Shown: piece by piece, positions 1 through 64,000 of the stretch
How the letters are laid out: every line of letters starts with the position of its first letter
Position numbering within the stretch: the first letter of the stretch is position 1
Assembly: GCA_050309605.1 (NCBI GenBank)
Contig: JBNRMN010000033.1
Span: forward strand, 224,001-288,000
DNA from: Anaerohalosphaeraceae bacterium
Lineage (GTDB): Bacteria; Planctomycetota; Phycisphaerae; Sedimentisphaerales; Anaerohalosphaeraceae
Length of the DNA stretch: 64,000 bases
Direction: 5' to 3'
Program-made: the position numbers and the translations under genes
The notes under the pieces: model-generated
Database searches by the model: none
What the model was told of the DNA's origin: nothing
The model's input: the letters and a program-made list of their open reading frames with translations, nothing else

Positions 1-1684
1 GCATGGTCATAATGATAATCCACTTTCCGGCGGTTGTCAAAGTCGGCGTCACGCCGGTGGAAAGTCCGACCGTGCCCATGGCTGAGGTGGCCTCAAAGGC
101 CAAATCCACCAGCGTCCAGTCACTGTGTCGTTCAGTCAGGCACAATCCGAGCACAGCGGTCAGCAGGATTATCATAAAGAGCACCGCCACGGCAATTGCG
201 CGGCCGACGACCACCAGCCGCACCGACCGTTTGAACAATTCCACTTCCCGCCGTTTTCGCAGGGTGGCATATACGGCCATGATAATCAGTGCAAAGGTCA
301 CGGTTTTGATGCCGCCGGCCGGTGAGCCGGGCGAACCGCCGATGAACATCAGCAGCATCAGCGTCAGTTTGGAGGGTTCCGAGAGATATTCAATCGGAAC
401 GGTGTTGAACCCGGCGGTACGGGCGGTAATCGACTGAAACAGCGCCGTCAGAAATCGTCCATCCGCCTGAGGGCGGGGCGAATAATGTTCCAACAGCATC
501 AGCAGGGCCGTGCCGCCGATAATCAATGCGGCGGTGGCGGTCAAGACAATTTTGCTTTGCAGTCCGAGCCGCTTGGAAATGCCCAACTGAAAAAATTCTT
601 CCGGGCAACTGTGTCGGCGGACCAGCCGCCGAATGCGATCCACACAAACGCTTGTGATGTTATACAAGACGCCGAAGCCCAATCCGCCGATGACAATCAG
701 CGGGCAAAACACCAGATAGACTCCCCAACTTCCGTGGAAATCCATCAGGCTGCGTTGATTCAGGCTGAATCCGGCGTTGCAGAAGGCGCTGACGGCGTGA
801 AAGATGCTGAAGAACCACTGTTGGTCCGTGGTGGCGACCGTGCCGGGGACTTGAGACCACATCGGATACATCAGCACCGCCCCAACGGCTTCAATCAGCA
901 GGGTGCCGCCGAAGATAAAGGCGATCATCGCACCGATGCGATTGAGCGTGGCGGCGCTGAGCAAGTCCTGCATGGCCACAGCTTCTTTGATGCTGAGTGC
1001 CTGGCCGAGCAACAGGGCCAGTACGCCGCCGAAGATGACAATGCCCAGTCCGCCCAACTGAATCAGGACCAGGATGACGATTTGTCCCATCCGGGTAAAA
1101 TCGCCGCCGGTATCCCGTACGATCAGTCCGGTGACGCAGGTGGCACTGGTGGCGGTAAAAACGGCGTCGGTCAAGCTCAGCGGTTCGTCGCGGTCGGCCT
1201 GGGCTTTGGGCAGCATCAACAGTCCCGCCCCGGCCAAAATCAGAATCACAAAAATACTGATCAGGGTACGGGTGGGATTCAGCCCTGACGCGGCCAGAAC
1301 CACCATGCTCAGACAGACTTTGCTGATGACCTGCAGGACCAGATACGCACTGACGGCGACCAGGATGGCCTCGTTACGATGGGCGATGGCAAACCAGCGT
1401 CCCGCCCCGACGGCCACCACGAACAGGGTCAACAGCAGCGGCGCCTCAAACCAGTTGCTGCGAAGAAACTGCCGTTTGTCCTCTACATTAAAAAAACGTA
1501 CCGCCTTTTCCCAGAGGAAAACAAAGAGCACCCCCATCTGGATGGTGTGCAGCAGCGTCTCCGAGAGAACGGGACGGTCAAATCCGTAGAGCATCACAAA
1601 GGTCAAACCGACCGTCAAGACCGCCGCGATGGTGACGGCAATGACGATAGACTCCAGCGTCGAATTTTTGTAGTGCAGCTTCAT
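1..1684 (-). CDS. TrkH/KtrB-family potassium uptake membrane protein (3' end truncated by window edge)
   Basis: Absent from the ORF track because it is open-ended. Manual translation from ATG at 1684 gives MKLHYKNSTLES...AVFTATSATCVTGL...IQLGGLG...FHAVSAFCNAGFSL, typical Trk/Ktr pore-loop motifs. Position 1 is still in frame. Confidence 0.9.
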   Translation of the reverse strand, partial: MKLHYKNSTLESIVIAVTIAAVLTVGLTFVMLYGFDRPVLSETLLHTIQMGVLFVFLWEKAVRFFNVEDKRQFLRSNWFEAPLLLTLFVVAVGAGRWFAIAHRNEAILVAVSAYLVLQVISKVCLSMVVLAASGLNPTRTLISIFVILILAGAGLLMLPKAQADRDEPLSLTDAVFTATSATCVTGLIVRDTGGDFTRMGQIVILVLIQLGGLGIVIFGGVLALLLGQALSIKEAVAMQDLLSAATLNRIGAMIAFIFGGTLLIEAVGAVLMYPMWSQVPGTVATTDQQWFFSIFHAVSAFCNAGFSLNQRSLMDFHGSWGVYLVFCPLIVIGGLGFGVLYNITSVCVDRIRRLVRRHSCPEEFFQLGISKRLGLQSKIVLTATAALIIGGTALLMLLEHYSPRPQADGRFLTALFQSITARTAGFNTVPIEYLSEPSKLTLMLLMFIGGSPGSPAGGIKTVTFALIIMAVYATLRKRREVELFKRSVRLVVVGRAIAVAVLFMIILLTAVLGLCLTERHSDWTLVDLAFEATSAMGTVGLSTGVTPTLTTAGKWIIIMTM

Positions 1685-1850
1685 ATAAAAAACGTGGCTA
1701 TGTTTTACCGCCTTGTCCGTTTGAATTCCAGCTCTTTTTTTATGTTATCCGAGGTTGCGACGCAGTGAATTTACGCGACCGAACCGCAGCCAGGTCGGCG
1801 ATTCATACGCCGTCCCACTTGTTATGAAGTGGTTGCGATCAGAAGTATAT

Positions 1851-2116
1851 TGTGGATAAGTTGTGAATAAACTGAGGGTTGTCCACACGAAACGAAATGA
1901 AACGTCCGTTCCGGAAGAAACAAGACAGTTTCGAAATGCAAAAAACGCTTTCTTAAAGGCCAATAACCGACCTGTCTTGTTGTTACTCCTTTACCTGTAA
2001 TAAGTTATGGATATGTCGCAAAAAAGAGGTCAACCTATATCTACTGAGCGGGACTATTTAGGGATTATTTAAGTCTTATATTTTATTCATATGACATTGG
2101 GCTGGAATGTGGATTG
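1851..2116. promoter_or_regulatory. DnaA-box cluster with AT-rich tract; candidate replication origin
   Basis: TGTGGATAA 1851-1859 and TGTGAATAA 1862-1870 are perfect TTATNCACA on the minus strand. TTGTCCACA 1879-1887 and TTATTCATA near 2083-2091 each have one mismatch. TGTGGATTG 2108-2116 is degenerate. AT-rich tract about 2055-2095. Confidence 0.6.
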
Positions 2117-2138
2117 GTGGTTGAAAACCCCTGATACT

Positions 2139-3188
2139 CTACGAACGGAGTAGGATAGTCTTGAGTTGACGGCATTGTTTTTCTGGATTATCTAATATCG
2201 CCGAGGCCACAGCCACGGCTCGAATCCCCGTTTCCAGTACAGTGGGCAGGTTTTGAGCATTGATGCCGCCGATGGCCACGGGTCGGATAGAGGTGGATGC
2301 CAATTGCTGGACGGCCTGTCGGATGTAGTCCAGTCCTGCCGGCGCAAGGCCGGGTTTGGTCGGGCTGGCAAAGGCCGGGCCAACGCCCACGTAATCATAG
2401 CCTGCGGCGACGGCTTCGTTCAGTTCCTTGATCGCGTGGGTGCTGCCGCCGATGAGCATCGGCCTTTTCAGCAGCGTTCGGGCGGATTTTGGCAACATAT
2501 CGTCCTGTCCGAGATGGACACCGTCGGCCTGCGCCAAGGCCGCAATGTCGGGGCGATCGTTGATGATCCCCAGTGCTCCGTCGGTTCTGCATACCTCCAT
2601 AAACATCTCGGCCAGCGACAAAAAACGGCGGTCGGACAGGTCTTTTGCGCGAAGCTGGAGGGTGTCGGCGCCGCCGGCAATGCAGCGTCGGGCCAGTTGC
2701 CGTGCTGCGGTGTCAGTCGTTTTCGGATCGACGTTAATCAGCACATATAAGCTAATACGTTCGAGTTTATCCAGTTTATATACGGCCTCAAAGACCTTTT
2801 TTTCGAGGTCATACACCCCAAACCGAAGCCGCTCACAGACCGCCGCAACCTCGGCATCCAGCGTCCGGGTCATCTCGGCCAGGACGCGCAGGGCCTCGGT
2901 GGCGCGTTTGGCTGCGGCGGTAAAGCAATCGGCCAGGCTCGTCCGCGAAAGCTGTCCTTCGACGCTCAGTTCGCGTCCCACATCGCCGGCTACATCCCGC
3001 GCGGTCAGCAGGTTCTCCGCATCCAGCCGGGCAATGGCTCCGCACAATTGATGCCGCATTTGTTTGGCCCTGGCGCTGAGGGTTTTATCATCCAGCAGAA
3101 AACGGCAGTACTCCTCCATTCCCCGCAGCGCTTCCCGCGCCCGGTTAAAGTTGGCGTCAATAATTCGATAAAGACTTGTATCGCTCAT
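2139..3188 (-). CDS. thiE: Thiamine-phosphate synthase with N-terminal extension
   Basis: N-terminal RIIDANFNRAREALR extension, then TMP-TenI motifs QLRAK, IINDRPD, DGVHLGQDD, GGSTH, SPTKP, AIGGI. Confidence 0.93.
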   Translation of the reverse strand: MSDTSLYRIIDANFNRAREALRGMEEYCRFLLDDKTLSARAKQMRHQLCGAIARLDAENLLTARDVAGDVGRELSVEGQLSRTSLADCFTAAAKRATEALRVLAEMTRTLDAEVAAVCERLRFGVYDLEKKVFEAVYKLDKLERISLYVLINVDPKTTDTAARQLARRCIAGGADTLQLRAKDLSDRRFLSLAEMFMEVCRTDGALGIINDRPDIAALAQADGVHLGQDDMLPKSARTLLKRPMLIGGSTHAIKELNEAVAAGYDYVGVGPAFASPTKPGLAPAGLDYIRQAVQQLASTSIRPVAIGGINAQNLPTVLETGIRAVAVASAILDNPEKQCRQLKTILLRS

Positions 3189-3233
3189 GGCATTCGCCTG
3201 AATAAACCGACATCAATTCACTGGACGCAACGC

Positions 3234-3262
3234 ATTATACCCGCGCGGCGTGACATTGCCAA
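3234..3262 (-). promoter_or_regulatory. Sigma70-type promoter of thiE
   Basis: Minus strand TTGGCA (3262-3257), 17-bp spacer, TATAAT (3239-3234). Confidence 0.65.
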
Positions 3263-3309
3263 GCGCCGTAATGCCGTCAGAGCGGAGGTGAGAATGCGGC
3301 GTTACCGGT

Positions 3310-4509
3310 TTACTCCAGTGCGAGGATAAAGGGGTTTTCGAGGATTTCGACGACGCGGCGTAAAAAGCGGACGCCGTCGGCGCCGTCGATGATGCGATGG
3401 TCATAAGACAGCGATAATGGTACAATCAGCCGCGGCTGAAGTGTCTGGTCGATATAGACCGGTCGGCGGGTTGCGCGGGCAATGCCGAGGATCGCCGCCT
3501 GGGGCCAATAGATGATCGGTGCAAAGGCGCCGCCGCCCAGACCGCCGAGATTGCTGACGGTGAAATTACCGCCGACCATCTCTTCGGGTGCGACCTTGTG
3601 CTGTTTGGTGCGTTCGGCCAGCGAGGTCAATTCGACCGCGATCTGCAGAAGGCTTTTTTTGTCCACGTCGCGCAGCACCGGCACCAGCAGTCCGCGGTCG
3701 GTATCCACCGCAACGGACAAGTGGCAGTATTGCTTGTAAATGATTTCATTGGTCTGCGGATCGAACGAGGCGTTGAATTGCGCAAAGTCTTTCAAGGCCA
3801 GTGCTACGGCCTTGAGGGCAAGGGCGGTCAGCGTCAGTTTGCCGCCGGCGTCTTTGACCCGCTGGGCGCCGGCCTTGCGTAATTCTTCGAGCGTCGTGAT
3901 GTCGGCGTGGTCATATTGGGTCACCTGCGGGACCGTCGCCCAGGTATAACTGAGTGTGGCGGCGATTTTTTTCCGCGTTGTGGTAACGGCCTTGCGTTCA
4001 ATCGGCCCCCAGACGGAAAAATCGGGCAACGATTTGTCGGCCGGCGCCGCGGCGGGCGGCGGTGACAGCTCACGTTGCGAAGGTCGGTCGTCGGGCACTG
4101 CGCCTGCCGCTTTCGCCCCGTCAGGTTCCGAGGCTTCGGATTCCTGACGCACAGAGGCCGCCGCAGGCGCAGCTCCGACTTCCTTTGGCATAACAGCCGA
4201 ATTCTCCCCTTCGGACTGAGTTGTATCGGGCTGCCGGGGTCCGGGCCGGCCCGTGGGTGTTGTTTCTTCAATTTCCGTTTCCACCTTCATCAGAAGTTGG
4301 CCGACGTTGACGGTTTGTCCCGGTTCGATATGGAGTTCAATCACTTTGCCTTTGACAGGGGACGGCACGTCAAATGTTGCCTTTTCCGTTTCAAGCTGAA
4401 CCAGCGGTTCTTCCACATCAATGACATCGCCGACCTTGACGAAGATTTCGATTACGTCGCCGGATTCAACCGTTTCCGATATTTCAGGGAGCGTGATTTC
4501 TTTGATCAT
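3310..4509 (-). CDS. aceF: Pyruvate dehydrogenase E2, dihydrolipoyl acetyltransferase (one lipoyl domain, degenerate subunit-binding domain)
   Basis: Lipoyl domain with LETEKA, Pro/Ala linker, catalytic domain with SNLGG and SYDHRIIDG; directly downstream of E1. Confidence 0.9.
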   Translation of the reverse strand: MIKEITLPEISETVESGDVIEIFVKVGDVIDVEEPLVQLETEKATFDVPSPVKGKVIELHIEPGQTVNVGQLLMKVETEIEETTPTGRPGPRQPDTTQSEGENSAVMPKEVGAAPAAASVRQESEASEPDGAKAAGAVPDDRPSQRELSPPPAAAPADKSLPDFSVWGPIERKAVTTTRKKIAATLSYTWATVPQVTQYDHADITTLEELRKAGAQRVKDAGGKLTLTALALKAVALALKDFAQFNASFDPQTNEIIYKQYCHLSVAVDTDRGLLVPVLRDVDKKSLLQIAVELTSLAERTKQHKVAPEEMVGGNFTVSNLGGLGGGAFAPIIYWPQAAILGIARATRRPVYIDQTLQPRLIVPLSLSYDHRIIDGADGVRFLRRVVEILENPFILALE

Positions 4510-4539
4510 TTGACATACCTCTTCTGTTTGTTTTTCCGC

Positions 4540-7062
4540 TTACACGGAAAGGGGGTTGGGTTTTTCGGGATCGATTTTCAGTTCCTGTATCGCGCGCTGG
4601 ACCAGGTCCAGTTGGATTTTACCTTCCTGGCTCAGTCCGACCAGGGCCGCCAGTGCAATGTATCGTGCGTCCACTTCGAAATAATCGCGCAGTTCGGCGC
4701 GTCCGTCGCTTCGACCGAACCCGTCGGCGCCCAGCGGCATCAGTCGTCCCGGCAGCCAGCGGGCAATCGAACAGGGCAGCGTCTTGAGGTAATCGGTGGC
4801 CGCGACAAACACGCCCTGCGTGTTCTCGAAGCAGCGTTCAATATAGCAGCGTCGCGTTTCGGACGGATGCAGCATATTCCATCGGGCTGCGGCTGCGGCG
4901 TCTTCATATAAGGCTTTGTAGCTGGTAACGCTCCAGACCTCCGCAGCCACTTCATAGCGCGACTCAAGCAGCTCTTTGGCCTTGACGGCCTCGTTGAGGA
5001 TGGCGCCGCTTCCGAGCAGGATCGCTTTGGGTGCATTGTTGTTCAGGCCGGCGGACTGATACCGATACATTCCCTTAAGAATTCCCTCTTCAACGCCGTC
5101 GGGCATCGGCGGCATCCGATAAAACTCATTGAGCATCGACACATAGTAAAACACGTTTTCCTGTTTCACATACATCCGGTGCAGACCGTCGCGTATAATG
5201 ACCGCCAGTTCATAGGCAAAGGCCGGATCGTAGGCTTTCAGGTTCGGGACGGCATAATAAAAATGATGGCTGTGGCCGTCCTGATGCTGCAAGCCCTCGC
5301 CGGCCAGGGTGGTTCGCCCGGAGATGCCGCCGATCAGAAAGCCGCGCGCCATGACATCGGCCGCGGCCCAGATCAAATCCATCATCCGATGCGCTCCAAA
5401 CAGTGAATAGAAGAAGTAAAACGGGATGATGTTCAGGTCGTGCGACGCATAGGCCGTGCCGGCGGCGATAAAGGAGGCCATCGAGCCGGCCTCGGTAATG
5501 CCTTCTTCAAGAATCGCTCCGTCTTTCTGTTCGTTGTAAAACAGCAGGGTGTCTTTGTCCACCGGTTCGTATCGCTGGCCGGACGGGCAGTAAATGCCGG
5601 CCTGTCGAAACAGCGCTTCCATGCCGAAGGTACGTGCCTCGTCGGGAACAATCGGAACGATGAGCTTGCCGATCTGCTTGTCGTTGAGCAGCTTGGCCAG
5701 CAGGCGAACGACGACCATGGTACTGGCTACTTCGCGGTCGCCGCTGCCTTTAAGAAACTCGTCGAACAACTCATCCGGCGGCATCTGCAGCGGTTTGACG
5801 ATGACCGTGCGGCGCGGCACGTATCCGCCGAGCTGTTTGCGTTGTTCCTGAAGATAGCGGATTTCCTTTGTGTCCGGGTTGGGTCGATAGAACGGCGCTT
5901 CCTGTACCTCCCCGTCCGGGATGGGGATGCCGAAGCGGCTTCGAAATTCGACCAGTTCTTCTTCGTTGAGTTTTTTCTGTTGATGGGTGATGTTGCGTCC
6001 CTCGGCCGCTTCGCCCAGTCCATAGCCTTTGATGGTCTGGGCGAGGATGACGGTCGGTTGTCCGGTATGCTCGATCGCCGCTTTGTAGGCGGCATAGACC
6101 TTCAGCGGATCATGGCCGCCCCGACTGAGCCGACGAAGTTGTTCATCGGACAGGTTGCTGACCATTTCCAGCAGTTTGGGGTCCGTGCCGAAAAAGTCTT
6201 TTCGGATAAAGTCACCGTCGGAGACGGCGTATTTCTGAAATTGTCCGTCGGGGACTTGCTCGGCTCGTTTGGCCAGTCGTCCTTCGGTGTCTTTGGCAAA
6301 CAGGGCGTCCCAGTCCGATCCCCATATCACTTTGATGACATTCCAGCCTGCGCCGTGAAAAATCGATTCCAGTTCCTGTATAATTTTTCCGTTTCCGCGT
6401 ACCGGTCCGTCCAGCCGCTGCAGGTTGCAGTTGACGACGAAAATCAGATTGTCCAGTTTTTCGCGTCCGGCGATGGACAGCGCGCCGAGACTTTCCGGTT
6501 CGTCCATCTCGCCGTCGCCCAGAAACGCCCAGACCTTGCGATCGCTCGGTGCGGCCAATTGCCGGTTTTCCAGATAGCGGTTGAACCGGGCCTGATAGAT
6601 TGCCATCAGAGGCGACAGCCCCATCGACACGGTGGGATACTGCCAGAACTCCGGCATAAGCCGCGGGTGCGGATAGGACGGCAGCCCGCCTTCGGACGCC
6701 AGCTCCGAGCGAAAGTTTTCCATATCAAATCCGCTGAGACGGCTTTCCAAAAACGCGCGGGCGTAAATTCCCGGAGCGGCGTGTCCCTGAAAATAGAGGA
6801 TATCGCCTTTTTGCTCGGGCGTGTCGGCTCGGAAGAAATGGTTAAACCCCACCTCCATCAAGGTCGCTGCGGATGCGTATGTCGAGATATGTCCGCCCAG
6901 TCCCGGTTTGTGGCGATTGGCGCGGATGACCATCGCCATCGCGTTCCAGCGGACAAGGCTTTTGATCCGCCGTTCGATTTCGCGCCGTCCCGGATAGGGC
7001 GGCTGCCGGTCGGCGGGTATCGTATTTACATAGGGTGTTGTTCCGTTCATCTGCGTTCTCAT
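4540..7062 (-). CDS. aceE: Pyruvate dehydrogenase E1, homodimeric AceE type (N-terminally short)
   Basis: GGHISTYAS, YFQGHAAPG, ThDP motif GDGEMDEPES...NCN, LQRLDGPV, PDEARTFG, GRTTLAGEGLQHQDG. Confidence 0.95.
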   Translation of the reverse strand: MRTQMNGTTPYVNTIPADRQPPYPGRREIERRIKSLVRWNAMAMVIRANRHKPGLGGHISTYASAATLMEVGFNHFFRADTPEQKGDILYFQGHAAPGIYARAFLESRLSGFDMENFRSELASEGGLPSYPHPRLMPEFWQYPTVSMGLSPLMAIYQARFNRYLENRQLAAPSDRKVWAFLGDGEMDEPESLGALSIAGREKLDNLIFVVNCNLQRLDGPVRGNGKIIQELESIFHGAGWNVIKVIWGSDWDALFAKDTEGRLAKRAEQVPDGQFQKYAVSDGDFIRKDFFGTDPKLLEMVSNLSDEQLRRLSRGGHDPLKVYAAYKAAIEHTGQPTVILAQTIKGYGLGEAAEGRNITHQQKKLNEEELVEFRSRFGIPIPDGEVQEAPFYRPNPDTKEIRYLQEQRKQLGGYVPRRTVIVKPLQMPPDELFDEFLKGSGDREVASTMVVVRLLAKLLNDKQIGKLIVPIVPDEARTFGMEALFRQAGIYCPSGQRYEPVDKDTLLFYNEQKDGAILEEGITEAGSMASFIAAGTAYASHDLNIIPFYFFYSLFGAHRMMDLIWAAADVMARGFLIGGISGRTTLAGEGLQHQDGHSHHFYYAVPNLKAYDPAFAYELAVIIRDGLHRMYVKQENVFYYVSMLNEFYRMPPMPDGVEEGILKGMYRYQSAGLNNNAPKAILLGSGAILNEAVKAKELLESRYEVAAEVWSVTSYKALYEDAAAAARWNMLHPSETRRCYIERCFENTQGVFVAATDYLKTLPCSIARWLPGRLMPLGADGFGRSDGRAELRDYFEVDARYIALAALVGLSQEGKIQLDLVQRAIQELKIDPEKPNPLSV

Positions 7063-7073
7063 CAGTCGTTAGC

Positions 7074-7295
7074 TCAGGTTTTGCGTGAAGCGCAATAATA
7101 CATTCCCGACAGGCCGCACTGTTCCCACAGCGGGCACTCCGGACAATTGCAGCCGCGTTTTTCGATGGGCTGTTTGGCGGGGCCGCGGGCACAATACAGC
7201 CCTTCTTTGGAGCCTTTGGGGTAGCTCGGACAGGTCGAGCAGTTGCCCTGCATACAGACGGCAAAATGTTCACGGGTATCTTCAACTTTGGCCAT
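7074..7295 (-). CDS. Small Cys-rich protein, DUF2769-like
   Basis: 73 aa with CSTCPSY...LYCARG...GCNCPECPLW...YYC; sits tightly between the encapsulin and aceE on the same strand. Confidence 0.75.
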   Translation of the reverse strand: MAKVEDTREHFAVCMQGNCSTCPSYPKGSKEGLYCARGPAKQPIEKRGCNCPECPLWEQCGLSGMYYCASRKT

Positions 7296-7349
7296 AACAG
7301 CTTATTTCCCGAGCGGTCCTTTTCGGCCGCAACAAGTCAATTCATTGAT

Positions 7350-8165
7350 TTATTTTTTCAATACACATATCGCTTCGGGCTGATTGAGGCAAAGAGCGAT
7401 GCTTTCCGATACCATAAATTCATAGGTATTGCCGGTCGGTCCAATGAAGCTTGTCACCAGATCCCGTCCGAGGACAATGCTTGTGCATTGCCCGCAACTG
7501 CAAAGCAGCACGCCTCCGGATGAGATACCCGGCGCCTTGACGATGCTGTCGGTTATCATTTGCCCGATGTGTTCCAGTTCGGTTTGATTGCCCTGAGGAT
7601 ACCGCCGAAACAGGAAATTATACAGATCGGGCGACAGGGCGAGGGTATACGGTCCGGGAAAGCCCGCCTTGTCCATCGCGGTTATTGCGCGGATCATATC
7701 CTCGGCTGCGGTTCCGACGTTGTCCCAGGAACTGAGTTTGATCGAATGACCGCCGGAGGCGGTAGTCAGGCCTTCCAGTCCGAGCGATTTGGCGCCGTTG
7801 AATAGCAGGGCATCTTCCTGTCGGGCGCAATCAATTGCCGCGGCGGCGGCTCGCCCCAAATCAATGGGCATACCACATTCTTCAAATGCGGCTACGTCGC
7901 GAATGGGCAGAGAAAACTTACTGTAAATCATCACCAGCGGCATCACGCATGGGGCGGTCATCTTGGCGCTGCCGACGGTTTTTTCGTCGAGGGGTTTGTC
8001 TTGGGAAGGATAATCCCGCATGCCCAGTCCAAACGGCCCCTGTGTCGGCAACATCCGCCGCGCGGTCATTTGACTCTTGGCCGCTGCGACGACGGTTTCG
8101 TCAATCTTTGCCCATAATTTTTCGCCGAAGGGCGCATCATTGCGATGTAAAAATCGTTCTGTCAT
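7350..8165 (-). CDS. Family 1 encapsulin nanocompartment shell protein
   Basis: 271 aa; FLHRNDAPFGEKLWAKID...ARRMLPTQGPFG, A(R)QEDALLFNG, GFPGPYTLALSPDLY, C-terminal PEAICVL; ferritin-like gene with a GSL tail immediately upstream. Confidence 0.93.
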   Translation of the reverse strand: MTERFLHRNDAPFGEKLWAKIDETVVAAAKSQMTARRMLPTQGPFGLGMRDYPSQDKPLDEKTVGSAKMTAPCVMPLVMIYSKFSLPIRDVAAFEECGMPIDLGRAAAAAIDCARQEDALLFNGAKSLGLEGLTTASGGHSIKLSSWDNVGTAAEDMIRAITAMDKAGFPGPYTLALSPDLYNFLFRRYPQGNQTELEHIGQMITDSIVKAPGISSGGVLLCSCGQCTSIVLGRDLVTSFIGPTGNTYEFMVSESIALCLNQPEAICVLKK

Positions 8166-8216
8166 AGATGCTCTCCATCATCTTTCATTTATCCTTTTGT
8201 TGATGCTGTTGCCGAG

Positions 8217-8585
8217 TTACGGCTTCAAGCTGCCCGGCGTTGCGATGGACGGTTTCGGCGGCGGTTCATTTGCATCGGAAGGCGAATCGATCTCGGCGGC
8301 CATCTCATCGACTTCCTCGGCGCCTTTGTCCAGATAATGCGCTTCATCCTTCAGCAATATCGCCAGCAAACGCTGGAATTCGCCGACATGAACACGTTCT
8401 TCATTGGCAATATCGAGAAGCACTTTTTTGGCCAACTCATTGTCGGTGGCCTCGGCGTGTGCTTCGTAAAGGGAGACCGCCTCTTCTTCGGCGGCCAGGT
8501 CGAGCCGCAGGGCACGAGCCAGTTCCGCATCGCTCATCTTGCGTCCCGGTACGACTCCGCTGAATGGATTGGTGAATTCCGGCAT
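8217..8585 (-). CDS. Encapsulin-associated ferritin-like cargo protein
   Basis: ELARALRLDLAAEEEAVSLY...IANEERVHVGEF ferroxidase-type half-bundle; acidic/Pro linker ending ATPGSLKP, resembling a cargo-loading peptide. Confidence 0.88.
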   Translation of the reverse strand: MPEFTNPFSGVVPGRKMSDAELARALRLDLAAEEEAVSLYEAHAEATDNELAKKVLLDIANEERVHVGEFQRLLAILLKDEAHYLDKGAEEVDEMAAEIDSPSDANEPPPKPSIATPGSLKP

Positions 8586-8611
8586 TTCAACATGTCTCCG
8601 TCAAGCTCGAT

Positions 8612-9013
8612 TTAATCGGTTACCTCGATATCCACTTCATATTCCCAGCATCCGTGCAGATTGCATCGTTCAAAGGCGCGCAGCTTGCCGTGTCCGTGAT
8701 CCAGCGCCACACAGACCTTCATTGCCGGGCACGTAGTTTTGGCCGTGAAATCCATTCGCGCCAGATACGTCTCACCCGCATACAGCTCGATAAACTGAAT
8801 GAAGTGTCCCGGCTCATTCGGGTGTTTGAGCAGTTTGCCCACTTCGACGGTCACCTCAAAACATTCGCCTTTTTTGACGCGCTTGGGAGCGGTGATTACC
8901 GGCAGATGCTTTTTTTCAAGATCACCGGCCTGCTCCGGATCGGGCACGATATTGACCCCGCAGAAAATGTCTTCCGCGCATTCCTCATTGACCTGTTTGG
9001 CTTTCGTAAACAT
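8612..9013 (-). CDS. Class II superoxide reductase (neelaredoxin type)
   Basis: Iron ligand motifs EKKHLP, HPNEPGHFIQFIEL and CNLHG; no N-terminal desulforedoxin CxxC...CC domain. Confidence 0.92.
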   Translation of the reverse strand: MFTKAKQVNEECAEDIFCGVNIVPDPEQAGDLEKKHLPVITAPKRVKKGECFEVTVEVGKLLKHPNEPGHFIQFIELYAGETYLARMDFTAKTTCPAMKVCVALDHGHGKLRAFERCNLHGCWEYEVDIEVTD

Positions 9014-9108
9014 GTGTCATTCCTTTCCAATTTATTGTGATTCCTTAACGATAAACCGTGCCGCCGCTTCTGCGGTAACTTCTTATACTCAAGCCGTTTG
9101 GATTCCGA

Positions 9109-9127
9109 AATAGGGAAATTCCTTATT
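9109..9127. promoter_or_regulatory. Near-palindromic operator upstream of the SOR-encapsulin-PDH run
   Basis: AATAGGGAAATTCCTTATT; 17 bp are identical to the site at 9970-9986. Confidence 0.7.
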
Positions 9128-9209
9128 TTGTCCTTCACGATCCCTTAAACACAACGACTGTGTGTCGCCCGTCCTGTGATTGTGCGGTCGCAGGACGTTG
9201 GCCGACACG

Positions 9210-9674
9210 TTAGATTTCTTCCACATCGCTGTGGGGCGCAACGGAAAAATCGATCACGGTTTGGATATGAATGCACAACCGCCGCTCCAGTTGCGGCAGG
9301 GGGATTTGCCCTTCGGTTTGCGGCGCATAGCCGTTCAGGACGCCGACATTTTTGTAATCCGTCAGCGTTCCGACCAACTGGTATCCAACGTCCGTTTCTT
9401 TTTCCCACACGACCACTGAAATGCGCCTGTTTTGACGTAAATTTTTGACGGTACCGGGGCAGAACCACTCTGAGATGCTGATGTTCTCCGGTCCGATTTT
9501 TTCCATTTCGCCGGCGGCGGCCAGATGCGGCAAGCCATCGACGTCGGCCGTTGCAATAAAAACATGCCCGACCTTTTTGGCAAGGGCGACGGCTTTCTCG
9601 AGCACGTCGTTTTTTGTGTCGGCTCGTTTGGCCGGGGGGTCGTGGCAGGGATGGGTCGCGGCGGATGTGTTCAT
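9210..9674 (-). CDS. Pyridoxamine 5'-phosphate oxidase-like FMN-binding protein
   Basis: FIATADVDGLPH, TVKNLRQNRRISVVVW, GYQLVG split-barrel motifs. Confidence 0.8.
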   Translation of the reverse strand: MNTSAATHPCHDPPAKRADTKNDVLEKAVALAKKVGHVFIATADVDGLPHLAAAGEMEKIGPENISISEWFCPGTVKNLRQNRRISVVVWEKETDVGYQLVGTLTDYKNVGVLNGYAPQTEGQIPLPQLERRLCIHIQTVIDFSVAPHSDVEEI

Positions 9675-9856
9675 AATGCCTCCGGTTTACACAGGTTTTG
9701 GGCGTTGGCGGCCACACGGCCGCAGTTTTGACAGACAAATTTTCCGTCCCGTACCAGCGATTTGTAATCGTCCGGATAGGAAACCGGATAGCCCAGGTTG
9801 TTCAGATAGCATAGATGTTTGTCGTGGCCCGGATGGGGCATCTTGGGTTTATCCAT
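9671..9856 (-). CDS. Small His/Cys-rich putative metal-binding protein
   Basis: 61 aa with HPGHDKHLC...FVCQNCGRVA...NLCKP; GGGAGA RBS; ATGA overlap with the downstream gene. Confidence 0.75.
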   Translation of the reverse strand: MDKPKMPHPGHDKHLCYLNNLGYPVSYPDDYKSLVRDGKFVCQNCGRVAANAQNLCKPEAL

Positions 9857-9969
9857 CGTTCTGTCTCCCTGTCTGGATTAACATATCTCTTGAGCCGCTA
9901 CGTCTGATATTGAATCCGGTTCATTCAACGGGATAAAATGCAGATTAGCCGCTCGGTGGTGTAAAAGTG

Positions 9970-9986
9970 AATAGGGAAATTCCTTA
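9970..9986. promoter_or_regulatory. Second copy of the near-palindromic operator
   Basis: AATAGGGAAATTCCTTA upstream of the gene starting at 9856. Confidence 0.7.
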
Positions 9987-10140
9987 AAAACTTAGCCCGA
10001 ATTGCTGAATCGATTGAGGCCAGGATCATGAAGCGGTTGTTTTGACGGCTTGAGAGCGGATTTTCTGATAAAAAAACGAGACTCCCCCCCGGTTGGCCCG
10101 TTGTTGTGCGCGTGAAATCGTTTCGTTTGATCAGCGGGGA

Positions 10141-10551
10141 TTAAAACCCGTAAACTTGGCGCAGTTGGTCTTCTGTCGGTCGATTCGGATAGCGTTCCCC
10201 GCGCGGGCCGATGTACGCCGGTCCGTCTTTGACCAGACGCACGGGGATCTGCGATCCGTTGGTGTTGGTAATCCAGACGGTTTCGGTGCCGGCCTCGGAA
10301 CGAATGGCGTTTATCTCTTGTCTCTGACGGGCTTTGTCCTGTTCGTTGCCGATCATATACCCTGCGCCGGCCCCGACGCCGGCCCCGATGAGCGTCGATT
10401 GAGTGTCCCGTCCGATCAATTGACCGGCCCCTGCGCCGATGGCGGAACCCAACAGTGCTTTGTTTTGTGCGTCGGTTTCACATCCCGCGATTCCAATCAG
10501 TCCAAAACCGACCGCAAAAACCAACATTCCAGTGCACATCTTACGCTTCAT
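10141..10551 (-). CDS. Glycine-zipper lipoprotein
   Basis: Lipobox IAGC; GSAIGAGAGQLIG...IGAGVGAGAGYMIG. Confidence 0.85.
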   Translation of the reverse strand: MKRKMCTGMLVFAVGFGLIGIAGCETDAQNKALLGSAIGAGAGQLIGRDTQSTLIGAGVGAGAGYMIGNEQDKARQRQEINAIRSEAGTETVWITNTNGSQIPVRLVKDGPAYIGPRGERYPNRPTEDQLRQVYGF

Positions 10552-10711
10552 TTCACTTTCCTTTCACTGTAAAGCGGTATGAATAACACTCGTTCTTATC
10601 GTTTCATTCTACTGCCAAAGGCGGTTCGGGGTTCGTCCCTTGTAAAATACGTTTCATGGGCTATAATCATTTCATTGAATGACAAAATGACCTTAAAAAC
10701 GGAGTTTTTGT

Positions 10712-11509
10712 ATGAAATCAAGGCTTGTGATCAACGGCGCCGCCGGGCGGATGGGCAAGCGTATTCTGGCTTTGGCGTGTGAGGAGACCGACTTGTCCAT
10801 AGTTGGGGCTGTAGAATACCCGAAACACCCAGATATAGGTAAAGACGCCGGCGTTTTGGCGGGTTTGGAATCGCTGGATCTGCCGGTTAGCAGTACCCTG
10901 CCCGATGAAGCGGATGTGTTGATTGATTTTTCCCTGCCGGATGCGGCCGACGGCGTTATGGATCATTGTCGCAATCAGGGTATTGCCCTGGTGATGGGCA
11001 CGACGGGACTGACGCCCGAACAGCGGCAGCGGCTGGCCAGGGCCGCTGAAAAGATTGCTGTTGTGCAGGCGACCAATATGAGCCTGGGGATGAATCTGCT
11101 GTTTGCACTGGTCGGCAAGGTGGCTCGGTCGCTGGGCGAAGGTTATGATATTGAGATCGTCGAGGCGCACCATCGCTTCAAAAAAGACGCCCCCAGCGGC
11201 TCGGCGCTGTCGCTGGCCGAGGCGATTTGCGAGGAAACCGGTCGGACGTGTCCGGATGTTTTGACCCACGGACGCCGCGGCAAAGAGGCCCTTCGTCAAC
11301 AAGGCGAAATCGGGATGCACGCCATTCGGGCCGGCGATATTATCGGACAGCATTCGGTTCTTTACAGTACGCTGGGCGAATCGATTACCCTGAGCCATAC
11401 CGCTCACTCCCGCGATACGTTCGCACGCGGGGCGCTGCGGGCGGCCTTGTGGGTACTTGACCAAAAGCCCGGCCTGTACTCAATGAAGGACGTGCTGGGG
11501 CTGGCCTGA
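10712..11509 (+). CDS. dapB: 4-hydroxy-tetrahydrodipicolinate reductase
   Basis: GAAGRMG, MGTTG, EAHHRFKKDAPSGSA. Confidence 0.96.
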   Translation: MKSRLVINGAAGRMGKRILALACEETDLSIVGAVEYPKHPDIGKDAGVLAGLESLDLPVSSTLPDEADVLIDFSLPDAADGVMDHCRNQGIALVMGTTGLTPEQRQRLARAAEKIAVVQATNMSLGMNLLFALVGKVARSLGEGYDIEIVEAHHRFKKDAPSGSALSLAEAICEETGRTCPDVLTHGRRGKEALRQQGEIGMHAIRAGDIIGQHSVLYSTLGESITLSHTAHSRDTFARGALRAALWVLDQKPGLYSMKDVLGLA

Positions 11510-11617
11510 GTGCCAAAAGACGAACAGGCAAATCGGAAACTAACGGTTCGCTAATCGTGCCCTAACACACAGAGGGGATACTGCCGAGCGGTAACTGTTG
11601 TTTGATGCGGAGCGGCT

Positions 11618-12307
11618 ATGGCCCAGGAAAAAATTTTGATCGTCGAAGATGAAGACGACGTGGTTGAATTGGTGCGGTACAACCTCGAAAAGGGCGGGTA
11701 TTTGACCGATGTCGCCATGACCGGACGCGAGGCGCTGGCCAAAGTCAAGTCGGGTGTACCGGATCTGGTGCTGCTGGATTTGATGCTGCCTGAGATCGAC
11801 GGGCTTGAGGTCTGCAAGTTGATTAAAAACGATGCCGAGACCGCGGCGATTCCTGTGGTGATGCTTACGGCCAAAGGCACCGAATCGGATATTGTCGTCG
11901 GCCTGGAAATGGGCGCCGACGATTATATTACCAAGCCGTTCAGCCCGCGTGTTTTGCTGGCGCGCGTCAAGGCGGTGCTGCGGCGTCAGGAACAGCCGGT
12001 CGAATCCGACAAAACCGTTCTGCGTATTCATGACATTGAAATCGATGCGGGCAAGCACCGCGTCCTGGTCCGCGGCAAGCAGGTCAAGCTGACCGGCACA
12101 GAGTTTAATCTGCTGCGATTTCTGGCGGCACGTCCGGGCTGGGTTTTTACGCGGTATCAAATTGTCGATGCCATCCACGGCAGCGATTATCCGGTTACGG
12201 ATCGGTCGATTGATGTGCAGGTCGTCGGTCTGCGCAAAAAGCTGGGCAGTGCGGGCAAATACATTGAAACCGTACGCGGCGTCGGTTACCGCTTTGAGGA
12301 AGCATGA
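11618..12307 (+). CDS. OmpR/PhoB-family response regulator
   Basis: Receiver domain (LDLMLP, GADDYITKPFS) plus winged helix (IETVRGVGY). Confidence 0.93.
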   Translation: MAQEKILIVEDEDDVVELVRYNLEKGGYLTDVAMTGREALAKVKSGVPDLVLLDLMLPEIDGLEVCKLIKNDAETAAIPVVMLTAKGTESDIVVGLEMGADDYITKPFSPRVLLARVKAVLRRQEQPVESDKTVLRIHDIEIDAGKHRVLVRGKQVKLTGTEFNLLRFLAARPGWVFTRYQIVDAIHGSDYPVTDRSIDVQVVGLRKKLGSAGKYIETVRGVGYRFEEA

Positions 12308-14115
12308 CCATGAGACGTCGGCTGATCTGGCAGATTTATCCGTTCTTCCTGATGGTGGCGCTGGTCGGTTTGCTGGCGCTGTCGGGGAACGTCTCGATTT
12401 TGCTGAGACAGTTTTATCGTGCAGAAAAAACGGATGAGTTGGAACGTCTGGCGCGTGTGGTGATGCCGCTGTTTGAGGACGTCATCGGAACCGATCGGTA
12501 CGACACGATGCAGGCGATTTGTCGTCAGTTGGGACAGGCCACGTCGCTTCGGTTTACGCTGATTGATTCGGAAGGTAAGGTGCTGGCCGATTCGGATCAA
12601 GACCCGCGTCAGATGGACAATCATCTGATGCGTCCTGAGGTGCAGACGGCGCTGAATGAGGGGTTTGGGTCGAATATTCGCTTCAGTCGCACGGTTCGGG
12701 AGGAATTGCTGTATGTCGGCTTGCCGCTTCAGCGGGACGAGTCCACCGCGGCGGTGCTTCGAATCGCCGTGCCGCTGGTTGAGCTGCGCCGCACAACACG
12801 TTTGATTTTTGGGGATGTGGTACAGTACAGTCTGATGATCGCCGTGCTGCTGGCGCTGCTGAGTTTGGCGCTGTCGTGGAAGATCAGCCGTCCGCTTGAG
12901 TTGCTTCGCCGCGGCGCGCAGCGATTTGCCCAGGGCGACCTGAAGCATCGCCTGCCGGTTCCTTCCTCGCGTGAAATCGGGGCGCTGGCCGAGGCGATGA
13001 ATCAGATGGCCGCTCAACTTGACGAACGGATTCGCACGGTGATTACGCAGCGCAATGAACAGCAGGCCGTGCTTGCCAGTATGACCGAGGGCGTTCTGGC
13101 CATCGATATGCAGGGTCGCGTGATGAGCGTCAACAAGGTGGCTGCGCAGATGCTCCAGAATCCGTCTCAGACAGGTTCCGGGCGCAGTATCGAGGAGGTG
13201 GTGCGCAATACCGAGCTTCAACATTTTATCCGCCGGGCGCTGGACAGCGCCGCATCGGTCGAAGCTCGGCTGGTTTTGCACGACAGTCCGGATGCCGAAC
13301 GGCATCTTCAGGTCAGCGGTGCGCCGCTGCGGGATGAGGCAGGCCAAAAAATCGGCGTTTTGATTGTGCTCAATGACATTACGCAGATCCATCGTCTGGA
13401 ACAGTTGCGCCGTGATTTTGTCGCCAATGTTTCGCATGAACTGAAAACGCCGGTTACGTCCATCAAGGGATTTATTGAGACGCTGCTGGATGGAGCGATG
13501 GATAACCCCGACGACCGGCGGCGGTTCCTGGAGATTATTGCGCGGCAGGCGCATCGGCTCGATTCGATTATTGATGATCTGCTGACGCTGTCGCGGCTGG
13601 AGCAGCAAAGCAAAAGAGAACGGGCCGAGCTTGCTGCGGCAAAGATTCGCCCGATCCTGACTGCGGCGGCGGATTTGTGTCAGGTGTTTGCCGCGGAAAA
13701 GAACATCCCTATCGAAATCGACTGTCCCGACGATCTGGAAGGTTGCGTCACTGCCTCCTTATGTGAACAGGCGGTGGTGAATCTGGTGGACAACGCGATC
13801 AAATACAGCGACCCCGGCCGGCCGGTGCGTCTTGAGGCCGAACGTGTCGGAGAGGAACTGTTGATCCGTGTTCGCGATCACGGCTGCGGCATCGCCGCCG
13901 AGCATCTGCCGCGGCTGTTTGAGCGGTTCTATCGGGTGGACAAGGCCCGCAGCCGCAAACTGGGCGGAACCGGTCTGGGGCTGGCCATTGTCAAGCACAT
14001 CGCGCAGTTCCACAACGGACGCATCACCGTTGAAAGCCAACTGAATCAGGGCAGCGTTTTTACCCTGCATCTGCCGCAATGTGCCCATCAGGGCGGCGGC
14101 AGTGAAAGCCCATAG
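12304..14115 (+). CDS. PhoR-like sensor histidine kinase (HAMP, PAS, HisKA, HATPase)
   Basis: DFVANVSHELKTP, NLVDNAIKY, FERFYRVDKARSR, GGTGLGL; ATGA overlap with the regulator. Confidence 0.92.
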   Translation: MTMRRRLIWQIYPFFLMVALVGLLALSGNVSILLRQFYRAEKTDELERLARVVMPLFEDVIGTDRYDTMQAICRQLGQATSLRFTLIDSEGKVLADSDQDPRQMDNHLMRPEVQTALNEGFGSNIRFSRTVREELLYVGLPLQRDESTAAVLRIAVPLVELRRTTRLIFGDVVQYSLMIAVLLALLSLALSWKISRPLELLRRGAQRFAQGDLKHRLPVPSSREIGALAEAMNQMAAQLDERIRTVITQRNEQQAVLASMTEGVLAIDMQGRVMSVNKVAAQMLQNPSQTGSGRSIEEVVRNTELQHFIRRALDSAASVEARLVLHDSPDAERHLQVSGAPLRDEAGQKIGVLIVLNDITQIHRLEQLRRDFVANVSHELKTPVTSIKGFIETLLDGAMDNPDDRRRFLEIIARQAHRLDSIIDDLLTLSRLEQQSKRERAELAAAKIRPILTAAADLCQVFAAEKNIPIEIDCPDDLEGCVTASLCEQAVVNLVDNAIKYSDPGRPVRLEAERVGEELLIRVRDHGCGIAAEHLPRLFERFYRVDKARSRKLGGTGLGLAIVKHIAQFHNGRITVESQLNQGSVFTLHLPQCAHQGGGSESP

Positions 14116-14138
14116 CGGCTGTTAGCCGTCGGTTGATT

Positions 14139-17100
14139 TTACATTCCCCATTCTTCGGCCATTACGGCAAAATCCCGCACATCCACAAAACAATCACCTT
14201 CGGCTATATCGGCTTGCAGCGGACAATCAGCCGGATCGCCGCCGGTAAGCCATTGCTCGGCCAGAATCATAAAATCCAGCAGTGTGATGCGGCAATCGCC
14301 CGTCAAGTCCGCCCGCAAGGTACAGGGGATGATGACCTCGGCGCTGCCGGTCGCGGTGATCAGGACGCCGTCCCACGCGGCGCTGTAGGGGTACCTGCCG
14401 CCGGTCAATTCGGTTTGGACGGGATACTCGGCAAGGCCGTTATCATCGGTTTGGGCGGTGTCGTGTTCCGGCGTGCCGTCGCCGTCGCTGTCGAAGGTAA
14501 AGACCACCGTCTGAGCGGCAATGGGGTGGCCTGAGCCGTTTTTCAGGACGGCCCGCAGTGTCCCTTCGCTCAAACCGTTGTTGATCAGCAGCTCTGCGTC
14601 GTCAACGGTCAGCGTCGCGCCGTCAATGACATCGCCGATGCCGTTGTGATTGCTGTCGGCCTGGTCGGGATTATAGACGGTCGGGGCGTTGTCGAATGCC
14701 ATCGCGAGGGCGTAATCGCCCATCGTCATCGGTTGGCCGTTGGCCTTGACAAAGTCCAGCAGGGTCATCCACATCTGCCAGCGCTGCGGATCGACCATAT
14801 TGTTTTCGCGGTTAATCCCGCCGGGCGCGGTCGGGCACGGCTCAAGCCGCTCCAGATCGTTGCAATAACGTGTGCTCCATTCCACTTCTTCGATCAGCCA
14901 TACGTTTAATTGGCCGTAACGGGTAATTGAGTTCAGATACTGCTGATAGGTCGAGTTGCCCTGTCCTTTCATTTCCGGATCGACTTGCAGATGGGCGCTG
15001 GCGTGAAACATACCGAACGGGTCAAATTGCTCCTGATGGGACCCTTCCGGGGTAAACAGCGAACTGTTTTCTTCCCAGACACTGGCGCTGAAGGCTACAA
15101 ATCCCAGCCGCGATGTTGCATCCCGGCTTACGGTGTCCGACGTATTAAACGGCGGCGCGTAGCTGATCAGCGGATTGGCGGCGTTGGTCCAGTCGATCCG
15201 CGGTGAGGTATCCGGGTCGGCCCCGGAATCCAGAAGCCACCCGTCATCATAATCGCCCAGCAGCGTCCGCTGTCCGATGCGCAGATATTGAAACATTTCC
15301 TCCAGGGTAAAGCCGCACGTCTCACAGGAATAGAAATTCCGGTCGGGCATATCCGCCCAGTCGCCCAGCGGCGTATTGTTGTTGTGGTAGGTGCCGTGCT
15401 GGCCGATTTCAAGATTGGGATTGTCGAGTCGCGCGTTGATCCAGCGAATCGGGTCGGGATCGCCGAAGGCATTCCACAGTTTTTTGGGGATGACGACCAG
15501 GGTAATCGGTACCTCTTTTCCGCCGGGCAGATCGGCGGGGACTTCATAGCCGGGGGTGGCCGGTTCGTCGCCGATACCGTTATAGCTGAAGTTTTTGTTC
15601 TGTTCCCACTCGTCGGGAGTGAGTATCGCGGCATCGGTCATCGTCTGTGTAAACTCATTCTGAAAGGCGCGTCCCAGTGCATCGATGCGGAGAATAAAAT
15701 GGGTGTCGCTGTGTGACCAAACAGCCTTGGCCTGCTGCGCTTTTTGATACAGCTCCGGATCAATCGGTCCGTCATAAATGCCGTCGCCGTCGGTATCTAT
15801 ATTATACAGCGGGTCGGACACATCGCCTCGGCCGTCGCCGTCGCTGTCGGTTTGGTCGGGGTTATAGACAAAGGGGCTGTTGTCCAGTTCATCGGGAATG
15901 CCGTCGTTGTCATCGTCCGGATCCGCCGGATCGCCGATGCCGTCCTGATCATTGTCAAGCTGATCAAGATAATTGACGCCGCCGTCATCATTCATATCCA
16001 GCCGGGGCGCGTTCGGATGCAGCGGGGCGTTGTCATAGCGGTCGATGATGCCGTCGCCGTCGGTGTCCCGGCGATCGCACAGCAGCCCCGTCAGCGTTCC
16101 TTCATAGTTGCCAAAGACAACATCCAGGAAATCATCATCCAGCGGGTTGAGCTGTCCTGCCGCCAGCCCGCGTGCATCGGTTCCGGCTGCGCCGATGAGT
16201 CCGGCGTAGGTAAACCGCGGTCGCTGCGCACCATCGTTTCCGGTGTTGAGCCACAGGCCGACCCGTCCGTCCCAGACGCCGTCGCTGCTGCCGGTGACGA
16301 AATCGACCAAACCATCGCCGTTAAAGTCGCCGCAGGCAATGGCCAGTTCGCTGGTAAAGGTTTCCTGCGCTCGAACCAGTGCATAGGGTCGTGTTCCGAT
16401 GGTTTCATATCGAATCGGCGAAAAGCCGCCGCTGCCGTTGTTGCGATAGATATACACATAACTGGCGCGGTCGGTAACCAGCAGGTCGAGATGTCCGTCG
16501 CCGTCCATGTCGCCCAGCGCCAATCCGTAGGCGTGCAGATATGAGGCCGGCGGATAGTAAGGCGGGCTTTCAGGGTCGAGCATGTTTTCGGCTGAGACGA
16601 GGGTTTGCGTCGTCCAGATTGGTTGACCGTTGGAGTCGTTTCCGCCGTTGCGGAACAGGATAATATCGGCTCTATTGTTGGCCGAGGCCAGGATGTCTCC
16701 GGCGATGATATCGACACGGCCGCTGCCGTCCACATCGCCGGCGGTGATTGCCATTACGTCCGTGCCGACGCTGCCGACAACCAGCCCGACCTGCGGAAAG
16801 CCGCTTGATTGGAAAGTGCCGTCGCCGTTGCCCGGATAGAGGTGAATCTGTCCGTCGGCAATAGACGGCGCGTAATCGGCCGTCATCGTGAGTGCCAGGT
16901 CGAGGTTGCCGTCGCCGTTGAAATCACCGACCGCCAGCCCGTAAGCGTTGTGATACGCCTGGTTGATGACCACGCCTGCATAGACAAACGTCCCGTCGCC
17001 GACGCCCAGCAGCAGATGCACATCGCCCCAGGTATCGCCGCTGACGATGTCCGGTACGCCGTCGTTGTTGAAGTCGCCTGTGCCGAGGCCCCAGGCGCGC

Positions 17101-17255
17101 GTGCGTCCGTCGGGCAATTGGGTCAGTGTGACGGCGTCAAATCCCGGCTGGAGGACTTGTGCCGAGACAACTGAGCAGTGGCTCAGCATCAGCAGCACAA
17201 ACAAGGTTATGATGGTTGTCGTGTACGCACGGGTTGTCTGTCTGTACGGGTTCAT
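14139..17255 (-). CDS. Secreted multidomain protein: FG-GAP repeats, thrombospondin type-3 repeats, deacetylase-like domain, Ig-like domain, dockerin-like tail
   Basis: Repeated GDFNGDGxxD; DxDGDGxxD Ca-binding repeats; [11 protein letters not shown]-terminal [14 protein letters not shown]...[10 protein letters not shown]. Start set at MNPYRQ after an AGAAAGG RBS. Confidence 0.85.
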
Positions 17256-17350
17256 CAAGCCCATCCTTTCTGCGCGAAAAACCACTGTCGGATGCATGCT
17301 GTGTTCAGCGTGTTCCGATGTCAAAACTGTAACGCCGTCACTTGTAGGTG

Positions 17351-18064
17351 TTAACGGCCGCGCCGTCGGGGCAGCACTGTCGCTGCCATACCGAGCAACA
17401 CCAGCGTTGCCGGTTCCGGCACGGCGACAAATTCCCACATCACGCCTGATGAGCGCATCGACACATAGGTGTCGTTCTGTGCCGCCTGGGTAACGGTGTA
17501 GGTCGTGCCGGTTGTAAGCAACACCTCTTTAGCGATACGCAGCCAGGCGTTGTTGGCGCCGAGAAAGACGGTTCCGGGCGGAGGATTCTCCACACCGGCC
17601 TCGGCCAGCGCCACCGTGCCGCCGGTATTCATATCGATATCGGTCAGCACGGTTTGTCCACCCTCATGGGTAATCGTCAAATCGCACAGCGAACTGACAT
17701 TCGTGGAGGCCGGCCAGGTGATATACACGTTGTAATAGCCGGTCTGTCCGCCTGGCAGATTGGTCGAATAGACGCCGTTGCCGAAATACCGATTGTCCAG
17801 CGGGACGGTCCAGTTGTCCGCATCCACTCCCGGCGTGTAGGAATAGACATAGACATCGGGGAAGGGGTCTTGGTTACCCCAGGCGTGGGTCGCGGCGGTT
17901 AAGCCCGGTGCGCTGCCGGGCGGTGCGCTGAACCGCGGCGTTCCGCTGCTGCTGAAGTGGTCGCCGGCCAGGCCCGACGGTTCGACGATAAACGCCGCTT
18001 GTAACGGCAAAATCAAGGCCGCTGCTACGGCAAGGCACAGAAAATACGTTGTTCGATGTTTCAT
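17351..18064 (-). CDS. PEP-CTERM sorting domain protein
   Basis: Signal peptide [12 protein letters not shown]-terminal [23 protein letters not shown]. Confidence 0.92.
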
Positions 18065-18190
18065 ACGAGAACCCTCCAATAAGTTAAAGAAATGAGATAG
18101 AAAATATCCGCACTGGCATGATATGTTGCTATGCAAGAACTGTATGGCTTCATTTCATCACCTCCGCTCCCGCCTTAGATTATTAATTCT

Positions 18191-18219
18191 ATTATAGACG
18201 ATTGAATTTGAAAAATCAA
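18191..18219 (-). promoter_or_regulatory. Sigma70-type promoter of the PEP-CTERM gene
   Basis: Minus strand TTGATT, 17 bp, TATAAT. Confidence 0.65.
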
Positions 18220-18303
18220 TAGGTTGCCGTCGGGTTTGCCGCAAATCGTTTGGGAACAGACCCAACTACCTAAAAAAAACAAAGATCAATCAGATTTAAG
18301 TGG

Positions 18304-18741
18304 TTACTCCGACTTTTTGAGTTTTTTATCCAGCGGCGACAGTCCCCACAAAATCAGCAGGGTCAACACGGTGGTCACAACGGCCGTGTGGTAGCGGCCC
18401 AGGCCACAGGCGATGCCCACACCGGTGACCAGCCAAATCGTTGCGGCGGTGGTCAGCCCGTGGACGTTGCCCTGGGTATGCATCAGGGCGCCGGCACCGA
18501 GGAAACCGACGCCGGTGATGATGCCCTGAATGACGCGCGCTTCTGCGTTGGCGTTGCCGTCGGTAAGACTGGTGCACAGCAGGGTAAAGACCGTCGCGGC
18601 CATACAGATCATCATATTGGTGCGCAGGCCGGCGGGTTTGCGGTGCATCTGTCGTTCCAATCCGATCAACCCACCCAAGGCCATCGCCGTCGCCAGCGGG
18701 GCGATTTCCAATTCCGTCAGTTTGGCAAACAGGTCGTTCAT
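18304..18741 (-). CDS. MgtC/SapB-family membrane protein
   Basis: IGLERQ..KPAGLRT, ITGVGFLGAG, GLTTAATIW; start set at MNDLF. Confidence 0.92.
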   Translation of the reverse strand: MNDLFAKLTELEIAPLATAMALGGLIGLERQMHRKPAGLRTNMMICMAATVFTLLCTSLTDGNANAEARVIQGIITGVGFLGAGALMHTQGNVHGLTTAATIWLVTGVGIACGLGRYHTAVVTTVLTLLILWGLSPLDKKLKKSE

Positions 18742-18767
18742 TGACTGTGTCCCTCGTGATAAATTAA

Positions 18768-19541
18768 TTAGTGCAGGCCAAAAAACGAGCGGCTTGTTGC
18801 GGTTGTGATTTCGGCGAATTGCTCCAGCGGCATGCCGTGCAGCTCGGCCAGACAGCGGGCGGTATGAATCAGCAGGGCCGGTTCGTTGGGCTGAATCCGC
18901 CGCACCGGTTCCGGGGAGATATAAGGGCAATCGGTCTCAAGCATGATCCGCTCCGGCGGGATCATTTTGGCTGCTTCGCGCAGGGCGTCGGAGCGTTTGA
19001 AGGTGACCGTGCCGGTAAACGAGACAAAATAGCCGCGGTCCAGCACCTGCCGGGTCTGTTCGGCATGGCCGCCGTAACAGTGAATCACCACGCTGGATAA
19101 TGTGTTGCCGTATTCACCCAGAATCGCCATCGTCTCCTCAAAGGCGTCGCGGGTGTGGATGATGACCGGCTTTTGCATCTCGGCGGCGATGTCCAGATGC
19201 GTGCGAAAGAGTCGTTTCTGGTTGTCCGGCACGGCGTTGTCGTAGTGATAATCCAGACCGGTTTCGCCGACGGCGACGACGCGCTCGTGTTGCAGCGCCT
19301 GTTTCAACTCGTCAATGTCTGTCTCGGTGATGTCGTTGGCGTAGTGCGGGTGATACCCCAGCGCCGCCCACAAGAACGGATACCGCGACAACAGTTTTAG
19401 TACACGCCGGATGTGCGTGCGGTCGGTGCCGATGGTGATCCATTCCACGACGCCGGCCACCCGACTGCGGGACAAGACGTCATCGACCTGATTCTGCAAT
19501 TCATCAAACGTTAAATGTGCGTGTGTATCGATCAGTTCCAT
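18768..19541 (-). CDS. tatD: TatD-family metal-dependent hydrolase
   Basis: IDTHAHL, GETGLDY, IIHTR, VIHCY, LETDCPY. Confidence 0.93.
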   Translation of the reverse strand: MELIDTHAHLTFDELQNQVDDVLSRSRVAGVVEWITIGTDRTHIRRVLKLLSRYPFLWAALGYHPHYANDITETDIDELKQALQHERVVAVGETGLDYHYDNAVPDNQKRLFRTHLDIAAEMQKPVIIHTRDAFEETMAILGEYGNTLSSVVIHCYGGHAEQTRQVLDRGYFVSFTGTVTFKRSDALREAAKMIPPERIMLETDCPYISPEPVRRIQPNEPALLIHTARCLAELHGMPLEQFAEITTATSRSFFGLH

Positions 19542-19626
19542 AGACGTATGTTATAAAGATTTGCGGACAAAATGCAACGGTTTTCCCCCGGTTTCCCCCC
19601 GGATTTTCATTGTCAGGTTTTTGTTC

Positions 19627-19655
19627 TTGACTTTTAGTGTCAACTTCAGTAGAAT
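19627..19655 (+). promoter_or_regulatory. Sigma70-type promoter
   Basis: TTGACT, 17 bp, TAGAAT upstream of the CDS at 19776. Confidence 0.6.
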
Positions 19656-19775
19656 CGTTGCTGTCTGGTTAAAGGAGTATAATAACCAGCCGAGCACACC
19701 CACGGAGGGAGATGTCAATTTTACCCTTTAAATGTTAAACAGAGGTTCCGTTTAGCGGGAGAAGAAAGGTGATGG

Positions 19776-20645
19776 GTGATGAAAAGGTATAGGACGATTC
19801 TGGCATTGGGATGGGTGGTACTGACAATGGGCGGCGTGGCACAAGCGGCGATCCTGGGCATTGACTTCGATGGGGCTGGATATGTAGCCGGCCAGCATCC
19901 GCCCTTGCCCTGGAGAGACAATAGTCCCAACCTCACTGTTGGAGCCGGCGTAGGGTATCTGGGTACGCAGGGACTGGTACTGAGCAATAATCCGGCCAAT
20001 GCGGCGGTCTATGATTTGCCAACCCCGCTGAGTTCCGACATGGGGGCTTTGACCATTGAGATATTCGTCAATCCCCAAGGTTATTCTTGGAATTATGGGG
20101 GGGTGGCCGGCATCACACTTATGGGCAATGATCCATACGCACATGGTGGCGTGACTTTTGACTATTCTGCCGGCAAATCCCGGATAATCTGCTATCACAG
20201 GATAGGGTACGACACGATGGTGCAGACCAATATGGGTTCATTTACAAACTTTCAGTGGTATCAGGTCACCATCGATATCGACGAGGACTGGGAAAACATA
20301 ACATTCAATGTCGGCCCGGTTGGCGAGACAATGCTCTCGGCGACGAAGCCGTACAACGGCCGTACAATCAATCGTTTTCATCTCCGTAAGAATGACGAAT
20401 CATCACGGACGGCGATTTACGATAATCTCAGTGTTATCGCCATCCCCGCCTGCCCGTCGGCCGATTTGACCGGCGACTGCTTTGTGGATATGGCGGATTT
20501 TGCGGTGATCGCTCAATGGTGGCTTGACAACTGCGACGTTTCCAACGACTTTTGCGACGGTGCAGATTTTCAGGCATCCGGCCAGGTCACCGTTGATGAA
20601 TTGCTAACGGTAGCACTTCAGTGGTTGGAGGGTGAGCGAATTTAA
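19776..20645 (+). CDS. Secreted beta-rich protein with C-terminal dockerin-like domain
   Basis: Signal peptide ending VAQA; tail CPSADLTGDCFVDMADF...CDGADF. Confidence 0.82.
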   Translation: MMKRYRTILALGWVVLTMGGVAQAAILGIDFDGAGYVAGQHPPLPWRDNSPNLTVGAGVGYLGTQGLVLSNNPANAAVYDLPTPLSSDMGALTIEIFVNPQGYSWNYGGVAGITLMGNDPYAHGGVTFDYSAGKSRIICYHRIGYDTMVQTNMGSFTNFQWYQVTIDIDEDWENITFNVGPVGETMLSATKPYNGRTINRFHLRKNDESSRTAIYDNLSVIAIPACPSADLTGDCFVDMADFAVIAQWWLDNCDVSNDFCDGADFQASGQVTVDELLTVALQWLEGERI

Positions 20646-20734
20646 GAGATGGATGTTATATGAGATTATACCATCGACTGAGGGAAACCGGACAACCGGG
20701 GACAGTTACCTATTTGAGTGACAAGCGGGCACAT

Positions 20735-21676
20735 TTAACGGTGCCTGTCCCCGGTTTTGGTCCCATTTTCGGTTGTATCGGTGCTCTGTTTTTTCATTGT
20801 CATCAGGCGGCGTCTGAGCAGATGCAGCCAGAGCCATCGTGTCAGACCGCTAAGGGCAAAGCCGCCGAAAGAAATCACCAGCGCCAGTTGCAGTCCGCAC
20901 AAAAAAATCATCCCGACGATCACACCCGTCCAGGCCAGATAGGTAATGGGCTTTCGTCCGCGCAGGTATTGATTGACCACGTGGGGATACCGAATGCGGC
21001 TGACCATCAGGACGCCGGCGCCGATGGTCACAAACGGCAGGATGTAGAGAATCGTCCATCGCAGCATGGTAAACAGCGGTGTCTCGGAGGCCGCATCGTA
21101 AAGGATGTGCTGAAAAAACACCACCAGACTGGCCAGGACGCCGGCTGCGGCGGGGCTGGGCAGTCCGGTAAAGCTCAGGTGGGCGGTTTCGTCCTCGGTG
21201 TTTTCGACGTTGAATCGCGCCAGTCGAATCGCGCAGCAGCACAAAAACGTAACGCAGCCAAGCCAGATGAACCGCTCGAAGAAATCGCCGAAGAACGGCT
21301 CGGCCGAGCCGACCAGTTGGCCGTGATAATGCAGCATCAGATTGAGCACCAGAAACGCCGGTGCTGCGCCGAAGCTGAGCATATCGCACAGGCTGTCAAG
21401 CTGGCCGCCGAAGCTGGAGGTCGAGTGGCTCATTCGCGCGACGCGCCCGTCGAGCATATCGGCGATCATGGCAATGAAGATTGCGTATCCGGCCAGTGCG
21501 AAAGACGCCGGCCCCTTGGCGGCCAGTCCGATGGCGGCAAACCCTGCGATGCCGTTGACCAGGGTGATCAATGACGGCAGGATGGCGATGGTTTTGAGTC
21601 GTCCCTTTCGCATCTGCCGCATAAACCGGCGATGCGGGATGACTTTGCTGTCATCTGTTTTCGGATGTATGTTCAT
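20735..21676 (-). CDS. pssA: CDP-diacylglycerol--serine O-phosphatidyltransferase
   Basis: DMLDGRVAR...GGQLDSLCD motif, IRLARFN, FTGLPSP; overlaps psd. Confidence 0.9.
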   Translation of the reverse strand: MNIHPKTDDSKVIPHRRFMRQMRKGRLKTIAILPSLITLVNGIAGFAAIGLAAKGPASFALAGYAIFIAMIADMLDGRVARMSHSTSSFGGQLDSLCDMLSFGAAPAFLVLNLMLHYHGQLVGSAEPFFGDFFERFIWLGCVTFLCCCAIRLARFNVENTEDETAHLSFTGLPSPAAAGVLASLVVFFQHILYDAASETPLFTMLRWTILYILPFVTIGAGVLMVSRIRYPHVVNQYLRGRKPITYLAWTGVIVGMIFLCGLQLALVISFGGFALSGLTRWLWLHLLRRRLMTMKKQSTDTTENGTKTGDRHR

Positions 21677-22379
21677 AGCGTCCCAACACGGTTAAACCGG
21701 CTTTGACCTTGTCGCCCTTTTGAACCCGACATTGCAGCGACGGTCGGGCCGGGGCATACAGTTCCGTGCACGAGCCGAACTTGATCATTCCAAAATGCCG
21801 GCCGGCCTCGTATCTCTCGTCGGTTTTGGCCCGACAGACGATCCGCCGGGCGATGGCGCCGGAAATCTGGCGCACCAGCAGGCGATCGTTCGGCTCGTCC
21901 AGACGGAACATTTCGATCTCGTTGGCCTCATTGACCTTGCTGCATTCGGGGTTTCTGGCGTCGAGAAATCGCCCCGGCTTATAATGAATTTTCCCGATAC
22001 GAACCCGACACGGCGTTCGGTTGATGTGGACATTGAAGATACTCAAAAAGATTTCAATTCGCAATACCGGCCCGTCAAAGCCGTCGCATTGGTCCAGTGT
22101 CTCTACGGCGGTGATGGTTCCGTCAGCCGGCGAAAGCAGGGCCGCCGGGTCGTCCGGAATCGGCCGCAGCGGGTCGCGAAAAAACGCCAGCATCCAGACC
22201 AACACAATAAACAGCAGCAGCTCCGGCAGCCACAGGGTGATATGGCCCAGCACAGCGCACTGGCAGTGCGGCTTGATGACCAGCCGGAAAAGAACGGCGT
22301 ACAACACCATCGCGGCCAGGATGACCGCCGGATAGAGCGCCGCCTGCGGCAGGCCGTATTTGGTTATCGGGATTCGCAT
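21651..22379 (-). CDS. psd: Phosphatidylserine decarboxylase proenzyme
   Basis: FFRDP, SPADG, FLSIFNVHINR, GAIARRI, IKFGS self-cleavage motif; start set at MRIPIT. Confidence 0.92.
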   Translation of the reverse strand: MRIPITKYGLPQAALYPAVILAAMVLYAVLFRLVIKPHCQCAVLGHITLWLPELLLFIVLVWMLAFFRDPLRPIPDDPAALLSPADGTITAVETLDQCDGFDGPVLRIEIFLSIFNVHINRTPCRVRIGKIHYKPGRFLDARNPECSKVNEANEIEMFRLDEPNDRLLVRQISGAIARRIVCRAKTDERYEAGRHFGMIKFGSCTELYAPARPSLQCRVQKGDKVKAGLTVLGRYEHTSENR

Positions 22380-22583
22380 GGCGGTAGCATACGGCAAGAG
22401 CGGGGAAAAATCAAGCCTTGATAATCTTAAAACAGACAAAACAAGCCCATTGTGTAAAGTTTGTTTTGATTGGGCGGATTTCTCAGCGGTGTACCTGGAT
22501 CGATGTTTTCCCTTTTCAACTCGGCGCATCAGGCGTTATGATAGCCTGCTTTTATGTGACTGATATACATTCGGGATGATGCA

Positions 22584-23555
22584 ATGAAGATTGGAGATTT
22601 GGAACTGACGATGCCGTTCGTGCAGGCGGCTTTGGCCGGCTATACGGATTATCCGATGCGCAAGCTCGCTCGGCGGTTCGGTTGTCCGCTGACATTGACG
22701 GGAGTGATGCTGGATCGCATCGCGCTGCATCCGAAGGCGATTCGTCAGGCGAAGTTTCACCCGCACGACGATGAGCATCCGGTCGCGGCGCAGATTCTCG
22801 GCGACGACCCGCAGACCCTGGCGGCGTCGGCGTCGGTGTTTGAGCGGCTCGGTTATGATATGATTGATCTGAATTTTGCCTGTCCGGTTTTGAAGGTGCT
22901 TCGACGTCGGCGCGGGGGTTTTCTGATGCAAAAACCGGCGTTGGTTCGACAGGCCATTCGGCAGACGCGCGACGCGGTGTCCTGTCCGGTGATGATGAAG
23001 ATTCGCATCGGATTTGATCACAGTGAAGCGTCCGAGGACGATTTTTGGGCGATCTGTGCCGCGGCCGCTGAGGAAGGCGTCGATATGCTGGCCGTTCACG
23101 GTCGGACCGTCGATCAAAAATATCGCGGCAAGGCCGACTGGACACGGATCGCCGAGATTAAGCGACGGTTTCCGAATCTGACGGTTTTTGGCAGCGGGGA
23201 CATCTTCAGCGCCGATACCGCCTTTGAGCGATTGACCGAGACCGGTATTGACGGCGTCCTCATTGCCCGCGGGGCCATCGGCAATCCGTGGATCTTCAGC
23301 GAGCTGCTGGCCCGCCGGCAAGGCCGGCCCGCACCGGCCGAGCCGACTTTGGCTGAGCAGCAGCGCGTGATGCTGGAGCATTTTGAATTGATCCGCCAAT
23401 CGCGGCCGGGCGCAAGGGCGGTGTCGTTCTTTCGAAAGTTTGTCCCCGGCTATGCCAAGCGCCATCCCGAACGCAAGACGGTGATGCTGGCCCTTCTGGC
23501 CGCCCGCAGTCCGGAAGCGCTTTTTGCCGCCATACAAACGCATTACGGAGAATGA
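22584..23555 (+). CDS. tRNA-dihydrouridine synthase (DusB-like)
   Basis: IDLNFACP, VHGRT, GSGDI, IARGAIGNPWIF. Confidence 0.9.
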   Translation: MKIGDLELTMPFVQAALAGYTDYPMRKLARRFGCPLTLTGVMLDRIALHPKAIRQAKFHPHDDEHPVAAQILGDDPQTLAASASVFERLGYDMIDLNFACPVLKVLRRRRGGFLMQKPALVRQAIRQTRDAVSCPVMMKIRIGFDHSEASEDDFWAICAAAAEEGVDMLAVHGRTVDQKYRGKADWTRIAEIKRRFPNLTVFGSGDIFSADTAFERLTETGIDGVLIARGAIGNPWIFSELLARRQGRPAPAEPTLAEQQRVMLEHFELIRQSRPGARAVSFFRKFVPGYAKRHPERKTVMLALLAARSPEALFAAIQTHYGE

Positions 23556-23661
23556 ACCCTTGCCTTTTCGATTCACTCTTCTTATTGCCGTTGGTAAATC
23601 AAGATCTTCAAAAAAAAATATTGTTGTACCTTTGGGCGATTTTTCATAAGATCACGGGGTC

Positions 23662-24453
23662 ATGCGTACCGATCTGAAACATATGCTGGCTCGGCATCTG
23701 GAGCTGGATTCGTTCTTTGCCGGTGATTTTTCGATTCGCGGCAAACGGTCGGATCTGATCGCTTCGACGATGCCGCTCTCAGCGGACAGCGAGACAATGA
23801 ACGATACCGCCAAACAGCAGGACAGGATATTCAGCAATGGCGCGGATGCACAGCCGCGGGCACACGTTGAGACGCTTGAGGACATCGCCGCGGCGGTGCG
23901 GCAGTGCCGTTTGTGCGGCCTTGCCGAGAACCGCACCCATGCCGTGCCGGGCCAGGGCCATCCGAAGGCCCGGCTGGTGTTTGTCGGCGAGGGGCCGGGT
24001 GAGGACGAGGATGCCCAGGGCCTGGCCTTTGTCGGCAGGGCAGGCAAGAAACTGACCGAGATCATCGGGGCGATGGGGCTTACGCGGGAGGATGTGTTTA
24101 TCTGCAATGTGGTCAAATGCCGTCCTCCGGGCAATCGCGACCCCCGACCGGATGAGATTATTCAATGTATGCCCTATCTGAAACGTCAGCTTGAGCTGAT
24201 TGGGCCTCAGGTGATTGTGGCGCTGGGGGCTCACGCGGCGCGGACGCTGCTGCAAACCGATGAGGCGATCGGCAAGCTGCGGGGCCGATTTTTTGAGTAC
24301 CGTTTTTCGCAAGACGTGCCGCCGGCGAAACTTATGCCGACTTATCATCCGTCTTACCTGTTGCGCAATTACACGCTTGAGACGCGACGGCGGGTGTGGG
24401 AGGATATGCAGAAAGTCATGCAGGAATTGGGGTTGAAGTCGGCACAGCCCTGA
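23662..24453 (+). CDS. Uracil-DNA glycosylase family 4
   Basis: CRLC, VGEGPG, FVGRAG, NVVKCRPP, TYHPSYLLR. Confidence 0.93.
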   Translation: MRTDLKHMLARHLELDSFFAGDFSIRGKRSDLIASTMPLSADSETMNDTAKQQDRIFSNGADAQPRAHVETLEDIAAAVRQCRLCGLAENRTHAVPGQGHPKARLVFVGEGPGEDEDAQGLAFVGRAGKKLTEIIGAMGLTREDVFICNVVKCRPPGNRDPRPDEIIQCMPYLKRQLELIGPQVIVALGAHAARTLLQTDEAIGKLRGRFFEYRFSQDVPPAKLMPTYHPSYLLRNYTLETRRRVWEDMQKVMQELGLKSAQP

Positions 24454-24688
24454 CGGTTGACGGTACTTTCGGGAACAAAACCTGATTTCGGTGTTTTTAA
24501 GTCCGATAATTTTACATAAAACGCCTTTGTTTTTCATTTTTTTATTGACTTTTCCAAAAAAACTGTTCAAATGCAACTGTGTGGAAAAGTCTGTCGCAGT
24601 CACATGTGGTCTGTGTGAATGCGTGCCTTATAACGGCTCACGGAGAGCCGTGAGGAGAGAAAACAATGGATTTTAGAGGAGAAACACG

Positions 24689-25291
24689 ATGAAAAACGTA
24701 ATGGGTCTTTTGGTCCTGTCGTTGGTCGCCGCGACCGCAAGCGCCGCCGTTCATCCCGGTTACACGTTTCAGTGCTGGCAGTTTGACACCGAACTTATCG
24801 AGCCGGATTTTCAAACAAAGTGGAATCCGTTCGGGGATCCGGTCGCCGACATTGTGGATGTATCCGGTCAGGGCGTTGCGTGGAATTCGGGCGGTTATTG
24901 GGAAGGGCAGGGTTTCCAGGTCGTCATCGGCATTCCCAATCGTCCGGAAGCGGGTCCCTACAAAGAGGTCAAGATTGTGATGGTTTTTCAGGGCGAACTG
25001 GGGGACACGAGCATTGTGGATCCTTCCGGTGCGCCGTTTAGTCTGGTCAGTCGCGACATTGAAGAGCAGGATTCGTCGGGTTGGTACGTTTTGCGCGACA
25101 CGTGGCGTATTGAGCCGAATCCTCTGTCAGAGACGATTACGATCACGTTATTGGGCGATACGTTCCAAAACGCGGCGATTGACCGCATTTGCATTGATAC
25201 GCTTTGTATTCCCGAACCGGCGACGCTGGCAATTTTGGGACTGGGTGCGGTGGTGTTGATTCGCACGCGCAAAAGCGTCTTGCATCCGTAA
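24689..25291 (+). CDS. PEP-CTERM sorting domain protein
   Basis: Signal peptide; IPEPATLAILGLGAVVLIRTRK. Confidence 0.92.
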   Translation: MKNVMGLLVLSLVAATASAAVHPGYTFQCWQFDTELIEPDFQTKWNPFGDPVADIVDVSGQGVAWNSGGYWEGQGFQVVIGIPNRPEAGPYKEVKIVMVFQGELGDTSIVDPSGAPFSLVSRDIEEQDSSGWYVLRDTWRIEPNPLSETITITLLGDTFQNAAIDRICIDTLCIPEPATLAILGLGAVVLIRTRKSVLHP

Positions 25292-25370
25292 TCTATTTGG
25301 TACAACGTCGTAGTGATCCGGCGCGTCCGATGGCTGGATGCCGTATGAGCGTGTGTAGAGGTTAATTACT

Positions 25371-25430
25371 ACAACCTGCGCAGCGATGGACATCAGGGGT
25401 TGATGGCTTTCGATGTGCAGGTTGTTTTTT
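25371..25430 (+). terminator. Long hairpin followed by a T-tract; putative intrinsic terminator
   Basis: ACAACCTGC...GCAGGTTGT outer stem, CATCA/TGATG inner stem, then TTTTT. Confidence 0.55.
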
Positions 25431-25588
25431 GCGCATGGGCAGGAGGCTTTCTCTATTTGACCTCAGAAGCCGGACGCATTGCCGTTGGTCGTTCGTTAAA
25501 ACGCAAGGAAATCGCTTGACAGATTGAATGGGTTTCTTATAAATCGCGTTGACTTATTTTGTATGCAAACTGTCAAGATAAAGGACAG

Positions 25589-27415
25589 ATGATGGCCGAA
25601 TATCAAACAACAGAATTCCGTTTCTCAGGCGCCAAGATGTTGTTGATGCCGTTATTGATAGTTTTGATGTTTGTCGAGGCGTCTCTTGTCGCCGATACGG
25701 TTTATCTGTTTACGTCGTTTCGCGGCGACGGCGACGGATTGCATCTGTCCGTCAGTGAGGACGGATATGAATGGACGGCGCTTGAGGGGATTTTTCTTGA
25801 GCCTCAGGTCGGCAGTCGTCTGATGCGTGATCCGCATATTCTGGTCGGTCCCGACGGTTTGTTTCATATGGTCTGGACGACCGGCTGGCGCGACAAGGGG
25901 ATTGGCTATGCCCATTCGCGCGATTTGGTCAACTGGTCGCAGCAGCGTTATCTGCCGCTGATGGAAGAGGTTCCCGGTACGCGCAACTGCTGGGCGCCCG
26001 AATTGTTTTACGACCAAAAGCGCGGCGAGTATATGATCCTCTGGTCATCCGATGTCGAAGGGCGTTTTGCGGAAACGGTCTCCGAGCATCGAATGAACAA
26101 TCGACCGTATTATGTCACGACGACGGATTTTGAGACTTTCAGCGAGCCGAAAGTTCTGTTTGACCCGGGCTTTGACAACATTGATGCGACGCTCATTGAG
26201 CACAACGGGCGGTTTCTTCTGACGATCAAGGAAGGCGATATGCAGCAGCGCGGGATTTGGGGACCGATTTATCAGGCCACGGCCGACGATCCGCGCGGGC
26301 CGTATGAGCTGCTCGAAGAGCCGGTGCTGACGGCGCGCGCTGAAGGGCCGACCGTCGCCCGTATCGACGATGCGTATGTGATGTATATCGATTACTACGG
26401 CAGCGGTCGTTACGGCGCGCTGAAGACACGGGATTTTAAGACCTGGACGGACACCAGCGATCAGGTTCGGACGGTTCGCGGCCAGCGGCACGGCACGGTG
26501 CTGGCGATTCCGCGTCGTACTGCCTTGAGTTTGAAGGAGCGGGAGCTTCAATTGCCTCCGCCGCCGGTGCTGCCGGGGTATCACGCTGATCCGCATATCG
26601 CGGTCTTCGGCGACCGATATTATATTTATCCGACGACCGACGGCACTGAGGGCTGGGCCTCGACGTCGTTTAGCTGTATGTCCTCGACCGATTTGGTGCA
26701 CTGGCAAAATCACGGCGTGATTCTGCGTTTGGGCGTCGATGTGAAATGGGCCAATCGCAACGCCTGGGCGCCGGCGATTGCAACCAAAAACGGCAAATAC
26801 TATTTCTATACCTCTGCGGCTCAAAACATCGGTGTGGCGGTTTCCGATACGCCGCACGGCCCGTTTGTCGATCCGCTGGGCGAGCCGCTGGTGCCGAAGG
26901 GCCGATGGTCCGGCCAGGCGATTGACCCGATGGTCTTTATTGACGATGACGGTTCGGCCTACCTGTATTGGGGCCAGGGCAATTGCTGGGTGGTGAAGCT
27001 GAACGACGATATGATTTCGTTCGATCCTGAAGGTGTGCGGAGAATTACGCCGCCGGGTTATAATGAAGGGGCGTTTGTGATTAAGCGAAACGGCATTTAT
27101 TATCTGATGTGGTCCGAGTTTGACACGCGCGACCCGCGCTACAGTGTTGCTTACGGAATGTCCGATTCCCCGATGGGGCCGTTCAGGAAGGCCGCCGAGA
27201 ACCCTATTCTCAAGGCCAAAGGGATGGTCCAAGGCGCCGGGCATCATTCCGTGGTTCAGGTTCCGGGGGAGGATACATGGTTTATCGCGTACCATCGGTT
27301 TGCCATTCCGGACGGTTCCGGCTACAAGCGCGAAACGTGTATTTCGCCGATGCGGTTCAATCCGGACGGCACGATTCAGCCGGTGGATGTATTTGAGGCG
27401 GCCTCGCTGAAATGA
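25589..27415 (+). CDS. Secreted glycoside hydrolase with two tandem GH43-like beta-propeller domains
   Basis: Domain 1: MRDPHI, CWAPE, IDAT, AEGP. Domain 2: HADPHI, AWAPA, AIDPMVF, YNEGA, GAGHHS. Start approximate. Confidence 0.88.
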   Translation: MMAEYQTTEFRFSGAKMLLMPLLIVLMFVEASLVADTVYLFTSFRGDGDGLHLSVSEDGYEWTALEGIFLEPQVGSRLMRDPHILVGPDGLFHMVWTTGWRDKGIGYAHSRDLVNWSQQRYLPLMEEVPGTRNCWAPELFYDQKRGEYMILWSSDVEGRFAETVSEHRMNNRPYYVTTTDFETFSEPKVLFDPGFDNIDATLIEHNGRFLLTIKEGDMQQRGIWGPIYQATADDPRGPYELLEEPVLTARAEGPTVARIDDAYVMYIDYYGSGRYGALKTRDFKTWTDTSDQVRTVRGQRHGTVLAIPRRTALSLKERELQLPPPPVLPGYHADPHIAVFGDRYYIYPTTDGTEGWASTSFSCMSSTDLVHWQNHGVILRLGVDVKWANRNAWAPAIATKNGKYYFYTSAAQNIGVAVSDTPHGPFVDPLGEPLVPKGRWSGQAIDPMVFIDDDGSAYLYWGQGNCWVVKLNDDMISFDPEGVRRITPPGYNEGAFVIKRNGIYYLMWSEFDTRDPRYSVAYGMSDSPMGPFRKAAENPILKAKGMVQGAGHHSVVQVPGEDTWFIAYHRFAIPDGSGYKRETCISPMRFNPDGTIQPVDVFEAASLK

Positions 27416-27434
27416 CGGCGCTGTCCCTGTCTGA

Positions 27435-28418
27435 TCAGGCTAATTGACGGTCAAGCTGGGAGGGACTGACCGCCGCTGTTTCTACCGCCTCTGCCTCCAG
27501 CGGCGTCGGTCGGCAGGGTGTATGGTGAACGCGCGCAACGAAATCGTCGATCTCATTGAGTGTTTCAAAACCGACAATGACCGAATCGACGCACCCCAGA
27601 TTCAGCACATAGTCGAGCGTGTGATTGCGCCGCTGGTCGCTGTCGCGAAATCGCCCTTCACCGATGAGTTTCATCCCAATGATGCCTTTGCCGTTGGCGT
27701 GTGCTTTTTGGATAACAGGGACGACCTTGTCCGGGGTATCATCCATCGATTGGCCGTAGGGATTGATACGGGTGTGGATGCAATCGACCCAGGGGTGTTC
27801 AGCCGCGGCTTCCAGTGCCGCCAGTGAATGGCAGGACACACCGTGCGTGCGAATGAGTCCTTTTTTCTTGAGGTTCTCCAGAATGGCCATCTGATCCTGC
27901 ATTCGCTCGGTCCAGTCCGGTGCGGTCATACAGTGAATCTGCAGGATGTCGATATGGTCGGTTTTCAGTTCGTTGAGAAAGCGTTGTACAACGACATCGG
28001 CGTCGGGGCGTTCCGGCTCCGGCAGGCCGCGGGGCATATACCAGATTTTGGAGACCAGACAATACTCATCGCGCGGCACATCCCGCAGGGCGTTTGCCAG
28101 AAAGGTATGCGAGCCGTACAAATCGGCGCTGTCGATGAGTCGGATTCCGCGGTCCAGACTGCCGCGGATCAGGGCGGTAAAGTGCTCCTGACCGGCGCGG
28201 GTCTGGTTGGACTGACGATTAAAGCCCCGAAAGCCGGTACCGATGCCCACACGTGAGGTTTTCAGTCCAGTCCGGCCCAGCGGGACAATCTGATCGGGTT
28301 CAAAATGAGTCGGTTGTGTTGGCGACGTATTGGATGAAGGGTCTGAATGGCAACCGAGCAACGCGGTGCCAAGTCCCGCGACGGATCCTTTGATAAATTG
28401 ACGACGTCCAATGGTCAT
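27435..28418 (-). CDS. Aldo/keto reductase with twin-arginine signal
   Basis: MTIGRRQFIK...LLGC; LGRTGLKTS, DSADLYG, DILQIH. Confidence 0.88.
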   Translation of the reverse strand: MTIGRRQFIKGSVAGLGTALLGCHSDPSSNTSPTQPTHFEPDQIVPLGRTGLKTSRVGIGTGFRGFNRQSNQTRAGQEHFTALIRGSLDRGIRLIDSADLYGSHTFLANALRDVPRDEYCLVSKIWYMPRGLPEPERPDADVVVQRFLNELKTDHIDILQIHCMTAPDWTERMQDQMAILENLKKKGLIRTHGVSCHSLAALEAAAEHPWVDCIHTRINPYGQSMDDTPDKVVPVIQKAHANGKGIIGMKLIGEGRFRDSDQRRNHTLDYVLNLGCVDSVIVGFETLNEIDDFVARVHHTPCRPTPLEAEAVETAAVSPSQLDRQLA

Positions 28419-28636
28419 AATATAATCTCCGCATTTTGTGTGTTCGCTGGTCATCAGTATAACGACTTGTTTTTTACGATACAACTGTCAATCCGTTCAT
28501 CTTTCTTGTTTCCTGCCGGCGGTGTTTTCAGAGGATTCTTGACGCCGACGGGGCTTGGGAGTACCATTCTTTCTGTTGAGACCAAGGGTTTATCGATGTT
28601 GCAAAACGACATTTTGAGTGTGGAAAGGACCGTTCA

Positions 28637-29494
28637 ATGACAGCGTCTTTTACGATGATATTGATGCTTGTGGGGATTCAGGCCTTCGGTCAAACCGAGG
28701 CAAAGAAGGCCCTCGTGCCGCCTGTGGCGCCGGGTGAGGGCAATGTGTGGGAACTGACCTTCGTGGATGAATTTGAAGGGACGGTCATCGATCCGAATCT
28801 GTGGACGGTTCGGCACCATAACCGCAGGCCGCGAAAGAACAATTTCTGGCATCGGGAGTGTGCTGTTTTGGATGGGAATGGGCTGCTTCGTGTTATTACC
28901 CGCACGAGTACGGAACGCCAGGGCTGGCATGACACCGCCTGTATCGAGACGCAGGGCACATTTACGCAGCGGTTCGGCTATTTTGAGATTCGTGCTGAGA
29001 TGCAGAGCCAGCCGGGATTCTGGTCGGCGTTCTGGGCGATGCCCGCGCCGCCGGGGGACATCAGCTCGACACGGTTCGGAGCAATGGACGGAGCGGAACT
29101 GGATATTTTCGAAAAAAACACGCTGGATGATGACGTTCAGCACGCCCTGCACTGGGACGGCTACGGCCAGGATCACAAAAGCGCCGGTCATCGTGCGAAA
29201 GTGCCCGGCGTGATGGAGGGGTTTCATACCTTCGGTTTGTTATGGACGCCGGATGAGTATGTGTTTTATGTGGACGGCAAAGAGACGTGGCGCACCCGCG
29301 CCGGCGGGGTGGCTCAGGTGCCGGTGTATTTGAAAATCTCCTCGGAGATCGGTGATTGGGGCGGCGATATTACCCAGGCCGAACTGCCGGATGAATTTCG
29401 TGTGGACTATGTTCGGGTCTGGCAGCTTTATACCGAGGACGGACAGGTTGCCTGGACGCCCAAACCTTTTGTCGAACCGGAGTCGGCGGATTGA
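28637..29494 (+). CDS. Glycoside hydrolase family 16 protein
   Basis: FVDEFEG, WSAFW, catalytic ELDIFE, VDYVRVW; signal peptide. Confidence 0.9.
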   Translation: MTASFTMILMLVGIQAFGQTEAKKALVPPVAPGEGNVWELTFVDEFEGTVIDPNLWTVRHHNRRPRKNNFWHRECAVLDGNGLLRVITRTSTERQGWHDTACIETQGTFTQRFGYFEIRAEMQSQPGFWSAFWAMPAPPGDISSTRFGAMDGAELDIFEKNTLDDDVQHALHWDGYGQDHKSAGHRAKVPGVMEGFHTFGLLWTPDEYVFYVDGKETWRTRAGGVAQVPVYLKISSEIGDWGGDITQAELPDEFRVDYVRVWQLYTEDGQVAWTPKPFVEPESAD

Positions 29495-29530
29495 TCCGTT
29501 GGAGTTGAGAAACACAGCGCGTCTTGGGTT

Positions 29531-30412
29531 TTATTCGGTGCACATCAGCCATTCGGCCGCGAAAAGCGCCAGATCGTGCAAATCCACGACGCAGTCGCCG
29601 GACAGATCCGCTTTGAGCGGGCAGTGTCCATACAATTCGAGGTTGTCCCAATAGATGTCATCCGTCGAGGTCTCGTTGGCCCAATGGTAGGCCCTGATGG
29701 TGGCCTGGATCTGCTCGATTTGCTGTCCGCGTTTCCATTCCTGCGCGTCCCAATCAAATGATCGCGGCAGGGCGTACTCGCTGAGTGTTTGCGTTTCCTC
29801 ATTGACGGTCAGAGAAACGTAACGGTCGGCCCGCTGATCAATGACCAGTTTGATATGATGCCACGTTTCCCAGTCCAGTGTCTGGCCGACGGTCAGAGGA
29901 ATCGGGACATTGTTGTCCAGCCCGTTAAAACAGGCCAGGCCGACATCGATGTTTCGGATGTTTTTGGCAGTTCCGTTGCCGCTGGACAGACCAAAGCCCA
30001 CAATGACGAAACCCGGATGCGGGCCGCCGGAGATTTCCAGTGCGGCCTGATACTCGTTTATCGCCTCCGGATCACTCGTCGCGGCGTAAAAATCGGCTTC
30101 GAGGGTAACCACTGGAGATCGGGACAAATCCGGCGGTTCGATTGGCCGCAGAACGTTGGTTTGTGCTCCTTCGGTATCGTCGGCGTCAATGAACAGTCGC
30201 AATGCCTGTCCAGCCACGACGATGTCTTGCTGAATTTGGTCGAAGTCGGGTCGCGTTCCGTAATACCATCCGTCCTGCGCCTCGTCGCCGGGGTGGTGGT
30301 GCGTTGGCCCCGGTGCCAGATCATCGAAGTCGGTCGCAAAAAACGTGATTCGATCCGCATTGAGCGAGTAACAACACAGGGTCAATCCCATCGCAATAGC
30401 ATAGCGTTTCAT
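29531..30412 (-). CDS. Secreted protein with C-terminal dockerin-like motif
   Basis: Signal MKRYAIAMGL; tail CPLKADLSGDCVVDLHDLALFAAEWL. Confidence 0.8.
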   Translation of the reverse strand: MKRYAIAMGLTLCCYSLNADRITFFATDFDDLAPGPTHHHPGDEAQDGWYYGTRPDFDQIQQDIVVAGQALRLFIDADDTEGAQTNVLRPIEPPDLSRSPVVTLEADFYAATSDPEAINEYQAALEISGGPHPGFVIVGFGLSSGNGTAKNIRNIDVGLACFNGLDNNVPIPLTVGQTLDWETWHHIKLVIDQRADRYVSLTVNEETQTLSEYALPRSFDWDAQEWKRGQQIEQIQATIRAYHWANETSTDDIYWDNLELYGHCPLKADLSGDCVVDLHDLALFAAEWLMCTE

Positions 30413-30732
30413 TCCATCACCTCCACATACACAATTTACATTTTGTCTTACTTGAACGTCTGTCAAATACGTGTTCTACCGCGTTGTCGGTCCATCTTGC
30501 CGAATACTTCGACGGATATGTCAATGAATGCAAATATGTGTTGATAAAGTGCCTATTTTCTCCTTTTTGTACGTTCCACTATACCCATAACGCGCCAAAT
30601 TGTCAAGTTTTTTTGTTTTTTCCCGTTTTTTTCTTAAAACCGGTTGGTGATGCGGGGGTATTTATTTATTTGACGTGGTTTCGGGGCGGGGGTATGATGT
30701 TTTTTGAAATGTATCAGAGAAAGGGGCCGGTT

Positions 30733-30966
30733 ATGGCTGATAATAAAGCAGTTATTGAATTTGACAGTGACCGCTGCAAGGGTTGCGGTTTGTGTGTGAT
30801 TTTTTGTCCGCATCAGAATATTCGTATGTCGGATATCCTGAATGAGCAGGGCCATCCCTATGCGGAGTTGGTTGATGCGGATCGGTGTACGGGCTGCGGA
30901 TTATGCTATCGGATGTGTCCGGATACGGCCATCGCGATCCATCGCAGTAAAACGGCGAAACGATGA
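30733..30966 (+). CDS. 2x[4Fe-4S] ferredoxin subunit of 2-oxoacid:ferredoxin oxidoreductase
   Basis: CKGCGLCVIFCP and CTGCGLCYRMCP; start set at MADNK. Confidence 0.92.
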   Translation: MADNKAVIEFDSDRCKGCGLCVIFCPHQNIRMSDILNEQGHPYAELVDADRCTGCGLCYRMCPDTAIAIHRSKTAKR

Positions 30967-32053
30967 TGGGACAGAAAGTTCTTTTGAAAGGCAATGAGGC
31001 GATGGCCGCCGCGGCCGTAGAGGCGGGCTGTCGGTTTTTCGCGGGGTATCCGATCACGCCTCAAAATGAGGTGCCCGAATACTTTTCGTGGCGTTTGCCG
31101 CAGGCCGGCGGGGTCTTCGTGCAGGCCGAGAGCGAGGTGGCCGCGATCAATATGATCTTCGGCTCAGCCGCGGCCGGGGCGCGGAGCATGACCAGCTCAT
31201 CGTCGCCGGGGATCAGTCTCAAGCAAGAGGGTATCAGCTATATCGCTGCGGCTGAGCTTCCGTGTGTCATCGCCAACGTGCAGCGCGGCGGGCCGGGACT
31301 GGGCAATATCCGCGCTTCGCAGGGGGATTATTTTCAGGCGGTCAAAGGCGGCGGGCACGGTGATTATCGGCTGATCGTGCTGGCGCCGGCGTATGTGCAG
31401 GAATTGTACGATCTGACGATGCTTGCGTTTGACTGGGCGGATCTGTATCGCAATCCGGTGATGATTCTGGGCGATGGCATCCTGGGTCAGATTGCCGAGC
31501 CGCTGGAGTTAAGACCCTATCGGCCGATTGCCGAGCTTCCCGCCAAAGACTTTGCTCTGACCGGGTGTGCGGGGCGCGCTTCGCGCGTGGTTAAGACGCT
31601 GATTCTGAACCCTCCTGACGGTTTGGTTACCCACAATGATCACTTGCAGGACAAATATCGACGGATTGAGCGGGAATTGTCACTCTGCGAGGAATACGAA
31701 ACCGAGGACGCTGAGATTCTGATTGCAGCCTATGGGATGAGCGGACGCATCGCCAAAGGCGCGGTGCGCCGTGCTCGGCAAAAGGGCATTCGGGCCGGGC
31801 TGATTCGACCGATTACGCTGTGGCCGTTTCCGAAGGCGGCGATGCAGCGTGCGGTTGCCGATGTGCGTCGGGTTTTGGTTGTCGAAATGAGCTGCGGACA
31901 GTTTGTCGAGGATGTACGACTGGCGACCGAATGCAGCGTACCGGTGGAGTTTTTCGGTCGGGGCGGCGGCTGGTATCCGCTGGATACGGAGATTCTTGAG
32001 GTTGTTGAGTCGATGCTGATGAACCGTCCGTCGGCTTGTGCAACGCGAAAGGG

Positions 32054-32057
<4 letters not shown>
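30963..32057 (+). CDS. 2-oxoacid:ferredoxin oxidoreductase alpha subunit (VorB-like)
   Basis: [36 protein letters not shown]. Confidence 0.92.
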
Positions 32058-32791
<734 letters not shown>

Positions 32792-32910
32792 CCGTCGAAA
32801 TTCGAAACCCGACATGGGAACCACATTCAACGATCACAAACTCAAATGGTCCAAACGGCCGTGCGAAAAAAGTTTGGTTACGTCAAACGGTTTAATCGAG
32901 TGCAGATTCA

Positions 32911-33474
32911 ATGAATGACAACTCCATCAATATAACGATTGCCGGTTCCGGCGGACAGGGGGTGGTGGTCATCGGCAACCTGATCGCGCGGGCGTGTGTG
33001 ATTGAGGGCAAAAACGTCAGCGGCTGGGTGGCCTACGGTGCGGAGATGCGCGGCGGTACGGCCAACGCTACGGTGGTGGTCAGCGAGGATGAGATTGCCT
33101 GTCCGTTTGTCGAGACGCCGGATATGGCAATTATTCTTAATCAGCCGTCGCTGGAGCGGTTCGAATCAAGCGTCGCTGAAGGGGGACTGATTTTGCTGAA
33201 CACGTCAATGATTCAGCGACCGCTTGAGCGGGACGATCTGGAACAACTGCAGCTCGGCGCGACGGAACTGGCGCATCGTCTGGGCAATCTGAAGGTGGCT
33301 AATATTGTAGCGCTGGGTGCGTTTATTGATTACACTCGATTGGTGTCGATGGACAGCATTCGCCGGGCGATTGAGGACCTGTTTTCCGCCAAAAAGCCCA
33401 AGATGGTGGAACTGAACCTGAAGGCGCTCGGTGTGGGGGCGGAACATTATACAGTCGGCAGGGTGCGGACTTAA
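32911..33474 (+). CDS. 2-oxoacid:ferredoxin oxidoreductase gamma subunit
   Basis: GSGGQG, YGAEMRGG, NIVALGA. Confidence 0.92.
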   Translation: MNDNSINITIAGSGGQGVVVIGNLIARACVIEGKNVSGWVAYGAEMRGGTANATVVVSEDEIACPFVETPDMAIILNQPSLERFESSVAEGGLILLNTSMIQRPLERDDLEQLQLGATELAHRLGNLKVANIVALGAFIDYTRLVSMDSIRRAIEDLFSAKKPKMVELNLKALGVGAEHYTVGRVRT

Positions 33475-33496
33475 CTGCGGGATGATCAATAACTGA

Positions 33497-34018
33497 ATGT
33501 CACAACCACCGGAACATCAGGGACTGGCCGGTCAGGTGATGACTCGGCTGCATCAGCAGCGTCGTCGTGGGCTGGGCTTGCGGATGACGCCGATGATCGA
33601 TGTGATTTTTCTGCTGCTGACGTTTTTTGTGCTGACGGTGCAGTTTGAGCCGCCTGAACAGGCGCTGCCGCTGGTCTTCGGGGCCGAAGCGGCGCCGGTC
33701 GCTGCGTCGCCGAAGGCTTTGGAACTGGCGGTTGTCCGGCATCCGCAAGGGTGTGCTGTTCAGACGGCCGAGCCGTTTGCGACAATTGTGATCCGGCAAA
33801 CAGCGCCGACTGAGGGGCTTGCCGTGTTGGCTCAACACGTCAGCGCGTCGGTTTTGGCTGAAGGCGAAAGGCCGATTCGATTGCGCTGCGATGAGGCGGT
33901 GTTGTGGGAATTCGTGACGAAAATCTACGATGTGCTGTACGGATTGGGGGCCAGGGACATCACTTTTGTTGTTGACGAGGTGAGCGGTTCTTCAGATCCG
34001 CCGGTTCCTCTTGATTGA
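33497..34018 (+). CDS. ExbD/TolR-family protein
   Basis: MTPMIDVIFLLLTFF transmembrane motif; IRLRCD. Confidence 0.85.
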   Translation: MSQPPEHQGLAGQVMTRLHQQRRRGLGLRMTPMIDVIFLLLTFFVLTVQFEPPEQALPLVFGAEAAPVAASPKALELAVVRHPQGCAVQTAEPFATIVIRQTAPTEGLAVLAQHVSASVLAEGERPIRLRCDEAVLWEFVTKIYDVLYGLGARDITFVVDEVSGSSDPPVPLD

Positions 34019-34026
34019 ATTGTCAT

Positions 34027-36936
34027 TCAGAGCACGCGGAGCCATTCTTCGGCGAGGATCGCAAAGTCAGCCAAATCCACTTGTCCGTCGCAGTTCAAGT
34101 CTGCTGGGCCGGTCTGGGCTGTCTGCCACGTTTCGGCCAGTCGGATAAAGTCGTGAATGTCCACAACACCATCCGGTTCGATGTCGGCGGTCAGGGCGTC
34201 AGCGGCATAAAGCGTCCCAATATGCGACGGAGTTAACGCGCGATCATAGATCCGCACTTCATCCAGAAAGCCTTCATAATAGGTATTGACGCCTCCCGGA
34301 TCGATCCGCGTTCCAATCAGCACCTCATCCTCATCGGCGGCGGTGGCAATGGGTCTGTTGTTGTTTACGATGACCTGTGTTTCGAGCCGCCCGTCAATAT
34401 AGAGTTGAATGTGATCGATGGCGGCGGCGGAATCCGGGATCACCAGCGCGACGTGATGCCATTGTCCGTCATTGATGGGACGCTCAGTAGTGATGCTGCC
34501 GCCCCATATGCCGACGCCGAATCGTCCGTTGACCGTTCCGAACATCCATTTTTGGCCGGGCTGGAGCCGGCCCCATGAGAGGACAAGATTTTCCTGTGTG
34601 GTCGTGGTTTTTACCCAGGCCGTGCAGGTCCGGCTTTGTCCGCCGCCGATGCCGGTAAAGCCCGGCACCCGCAGATAGGTATCAATGCCGTCGAGGTACA
34701 GACCGCCGCAGTGTTTGCCGGTCGTCCAGGTGTTGTCATCGGCGTTGATCAGATGGGCATGGCGCTGGTTGCCGGAGGCGTCGGCGGCCAGGGCGCCGCT
34801 GCGTTCGTTAAACCGCCAGTGAGCCAGGGGGCGGGCAGAGCCTTCTACAATAAATGAACTGATGCGGTCATTCCAGCCGTCGGCGACAAAGCAGACTTCG
34901 TCGGCGGTCTTGACCAGTGAAGGTCCCTGGAAATGGTCATTGTCATAAAAGGTGACGGTATAGCCGGGGGCGATTTTGACCGATGAGGCGTCGTTGTTTC
35001 GCCCGCCGGCGGCGATCAGATCAGCCAGGGTATAGGCGCCGACGCCAAATGGTGCGGCCCAGCCGCGGTAATCGCAGTGCTGGTAGAGTGTTATCGCGGC
35101 CGGTACGGAGATCTCAACGGCTGCGCGGCTGACGGCGCCGTTGGGATGGGTGTAACTGACAAAATAACGGCCCGCCCAATCCAACTGAAGGTTGTGGCGG
35201 GTTACTTCCTGAAGGCCGTTGGCGGTTGTTCCGTTCGGCGCGGTCCAGGTCCACGTTCCGCCGCCGTCCGGAGCATCTGTTTGGGCCTTCAGGGAAAGGG
35301 TATCGCCGATCTCGAGGACGGCCCGATTGGCTTGTATCCAGTCGCCGTCGTTGATTGACAGATAGGTTTTTATCGGGGTCGGCACGGAATATCCGACAAA
35401 CTGCCAGTGCTGGGACGGCTGTTGAAGATTGGTTTCCGTGAGAATGACCGCTGTATTGTTGGCGGCGGCGTTGTTAAGCGGCTGGAGGGATTTGCCGGTC
35501 AATCGATTCTGAATGTTGAAATAGCCGTTGCCCACATCAATCAATTGCCATTGTTGGGTATAATGAAAGGCATCGGTCTGAGCAATGACCGCTGGGGTAT
35601 TGTTTGTGCTCTGGTTGTTGATCGGCTGAACGGTCTTGTTGGCCGAGCGGCTGCGAAGTTGATAATACCCGTTACCCAGATCCACCCGTGCCCACATTTG
35701 TGACGTCCAGCTCGCGTATTCATCGTATAAGATCAGCGGGGTGTTGTCCGCGGTGGCAGACGCTTGCAGCCGCAGACTGCGTCCGGCGGTTCGGCTTCGG
35801 ATGAACCCGTATTTCGGCGTATCACCGCCGACGGTATCGGCCATCTTCCAGAAGGCACGGGCGACTGAGGCATTGTCAATCAGGGCGGCCGAAGGGGAGC
35901 CGCTTGTGTTGTTCCATCGTTCAGGATATCGGCCGGTCGCGGCGTCTTTGCCGTTCTCGTAGAGAAATTTCAGGTAGCCTGCCGCGATGTCGAGCCAGTA
36001 CGGATTGCCGTCAACCTCATACAGGTCCACATAGGCATTGGTCATATCATGCCCGCCCCACTTGCCGGTTTGTCCGAGTGCGAATGTGTTCATATTGATG
36101 AACTGACTTTCCATGGCCGCCGCCAGCCGCTGAGCCTCCGTCAGGTAGTCGGTATTGCCGGTAATGCGATAAAGCCGCACCGCCGACTGAATCATCACGG
36201 CGGTCAGATAGCCCAGCGGGCCTTGATTGATTTCGTGATAAATGCCCGAGCTGGTCCGCAGAAACGAGGCGGCAGTAAGCCAGTTGTATAATCGGAGACC
36301 ATCGGTCAGGTATTGGTCAAGACCGGTGGCCTGATAAACCATCAGGTTGGCCAAAATCGTCGGCGCCGTCGAGCAAATCGAAACGCCTTCTGTATTCGAT
36401 TCATGCCAGCGAATTCCTCCGGTGTAGGTATCGCCGGGGCCGTTTTCGCCGCTCATGCAGAAGACCAGGATTTCCCGTGCACGGTTCAGGTATTCGGCGC
36501 TGCCGGTCAATTCGTGCAGTTCCATATACACCATTGCGATCCAGGCATTGTCATCGTAATAGCGATCGCCGCAATTGCCGGCACTGGCATTGTAGGCCCA
36601 ATACCCTCTGGCATAACAGCGGTATCGGTTGTGAAAGGCGTCGGCCATTGCAGATACGGTTTCAAGGTGGGATGGATCAACTTTTGCCGCAGCGGTCAAT
36701 GCGCCGAACATAATGCCCTGAGGCCAGGCATAGGCCGAAAAACGCTGTGTCAGCGATTCGGCGTAAAGATTCCGGTTGGTGCTTCCGTAGAGCCGAAAGT
36801 CCGTTTCAATTTGGTCCAGGGTCTCCTGTCCCCACTGCCGAAAGGTGTAACCGGTGGCAGCTTCCGCCCGGACGGTAATCAACACACAGAAAACACACAG
36901 GAATACCGACAACCCCTTTTTTACGGACACAATCAT
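34027..36936 (-). CDS. GH76 hydrolase with ricin-B lectin, Ig-like, beta/gamma-crystallin, LamG and dockerin-like domains
   Basis: YYDDNAW catalytic pair; QxW repeats; LYQHCDYRG...NNDASSVK...WNDRISS; DGQWHHVA...DEVRIYDRAL; ADLNCDGQVDLADF. Confidence 0.87.
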   Translation of the reverse strand: MIVSVKKGLSVFLCVFCVLITVRAEAATGYTFRQWGQETLDQIETDFRLYGSTNRNLYAESLTQRFSAYAWPQGIMFGALTAAAKVDPSHLETVSAMADAFHNRYRCYARGYWAYNASAGNCGDRYYDDNAWIAMVYMELHELTGSAEYLNRAREILVFCMSGENGPGDTYTGGIRWHESNTEGVSICSTAPTILANLMVYQATGLDQYLTDGLRLYNWLTAASFLRTSSGIYHEINQGPLGYLTAVMIQSAVRLYRITGNTDYLTEAQRLAAAMESQFINMNTFALGQTGKWGGHDMTNAYVDLYEVDGNPYWLDIAAGYLKFLYENGKDAATGRYPERWNNTSGSPSAALIDNASVARAFWKMADTVGGDTPKYGFIRSRTAGRSLRLQASATADNTPLILYDEYASWTSQMWARVDLGNGYYQLRSRSANKTVQPINNQSTNNTPAVIAQTDAFHYTQQWQLIDVGNGYFNIQNRLTGKSLQPLNNAAANNTAVILTETNLQQPSQHWQFVGYSVPTPIKTYLSINDGDWIQANRAVLEIGDTLSLKAQTDAPDGGGTWTWTAPNGTTANGLQEVTRHNLQLDWAGRYFVSYTHPNGAVSRAAVEISVPAAITLYQHCDYRGWAAPFGVGAYTLADLIAAGGRNNDASSVKIAPGYTVTFYDNDHFQGPSLVKTADEVCFVADGWNDRISSFIVEGSARPLAHWRFNERSGALAADASGNQRHAHLINADDNTWTTGKHCGGLYLDGIDTYLRVPGFTGIGGGQSRTCTAWVKTTTTQENLVLSWGRLQPGQKWMFGTVNGRFGVGIWGGSITTERPINDGQWHHVALVIPDSAAAIDHIQLYIDGRLETQVIVNNNRPIATAADEDEVLIGTRIDPGGVNTYYEGFLDEVRIYDRALTPSHIGTLYAADALTADIEPDGVVDIHDFIRLAETWQTAQTGPADLNCDGQVDLADFAILAEEWLRVL

Positions 36937-37233
36937 ATCCCCCGCATTGAACTTTGGTATAGTGTCAGGCGTAATATCGCCTTTATTTATAATAAAACGG
37001 CGATAGGGATGTACTTTTTAACCAAAAAAAATAGACAACTTTGCAAATGTGGAAAAAATGTTCGCCTCTTGACCCATTTTTTCAGAAACGACAAGGCTGG
37101 CCGGACACGGAGGTTTTCGGTTCGAATCTCCCTTGCGAACGTGTGCCGGATGTGGTACGATAAGGGTTAACGATAGAATCCCGCCCTGAATATTGTCAAT
37201 GGGGCAATACGGATACTTGAATTGGAGATAAAG

Positions 37234-38499
37234 ATGGCTAAATCATCGAATTATAAACGTGAATCGTGCAGTTTTTGCGGTCGAGCCAAAAAGCAGGTGG
37301 ATGCTTTTGTGGAAGGTCCGGGTGGGGTGTTTATCTGTCCGGAATGTGTGGAATTGTGTTATAACATCGTGCGTCAGGAGCGGCGTCGGCTGCAGGGCGG
37401 CCAAACGCTGTTTTCGGATGTGCCCAAGCCGCGCGAGATTAAGGAGTTTCTTGATCAGTATGTTATTGGTCAGGAGCACGCCAAACGCAGTCTGGCGGTG
37501 GCGGTCCACAATCACTACAAGCGGCTGATGCATACGGAAATTGACGATCAGGATGTGGAACTTGAAAAATCCAACGTCCTGCTGATCGGTCCGACCGGTT
37601 CGGGCAAGACGCTGCTGGCCAAGACGATGGCACGGATGCTGCATGTGCCGTTTGCCATCTGCGATGCGACGACGGTGACCGAGGCCGGTTATGTCGGCGA
37701 GGATGTGGAAAACTTTTTGCTTCGGCTGCTTCAGAACGCTGATTATGACATTGAGGCGGCTCAACGCGGTATTGTGTATGTTGACGAAATTGACAAGGTG
37801 GGCAAGACCAGCCAGAATGTGTCCATCACGCGCGATGTGTCCGGCGAAGGGGTCCAGCAGGCCCTGCTGAAAATGCTGGAGGGAACGATTTCGAACATCC
37901 CTCCGCAGGGCGGACGCAAACACCCCGAACAGCAGTATATCCAGATTGATACCAGCCAGATTATGTTTATTTGCGGGGGAACCTTTGTCGGTCTTGAGAA
38001 TATCATCAAAAAGCGTCTCGGCAAGCGAATGATCGGCTTTGACAGCGAGCAGTCCGGTCGCAGCGAGAAAAAACAGGATTACAGCGAAGTGATTTCGCAG
38101 GTGACGCCGGAAGATATTATCGAATTCGGGATGATTCCGGAACTGGTCGGTCGATTGCCGATTCTGACCACTTTGTCGGCGCTGGATGAGTCGGCTTTGA
38201 TTCAGATTTTGACCGAGCCGAAGAACGCGCTGGTTCGCCAGTATCAGCGGCTCTTTGAGATGGAAGAGGCCGAATTGAAGTTTACCGATGAGGCGTTGTC
38301 TTTGCTGGCGCAGCGGGCGATGAAGCGCGATACCGGCGCCCGTGCTTTGCGCGCGGTGATGGAAGAGCTGATGGTCGATATGATGTATCGGCTGCCCGAA
38401 GAACCAAAGCCCGGTAAATATGTCATTACTCCCGAAATCATCGAAGGTCAGGCCGATTTGTTTGCTCAACAGCGAAGAGCCAAAAAAGAAGGTGCGTAA
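37234..38499 (+). CDS. clpX: ATP-dependent Clp protease ATP-binding subunit
   Basis: Zinc finger CSFC...[32 protein letters not shown] loop, GARALR. Confidence 0.97.
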
Positions 38500-38832
38500 G
38501 CTCCGCAATCCGTTCAATGAAACACAAGCGAAACTGCCTGTACAATAAATGCATAGCGGGTGTGCGTAAAACGCAGAATGGTTTTTTCGGAGAGGGGGCC
38601 TGAGGCTGTTTTTTTTGATGGCGCAAGCGGCTGCGTTGGAGGCAAAGCGTTGCGCAATGCGGGAAAACGGGGGGATGGCGGGCGAGATGTTTTTTCTTTG
38701 AGAGATGATTCGCAGATGGCACAAGAATTGTTAAATCTGATATATACGGCACGAAGATATCTGATCTTGTGTCGAATCGGATTCAATCAGCTTGTGTGCG
38801 ACGGGGAGTAAACAGAACGGAACAGTCGGGAG

Positions 38833-41800
38833 ATGCGCACTATGGAGATTATGAGAGGACGCCGCGGCGAGGGTGTCCAGTCCAGTGAGGCGGTCAGGAA
38901 GCAGATACGGGTTTTGGGGATTGATATCGGCTCGGTCAGCAGTGATGTGATTGTGCTGGACGAGCGGGGCCATGTGGTCTTCAAAGACTATCGTCGGACG
39001 CGGGGGCGGCCGGTTGAGACGCTGGCTGAGCAGCTTGAACAGCTGTTTGAGCGGCATTCGTCCTCGCAGTTTGAGCGGATGGCGATTACAGGCTCGTCCG
39101 GCAGGCTGGCCGCTGAGATCATCGGGGCGGCATGTATCAACGAGGTGCGGGCGCAGGCAGTGGGGGTTTCCCATCTCTATCCGGAATTTTCACAGGCCAC
39201 CGTCATTGAAATGGGGGGGCAGGACAGCAAGCTGATCTTTCTTGAAAGCCGCAATGATGTGCTTGAATTGAAGGATTTTGCGCTGAATTCGGTGTGTGCG
39301 GCCGGGACGGGGTCGTTTTTGGACCAGCAGGCCGATCGGCTGGGGGTGTCGATTGAGGATGAGTTTGGTCAGCTTGCGCTGCAAAGTACCGCGCCGCCTC
39401 AGATGGCCGGGCGGTGCTCGGTGTTTGCCAAAAGCGATATGATTCATTTGCAGCAGGTCGCCACGCCGGTGTGCGATATTGTGGCCGGTCTGTGTCTGGC
39501 GCTGGCGCGCAGTTTGAAGAATAATCTGGGCTGCGGCAGGGAGTTTGTCAGGCCGGTGATTTTTACCGGCGGTGTGGCGGCCAATGCGGGGGTCGTGCGA
39601 GCCTTTGAGCAGGTATTGGGGCTGGAGGATGGGGAATTGATTGTCCCGGCGCTGCATTTTTATACCGGCGCGCTGGGTGCGGCGCTGGCGGCTGAGGAAG
39701 GCTCCGGCCGGGCGGTCAAAACAGCGCTGAAAAACCTTCAGGATTCTCTGCAAGCAGGACGGGCGGGACATCAGCGAATCCCGCGTCGGGCGCCGCTGGC
39801 GGCGCCGGTTCTGCCGCCGCCGGAAAGCCGAGTCTATGCCGAACGGCTGGAAACACACCCTGACGGCGAGGCTTATTTGGGGGTGGATGTCGGGTCAATC
39901 AGTACGAATGTGGCGGTGGTGGACAGCGACAAGCGTGTGCTGGCCAAGGAATACTTGATGACGGCCGGGCGGCCGCTGGAGGCAGTGCGGGAAGGGCTGC
40001 GCCGCGTGGGCCGACAGGTGGGCGGCAAGGTGCGGATCGCCGGCGCGGCGACCACCGGTTCGGGGCGTTATCTGACGGGCGACTTTATCGGGGCCGATGT
40101 GGTGATTAACGAGATTACCGCGCAGGCGGCCGGGGCGGTGGCGGTGTGTCCGGAGGTGGATACGATTTTCGAAATCGGCGGGCAGGACAGCAAATACATT
40201 CGGCTGGAAAACGGCGTGGTGGTGGATTTTGAGATGAACCATGCGTGTGCGGCCGGAACGGGATCGTTTCTGGAGGAGCAGGCCCAGCGGCTGGGGATTT
40301 CGATCAAGGATGAATTTGCGGCGCTGGCGGCCCGCAGCCAAACCCCCGTCCGGCTGGGCGAGCGGTGTACGGTGTTTATTGAGTCGGACTTGCTGGGCTA
40401 TCAGCAGCGCGGCGCCAAGACCGAGGATCTGGTGGCCGGTCTGGCCTATTCGATTGTGGCCAATTATCTCAATCGGGTGGTCGGTCGGCGCAAGATCGGG
40501 CACACCATTTGCTTTCAGGGGGGTACGGCGTTTAACAAGGCGGTCTGGGCGGCGTTTGAGACGGTCACGGGCAAGCCGATTCGCGTGCCGGATCATCATG
40601 AGATGACCGGCGCCATCGGCGCGGCGCTGATCGCCGCCGAGCACGTACGCAAGATACGCCGCGGTAACGGCGACCGCTATCAGACGCAGTTTCGCGGGTT
40701 TGAGAATCTTACGCAGGTGCAGTACACCGTTGAGACGTTTACGTGTGAGCACTGTCCCAATGCCTGCGAAATCAAGAAGGTGCAGATCGAAGGTGCCGAG
40801 CCGCTGTATTACGGTTCGCGGTGCGATCGGTATAATGTGCGAAAGGAAAAGGTCGGCGCGGCGGCGGAGGATATTCTGGCCTGGCGGACGAGCAAGCTGT
40901 TTGAACACGCGAATGTGCGCTGGTCAAATACGGGGACATCTGGGCCATCCTCAATTCAGAATTCAAAATTCGAAATTCAAAATTCCAAAACGGTGGCCAT
41001 TCCGCGTGCGTTGATGACGTGGCAGCTTTTGCCGCTGTTTTCGCGTTTTTTCAAGGCGCTGGGTTTTGAGGTCGTCGTTTCGGGCAAAACCACTAAAAAG
41101 ACGATTCGGATGGGGGTTGAGGCGGTGCCGGCCCAGCCGTGTTTTCCGATCAAGGCGGCCTTCGGACATGTGCGCGAGCTGCTGGAGACGCAGCCGGATT
41201 ATCTGTTTATTCCGTTTCTTGCGAGTATGACGCCGGCAGCCGACGAACAGCCGTATCATAAGCTGTGTCCGTATGTGCAGTCGTTCGCGTTTCAGGTGCG
41301 AAGCGCGTTTTCCGGGCGGTTTGGACGGACCCGACTGATCAGCGGGCCGCTGCGTCTGGGCGACGGCGAAAAAGAGATGGTCCAGTCGTTTCGCCGGTTG
41401 GCTGCTGAGCTTGGCGTCGGTGCTCAACAGGCGGACGCGGCACTGAAGGCGGCGCGGTCGGCTCAGGGGGCGTTCGAAAACGACATCCGACAGAAGGGGC
41501 GGCAGATACTGGATTCGCTCGGACCGAACGAGCGGTTGTTTGTGTTGATTTCGCGGCCGTATAACGGGCTGGACGAGGGGATGAATCTGCGGCTGTCGCA
41601 AAAGCTGGAGTCGATGGGGGTGCGCTGGATGCCGATGGAGATGCTGGATACGGCCTCGGCGCCGCTGTCGGACGCGGGGCTGCATCGGTCGGTGTATTGG
41701 AGTTACGGGCAGCGGATTTTGCGGGCGGCCGAGCTGATTCGACGCGATGACCGGTTGTTTGCGATTTACTTGAGTAATTTCAGTTGCGGGCCGGATTCGT

Positions 41801-43233
41801 TTTTGCAGCACTTTTTTACACATACGATGCGTCCCAAGCCGGCGCTGCTGCTTGAGCTGGATGAGCATTCGGCCGATGCGGGACTGGTGACGCGGCTGGA
41901 GGCGTTTTTTGAGAGTCTTAAGCACTATCATTGCGCCGAGCGGCGTGAGCAGGATGCCGAAAGGCCGTCCTGCGGCTCTCTGAGCTGTGCGATGACGCCT
42001 GAACATACGCTGTATATTCCGTATATGGGGGATGTGTCGTATGGGTTTGCGGCCTGTTTCAGGGGCTACGGCCAGTCGGCCCGGGTGATGCCGCCGGCCG
42101 ATGAAGAGACGCTCAATCGCGGGCGGCAATATACAACCGGCAAGGAATGTCTGCCGTGCGCGATTACCATCGGCGAGATGCTTCGGACGACGGATGGCGA
42201 CGGGCCGGGTCATAAATCAGCGTTTTTTATGCCCGGCGGCAGCGGGCCGTGTCGGTTCGGGATGTACAACTGTCTCCAGCGGCTGGTGCTTGGTCAGGTG
42301 GGGCGGTCGGACGCGATGATCCTGTCGCCCAATCAGGATAACAATTTTTACGCCGAGTTTGCGCGGAGCCTGAAGGGGGTTTCATCGACAGTTTTGCTCA
42401 AAGCATTCTGGAAGGCGGTCGTGGGGGTGGATTTGCTCAGCAAGGCCCTGCTGCGGGTTCGGCCTTATGCGAAGGACACTTCGGCGGCGGAATGTTTGTA
42501 TCAGGAGCTGTTAAAGGGGTGGTGTCAGCGGATCGAGACCGGCTCGTCGCTTGCTGATCTGACGGCCTTCATGGAGCTGGCCGCCGACCGACTGGCGGCT
42601 GTGCCGTCAAATCGGTCGCAGTACAAGCCGCGCATCGGGGTCGTGGGCGAGATTTATGTTCGGCTGCATCCGTTTGCCAATAATGATTTGATTCGGCGGC
42701 TTGAAGCGCTGGGATCGGCGTGCGAATTGGCAAGTTTCTCTGAGTGGGTCTATTATGTGAACGCTACGAACATAATGAACGCGCGTCGGCAGGGCCGGTG
42801 GTCTATTGCGGTCGGGACGTGGGTGCAGAACGTTGTGCAGCGTCACATCGAAAAGCGGCTGGCGCGGCCGTTGGAACGGCGGTTCGGTCCGCTGGCTGAG
42901 GGGCCGATTTCGCATCTGCTTGAGTTGGCTCGACCGTATCTGGATCCGGCGTTTGAAGGCGAGGCGGTGCTCAGCGTCGGCAAGATGGTCGAACTGTATC
43001 AGCACGGTTTCGGCGGAGTGGTCAATGTGATGCCGTTTTCGTGTATGCCCTCGACGGTGGTCAGTACGCAGACGCCGCGGCTCAGCGCTGAATGTGACGG
43101 GATGCCGATTTTGAATCTGAGTTTTGACGGACAGGACGACGCTGCGATGACGACCCGACTGGAGGCGTTTGTCGAGCAGGTCCGCCAGCGAAGCCCGGGC
43201 GCTGCGCGTCTGAAGGTTGAAGTCGGAAAATAG
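38833..43233 (+). CDS. CoA-substrate-specific enzyme activase (two BadF/BcrA ATPase domains plus DUF2229-type regions)
   Basis: Two copies of GxDxGS...GGQDSK...CAAGTGSFL; later CFPIK, CGPDSF, LELDEH, GPCRFG, PFSCMP. Start uncertain. Confidence 0.9.
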   Translation: MRTMEIMRGRRGEGVQSSEAVRKQIRVLGIDIGSVSSDVIVLDERGHVVFKDYRRTRGRPVETLAEQLEQLFERHSSSQFERMAITGSSGRLAAEIIGAACINEVRAQAVGVSHLYPEFSQATVIEMGGQDSKLIFLESRNDVLELKDFALNSVCAAGTGSFLDQQADRLGVSIEDEFGQLALQSTAPPQMAGRCSVFAKSDMIHLQQVATPVCDIVAGLCLALARSLKNNLGCGREFVRPVIFTGGVAANAGVVRAFEQVLGLEDGELIVPALHFYTGALGAALAAEEGSGRAVKTALKNLQDSLQAGRAGHQRIPRRAPLAAPVLPPPESRVYAERLETHPDGEAYLGVDVGSISTNVAVVDSDKRVLAKEYLMTAGRPLEAVREGLRRVGRQVGGKVRIAGAATTGSGRYLTGDFIGADVVINEITAQAAGAVAVCPEVDTIFEIGGQDSKYIRLENGVVVDFEMNHACAAGTGSFLEEQAQRLGISIKDEFAALAARSQTPVRLGERCTVFIESDLLGYQQRGAKTEDLVAGLAYSIVANYLNRVVGRRKIGHTICFQGGTAFNKAVWAAFETVTGKPIRVPDHHEMTGAIGAALIAAEHVRKIRRGNGDRYQTQFRGFENLTQVQYTVETFTCEHCPNACEIKKVQIEGAEPLYYGSRCDRYNVRKEKVGAAAEDILAWRTSKLFEHANVRWSNTGTSGPSSIQNSKFEIQNSKTVAIPRALMTWQLLPLFSRFFKALGFEVVVSGKTTKKTIRMGVEAVPAQPCFPIKAAFGHVRELLETQPDYLFIPFLASMTPAADEQPYHKLCPYVQSFAFQVRSAFSGRFGRTRLISGPLRLGDGEKEMVQSFRRLAAELGVGAQQADAALKAARSAQGAFENDIRQKGRQILDSLGPNERLFVLISRPYNGLDEGMNLRLSQKLESMGVRWMPMEMLDTASAPLSDAGLHRSVYWSYGQRILRAAELIRRDDRLFAIYLSNFSCGPDSFLQHFFTHTMRPKPALLLELDEHSADAGLVTRLEAFFESLKHYHCAERREQDAERPSCGSLSCAMTPEHTLYIPYMGDVSYGFAACFRGYGQSARVMPPADEETLNRGRQYTTGKECLPCAITIGEMLRTTDGDGPGHKSAFFMPGGSGPCRFGMYNCLQRLVLGQVGRSDAMILSPNQDNNFYAEFARSLKGVSSTVLLKAFWKAVVGVDLLSKALLRVRPYAKDTSAAECLYQELLKGWCQRIETGSSLADLTAFMELAADRLAAVPSNRSQYKPRIGVVGEIYVRLHPFANNDLIRRLEALGSACELASFSEWVYYVNATNIMNARRQGRWSIAVGTWVQNVVQRHIEKRLARPLERRFGPLAEGPISHLLELARPYLDPAFEGEAVLSVGKMVELYQHGFGGVVNVMPFSCMPSTVVSTQTPRLSAECDGMPILNLSFDGQDDAAMTTRLEAFVEQVRQRSPGAARLKVEVGK
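40953..40987 (+). repeat. Heptamer tandem repeat AATTC(A/G/C)(A/G) x5 inside the activase CDS
   Basis: aattcag aattcaa aattcga aattcaa aattcca, translated as IQNSKFEIQNS. Confidence 0.85.
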
Positions 43234-43619
43234 ATTTTGCATTGATTGACCAATAAATGCCAGGTCGGTGTGCATTTTATGTGCGCCGGCCTGTTTTTGT
43301 TAATTGGCTCAAATTTTTTGTAAGTCCTTTTATTAAAGATACATATCTGTATTCTTTCGAAATGGCACGGCATTTGTTGTTTACTTTATCGAGTAAGCGA
43401 TGACGTGTGTAAGTGATAACCAAACAGAAAGGATACGGCGATGTTGGCGGGCATACTGATGATCGCGGGATTGACGGCGGGACTGGGTGTAATTGAGCTG
43501 CTGCGGGGTCACCTGTAATCGTGTTCGGGGATGAGCCGATGGATTTGTCCTGTTGTGTATATGAGGCATTTATGATACAAAGAGTGCAAAACGCATCATT
43601 GATACGGGAACGCAGGTCT

Positions 43620-44558
43620 ATGGCGAAACCACTGGATATCGAACCGATTGACCGTGTCCATAGCGAACACTATCCGGCGGCGGTGCAGGCGTATTTTGCT
43701 CATTATGGACTGGAGTTGAACGGTTCGGCTTGCGAGCATCTGTTCGGGTCCTTTGCGTCGGGAGATTTTACGCTGGTCGGGCATCTGTATCGACCGGCGG
43801 TGTATCGGGCAACGGTGGTCTTGCTGCACGGGTATCTGAATCACAGCGGGCAGTTCAAAAATCTGATCGGTCATCTGCTCAGGCACGAAATGGCCGTGGG
43901 TGTGTTTGATCTGCCCGGACACGGGCACAGCAGCGGCCAGCGGGCGGCGATTGATTCGTTTGATCAGTATGCCCGGGCGACGACGGATTTTATGGCGGTG
44001 GTGCGCAGACGGCTTGCCGGGCCGTATCACACGGTGGGGTTCAGCCTGGGCGGGGCGATTGCGATGGACCTGCTGCGGGCCGGTTCGTCGCCGTTTGACA
44101 AGACCGTGCTGGCGGCACCGCTGGTGCACTGGACGCAATACGAGCAATCCAAAAAAACCTACACAATCTATAGCACCTTTACCGACCAGATCAAGCGGTT
44201 TCATCAACGCAACACCTCCGACCGCCAATACCTGGTGTTTAACCGCAGGCAGGATTATCTGCATTGCAGTTCGATTTCACTGAAATGGGTCAAGGCGTTG
44301 TTCGACTGGAACGAGCGGATCGCGGCGATGGGGTCGTGCGAGACGCCGCTGCGGGTGATTCAGGGCGACAAAGACCGGACGGTGGACTGGCGGTACAATT
44401 TGAATCTGATTCGCGACAAATTCCCCCATGGGCACATCGACCTCATCGCCGGCGCGCGTCACGAGCTGTTTAACGAAGCCGATCCATTCCGCGCCGCCGC
44501 GTTGAACCATACAGTGGATTATTTAACGACTTCTATCCAACATTCGATGGAGGATTGA
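43620..44558 (+). CDS. Alpha/beta hydrolase, lysophospholipase/monoacylglycerol lipase-like
   Basis: LLHG, DLPGHGHS, GFSLG nucleophile, QGDKD, ARHELFNE. Start uncertain. Confidence 0.88.
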   Translation: MAKPLDIEPIDRVHSEHYPAAVQAYFAHYGLELNGSACEHLFGSFASGDFTLVGHLYRPAVYRATVVLLHGYLNHSGQFKNLIGHLLRHEMAVGVFDLPGHGHSSGQRAAIDSFDQYARATTDFMAVVRRRLAGPYHTVGFSLGGAIAMDLLRAGSSPFDKTVLAAPLVHWTQYEQSKKTYTIYSTFTDQIKRFHQRNTSDRQYLVFNRRQDYLHCSSISLKWVKALFDWNERIAAMGSCETPLRVIQGDKDRTVDWRYNLNLIRDKFPHGHIDLIAGARHELFNEADPFRAAALNHTVDYLTTSIQHSMED

Positions 44559-45664
44559 TAATGACGATTCGACATTCAGCAAAAGGCTCCTGGGGGGTTC
44601 GGTTTTTTATTGGACTGCTGGGGGTTATCCTTGGGGTGCTGTTGTTTTGGCTGCTCAGTTTTATCGAGAACGACATCGGGCGCATCAAGCAGCCGGATCG
44701 GTTTCAAGTCCGCCGGCAGTATGTCAGCGAGACGCTGGACGATGAATTGGCGGTGCTGAAAAAGCAGATCGATACGCTCAATCGCCGCATTCAGACGCTG
44801 ACCGAACAGCAGCGGCTGCTCAGCGGCAGCACGAGCAGTCTTCAGAACACGATTTCACAGCTCTTGTCAATTCAAAAAGAAAGCCTGGCTCGAAATGTGG
44901 AGTTTTCCGAGAAGAGCAAGCAGACCCTGCAGGATAGTCAGGCCGCGTTTTTGGACAATCAGGAAAAATTCCAGCAGCTCAATCGTGAGATTTCGGATTT
45001 AACAAGCGAGCTGCGCGGCAAGGAAGACGCGAGGGATTCGATTGCTGAACAGATTCGTCTGGCCGAGTCTGCCGCCAACGAAGCATTTCAAACACTGTAT
45101 CGGCGATACCAGTTTCGGGTTGCGGCACTGAAGCTGGCGTTTTTGGTGCCGGTCTTTCTGGCGGCGTCTTTTCTGTTTCTCAAGTATCGCAGCGGTCCGT
45201 ATTGGGCGCTGGTATGGGCGGCGATGCTGGCGTCGTTTATCAAGCTGGCGCTGGTGGCGCATCGGTATTTTCCCAGCGAGTACTTTAAGTACATTGCGCT
45301 GCTGGCGGTAATCGCTATCGTATTGCGGTTTCTGGTGGTTTTGGTTCGAATGATCATCGCTCCGAAGCCCGCCCTGCTGATTCGGCAGTATCAACAGCAT
45401 TACGACAAGTGTTTGTGTCCGGTGTGCAGCAAGCCGATCCGCAGCGGGCCGCTGCGTTTTATCGGCGCGCTGGGTAAACGAACGCCGCTGTTAAGCGGGC
45501 AAGCCGATCCAGCGCTGTCGCAACAGCCGTATAGCTGTCCGTCATGCGGGACGCGGCTTTATGAGAAATGCCAAGAGTGCGGCCGGATACGTCATTCGCT
45601 GCTGCCGTACTGTGAACACTGCGGCGATAATAAAAACCCTGAGACGATACATTCAAACGAGTAG
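44555..45664 (+). CDS. Membrane protein with coiled coil and C-terminal multi-CxxC zinc ribbon
   Basis: TM segment, long heptad region, three TMs, then CPVC, CPSC, CQEC, CEHC. Confidence 0.8.
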   Translation: MIMTIRHSAKGSWGVRFFIGLLGVILGVLLFWLLSFIENDIGRIKQPDRFQVRRQYVSETLDDELAVLKKQIDTLNRRIQTLTEQQRLLSGSTSSLQNTISQLLSIQKESLARNVEFSEKSKQTLQDSQAAFLDNQEKFQQLNREISDLTSELRGKEDARDSIAEQIRLAESAANEAFQTLYRRYQFRVAALKLAFLVPVFLAASFLFLKYRSGPYWALVWAAMLASFIKLALVAHRYFPSEYFKYIALLAVIAIVLRFLVVLVRMIIAPKPALLIRQYQQHYDKCLCPVCSKPIRSGPLRFIGALGKRTPLLSGQADPALSQQPYSCPSCGTRLYEKCQECGRIRHSLLPYCEHCGDNKNPETIHSNE

Positions 45665-45669
45665 GTGTT

Positions 45670-48600
45670 ATGAGATTGAATCCTCGAACCAGTTCATCGT
45701 TTCGCTGGCACAACGCGACCCAGTTTTTGGGGGCGCTGAATGACAATATGTTTCGCTGGCTGACGGTATTTTTTCTGATCGGTCTGCTGGGCGAGAACCA
45801 GGCGTCAAAAATCACTTCGTGGACGGGGTTTGTGTTTGTGCTGCCGTTTTTGCTGTTTACCGCGCCGGCCGGTGTGCTGGCGGACCGGTTCAGCAAACGT
45901 GATATTATTGTTCTGGCCAAGCTGGCCGAGCTGGCGGTGATGCTGCTGGCGCTGGCGGCGTTCTATTTCAACAGCATTGCCGGGGTCTATGCGGTGCTGT
46001 TTTTGATGTGTACGCAAAGTGCGTTTTTCGGGCCGTGCAAGTACGGGATTATTCCCGAACTGGTGGCTTCGGACAAGGTCTCGCGTGCGAACAGTTTTCT
46101 AGAAGGACTGACGTATCTGTCGATTGTGGTTGGTACGGCGGTTACGCCGTGGCTGGTGGAACGGGTGCGTCCGGCGTTTGTGTTGGCGGGGCTGGTCTGT
46201 GTCGCGGCGGCCGTTGCGGGGGTGGCATCGAGTCTGAAGATCGGACGGACGCCGCCTCGCGAAACCGGCGAGCGGATGTCGCTGTTTTTTGTCAGGGATA
46301 TTTGGCATGCGCTGCGGCAGGTCCGGCAGGACCGCTATTTGATTTTGGCGATTCTGGCGGCGGCCTATTTCCTGCTGGTGGGCGGGTTTGCCCAGATGAG
46401 CCTGATTCCCTACGGGATCCAGACGCTGGGCCTGACCGATACGCAAAGCGGGTATCTGTTCTTTATCGCGGCGGTGGGTATCGGCGTCGGGTCGTATCTG
46501 GCCGGTCGAATTTCCGGGCGGTCGGTTGAGGTCGGCATTATTCCCGTCGGGGCGCTGGGGATGGCGCTTATGTCCATCGGGCTGGGTCTGGCTCGGTTTG
46601 TGCTGTCCGCGACGCCGGGATGGGGGCTGATTCCGATTGTGGTGATGGTGGCGGTATTCGGGATTAGCTGCGGGCTGTTCATTGTGCCGGTCAATGCGTT
46701 TATTCAGCTTCGCTGTCCGGACGCCGTGCGCGGTCGGGTGATTGCGGCTTCGAAGCTGATCGGCTGGGTCGGTGTGTTGGCGGCCTCCGGCGTGGTGATG
46801 CTGTTTTGCGGCGTGCTGGGCGTCTCGGCGGCGACGATGTTTGTGGTGATGGGGTTGGTGACGCTGGCGATGGCGGTGTACGCGATGCTGCGTCTGCCGG
46901 ATTTTTTGATGCGGGCACTGCTGGTGATTTTGGCGCGGGTGCTGTACCGCATCCGGATGGTTGGTGTGGAGCATGTGCCGACTCAAGGCGGGGCGCTGAT
47001 AGTATCCAATCATGTCTCATGGGTCGATCCGTTTGTGCTGCTGGCCACGCAGCAGCGGCGGATTCGATTCCTGATCGACCGCACATTGTACCATCAACTG
47101 TGGTGGGCCAAGTGGCTGTTTCGACTGGGGCAGTTGATTCCGGTCAGTGCGAAGGATTCGCCCAAGAAGATTGTCGCCTCGCTGCGCGATGCCCGGCAGG
47201 CGCTGGATGAGGGGTATTTGGTGTGCATTTTTGCAGAGGGGGCGGTTACGCGCAATGGGATGATGGCGCGTTTTCGGGCCGGATTTGAGAAGGTCGCCCG
47301 CGGGACGGGCCATCCGATAATACCGGCGTATCTGGGCGGTCTGTGGGGCAGTGTGCTCAGTTATTACAGCGGCCGTCTGTTGGGGCGGTGTCCCTGGCCG
47401 CCGCGGCGAAAGGTGGGGGTGTATTTCGGCAAACCAATGGATTCGAACGCCTCGTCGGTCGCGATCCGTCGGGCGATTGAGGAACTCTCGGCGGCGTATT
47501 ATACGGACATCAGGCCCGCCCATGAAACGCTGGGGCAGATGTTTGTGCGGTCGGCGCGGCGGCACTGGCTGCGGCCGTTCGCCTCGGATACGACGGGCAA
47601 GCGGGTTTCGTTCGGCAAGGCGCTGATCGGGACGACGGCGCTGGCCGACAAGCTCGAACCGATGACACAAGGGCAGGATCGTATTGGGATATTCCTGCCG
47701 CCGACGGTCGGCGGGGCGCTGGCCAACACCGCTGCGGTGCTGCTGAACAAGACGGCGGTGAATCTGTCGTATGCCGTCTCGGCCGAGGATCGGCGGTATA
47801 TGATCGAAGCGGCGGAATTGAAGACCGTGCTGAGCAGTCGGGCGTTTCTGGAGAAGCTGCAAATGACGCCCGATGCGCTGCCGGAGGCGGTGTTTTTGGA
47901 AGATATTATGCCGACGATCAGCGGGGCCGACAAACGGCGCGCCTTGATCAAGGCGCTGTTCTGTCCGGCACGGCAACTGGCGCGGGCGCAGCGGGCGTGC
48001 AGTGATGAGACGGCGGTGATTTTGTTTTCGTCGGGCAGTTCGGGACGGCCCAAAGGCGTCGAATTGACGCATTCCAACATGCTGTCCAATCTGGAGATGG
48101 TGCTGACGGGCTTTCGGGTGTATCGCAGCGACAAGCTGTGTGCCGTGCTGCCGCTGTTTCATTCATTCGGGCTGACCTGTACGGTCTGGCTGCCGATTTA
48201 TGTGGGGGTGCCGGTCAGCTATGTGCCCAATCCGCTAGACGGCAAGCTGGTCGGCCAAGCGGTGCGCAATGAACGCTGCACGCTGCTGTTTGCCACACCG
48301 ACGTTTTTGCTGAATTATCTGCGGCGCTGCGAGAAGGACGACTTTGCGACGCTGCGGTATGTGGTGGCCGGGGCGGAAAAACTGAAGGTCGCACTGATTG
48401 ACGCTTTTGAGCAGAAATTTGGTCTTCGCCCGTGCGAGGGATACGGCGCGACGGAATTGTCGCCGCTGGTGGCACTGAACGTGCCGGATGTGCAGCTCGG
48501 CGGGGTATATCAGATCGGTACCAAAGAAGGCACGGTCGGCCACGGGATTCCGGGCCTGGCACTGCGGGTGGCGGATCCGGAAACGGGCGAGCTGCTGGAT

Positions 48601-49089
48601 TACAATGAGCCGGGCGTGCTGTGGGTCAAGGGGCCGAATGTGATGAAAGGCTACCTGAACCAGCCTGACAAGACCGCTCAGGTGCTGCGTGTCGGGTGGT
48701 ACAATACGGGCGATATTGTCACGGTCGATGAAGACGGCTTTATTGCGATTCGCGACCGGCTGAGTCGCTTCAGCAAGATCGGCGGCGAGATGGTGCCGCA
48801 TATGACGATTGAAGAGGTGGCCCTGCAGGGACTGGGCACGCATGAACCGGTTGTGGCGGTGACCAGTGTGCCCGATGAGAAAAAAGGGGAACAGCTTGTG
48901 CTGCTGTATGAAGCCGACAAAGCGGATGCGGATATGCTGTACGCGGCGCTGGCCGAGAGCAGTCTGCCCAAACTGTACATTCCCAAACGTGAAAACATCA
49001 TCGCCGTTGAGAGTATTCCGCATCTGGGTTCGGGCAAACTGGATATGATGCGGCTGCGGCAAATGGCAATAGAACGATTGGGTGAATAG
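45670..49089 (+). CDS. aas: MFS - acyltransferase - acyl-ACP synthetase fusion (LplT/Aas type)
   Basis: FLGALNDN MFS start; NHVSWVD and FAEG of PlsC; FSSGSSGRPKG, EGYGATE, WYNTGD, RFSKIGGEMV. Confidence 0.9.
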   Translation: MRLNPRTSSSFRWHNATQFLGALNDNMFRWLTVFFLIGLLGENQASKITSWTGFVFVLPFLLFTAPAGVLADRFSKRDIIVLAKLAELAVMLLALAAFYFNSIAGVYAVLFLMCTQSAFFGPCKYGIIPELVASDKVSRANSFLEGLTYLSIVVGTAVTPWLVERVRPAFVLAGLVCVAAAVAGVASSLKIGRTPPRETGERMSLFFVRDIWHALRQVRQDRYLILAILAAAYFLLVGGFAQMSLIPYGIQTLGLTDTQSGYLFFIAAVGIGVGSYLAGRISGRSVEVGIIPVGALGMALMSIGLGLARFVLSATPGWGLIPIVVMVAVFGISCGLFIVPVNAFIQLRCPDAVRGRVIAASKLIGWVGVLAASGVVMLFCGVLGVSAATMFVVMGLVTLAMAVYAMLRLPDFLMRALLVILARVLYRIRMVGVEHVPTQGGALIVSNHVSWVDPFVLLATQQRRIRFLIDRTLYHQLWWAKWLFRLGQLIPVSAKDSPKKIVASLRDARQALDEGYLVCIFAEGAVTRNGMMARFRAGFEKVARGTGHPIIPAYLGGLWGSVLSYYSGRLLGRCPWPPRRKVGVYFGKPMDSNASSVAIRRAIEELSAAYYTDIRPAHETLGQMFVRSARRHWLRPFASDTTGKRVSFGKALIGTTALADKLEPMTQGQDRIGIFLPPTVGGALANTAAVLLNKTAVNLSYAVSAEDRRYMIEAAELKTVLSSRAFLEKLQMTPDALPEAVFLEDIMPTISGADKRRALIKALFCPARQLARAQRACSDETAVILFSSGSSGRPKGVELTHSNMLSNLEMVLTGFRVYRSDKLCAVLPLFHSFGLTCTVWLPIYVGVPVSYVPNPLDGKLVGQAVRNERCTLLFATPTFLLNYLRRCEKDDFATLRYVVAGAEKLKVALIDAFEQKFGLRPCEGYGATELSPLVALNVPDVQLGGVYQIGTKEGTVGHGIPGLALRVADPETGELLDYNEPGVLWVKGPNVMKGYLNQPDKTAQVLRVGWYNTGDIVTVDEDGFIAIRDRLSRFSKIGGEMVPHMTIEEVALQGLGTHEPVVAVTSVPDEKKGEQLVLLYEADKADADMLYAALAESSLPKLYIPKRENIIAVESIPHLGSGKLDMMRLRQMAIERLGE

Positions 49090-49121
49090 TTTTTAGTTCG
49101 TAGTTCTTAGTTTTTGGTTTC
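49087..49121 (+). repeat. Heptamer tandem repeat T(A/G)GTTnn x5
   Basis: tagtttt tagttcg tagttct tagtttt tggtttc, starting at the aas stop codon. Confidence 0.7.
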
Positions 49122-49189
49122 GTGTTTTGATTTTTTGTTGAAATTGTGTTTGGTTTTTTCAACGTCGATCATATGGGAGGATAAAGACA

Positions 49190-52100
49190 ATGGAGTGGGT
49201 CGGATTGTTGATTATACTGGCGTTGGGGGTGCTGGTCTCGGGGCCGCTTGCGTTGGTGTTGGTGCTGACGCTTTATGGCCGGATTCAGAAGCTTGAGGAC
49301 AAGCTGCGATGGCAGTCCCAGCCGGCTCGACTGCCTGGGCCGGTGCCGGAGCCAACGCCGGGGCCGCCGGCGCCTGAGTCGCCGCGGCCTGAGATGACGC
49401 CGACACCCCAGACACCCCAGACACCTCAGATGCCCAAGTCGCCGTCGGAGCCGGCCGCGTCGTATTGGCCGGTCAAAACCGATGCACCGTCTGCGCCGAG
49501 CCACACACCGCCGCGTCCGCCGGCCGCTTCGAAAATGCCCGCTGCGCCGGCGGCGCCCCGTGTTGGTGCGTCGGTCTTATCGCCACGCAAGACCAGGCCT
49601 GGTCAAGCCGTCCTGGAACAAAAACTCGGCACGACCGTCGCCCTGATCGCGGGGATCATCACCGTGATTGTTGGGGTGGGGTTCTTTCTGAAGTATGTCT
49701 ATGAGAACGCCTGGTTTGGGCCGGTCGCGCGGGTGTGTCTGGTCGCGGCGGGCGGATTGATTGCGATGGTCGTCGGCGAAGTCACACGCCGACGGGGCTA
49801 TGAGATCGTCGCCAAGGGCACGACGGCGCTGGGTTTTGCGCTGCTGTACGCGGCGGTATTCAGCGCCAGTCGGGTGTATATGCTGATTGAAACCAACACG
49901 GCGTTTGTGCTGGCGATGGCCATTACCGCTGGCGCGATGGGTTATGCCGTCGTGCTCAATGAGGTGGTCATTGCCTTTTTGTCGCTGCTGGGCGGCTATC
50001 TCAGTCCGTTTGTGATCTCCACGGGTCAAAATCTGGCCATTCCGCTGTTTTCCTATCTGCTGGCGCTGGGCATTGGTGCGATGGGCTGCGCGATGTTTCG
50101 CCGGTGGCGTGCGGTCAACTGGATGGCGACGGCCGGCACGTATGTGCTGTTTACCGGCTGGTTTGAAACCTTTTATACGCCGGCGCAGTTGGCGATGACG
50201 CTGTCGTGGCTGGGGGTGTTCGGCGGATTGTTTTTGCTGGCGCCGCTCATCTATGGCCTGGTGCGTCAGGTCGCCTTGCGGGCCGAGGATGTCGGGCTGG
50301 TCGCGGCCAACAGCGTGGCGGTGTTTTATTATTTGTGGCGGATGCTGCATGCCGAGCACCCGCAGGCCCAGGCCATGGCCGCGGCGGTGGTCGGCGGGGT
50401 GCATCTGGCTTTGGCTGCGGCGGTGCATTTTCGCTGTCGGCAGGATCGGCGGCTGATTGCGGCGCTGGGTGTTTTGGGCACGGCGTTTTTAACTGCGGCG
50501 ATTCCGCTGTATTTTGCCGCGCTGAATCCGACGCTTTTGAGCTGGGCGGTCGAGGCGGCGGCGCTGACCTTCATCGGCATTCGCTATCGCAGCCGCTGGA
50601 CCAAGGTGATGGCGTTTATCGTCTCGGCGATTGCGACGGCGGGGCTGTTTTATCATTTGCCGCTGCATTCGGATCCGGCGTTTCGATTCGTCTTCAATGC
50701 ATCGTTCGGCACGTGGATGTTTGTTGCCGCAGGCGTGCTGGTCTGTCATGTTCTGTGGCGGCTGATGGCCGAGGCGCAGGATGACGAAGGACGGTTTGCG
50801 TCGCAGGTGTATTACATCGCGGCCCTGCTGCTGGCGGCGGCGGGGTGCGCGCTGGAGTGGCTGGCGCATTGTGATTTTCACATTCAGGGCGCCGATCAGG
50901 GGCAATCGGCGTTTTTGCAGGGGATGATGGTTATCGCCGCCCTGCTGACGGCCGGTTTGCTGGCTCGTCCGTGCCGTCCGCGGGGTGATTTGGTGCGATG
51001 GGCCGGTGTGCTGGCGACGGTGGTCGGCTCGGTGTTCACGGCGCTGGCGATGATGGGCGTGTATCATGCGGCGTTTCGATTGTTCATCAACGGGCCGTTT
51101 GCGCTGGCGTGCGGCTATGCGGCGGTGGTGCTGGCCGGGGCGTGGCGGATGCGGACAACCGATGCGCCGGGGGTGCAGCGGGAGCAGATGACCGCGGCGC
51201 TGGGGGTGTCCGGTATAGCGCTGGTCTTTGTGCTGCTGGGTGAGCAGGGCTATTGGTACTGGTATTGCCGCAACGCTTACGTTCAGCCGCTGGCGACGTG
51301 GCAAGCCGCGGCGGCTCAGACCGCGGCGATGGGCTGGGCGGTCTATGGGCTGGTGCTGCTGGCGGTCGGGCTGCGTTTTGATAAAATGCTGTTAAAGGCT
51401 CCGGCCGTCATGGCCTCGGCGGCCTCGGCGGCGGCGCTGCTGTGGGCCTTGCCGCTGCATACGAGCGGCGATTTTCGGCTGATGCTCAACCTACCGTTTA
51501 CGGCGTGGGTTACGGTTGCGGCGGCGCTGCTGGTCGGGCAGGGTTTGTGGCGGATGATTCGCATTGCCGACGCGAAAGAAGGCCGTCTGATGGCGCAGGT
51601 GTATTACGCTGCGGCGATATTTTTGGCGGCGCTGGGCTGGGCGATGGAGTGGTTCGCGCATTGCCGATGGCACATTGCCGAGCCTCGCGTAGGGGACGCG
51701 GCCTTTGCGCTGGGGATGCTGGTGCTGCTGGCGGGTGTGGTGCTGGTGCTGCTGGCGCGGCCGCCGGCGCCCAAGGGGGACTTGGTGCGGGCGTTGGGCG
51801 TGCTTGCGGCTATGGGCGGGGCGGTGTTTACGGCACTGGCGATGAAGGATGTGCATACACAGGCGTTTGTGATGTTTTTCAATGTGCCGTTTGCGATTGT
51901 GGCTTTGTATGTTGCGGCGATGATGGCCGGGGCGTATCTGGTGCGCCAAACCGCCGGCGACGATCCGGCGTGGCGGCAGGCGCCCGCGGTGCTGGTGCTG
52001 TCGGCGCTGGTGCTGGTCTGGATTGTATTGAGTCAGGAGGTGTATTATTATTGGTCCTGTCGCAATGCTTATGCCGGGCCGGTGGACAACTGGCGGTTTT

Positions 52101-52429
52101 CGGCGCAGATGGCGATCTCGGTAACGTGGGCGATTTATGCCGCGGTGCTGGTGGTTGGCGGGTTTGTGTTTCGTGCGCGCGGCGTGCGCTATTTGTCGCT
52201 GCTGATTTTCGCCGTGCTGCTGGGCAAGATTTTCCTCAAAGACACCGTTACGCTGCGGATTGAATACCGCATCGCCGCGTTTTTGACGACGGGACTGATT
52301 CTGGTCGGCGTGTCGTTTGTGTATCAGTATCTCAAGAAGAAGGGATTTTTTGAGGAACTGGGGATTTCGGAATCCGAACACTCGGCGATTCAGGACCCCA
52401 GGGAACATCACGAGGAATCAAAGCCGTGA
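49190..52429 (+). CDS. DUF2339-type polytopic membrane protein with internal duplication
   Basis: Pro-rich linker, LEQKLG...GVGFFLKY, C-terminal ISVTWAIYA...KIFLKD...YRIAAF. Confidence 0.85.
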   Translation: MEWVGLLIILALGVLVSGPLALVLVLTLYGRIQKLEDKLRWQSQPARLPGPVPEPTPGPPAPESPRPEMTPTPQTPQTPQMPKSPSEPAASYWPVKTDAPSAPSHTPPRPPAASKMPAAPAAPRVGASVLSPRKTRPGQAVLEQKLGTTVALIAGIITVIVGVGFFLKYVYENAWFGPVARVCLVAAGGLIAMVVGEVTRRRGYEIVAKGTTALGFALLYAAVFSASRVYMLIETNTAFVLAMAITAGAMGYAVVLNEVVIAFLSLLGGYLSPFVISTGQNLAIPLFSYLLALGIGAMGCAMFRRWRAVNWMATAGTYVLFTGWFETFYTPAQLAMTLSWLGVFGGLFLLAPLIYGLVRQVALRAEDVGLVAANSVAVFYYLWRMLHAEHPQAQAMAAAVVGGVHLALAAAVHFRCRQDRRLIAALGVLGTAFLTAAIPLYFAALNPTLLSWAVEAAALTFIGIRYRSRWTKVMAFIVSAIATAGLFYHLPLHSDPAFRFVFNASFGTWMFVAAGVLVCHVLWRLMAEAQDDEGRFASQVYYIAALLLAAAGCALEWLAHCDFHIQGADQGQSAFLQGMMVIAALLTAGLLARPCRPRGDLVRWAGVLATVVGSVFTALAMMGVYHAAFRLFINGPFALACGYAAVVLAGAWRMRTTDAPGVQREQMTAALGVSGIALVFVLLGEQGYWYWYCRNAYVQPLATWQAAAAQTAAMGWAVYGLVLLAVGLRFDKMLLKAPAVMASAASAAALLWALPLHTSGDFRLMLNLPFTAWVTVAAALLVGQGLWRMIRIADAKEGRLMAQVYYAAAIFLAALGWAMEWFAHCRWHIAEPRVGDAAFALGMLVLLAGVVLVLLARPPAPKGDLVRALGVLAAMGGAVFTALAMKDVHTQAFVMFFNVPFAIVALYVAAMMAGAYLVRQTAGDDPAWRQAPAVLVLSALVLVWIVLSQEVYYYWSCRNAYAGPVDNWRFSAQMAISVTWAIYAAVLVVGGFVFRARGVRYLSLLIFAVLLGKIFLKDTVTLRIEYRIAAFLTTGLILVGVSFVYQYLKKKGFFEELGISESEHSAIQDPREHHEESKP

Positions 52430-53430
52430 GACGATTATCGTTATTATTTTTGTTGGTCATAAGCGGTCTCGGTGCGGCCGGCGATATCGACCTGCGCGAA
52501 GGGACGGTGCAGTGGATGGAGAGGGTCGGCCTGGAGCACCTGCTGCGGGCGCCGGTGCGGGTGCAGTGTGCCTCAGACCAGCCGACGGCGATTGTGGATG
52601 AGGGGGTGTTTTTTGTGCAGCACACGATTTTGACGCCGGCGGTCGGGGCCGAGCCGAATGTGGTGGTGCAGGGGCTGGATTTGCTGAACCCCGGAGCCGA
52701 TAAACTGGTCGTCGCGGTGCACGGCTGGCTGGACAAGGCCCAGGACGGCGGCTGGCCGGGGCGGATGGCGGCGGCGATTTACGAGCGGACCGACCCGAAC
52801 GAGTGGGTGTGTGCGTCGTTTGACTGGCGCGGCGTGGCGCGGGTGGTCAGTTCCATACAGGCCGCCGAGTACGCCCGTGATGTGGCCGGGCCGCGGCTGG
52901 CGGCGGGTATTATGGCGATGGAAAAGACATTTTCGCATATTCATCTGATCGGGCACTCGGCCGGGGCGTGGGCGATTCATTCGGCCGCACGACGGCTGGC
53001 CGAGCGGTATCCGGACGCGGCGTTTCACCTGACGTTTCTGGATGCGTATGTGCCCAGCCTGTGGGAACCGGACGAGCTGGGGGTGATTTTTCTGCAGCGA
53101 GAGCGATTCCGAACGCATTACTGGGCCGAGCATTATTATGTACGCGATGTGACACGCAAGGTGACGGCGATTGATTTGGCCAAAGCGCACAATGTGGATA
53201 TCACCGCCGCTGCGCCGTGGATTGCCGACCATGAATTTCCGTATCGGTGGTATCTGGCGACGATTACCGGGGCGTATGGGCGATGGGATGAGCGGCGGGC
53301 AAAGGTCGCCTGTCAGATCGGCGATACGGTCTATGGCTTTGAACGCAGTCTTGAAGCCGGCCGGCCCCACTGGCACGCCAGCCGCACATTGGAAACAGGC
53401 GCCCCGGCGAGGGTGCTGAAGAAAAAGTGA
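52426..53430 (+). CDS. Secreted lipase-like alpha/beta hydrolase
   Basis: Signal peptide; VAVHGW, FDW, HLIGHSAG, LTFLDAY. Confidence 0.78.
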   Translation: MRRLSLLFLLVISGLGAAGDIDLREGTVQWMERVGLEHLLRAPVRVQCASDQPTAIVDEGVFFVQHTILTPAVGAEPNVVVQGLDLLNPGADKLVVAVHGWLDKAQDGGWPGRMAAAIYERTDPNEWVCASFDWRGVARVVSSIQAAEYARDVAGPRLAAGIMAMEKTFSHIHLIGHSAGAWAIHSAARRLAERYPDAAFHLTFLDAYVPSLWEPDELGVIFLQRERFRTHYWAEHYYVRDVTRKVTAIDLAKAHNVDITAAAPWIADHEFPYRWYLATITGAYGRWDERRAKVACQIGDTVYGFERSLEAGRPHWHASRTLETGAPARVLKKK

Positions 53431-53578
53431 CTCCTCAACAGAATTTGTGGGGAGATAACAGATGAACGGTGTGTGTGTATTTTGTGCTGCAGCTTCTTCG
53501 ATGCGGCGGCGGGTGGCATCTTCAAGCCTTTGGCTTGTGGGTGCCGGGCAGCGAAATCGATTAACGGGAAGGGATGAT

Positions 53579-55489
53579 ATGAACGCAATCATTTTCAGGC
53601 TGTTTTGTGTGAGCGTTGCGGTGATAGTTGGCGGCGCTGTCGGCGGTGCCGATGTTGATTCGCCGTATGGGGTGTGTGCGCACGTGTCACGTGAGTGGTG
53701 GGGCGATCATCAGACGGCCGAACAGCAGTTTGCGTTGATGCGTCAAGCGGGCATCGGCTGGGCGCGGACGGATTTTGACTGGTCGGGCGTGCAGCGTCAG
53801 CAAGGCGGGCCGTGGGATTTTTCGCTGCTGGAGCGGACGGTCCAGATGGCCGAGGACGGCGGGATAACGCTCTTGCCGATATTGGCCTATGATGTGCCCT
53901 GGGCCAGCCCGGCGTATCGGCACCTGGAGTTATGGCGGGAGTACGTGCGGCGGACGGTCGGTCATTTCAAAGGGCGGCTGCGGTATTGGGAGGTCTGGAA
54001 TGAGCCGGATCTGGAGCCGTTCTGGAAGGACAGGCCCAACCCGGCAAACTACACGCGGCTGCTCAAGGCGGCGTACGAGGAAATCAAGGCGGTCGATCCG
54101 GAGGCGGTGGTGCTGCTGGGCGGGCTGTCGGGCATTCCGATGGAGTTTATCGAGGGCATTTATCAGGCCGGCGGCGGGGCGTATTTTGATGTGATGAATG
54201 TGCATCCGTATCGATATCCGCAGATCCCCGAAGCGCCGTCGCTCAGTGCGGATTTGCGTCGGCTGCGTGAGCTGATGGCCGAGTACGGCGATGCAGACAA
54301 GCCCGTGTGGATCACGGAGATCGGTTGGCCGACCCATCACAATGATACGGAACTGCTGGCGGATATTGTGCGGGCCGGACTGAAGACGCTTCGGCCGAAT
54401 CGGCCGGCCTGGACGTTGGCGGTGCTGGACGATCCGGGCTATGTGGTACGTGTGCCGATTTCCGACGCGGCGCTGCAGGCGATGCTGCCGGGCCAGGGGC
54501 GGGTCGAACGGCTGACGCTGGCGCAGATAGAACGGCTGACGCCGACGCGGCATGATGCGCTGCTGCTGCCGCTGGATGAGGGGTTTCCAAGAGATGTATT
54601 CGATACAATTGAGGCCTATGTCCGCGACGGCGGGACGGTGATCTTCGGCCATGGCGTGCCGTTGTATTATACCCGCTATGTCGATTCGGACGGCCGCTGG
54701 CAGCGCGGCGATGCGGGCGGGGCGTATCGGCAGCGGCTGCGGATTGGCTGGGAGGCGTGGTGGACTCGAGAAGGCGTGCCGCAGTCGATTGATACGTTGA
54801 CGATTCCCGCCGCTTATGCCGCCTCGATTCGGCCGGCTGAGCGCGTCCCGGCGGCGACGCGATTTGTGACCGATGCACTGCTGGGGCCGGAAGACAGGTT
54901 TATCCCGCTGGTGCAGGCGAGCAAGGATGACTATACCGGTACGGCCGCGGCGGTGTTGGATTTGTCCGGCACGATGACCGGGTCGGTCCTGGTCTCGGCC
55001 CTGCAGGGCGAGTATCGCGGCATCCTTGAAGATCAGCAGGCGGTGATGCTGTCGCGTGCGTATGTCATCGCGCTGCACAGCGGCGTCGAACGGATGTTCT
55101 GGTACAACCTGCGAGCGCGTGAAAACGACCCGTACTACAATGAGGATCATTTTGGAATTGTGCATCGCGATCTATCGCCCAAGCCCGCCTATCGTGCGTT
55201 GCAGGCGCTCAACCGCGCCCGTCCGACCGGCTCAAAGCCGCTGGCAGGCGACTGGCAGGACGGGCCGCTGTATTATCCCGGCTGGCGGCGTCCGGACGGT
55301 CAGACGGTCTGGGCGGTCTGGACAATCGGCCCGGCGGCCCGGCGAAAGGTGCGATGGGACGGCAGGATCGATGAGGCGTTTGATCATCTCGGTCGTAAAG
55401 TCCAGACGCGCGAGATTACCGAAAACGGAACGCTGTCGGTCCGGAACAGCATCCTCTATCTGGTCGGCCCGGAACGGGTTTATCCTTGA
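53579..55489 (+). CDS. Secreted clan-A glycoside hydrolase (GH5/GH39-like) with a large insertion
   Basis: WEVWNEP acid/base, NVHPY, WITEIGWPT nucleophile, later FWYNL...HFGI...PKPAY. Confidence 0.82.
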   Translation: MNAIIFRLFCVSVAVIVGGAVGGADVDSPYGVCAHVSREWWGDHQTAEQQFALMRQAGIGWARTDFDWSGVQRQQGGPWDFSLLERTVQMAEDGGITLLPILAYDVPWASPAYRHLELWREYVRRTVGHFKGRLRYWEVWNEPDLEPFWKDRPNPANYTRLLKAAYEEIKAVDPEAVVLLGGLSGIPMEFIEGIYQAGGGAYFDVMNVHPYRYPQIPEAPSLSADLRRLRELMAEYGDADKPVWITEIGWPTHHNDTELLADIVRAGLKTLRPNRPAWTLAVLDDPGYVVRVPISDAALQAMLPGQGRVERLTLAQIERLTPTRHDALLLPLDEGFPRDVFDTIEAYVRDGGTVIFGHGVPLYYTRYVDSDGRWQRGDAGGAYRQRLRIGWEAWWTREGVPQSIDTLTIPAAYAASIRPAERVPAATRFVTDALLGPEDRFIPLVQASKDDYTGTAAAVLDLSGTMTGSVLVSALQGEYRGILEDQQAVMLSRAYVIALHSGVERMFWYNLRARENDPYYNEDHFGIVHRDLSPKPAYRALQALNRARPTGSKPLAGDWQDGPLYYPGWRRPDGQTVWAVWTIGPAARRKVRWDGRIDEAFDHLGRKVQTREITENGTLSVRNSILYLVGPERVYP

Positions 55490-55627
55490 AGTGTCTGTCA
55501 AAAAGCGATATAATCCGCTGTGAATGATTGAAAGGGGAACCTGAGGGCTGCGCAGTGCGTAGAGGCTATACGCCCTGAAGGACAAAAAGCGAATCGGAAG
55601 TTGACGGCTTTTTTAGGAGAAAACAAA

Positions 55628-56263
55628 ATGAGAGCGAAACGGATGAGCTTATGGACCGTGTTGTGTATTGCAATGATGATGGGGGTTGGCTGCCGGCGAC
55701 AAGCCGAACCGGCAGCGCAGGATGAGAAAGAACTGGCCGGGCGCCGGGTGGCGGTCTTGCTGACCGAAGGGTTTCAGGATCAGGAAGCGCTGCATCCGAT
55801 GGATTATCTGGGCGAACGCGGCGCTGCGGTTACGGTGATCGGTCCGTCCATCGAAACGGTCAAGGCGTACAACAGCGATGTGGAAATTACGATTGAACAG
55901 ACCGTGGCCGATGTCTCGGTGGGTGATTTTGATGCGCTGGTCATTCCCGGCGGACAGTCTCCGGCCCGGTTGCGGGAAAATGAAACGGTCGTGGACTTTG
56001 TGCGTGAATTTGTCCAGTCGGGCAAACCCGTTGCGGCGATTTGTCATGGGCCGCAGGTGCTGGTGACCGCCGGCGTGATGGACGGCAAGCGGGCGACCTG
56101 TTATGCGGGGATGTCGGAGGAATTGATCGAGGCCGGAAGCGACTATGAAGATACCGAACTGGTGCGCGACGGCAATCTCATCACCTCGCGGCTGCCGCAG
56201 GACTTGCCGGTGTTCTCGCACGCGATTGCGCAGGCCCTGTTGGAGAAAGCGGGCGGCGTATGA
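55628..56263 (+). CDS. DJ-1/PfpI-family protein with lipoprotein signal
   Basis: MMGVGC lipobox; GFQDQE, IPGG, AAICHGP, ITSR. Confidence 0.9.
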   Translation: MRAKRMSLWTVLCIAMMMGVGCRRQAEPAAQDEKELAGRRVAVLLTEGFQDQEALHPMDYLGERGAAVTVIGPSIETVKAYNSDVEITIEQTVADVSVGDFDALVIPGGQSPARLRENETVVDFVREFVQSGKPVAAICHGPQVLVTAGVMDGKRATCYAGMSEELIEAGSDYEDTELVRDGNLITSRLPQDLPVFSHAIAQALLEKAGGV

Positions 56264-57222
56264 AAGCTATTTGTGTGGATCGGTACGGGCCGCCGGATGT
56301 AATGCAGATCAGGGAAAGGCCAGACCTTTTGGCCGGCGAGGGACAGATTCTGATTTCCGTCAAGGCCGTCGGCGTCAATCCTGTGGACACCTATATTCGC
56401 GAAGGGTGGTATCCGATTAAAAAGCCGCCTGGCTATACGCCGGGCTTTGACGCGGCCGGACTGGTCGAGCAAGTCGGCCGGGGCGTTGAGTCGTTTCGTC
56501 CCGGTGATCGGGTGTTTGTCTGCGGGTCGTTGACGGGTACGTATGCCGAGCAGACGCTGTGTTCGCCGAAGCAGGTGTTTGCGCTGCCGGAGAAGGTGAG
56601 TTTTTCGCACGGTGCGGCGCTGGGCACGCCGTACGGCACGGCCTGTCAGGCCCTGTTCGGACGCGCCGATGCTCAGGCCGGTCAGACGGTGCTGGTGCAC
56701 GGCGCCAGCGGCGGGGTCGGCATCGCGGCGGTGCAGTTGGCCGCGTCGGCGGGGTTGACCGTTATCGCGACCGCCGGAACCGACAAAGGGCGGCAACTGG
56801 TTACCGAGCAGGGCGCGCGACACGCGCTGGATCATCATGACGCGGGTCATTTTGAGGCGGTCAAAGAGCTGACCGACGGACGCGGCGTCGATCTCGTGCT
56901 GGAGATGCTGGCCAATGTGAATCTGGATCGTGATCTGGACATCCTCGCGCCGGGCGGTACTGTGGTTGTAATCGGCAGCCGCGGACGGATTGAAATCGAC
57001 CCGCGAAAAACGATGGCACGCGACCTGAACATTTTGGGGATGAGCCTGATGAATGCCTCAACCGAGCAAAGGGCGGCGATTTATGCTCGCATTCAGGCCG
57101 GTCTGGAAGCGGGGCCATTGTCTCCGGTGATCGGGCAGGAACTGCCGCTTGAGAAGGCCCCCGCGGCCCATCGGCTCGTGATGGAGTCGGCCCATTACGG
57201 CAAGATTGTGCTGATCCCCTGA
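56260..57222 (+). CDS. NADPH:quinone reductase (zeta-crystallin/MDR family)
   Basis: GVNPVD, HGASGGVG, GVDLVLEML, GKIVL. Confidence 0.92.
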   Translation: MKAICVDRYGPPDVMQIRERPDLLAGEGQILISVKAVGVNPVDTYIREGWYPIKKPPGYTPGFDAAGLVEQVGRGVESFRPGDRVFVCGSLTGTYAEQTLCSPKQVFALPEKVSFSHGAALGTPYGTACQALFGRADAQAGQTVLVHGASGGVGIAAVQLAASAGLTVIATAGTDKGRQLVTEQGARHALDHHDAGHFEAVKELTDGRGVDLVLEMLANVNLDRDLDILAPGGTVVVIGSRGRIEIDPRKTMARDLNILGMSLMNASTEQRAAIYARIQAGLEAGPLSPVIGQELPLEKAPAAHRLVMESAHYGKIVLIP

Positions 57223-57237
57223 GGGTGAAGTAAACAA

Positions 57238-57308
57238 TGGAGCTGGCGGGAATCGAACCCGCATCTCCGCGATGCGACCGCGGCGCACTCCCATTATGCG
57301 ACAGCCCC
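57238..57308 (-). tRNA. tRNA-Ala(CGC), 71 nt, CCA not encoded
   Basis: GGGGCTG/CAGCTCC acceptor stem with G3:U70; anticodon arm CCGCG-GTCGCAT-CGCGG; T arm GCGGG-TTCGATT-CCCGC; discriminator A. Confidence 0.9.
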
Positions 57309-57378
57309 ATTCAAGGGTGCAGTATAGTCAAAATTGATGTTTTTTCAAGCGTTTTTTCAGAGAACCGTGTGTTTTTCT

Positions 57379-57891
57379 TCAAAACGTCCAGCGATCGCGG
57401 CAGGCGATGCGGTCGGTGGGCAGTCGGTCGGTGGCTTGGCCGGCTTGTGCGGGCCAGCCGAGTGCCAGCAGGTCCACGATCTCGATATGAGAGGGAATAC
57501 CCAGTACCTGCCGGACTTTGTGCGGTTTGAAGGCGCCGAGCCAGCAGGTGCCCAGTCCTTTGGCGACCGCGGCCAGGACGATATGTTCCATCGCAATTGC
57601 CACATCAATCGGGCCGATCCGTTGGCCGCACCGCATCACATAGGGATTGCTGCTGCATGCGACTATGATGACCGGTGCCTGGCGGACAAAGTCCTGACGC
57701 AGTGCCTGGCGACAGAGATTTTCGCGTACTTTCGGTTCGGTAACCACCACAAACCGCCAGTCCTGAAGATTCCGCGCCGACGGGGCCAGCCGGGCCGCTT
57801 CGAGCAGTTCATCCAGTACGTCCGCCGGTACCTCGCTGGATTCATAACTCCTGCACGAATAACGTTTTCGAATCGCGTCCATCACATTCAT
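57379..57891 (-). CDS. Nitroreductase-family protein
   Basis: RYSCRSY, APSARNLQDWRF, GLGTCWLG. Confidence 0.92.
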   Translation of the reverse strand: MNVMDAIRKRYSCRSYESSEVPADVLDELLEAARLAPSARNLQDWRFVVVTEPKVRENLCRQALRQDFVRQAPVIIVACSSNPYVMRCGQRIGPIDVAIAMEHIVLAAVAKGLGTCWLGAFKPHKVRQVLGIPSHIEIVDLLALGWPAQAGQATDRLPTDRIACRDRWTF

Positions 57892-58054
57892 TAGGTATCA
57901 CTCCATTGTCTTGTTGCAGCGTCTTATCGCGATCTACTGTACTCCGAACGCGGGAGAAATCAAGCCGTATCTTGCCAAATCGTCCGCCGGCGGTTATACT
58001 GACCCGTTTGGACAACAAGTTCGGCAACAGAGACGTTAATCAACCTCACACGAT

Positions 58055-59155
58055 ATGTTTATTGATCGAGCCATCATAACGGTCAAGGCCGGCAACGGCG
58101 GGCCGGGGTGCGTCAGTTTTCGGCGCGAAAAGTTCGAGGCCAAAGGCGGCCCGGACGGCGGCGACGGCGGGCACGGCGGCAGCGTCTATTTTGTCGTCGA
58201 TCCGTCGATTGATACACTGCTGGATTTTTCCGGCCGGCACAACTGGGACGCGGGCAACGGCCTGCCCGGCGAGGGAGCCAACCGCCATGGCGCCGACGGA
58301 GAGGATCTGGTGATTCCCGTGCCGCCGGGGACACTGATTTATGATAACGAGTACGACCTGCTGCTCAAGGATATGAACGAGCCGGGGATGAAAGTGTGCC
58401 TCTGTCGCGGCGGCATCGGGGGCAAGGGCAACAAGGCGTTCGCCACGCCGACGCGGCAGACACCGCGTTTTGCCACCCGCGGCAAAGAAGGCCAGCAGCG
58501 CCAGCTTCGGCTCGAACTGCGGCTGATTGCCGATATCGGCCTGGTGGGGATGCCCAATGCCGGCAAGAGCACGCTGATTTCACGGTGCACCTCAGCGCGG
58601 CCGAAGATTGCCGACTATCCGTTCACGACGCTGTCGCCGGTGCTGGGGATTGTGGAGTTGAGCGATTATCGGCGGTTTGTGATGGCCGATATTCCCGGAC
58701 TGATTGAAGGGGCCCATGACGGATCGGGCCTGGGGCATGATTTTCTCAAGCATATTGAGCGAACGCGGATTCTGGTGCATGTGCTGGATATCCTGCCGTC
58801 GGATGATTCCGATCCGGTGGACAATTATCACACAATCCGTCGGGAGCTGGAGCTGCACAGTGCGACGCTGGTTCAAAAGCCGGAGCTGGTTGTGCTGAAC
58901 AAGGCCGACCTGGATGCCGACGGCGTGTTCTGCGAGGATATTCAAACTCGCCTGGGCGTTCCAGAGACGATGGTTATTTCCGCGGTTTCCGGGCAAGGGG
59001 TTAAGGCCCTGCTGGAGCGGCTCTGGACGCTGGTTCGCACACCGCCGTCTCGGCCGGATGCTTCGACGCCGCTGTTTACCTCGCCGCATCAGCAGACGCG
59101 TGACGAGACCCATGACAATACGGAACCTATGGACTCACAAGAGGACGCTGTATGA
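58055..59155 (+). CDS. obgE: GTPase ObgE/CgtA
   Basis: Gly-rich Obg domain GGPDGGDGG; GMPNAGKS, YPFTT, DIPG, NKAD. Confidence 0.97.
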   Translation: MFIDRAIITVKAGNGGPGCVSFRREKFEAKGGPDGGDGGHGGSVYFVVDPSIDTLLDFSGRHNWDAGNGLPGEGANRHGADGEDLVIPVPPGTLIYDNEYDLLLKDMNEPGMKVCLCRGGIGGKGNKAFATPTRQTPRFATRGKEGQQRQLRLELRLIADIGLVGMPNAGKSTLISRCTSARPKIADYPFTTLSPVLGIVELSDYRRFVMADIPGLIEGAHDGSGLGHDFLKHIERTRILVHVLDILPSDDSDPVDNYHTIRRELELHSATLVQKPELVVLNKADLDADGVFCEDIQTRLGVPETMVISAVSGQGVKALLERLWTLVRTPPSRPDASTPLFTSPHQQTRDETHDNTEPMDSQEDAV

Positions 59156-59988
59156 ATTTATTAGCGATTGATATCGGCAATACCGTGATGAAAGCGGCTT
59201 TTTATTTGAACGACAAGGAACAGCAGTTGGTCAGTCTGCCGCTGAATGACGCGGCGTTTGAAGCGCGTTTTGCCCGACTGCTGACGGAATGCTGGGATCA
59301 GGCCCCGTTGGTGGAATCGGCCGCAGAGCCGACCAAAGATGCGGTGATCGTGGTCAGTTCGGTCAATCCGGATGCGTCGGACCGTGTGCGTGCGCTCTGT
59401 CAGGAAGTGCTGGGTGAGCCGGTCAAGGTGATCGGTCAGGATGTGCCGCTGCCGATTGAGACCAGCGTCGAGCGGCCGTTTGATGTTGGGACGGATCGGC
59501 TGGTAACCGCCGCGGCGGCGTATGCGGTGGTCGAGGACGCGGTGGTGGTGGCCGATTTCGGCACGGCGGTGACGATTGATTTGGTCGATGAGTCGGGTGT
59601 GTTTGTCGGCGGGACGATCAGTCCGGGCTTTGAGATGGCGCTGGAGGCAATGCACGCGCACACGGCCAAGCTGCCGCAGGTCGGGATGCAAAAGCCCGCC
59701 TCGGTGTATGGCGTTAACACCGCCGAGGCGATGCGGGCCGGTGTGTATTGGGCGGCGGTCGGGCTGCTGGAGACGATCTGCCGCAAATACGCCGAGCAGT
59801 TGGGACGCTGGCCGCATGTGATTTTGACCGGCGGCCGGGCGGCGGTGTTCAAAGACGATTGCGAGTTTGTTGATTCGTATGTGCCGGATCTGGCCGTGCG
59901 CGGCATTATGATTGCCTATAAGAAAGCACTTTTCGAAGCCGAAGACATCGACCGGCTTGATCAAGACAACACAGCCGACACGCGCTGA
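59152..59988 (+). CDS. coaX: Type III pantothenate kinase
   Basis: IDIGNT, VGTDR, DFGTAVTID, GGTISPG, LTGG. Confidence 0.95.
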   Translation: MNLLAIDIGNTVMKAAFYLNDKEQQLVSLPLNDAAFEARFARLLTECWDQAPLVESAAEPTKDAVIVVSSVNPDASDRVRALCQEVLGEPVKVIGQDVPLPIETSVERPFDVGTDRLVTAAAAYAVVEDAVVVADFGTAVTIDLVDESGVFVGGTISPGFEMALEAMHAHTAKLPQVGMQKPASVYGVNTAEAMRAGVYWAAVGLLETICRKYAEQLGRWPHVILTGGRAAVFKDDCEFVDSYVPDLAVRGIMIAYKKALFEAEDIDRLDQDNTADTR

Positions 59989-60027
59989 GCTGCATCACGG
60001 CGGTCGGCCAATCCGAGACAAACACTG

Positions 60028-61155
60028 CTATCGTGTCAGCAGCCCGTCCAGTTCCGGTTCGACCGGTTCGGGCAGAGCGATTTCGATGTCCACTGTCAGC
60101 GCCGTTTCCGGCGCCGTGAGCATATTGGCGACCGCATAAGATAAGATGTGGGGGTGCTCGATTTCGGCAAGGGCGATCCTGACGTCGATGCGCGAGCGGG
60201 CCGGAATCCTGATGTGTTCCGGGCCGTGCCGTCCGATGCGATTAAGCTCAATATCCAGAAACGATCGATTGATGATTTCAAAATATCCCGTATCACCCCG
60301 ACTGTAATACATCGGCAGGACCGTCACGCAGGCTTGATACATCGCCTCAAGCAGGGGGCGCCGTCCGATCAGCCGATTGTCATGCCAGACCAGTGTGCGG
60401 CCTGCAAACAGCGCCTCGCCAATCGCCTCGGTGGTTCGTTCTTTGGCCAGAACCAGCGTCAGCGTGCGATGTTTTTGGGGGGTATAGACCGAATCGATCG
60501 ACGGCCCGTGAATATCCGACGTGCCGATCATCGTTAAGTTTTTGTCCAGACACCACTGATGCGCCAGGGGGTAATAGGTGCGTCCGTTGGCCACCTCCAT
60601 ACCATGCAGCCATTTGTTTTGGTACATGGTGGTCTGAACGTCCTGCCACTGTCCCCGCTCGAGTCCCTTCCACGTGTGATGGTTCCAGAACACAAACGCT
60701 TTTTGTTCGGCGGCTGCCTTGACCGCATCCAGCACATCCGGCTGATCCAGCGGGGCGATTGTGTCCAGCAAAATGGCGTTGTAATGGCCGGGCGGGGTGT
60801 CTTTGGTGATTTCGGCCCCTTTAATCAGCAGGACGTTCAACTGACGGGCCTTGGGCGCGGCAATCTCATAGGGGCGTTCCTGGTTGACCGGAATGTCTTT
60901 ACTGTGGGGCTGATGCTCAATATGGTCGCTCAGGGCGATGGCATCCAATCCTTCGCGATTGGCCTCCTCAATCCGCTCGGTCGGCCATACCGTGCCGTCG
61001 GAAAAGACCGTATGTGTATGAAGATCGCAGACCAGCGTCTTGTAGCCGGGAAGGTCGGGGAAATACGGTTTTGGTTTTGCCGAACACCAGCTCGGCAGGA
61101 CCAACAGCACACTACACACCCACACACACATCGTCAATCGGCAGGATCGCTTCAT
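60028..61155 (-). CDS. Secreted PHP-domain metallophosphoesterase
   Basis: DLHTHTVFSDG, LSDHIE, GAEIT, FWNH, GTSDIH; signal peptide. Start 61155 or 61164. Confidence 0.87.
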   Translation of the reverse strand: MKRSCRLTMCVWVCSVLLVLPSWCSAKPKPYFPDLPGYKTLVCDLHTHTVFSDGTVWPTERIEEANREGLDAIALSDHIEHQPHSKDIPVNQERPYEIAAPKARQLNVLLIKGAEITKDTPPGHYNAILLDTIAPLDQPDVLDAVKAAAEQKAFVFWNHHTWKGLERGQWQDVQTTMYQNKWLHGMEVANGRTYYPLAHQWCLDKNLTMIGTSDIHGPSIDSVYTPQKHRTLTLVLAKERTTEAIGEALFAGRTLVWHDNRLIGRRPLLEAMYQACVTVLPMYYSRGDTGYFEIINRSFLDIELNRIGRHGPEHIRIPARSRIDVRIALAEIEHPHILSYAVANMLTAPETALTVDIEIALPEPVEPELDGLLTR

Positions 61156-61407
61156 TGTCTTCATCTCCGAATCAGAACGGTCACTGGTTTTTTCATCTTG
61201 CAGGGGTGAACCTGGAAACCGGATTATAAACCGCCTGCGTGTCAAAAGCCACATCTTTCGTTGAACCATTTGCTCGCGGCCGGGCGGCTGATAGAATCTG
61301 TTTCCATTCAGGGCGGTCAGTGCCGAAAAAATAAACGGACTGTGGGTATGCTGTGCCGCCACAGTCCGTAAATATGTTAATTGACAGTCGGTACGTCAGA
61401 CGCGATG

Positions 61408-62106
61408 TTATTTGCGTTTGCGCCGCAAGGCCAGGCTGCCCAGGCCCAGCAGGGCCATCGTCATTGGTTCGGGCACGGCGGTAATTTTAACCGCCGCGAT
61501 GGCACCGCGTACCGAGTCGTCCCGCGCACCGGCTGCGACCAGCAGCGAATCGGCCGAGAGCACACCGGAATCGACATAGCCGCGAAGCCCGCCGTCGGTG
61601 TCCCAGGTCAGCGCGGCTTGCACCGTGGCCAGCAGGCTGTCGTCATCGGCATCGTAAAGGGATGTCGGAGTAAAGCCGCTGGCGTTGTCGCTGCTGTGAT
61701 AGATGCGCACGGTATAACCCGGCGCCCCAATCGCAGCCAGCCAGTCGCCCAGGCCGTCGAATGTGATGCGGGGTCCGTCGCCGCCGTCATCCAGATAGAC
61801 GCGATAAAGCTGCTGTTCGCTGGTGTCTTCCAGGCCGCCGGCCCAGGTGTTGGACGCGGCCCAACTGACCGTGACCAGATCGTTGCTGCCGTGCAGCACC
61901 AGATCGGAACCGGACGACGCATCACCCCAGTCCTCAAGCGGCCAGGAATCCGTCCAGTTGTCAAACCCGTCGGCTGTTTTGCCTTCCAACTGCGGTTTGT
62001 CCCAGCCGTCGCAGAAATTCACGCCGATCACGGTTCCGGCGGTGGCCGAGGCGGTCAGGACAAGGGCCAGTGCCACGGCAAGAAATGCAGTTAAACCTCT
62101 TTTCAT
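61408..62106 (-). CDS. PEP-CTERM sorting domain protein
   Basis: Signal MKRGLTAFLAV; VPEPMTMALLGLGSLALRRKRK. Confidence 0.92.
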   Translation of the reverse strand: MKRGLTAFLAVALALVLTASATAGTVIGVNFCDGWDKPQLEGKTADGFDNWTDSWPLEDWGDASSGSDLVLHGSNDLVTVSWAASNTWAGGLEDTSEQQLYRVYLDDGGDGPRITFDGLGDWLAAIGAPGYTVRIYHSSDNASGFTPTSLYDADDDSLLATVQAALTWDTDGGLRGYVDSGVLSADSLLVAAGARDDSVRGAIAAVKITAVPEPMTMALLGLGSLALRRKRK

Positions 62107-62346
62107 CGTTCCTACTCCAAATAAACAATCATCTGATTGAGCGTAAACAAGAACGCCTTGTTTACGTGCGTTGGGCCTGGTCTGATTAATAGGCAAAGCA
62201 GGTCCGTAAATACTACATATATGGTAAAGTGGCGAGGGGACAAAAGGAGCATTTGGTTCGTATTTGACGAACCGTCTTTTTGTACACCTTCATCCTCGTC
62301 ACGTTATTTTCTCCGCCGTTGACCGGTCTGAACAGAATAAAAAACA

Positions 62347-62375
62347 ATTATAAACAGAGATCAGGAAAAAGTCAA
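62347..62375 (-). promoter_or_regulatory. Sigma70-type promoter of the PEP-CTERM gene
   Basis: Minus strand TTGACT, 17 bp, TATAAT. Confidence 0.7.
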
Positions 62376-62478
62376 CCTTAAAATGCTATTTTGGGCAGAT
62401 ATTTCGAATTCAGCCTCCCGTTGGCGAAAGCACACCAACCGAGTGGTGCGGGTGAGCCGGATTGCAACACGTAACACC

Positions 62479-62815
62479 AGCCGAGCCGCGCGAGTGAGCC
62501 GGATTATGTGGCGTCTTGGAAAACGTCCCATCTATCCGCATCCCCGTATCGGGCGGCTTGCGCCGCCGCGCTATTGCGCGGGATGTTGCGTTGCGTCATC
62601 GTACAATAGCCGAGCCGCGCGAGCGGCCGGATTATGTGGCGTCTTGGAAAACGTCCCATCTATCCGTATCCCGTATCGGGCGGCTTGCGCCGCCGCGCTA
62701 TTGCGCGGGATGTTGCGTTGCGTCATCGTACACCAGCCGAGCCGCGCAAGCGGCCGGATGACGACACCCACGGCGTTACGTCCCCCATCGGGCGGCTTGC
62801 GCCGCCGCGCTATTG
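62479..62815. repeat. Tandem array of about 128-bp units built from inverted REP-like pairs
   Basis: AGCCGAGCCGCGC(G/A)AG..GCCGGAT at 62479, 62608 and 62735, alternating with ATCGGGCGGCTTGCGCCGCCGCGCTA. The first two units are nearly identical. Confidence 0.85.
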
Positions 62816-63098
62816 TCCGCGCTGTTGTGTCGCTGTTGTTTGCAACCGTATTGGGTGTCCTTGCGCCGTCGCGGTATCGAGGTATTTTGTGGCTCAATAT
62901 CCGGTTCGCATCGATTCGTGTTGCCCTATTTTGCTGGAGGTCGATTTCGGAGTTTTTTTTAAGTTTTTTGGCGGGCGGAGCTTGTGCGCGGAGCGAGGGC
63001 AGAGCGGTCGGGTGTTTTCACCGCATCGGCGGCCATTCGGGGCTGGTGCGGGGCAGAACGGCAAAACAGATGATAAGGTTTGATAAAAGGATGAAACG

Positions 63099-64000
63099 AT
63101 GAGCTTTGAACTGACCATTTTCGAAGACGCCGAACTTCAGGCCGAGTACCTCGACTGGCTGACCGAGCAGCAGTGGCCGGACAATCAGGCGCATTTCGGG
63201 CGGCTGTGGGATTACTACCAAAACCCGTCTGCGTCGTCGTATGGCGGCGGCAATGAGGAAACGGGCAACGGACGGATTCAGGCCCAGGAAACAGGGCTGC
63301 CGCCGCGGATTACCGGTCGGACTTACACCTCGACGCAGGAGGCGGGTCTCGGCAGAAAAGTCAGTGACATTCAGCGCAAAGAAGTGGTGATTGAAAACGA
63401 CATTGCCTGGCGCATCGGCGCGATGGTGGATTTTCTATTCGGCAAAGGCGTGTCGTTTGTCAGCCGCGTCGCCGAGGCGACTCGACGCCAAGAGATTGAA
63501 CGGATTGTTAAAGCGGTGTTCGAGGCCAACGGCGGCGCGGGCTTTTTCCAGGAGTTGGCGGTGCTCGGGAGCGTGTATGGATTTGCGGACTGCCTTGTGC
63601 GTCCGGGCGAGCGGCTTGTTTCACGTTTGTGCCGTCCTTGGCGGCAGGACGTTCGCAGAACACTTCCAGACGCATCTTCATTTCAAACCATCCTTGACCA
63701 CGCGGAAACCATCGCCCTTGAGCTGATCGAAGCGCCTCGGGCACTGCCGATCCTGGACGAGTCGGACTACCGCAGACTGCGGTACTATGTGCAGCATTTT
63801 CAGCAGCCGTGCAACGCGATTGAGCACAGCGGCCCGTCGATTGTCAGCCGGATGGCCGGTCGCGCCGGCCAGCGGCAGCGCAAGATCATCACCGTAACCG
63901 AAATCCTGGGTCCCTCGGCCTGGCAGCGGTACGAAAACGGCGAGCTGGTTCGGCAGGGCGCCAATCCGCTGGGGTTTGTGCCGGTGGTGCATATTCAGAA
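63099..64000 (+). CDS. Phage portal-like protein, SPP1 gp6 type (truncated by window edge)
   Basis: Absent from the ORF track because it is open-ended. AAAGGA RBS, then 300 open codons: MSFELTIF...RLWDYYQNP...VIENDIAWRIGAMVDFLFGKGVSF...GSVYG...NPLGFVPVVHIQ, matching SPP1-type portal landmarks. Confidence 0.75.
   Translation, partial: MSFELTIFEDAELQAEYLDWLTEQQWPDNQAHFGRLWDYYQNPSASSYGGGNEETGNGRIQAQETGLPPRITGRTYTSTQEAGLGRKVSDIQRKEVVIENDIAWRIGAMVDFLFGKGVSFVSRVAEATRRQEIERIVKAVFEANGGAGFFQELAVLGSVYGFADCLVRPGERLVSRLCRPWRQDVRRTLPDASSFQTILDHAETIALELIEAPRALPILDESDYRRLRYYVQHFQQPCNAIEHSGPSIVSRMAGRAGQRQRKIITVTEILGPSAWQRYENGELVRQGANPLGFVPVVHIQ

Follow-up and report, generated by a model that had tools for sequence, protein, structure and literature searches.

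Why does a presumably anaerobic planctomycete keep genes for superoxide removal and iron storage in one row with genes for the first two components of a pyruvate dehydrogenase (PDH)? The question is raised by a locus in the 64,000-nucleotide stretch of DNA analysed here (the window), which encodes a superoxide reductase (SOR), a ferritin-like cargo protein (Flp), an encapsulin shell, a DUF2769 protein, PDH E1 (AceE) and the E2 acetyltransferase (AceF). A preliminary description of the locus offered two answers. Pyruvate might supply reductant via E1 and lipoylated E2 to SOR or to the iron compartment, bypassing E3 (Lpd), or the PDH might tolerate O2 and back up the ferredoxin-linked oxidoreductases.

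Organisation of the gene cluster

The six open reading frames lie on the minus strand, 11-54 nt apart, as the preliminary description had it. In the direction of transcription, the features of the locus are:

9970..9985, minus strand: operator-like 16-mer AAGGAATTTCCCTATT, a near-palindrome that precedes the 4-Cys gene by 114 nt
9671..9856, minus strand: 4-Cys protein (61 aa); no significant Pfam family, sub-threshold Zn-ribbon match only
9210..9674, minus strand: PNPOx-like protein (flavin-binding fold, 154 aa); PF01243, E 1.2e-5, 26.1 bits, under the cut-off of 28.1
9109..9124, minus strand: second copy of the operator-like 16-mer, preceding the SOR start by 96 nt
8612..9013, minus strand: SOR (133 aa); PF01880, 100 bits; TIGR00332, 75.8 bits
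8217..8585, minus strand: Flp/EncB-family ferritin-like encapsulin cargo (122 aa); NF058679, 112.6 bits, cut-off 90
7350..8165, minus strand: family 1 encapsulin shell (271 aa); PF04454, 235 bits; NF041155, 231.7 bits, cut-off 100
7074..7295, minus strand: DUF2769 protein (73 aa); PF10967, 52 bits
4540..7062, minus strand: aceE, homodimeric-type PDH E1 (840 aa); TIGR00759, 1287 bits, cut-off 859.9
3310..4509, minus strand: aceF, E2 acetyltransferase (399 aa); PF00364 and PF00198
3234..3262, minus strand: sigma-70-like site TTGGCA-17-TATAAT before ThiD2-ThiE; 11/12 consensus matches, a consensus match only
2139-3188: ThiD2-ThiE fusion, the next gene downstream of aceF

From the coordinates, the gaps between SOR, Flp, encapsulin, DUF2769, aceE and aceF are 26, 51, 54, 11 and 30 nt. 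The gene after aceF is not lpd, in agreement with the preliminary description, and the promoter of its own that thiE was said to have corresponds to the predicted site before the fusion gene, which likely marks the end of the six-gene unit. What the promoter scan matched is the consensus only, and its terminator-like sites were no more frequent than in shuffled sequence. Contigs from RNA libraries, possibly reflecting DNA carry-over, cover SOR, Flp, encapsulin, DUF2769, E1 and E2. Two of them, with the same possibility of carry-over, bridge DUF2769 and E1 (X17, 6957-7325) and encapsulin and DUF2769 (X20, 7212-7421).

The antioxidant and iron-storage genes

The SOR is of the 1Fe type, with a ferrous-iron domain of the desulfoferrodoxin type matched by both families listed. 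At its N terminus, a short extension holds two conserved Cys. H36, H64, H70, C117 and H120, which we take to be the His/Cys iron ligands, are invariant or nearly so in an SOR alignment. SOR requires one-electron donors, usually rubredoxin, and the single rubredoxin of this genome is encoded away from the cluster.

The C-terminal tail of Flp, ..TPGSLKP, resembles the motif T[IV]G[SND][LM]K. Among related loci, this tail occurs in 22/22 Flp proteins with an encapsulin gene next to them and in 0/5 of those without a shell gene; within the cluster it is confined to Flp. The HK97-fold shell match, together with a neighbouring cargo gene whose product ends in a targeting peptide, identifies a predicted family 1 encapsulin, present as a single copy in the genome.

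DUF2769, likewise matched once in the genome, has eight Cys (positions 14, 19, 22, 35, 49, 51, 54 and 68) that are invariant in 53 sequences. In a metagenome set of 52 loci with DUF2769 at least 59% identical, the gene upstream is encapsulin (12), SOR (13) or Flp (6) in 31 of the 42 evaluable loci, and the gene downstream is aceE in 11 of 33. In loci free of aceE, DUF2769 is often followed by a gene for Ni-SOD, AhpC, FMN reductase, a thioredoxin-reductase-like protein or rubrerythrin. DUF2769 would be a Cys-rich and probably metal-binding partner of the SOR/Flp block and not of the PDH. A place beside SOR is the first consistent genomic context for this family.

The upstream unit and the duplicated 16-mer

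Exact copies of AAGGAATTTCCCTATT occur twice in the 3.4 Mb genome, before the SOR operon and before the 4-Cys/PNPOx-like pair, whose genes overlap by 4 nt. Its 13-nt core precedes SOR in three related loci (L081, L084, L092) and a 4-Cys-aceE-aceF-lpd operon in G018. The two sites speak for shared regulation of the units, whereas the absence of a copy at the genome's own lpd counts against the reading that the PDH substitutes for PFOR. By tblastn, the 4-Cys gene adjoins aceE in G018 and G035 and lies near the cluster in G040, L058, L080, L084, L087 and L101; it is a recurrent neighbour of this aceE clade. In L087, L101 and L113, homologues of the PNPOx-like protein have the 4-Cys gene or DUF2769 as their neighbour. 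In the atlas, 61-aa 'hypothetical protein' clusters are found in Planctomycetota and Thermodesulfobacteriota.

E1 and E2 lack their docking elements

The TIGR00759 match of E1 spans model positions 49-884 of 885. The N-terminal PSBD-binding arm of about 47 aa, present in 7/9 aligned orthologues, is missing, and the true start of E1 is perhaps the second ATG at 7050. E2 consists of a lipoyl domain, a Pro/Ala-rich linker with a decayed PSBD remnant (AAASVRQ...) and the catalytic domain. PF02817 (PSBD) gave no match to this E2 even at E<=1, compared with 29.9 bits for the other E2 of the genome, and no PSBD is hidden in other reading frames. Both open reading frames are otherwise intact and retain the ThDP and DHRxxDG motifs as well as the lipoyl lysine. 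An independent DNA run gave the same sequence, with SNPs and no indels (in E1 6 synonymous and 2 non-synonymous, a small sample).

The closest E1 clusters (835-837 aa, 80-97% identical) start as this E1 does, and the ten closest E2 clusters (63-93% identical) are without PF02817. Since the nearest relatives share both losses, the pair is a maintained variant. In wider comparison, this genome (G000), G035 and L080/L082 lack the E1 arm, while this genome and the lipoyl-only forms lack the PSBD. In G040 and L080/L082, E1 stands beside an 82- or 79-aa lipoyl-only protein without the E2 catalytic domain, a combination that ordinary PDH function leaves unexplained. Loss of both elements would preclude the canonical assembly of E1, E2 and a stand-alone Lpd, and, because canonical docking is lost clade-wide, an efficient NAD-linked complex is not assured, a point against the PDH as a PFOR substitute. 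This leaves room for a fate of the lipoyl electrons that does not depend on E3; their flow to SOR or the shell would be hypothetical.

The genome itself does have an E3, contrary to what an E3-less system would lead one to expect. Our search found a bona fide lpd (TIGR01350, 497 bits, cut-off 408.8), unlinked and stand-alone at G000:C82. The lipoate synthesis that the preliminary description proposed to look for is represented by LipA, above its cut-off. Nor is 'E3-less' a trait of this type of cluster: orthologous E2s of relatives keep the PSBD (4/4 by Pfam, 7/7 by motif), and three related loci (G018, L058, L106) have lpd immediately after aceF. Each of the five relatives searched encodes lpd at another site of its genome.

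Conservation across relatives

The arrangement is not unique to this genome; uniqueness was among the conditions that the preliminary description named as refuting its proposal. Other species-level genomes and many metagenome contigs carry these genes in the same order, and the arrangement is not due to chance. Encapsulin is linked to aceE in 4/16 encapsulin-related loci of species genomes, in the order SOR-Flp-Enc-DUF2769-aceE(-aceF) in L055 and L066, Enc-DUF2769-aceE-aceF-lpd in L058 and Flp-Enc-aceE in G040. The majority of relatives have the two-gene core of Flp and encapsulin alone, and many lineages have an encapsulin-free SOR-(Flp)-DUF2769-aceE cluster. With this genome counted, aceE of this clade is present in 8/61 relatives and the encapsulin subfamily in 4/61; six same-genus genomes (76-99% complete) gave no encapsulin match. 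Several lineages carry deletions or remnants (L114, L115, lipoyl-only E2), and in L115 the PDH part is reduced to an E2 remnant.

Interpretation of the cluster

We favour, with a probability of roughly 0.55, the reading that the cluster is an oxygen-stress island in which the PDH stands in for oxygen-labile PFOR. The host would be a PFOR-dependent anaerobic planctomycete (Phycisphaerae/Sedimentisphaerales-like) with two adjacent same-strand units, each behind one copy of the 16-nt near-palindrome: the 4-Cys and PNPOx-like genes, and the six genes from SOR to aceF. Exposure to O2 would induce the cluster. SOR would then remove superoxide, and Flp, held by its C-terminal tail inside the small encapsulin shell, would oxidise and sequester Fe2+. 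With PFOR inactivated, E1/E2 would turn pyruvate into acetyl-CoA by a route insensitive to oxygen. E1, E2 and Lpd may work by collision via the swinging lipoyl domain, or another acceptor may reoxidise the dihydrolipoyl group. This backup role, the second answer of the preliminary description, is the best-supported reading, since the genome encodes PFOR (1871.7 bits) and a search of it did not find cytochrome bd.

The first answer, a pyruvate-driven antioxidant relay, we hold to be possible and rather doubtful. E1 would reductively acetylate the lipoyl group, E2 would free acetyl-CoA, and the lipoyl dithiol would be reoxidised without a docked E3, passing its electrons to the Cys-rich DUF2769 and/or 4-Cys protein and on to SOR or erythrin-like peroxidases. 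The tight, recurrent order SOR-DUF2769-aceE-E2/lipoyl-(erythrin-like) and the eight invariant Cys of DUF2769 are consistent with this route. So are docking elements lost repeatedly and by separate ways with E1 and the lipoyl domain intact, and a PSBD-less/arm-less pair kept in the clade; within six pairs of short E1 and PSBD-less E2, the longest contig is equally long. However, DUF2769 is tied more to SOR/Flp/encapsulin (31/42) than to aceE (11/33), SOR needs one-electron donors and rubredoxin is encoded elsewhere, and no cluster protein matches the AhpD or AhpC family. Moreover, the PSBD is retained in the majority of orthologous clusters and lpd is present in some, each of the five relatives searched encodes lpd at another site, and some lineages (L115) show plain decay of the PDH part. 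A related, speculative idea places the relay in an anaerobic planctomycete clade with an undocked, E3-independent E1/E2. Pyruvate would charge a lipoyl domain that swings freely or stands by itself, and the small Cys-rich DUF2769 and 4-Cys proteins would drain its dithiol to SOR and diiron peroxidases. Pyruvate, piling up when oxygen disables PFOR, would in this way supply the reductant with which oxygen is detoxified.

It is unlikely that the genes have no functional link and that a decaying PDH, its assembly parts lost, simply borders on a set of oxidative-stress genes that is mobile or variable. The patchy occurrence (aceE 8/61, encapsulin subfamily 4/61), the six same-genus genomes without an encapsulin match, the deletions and remnants, and the gene other than aceE that follows DUF2769 in two thirds of evaluable loci would fit such a history. 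Against it stand the intact E1/E2 reading frames with their three motifs, the lack of indels and the few, mostly synonymous E1 SNPs, the arm-less and PSBD-less state held across clusters of 80-97% (E1) and 63-93% (E2) identity, and the operator core before the PDH operon of G018. Gene adjacency might also suggest that E1, E2, SOR or DUF2769 is itself enclosed in the encapsulin shell or bound to it. We regard this as very improbable, as none of the four has at its C terminus the tail shared by 22/22 encapsulin-linked Flp and many lineages have SOR-(Flp)-DUF2769-aceE and no encapsulin.

A PDH in place of PFOR has an engineered parallel. Passages of a 2026 preprint (PMC13252398) describe PFOR and PFL as O2-labile, name the step that turns pyruvate into acetyl-CoA as a dominant oxygen-imposed constraint in Bacteroides thetaiotaomicron, and report that engrafted E. 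coli PDH relieves the block that oxygen places on the assimilation of pyruvate there. Set beside these passages, the cluster looks like a natural counterpart of the graft, joined to SOR and iron sequestration. It may offer a testable model for the survival of oxygen pulses by strict anaerobes in digesters, compost and sediments.

Comparison with known systems

Our locus shares with family 1 encapsulin systems that have Flp/EncFtn/EncB cargo a gene for tailed ferritin-like cargo followed by the shell gene, whereas here this core lies within a longer operon with SOR, DUF2769 and PDH E1/E2. In its main text, a large encapsulin survey (PMC8346489) does not use the words 'pyruvate', 'superoxide' or 'desulfoferrodoxin'.

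SOR operons of the rbo-rub type occur in anaerobes. As in these, a small Cys-rich gene follows SOR, SOR standing directly before DUF2769 in 13/42 evaluable loci. DUF2769 is, however, not a rubredoxin; its eight invariant Cys form another pattern, and rubredoxin is encoded elsewhere in the genome.

The Lpd-DlaT-AhpD-AhpC system of mycobacteria and lipoyl-dependent Ohr/OsmC are precedents for lipoyl-fed peroxidases, and they too place a gene for a lipoylated E2 or lipoyl protein among those for antioxidant enzymes. None of the eight cluster proteins has a Pfam or NCBIfam match to AhpD, AhpC, Ohr or OsmC. In contrast to the AhpC and Ohr/OsmC relays, the terminal enzyme here would be a single-electron SOR. 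OsmC of the lipoyl-dependent peroxidase systems is itself mentioned in PMC8346489.

The PDH resembles the E. coli type in its homodimeric E1, above the equivalog cut-off, and in the lipoyl and catalytic domains of E2, and relatives carry the full E. coli-type order aceE-aceF-lpd. In E. coli PDH, according to passages of PMC10849603, the PSBD attaches both E1 and E3 to the core and E1 residues 1-58 are the PSBD-binding segment. Here, by contrast, E2 has no PSBD, E1 has no arm and lpd is unlinked. An E1/E2 pair maintained in this form challenges the textbook view of PDH as a docked complex only.

Results

Gene content and targeting tails

Six co-oriented open reading frames were found on the minus strand at exactly the coordinates of the preliminary description, from the gene for superoxide reductase (SOR) to that for the E2 of pyruvate dehydrogenase (PDH), with intergenic gaps of 26, 51, 54, 11 and 30 nt.

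Genes of the cluster and its flanks (window coordinates)
9671-9856, minus: 61-aa protein with four Cys (4-Cys protein), upstream of the SOR unit
9210-9674, minus: PNPOx-like protein, upstream of the SOR unit
8612-9013, minus: SOR, 133 aa (PF01880, 100 bits)
8217-8585, minus: Flp/EncB-family ferritin-like cargo (Flp), 122 aa (NF058679, 112.6 bits; cut-off 90)
7350-8165, minus: family 1 encapsulin (Enc), 271 aa (NF041155, 231.7 bits)
7074-7295, minus: DUF2769, 73 aa (PF10967, 52 bits)
4540-7062, minus: aceE (E1), 840 aa (TIGR00759, 1287 bits; cut-off 859.9)
3310-4509, minus: E2 (aceF), 399 aa (PF00364 and PF00198)
2139-3188, minus: ThiD2-ThiE fusion (thiamine phosphate synthase), next gene after E2, with a strong sigma-70-like site in front

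A T[IV]G[SND][LM]K-type tail is found at the end of Flp in all 22 distinct sequences with a shell gene behind them; where no shell gene is present, Flp is 99-105 aa long and ends without it (5/5). The tail is absent from every other protein of the cluster, and Flp is therefore the only predicted cargo. Encapsulin is optional in the cluster: at locus L114 (565-1001) a 60-aa ORF joining the Flp N-terminus to the encapsulin C-terminus is the scar of a Flp/Enc deletion.

SOR carries an N-terminal extension of about 30 aa with two nearly invariant Cys (C12, C18) among 20 sequences; it is not a four-Cys desulforedoxin-type centre. An AlphaFold2 model of DUF2769 built from 53 sequences had a mean pLDDT of 59.3, a confidence too low to search for related folds, and the predicted complex of SOR and DUF2769 scored 0.01, which speaks neither for nor against binding. 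In a protein atlas, DUF2769 matched only clusters of its own family, and the 4-Cys protein matched clusters named 'hypothetical protein'. The ThiD2-ThiE gene lies directly downstream of the genes for the ThDP-dependent E1 and E2, with its own promoter-like site; tblastn detected a homologue in none of the related loci searched.

Conservation of the gene order

A first genome-wide scan with a single encapsulin protein returned no relatives. When an alignment of four encapsulins was used as query, with one genome per species, 16 loci were obtained. At 4 of these aceE comes next after the shell gene block. The combination of encapsulin, aceE/aceF and SOR, for which the preliminary description had proposed a neighbourhood search, is a conserved one. 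The complete order SOR-Flp-Enc-DUF2769-aceE(-aceF) is seen at loci L055 and L066; at L058 an erythrin-like gene comes after Enc-DUF2769-aceE-aceF-lpd, and the related genome G040 has Flp-Enc-aceE. No aceE was seen at the remaining 12 loci (Verrucomicrobiota, Chloroflexi, Methanolinea and others), two of which (L059, L068) have too little sequence behind the shell gene for a verdict. SOR-Flp-Enc is also present in G027, where the encapsulin shares just 27% identity with the one described here, and G021 has OsmC-SOR-...-Enc.

A metagenome scan anchored on DUF2769 yielded 75 loci, in 52 of which DUF2769 shares 59% identity or more with the query. In this set, the gene directly upstream of DUF2769 (42 evaluable loci) is SOR in 13, Enc in 12, Flp in 6, PNPOx-like in 1 and another gene in 10; directly downstream (33 evaluable) it is aceE in 11 and another gene in 22. 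Where aceE is missing, DUF2769 is often followed by other stress genes, among them those for Ni-SOD and rhodanese, aldo-keto reductase and a thioredoxin-reductase-like protein, AhpC, FMN reductase or rubrerythrin. These partners are almost absent around more distant DUF2769 (<59% identity, 22 loci), with Flp upstream at 1 locus out of the 18 that could be evaluated, SOR no more than 2.5 kb away at 2 out of 8 and an E2 fragment downstream at 1 out of 11. This gives the picture of a flexible oxidative-stress island, with DUF2769 tied most closely to the SOR/Flp/Enc block and PDH as a frequent, non-obligatory passenger. In genome G044 the ORF upstream of aceE (L050, 7965-8525) combines a trypsin-like peptidase domain with a C-terminal DUF2769 (PF13365 and PF10967), which may be a real fusion or an artefact of ORF calling.

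Regulation and transcription

The exact 16-mer AAGGAATTTCCCTATT, part of a 19-nt near-palindrome, has just two copies in the genome. One precedes the SOR start by 96 nt and the other precedes the 4-Cys gene by 114 nt; there is no copy near the genome's own lpd (E3). The 13-nt core of the 16-mer, allowing one mismatch at most, was looked for in front of SOR or of the 4-Cys gene at related loci and is present in 6 of the 33 regions concerned, one locus accounting for two of the six. The core lies 89 nt upstream of a 4-Cys-aceE-aceF-lpd operon in genome G018, upstream of the 4-Cys gene in L058 and upstream of SOR in L081, L084 and L092. Its occurrence upstream of both SOR and PDH units points to one putative regulator for both. 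The stretch between encapsulin and aceE showed no promoter-like site on the minus strand, such scans being weak evidence. Contigs of two RNA libraries together cover all six genes, one bridging DUF2769 and E1 and one Enc and DUF2769; DNA carry-over is possible in these libraries.

Loss of docking parts in E1 and E2

The E2 docking domain (PSBD, PF02817) is not matched in the E2 of the cluster even at E<=1, and is matched in the other E2 of the genome. In the alignment, the PSBD position of the orthologues is occupied here by AAASVRQ, a decayed remnant, and then by unrelated residues. A PSBD hidden by a frameshift was rejected, as the other two frames are without PSBD-like sequence. E1 in turn lacks the N-terminal arm of about 47 aa that is present in 7 of 9 orthologues. 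In E. coli, E1 and E3 are both attached to the core via PSBD, to which E1 binds through its residues 1-58 (PMC10849603); with PSBD missing from E2 and the arm from E1, both sides of the interface are therefore gone. An assembly artefact was likewise rejected: an independent DNA run from another study spans 3200-10100 without indels and with SNPs only, those in E1 being 6 synonymous and 2 non-synonymous, a small sample.

In a collection of 5.8 billion proteins, the 10 E2 clusters closest among the matches listed are 63-93% identical and 371-413 aa long, and all lack PF02817, which is present in 107 of the 120 matches listed. Likewise, 16 of the 120 E1 matches listed are short (799-855 aa; the 799-aa entry begins inside the conserved body and may be partial), and among them PF28598 is found in 0 of 16 short versus 92 of 104 long forms. 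The closest E1 clusters among these matches (P0121, P0123-P0128) are 80-97% identical and start with M..TTPYVNT, as here. Six short-E1 and six PSBD-less E2 clusters agree in the size of their longest contig (10206, 49756, 11979, 61411, 32127 and 102050), which suggests that each pair sits on one contig; none of the 120 encapsulin matches listed has a longest contig of these sizes. A phylum-wide search of 401 genomes with E2, a stricter first look, returned this genome and G018 only. Judged by sequence, the undocked E1/E2 state is maintained in a clade.

Other lineages have lost assembly parts each in its own way. The E1 arm is missing in G035; L080/L082 combine an internal deletion of the arm with a 79-aa lipoyl-only E2; in G040 the arm is kept, E2 is an 82-aa lipoyl-only form and an erythrin-like gene comes next; and in L115 (1551-3082), a deletion scar, a 148-aa C-terminal E2 remnant is all that stands between DUF2769 and rubrerythrin.

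The E2 proteins of the PSBD-less clade end in ..ALE or similar (window 3310-3340), about 2-4 residues short of PSBD-containing orthologues (..ALDQNV, ..ALDEND). The last two residues of E. coli E2 are described as required for assembly beyond trimers in the available part of PMC10849603.

Four genomes of the order encode the E2 catalytic domain as a separate protein of 224-238 aa that has neither lipoyl domain nor PSBD: this one (contig C8, L019 8053-8754; 233 aa), G040 (C306), G018 (C3) and G035 (C7). They could be a trans complement of the lipoyl-only E2 forms, or unrelated acyltransferases.

E3 and the genomic background

The preliminary description had called the PDH of the cluster E3-less. 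As a cluster type this does not hold: orthologous E2s keep PSBD (4/4 by Pfam, 36-54 bits; another 7/7 full-length sequences by the motif A[AS]P[SA]VR.LAR.LG), lpd directly follows aceF in G018, L058 and L106, and in all five relatives searched an lpd above cut-off lies elsewhere in the genome. A search of the present genome for lpd and lipoate synthesis genes recovered LipA and a genuine lipoamide dehydrogenase (497 bits; cut-off 408.8), which stands by itself on a different contig; the distant E3, one part of what the preliminary description had counted against its own proposal, does exist.

The genome (3.4 Mb, 99.7% complete) also encodes the pyruvate oxidoreductase PFOR (1871.7 bits), GcvT/GcvH and a second 2-oxoacid dehydrogenase, whose E1 alpha and beta parts are fused and whose E2 has two lipoyl domains and PSBD; cytochrome bd was not detectable in the genome. 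Near-identical DNA (at least 60% of sampled words in each run) occurs in runs labelled as poultry litter, soil, gut, biogas fermenter and sludge metagenomes.

Elsewhere in the window, on the plus strand, lie three further regions:
32911-33474, plus: 2-oxoacid:ferredoxin oxidoreductase gamma-subunit-like gene (NF006323, 113.6 bits, below the cut-off of 235)
38833-43233, plus: 1466-aa protein with two acyl-CoA dehydratase activase-like (BcrAD/BadFG-type) ATPase domains
55601-57222, plus: DJ-1/PfpI family gene beside a PIG3-type NAD(P)H quinone oxidoreductase gene
The last pair are candidates for further redox-stress genes; G040 has a DJ-1/PfpI gene near its cluster as well.

Discussion

The best-supported reading, to which we give a probability of roughly 0.55, is that the cluster serves as an oxygen-stress island. 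SOR would clear superoxide, Flp within the encapsulin shell would sequester iron, and E1/E2 would keep pyruvate going to acetyl-CoA once PFOR is inactivated. The available part of a preprint (PMC13252398) describes PFOR and PFL as O2-labile and reports that E. coli PDH engrafted in B. thetaiotaomicron relieved the oxygen block of pyruvate assimilation.

The main idea of the preliminary description was a relay. In the form considered here, a Cys-rich protein would reoxidise the dihydrolipoyl group and so feed SOR or diiron peroxidases. The relay is kept alive by features that set these loci apart from plain PDH, namely that docking elements were lost and their loss maintained, and that some lineages retain just E1 and a lipoyl domain. 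We nevertheless consider it rather unlikely, given that DUF2769 tracks SOR more than aceE, that SOR accepts single electrons, that the genome has one rubredoxin available, and that an AhpD/AhpC-like adaptor is absent from the cluster. Decay without function would account for the missing parts with still lower probability, since catalytic motifs are intact and the reduced forms conserved. Packaging of PDH or SOR in the shell is highly improbable, their proteins having no targeting tail.

As far as the available parts of the literature go, no encapsulin operon joined to SOR or PDH was found described, though the supplementary figures of one encapsulin survey may show such neighbourhoods. Among the matches listed, papers on encapsulin and pyruvate dehydrogenase concern, by title, nanocages or engineering; those on encapsulin and superoxide reductase name no such operon in the titles and abstracts available. 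The literature found, as far as available, gives no function for DUF2769. No report of a bacterial PDH E2 without PSBD was found.

An E2 without a canonical PSBD is known from mammals as E2o. The cluster described here comprises an extended Flp-encapsulin operon, probably serving in stress, and a docking-deficient PDH E1/E2 pair, both of them variations on known kinds.
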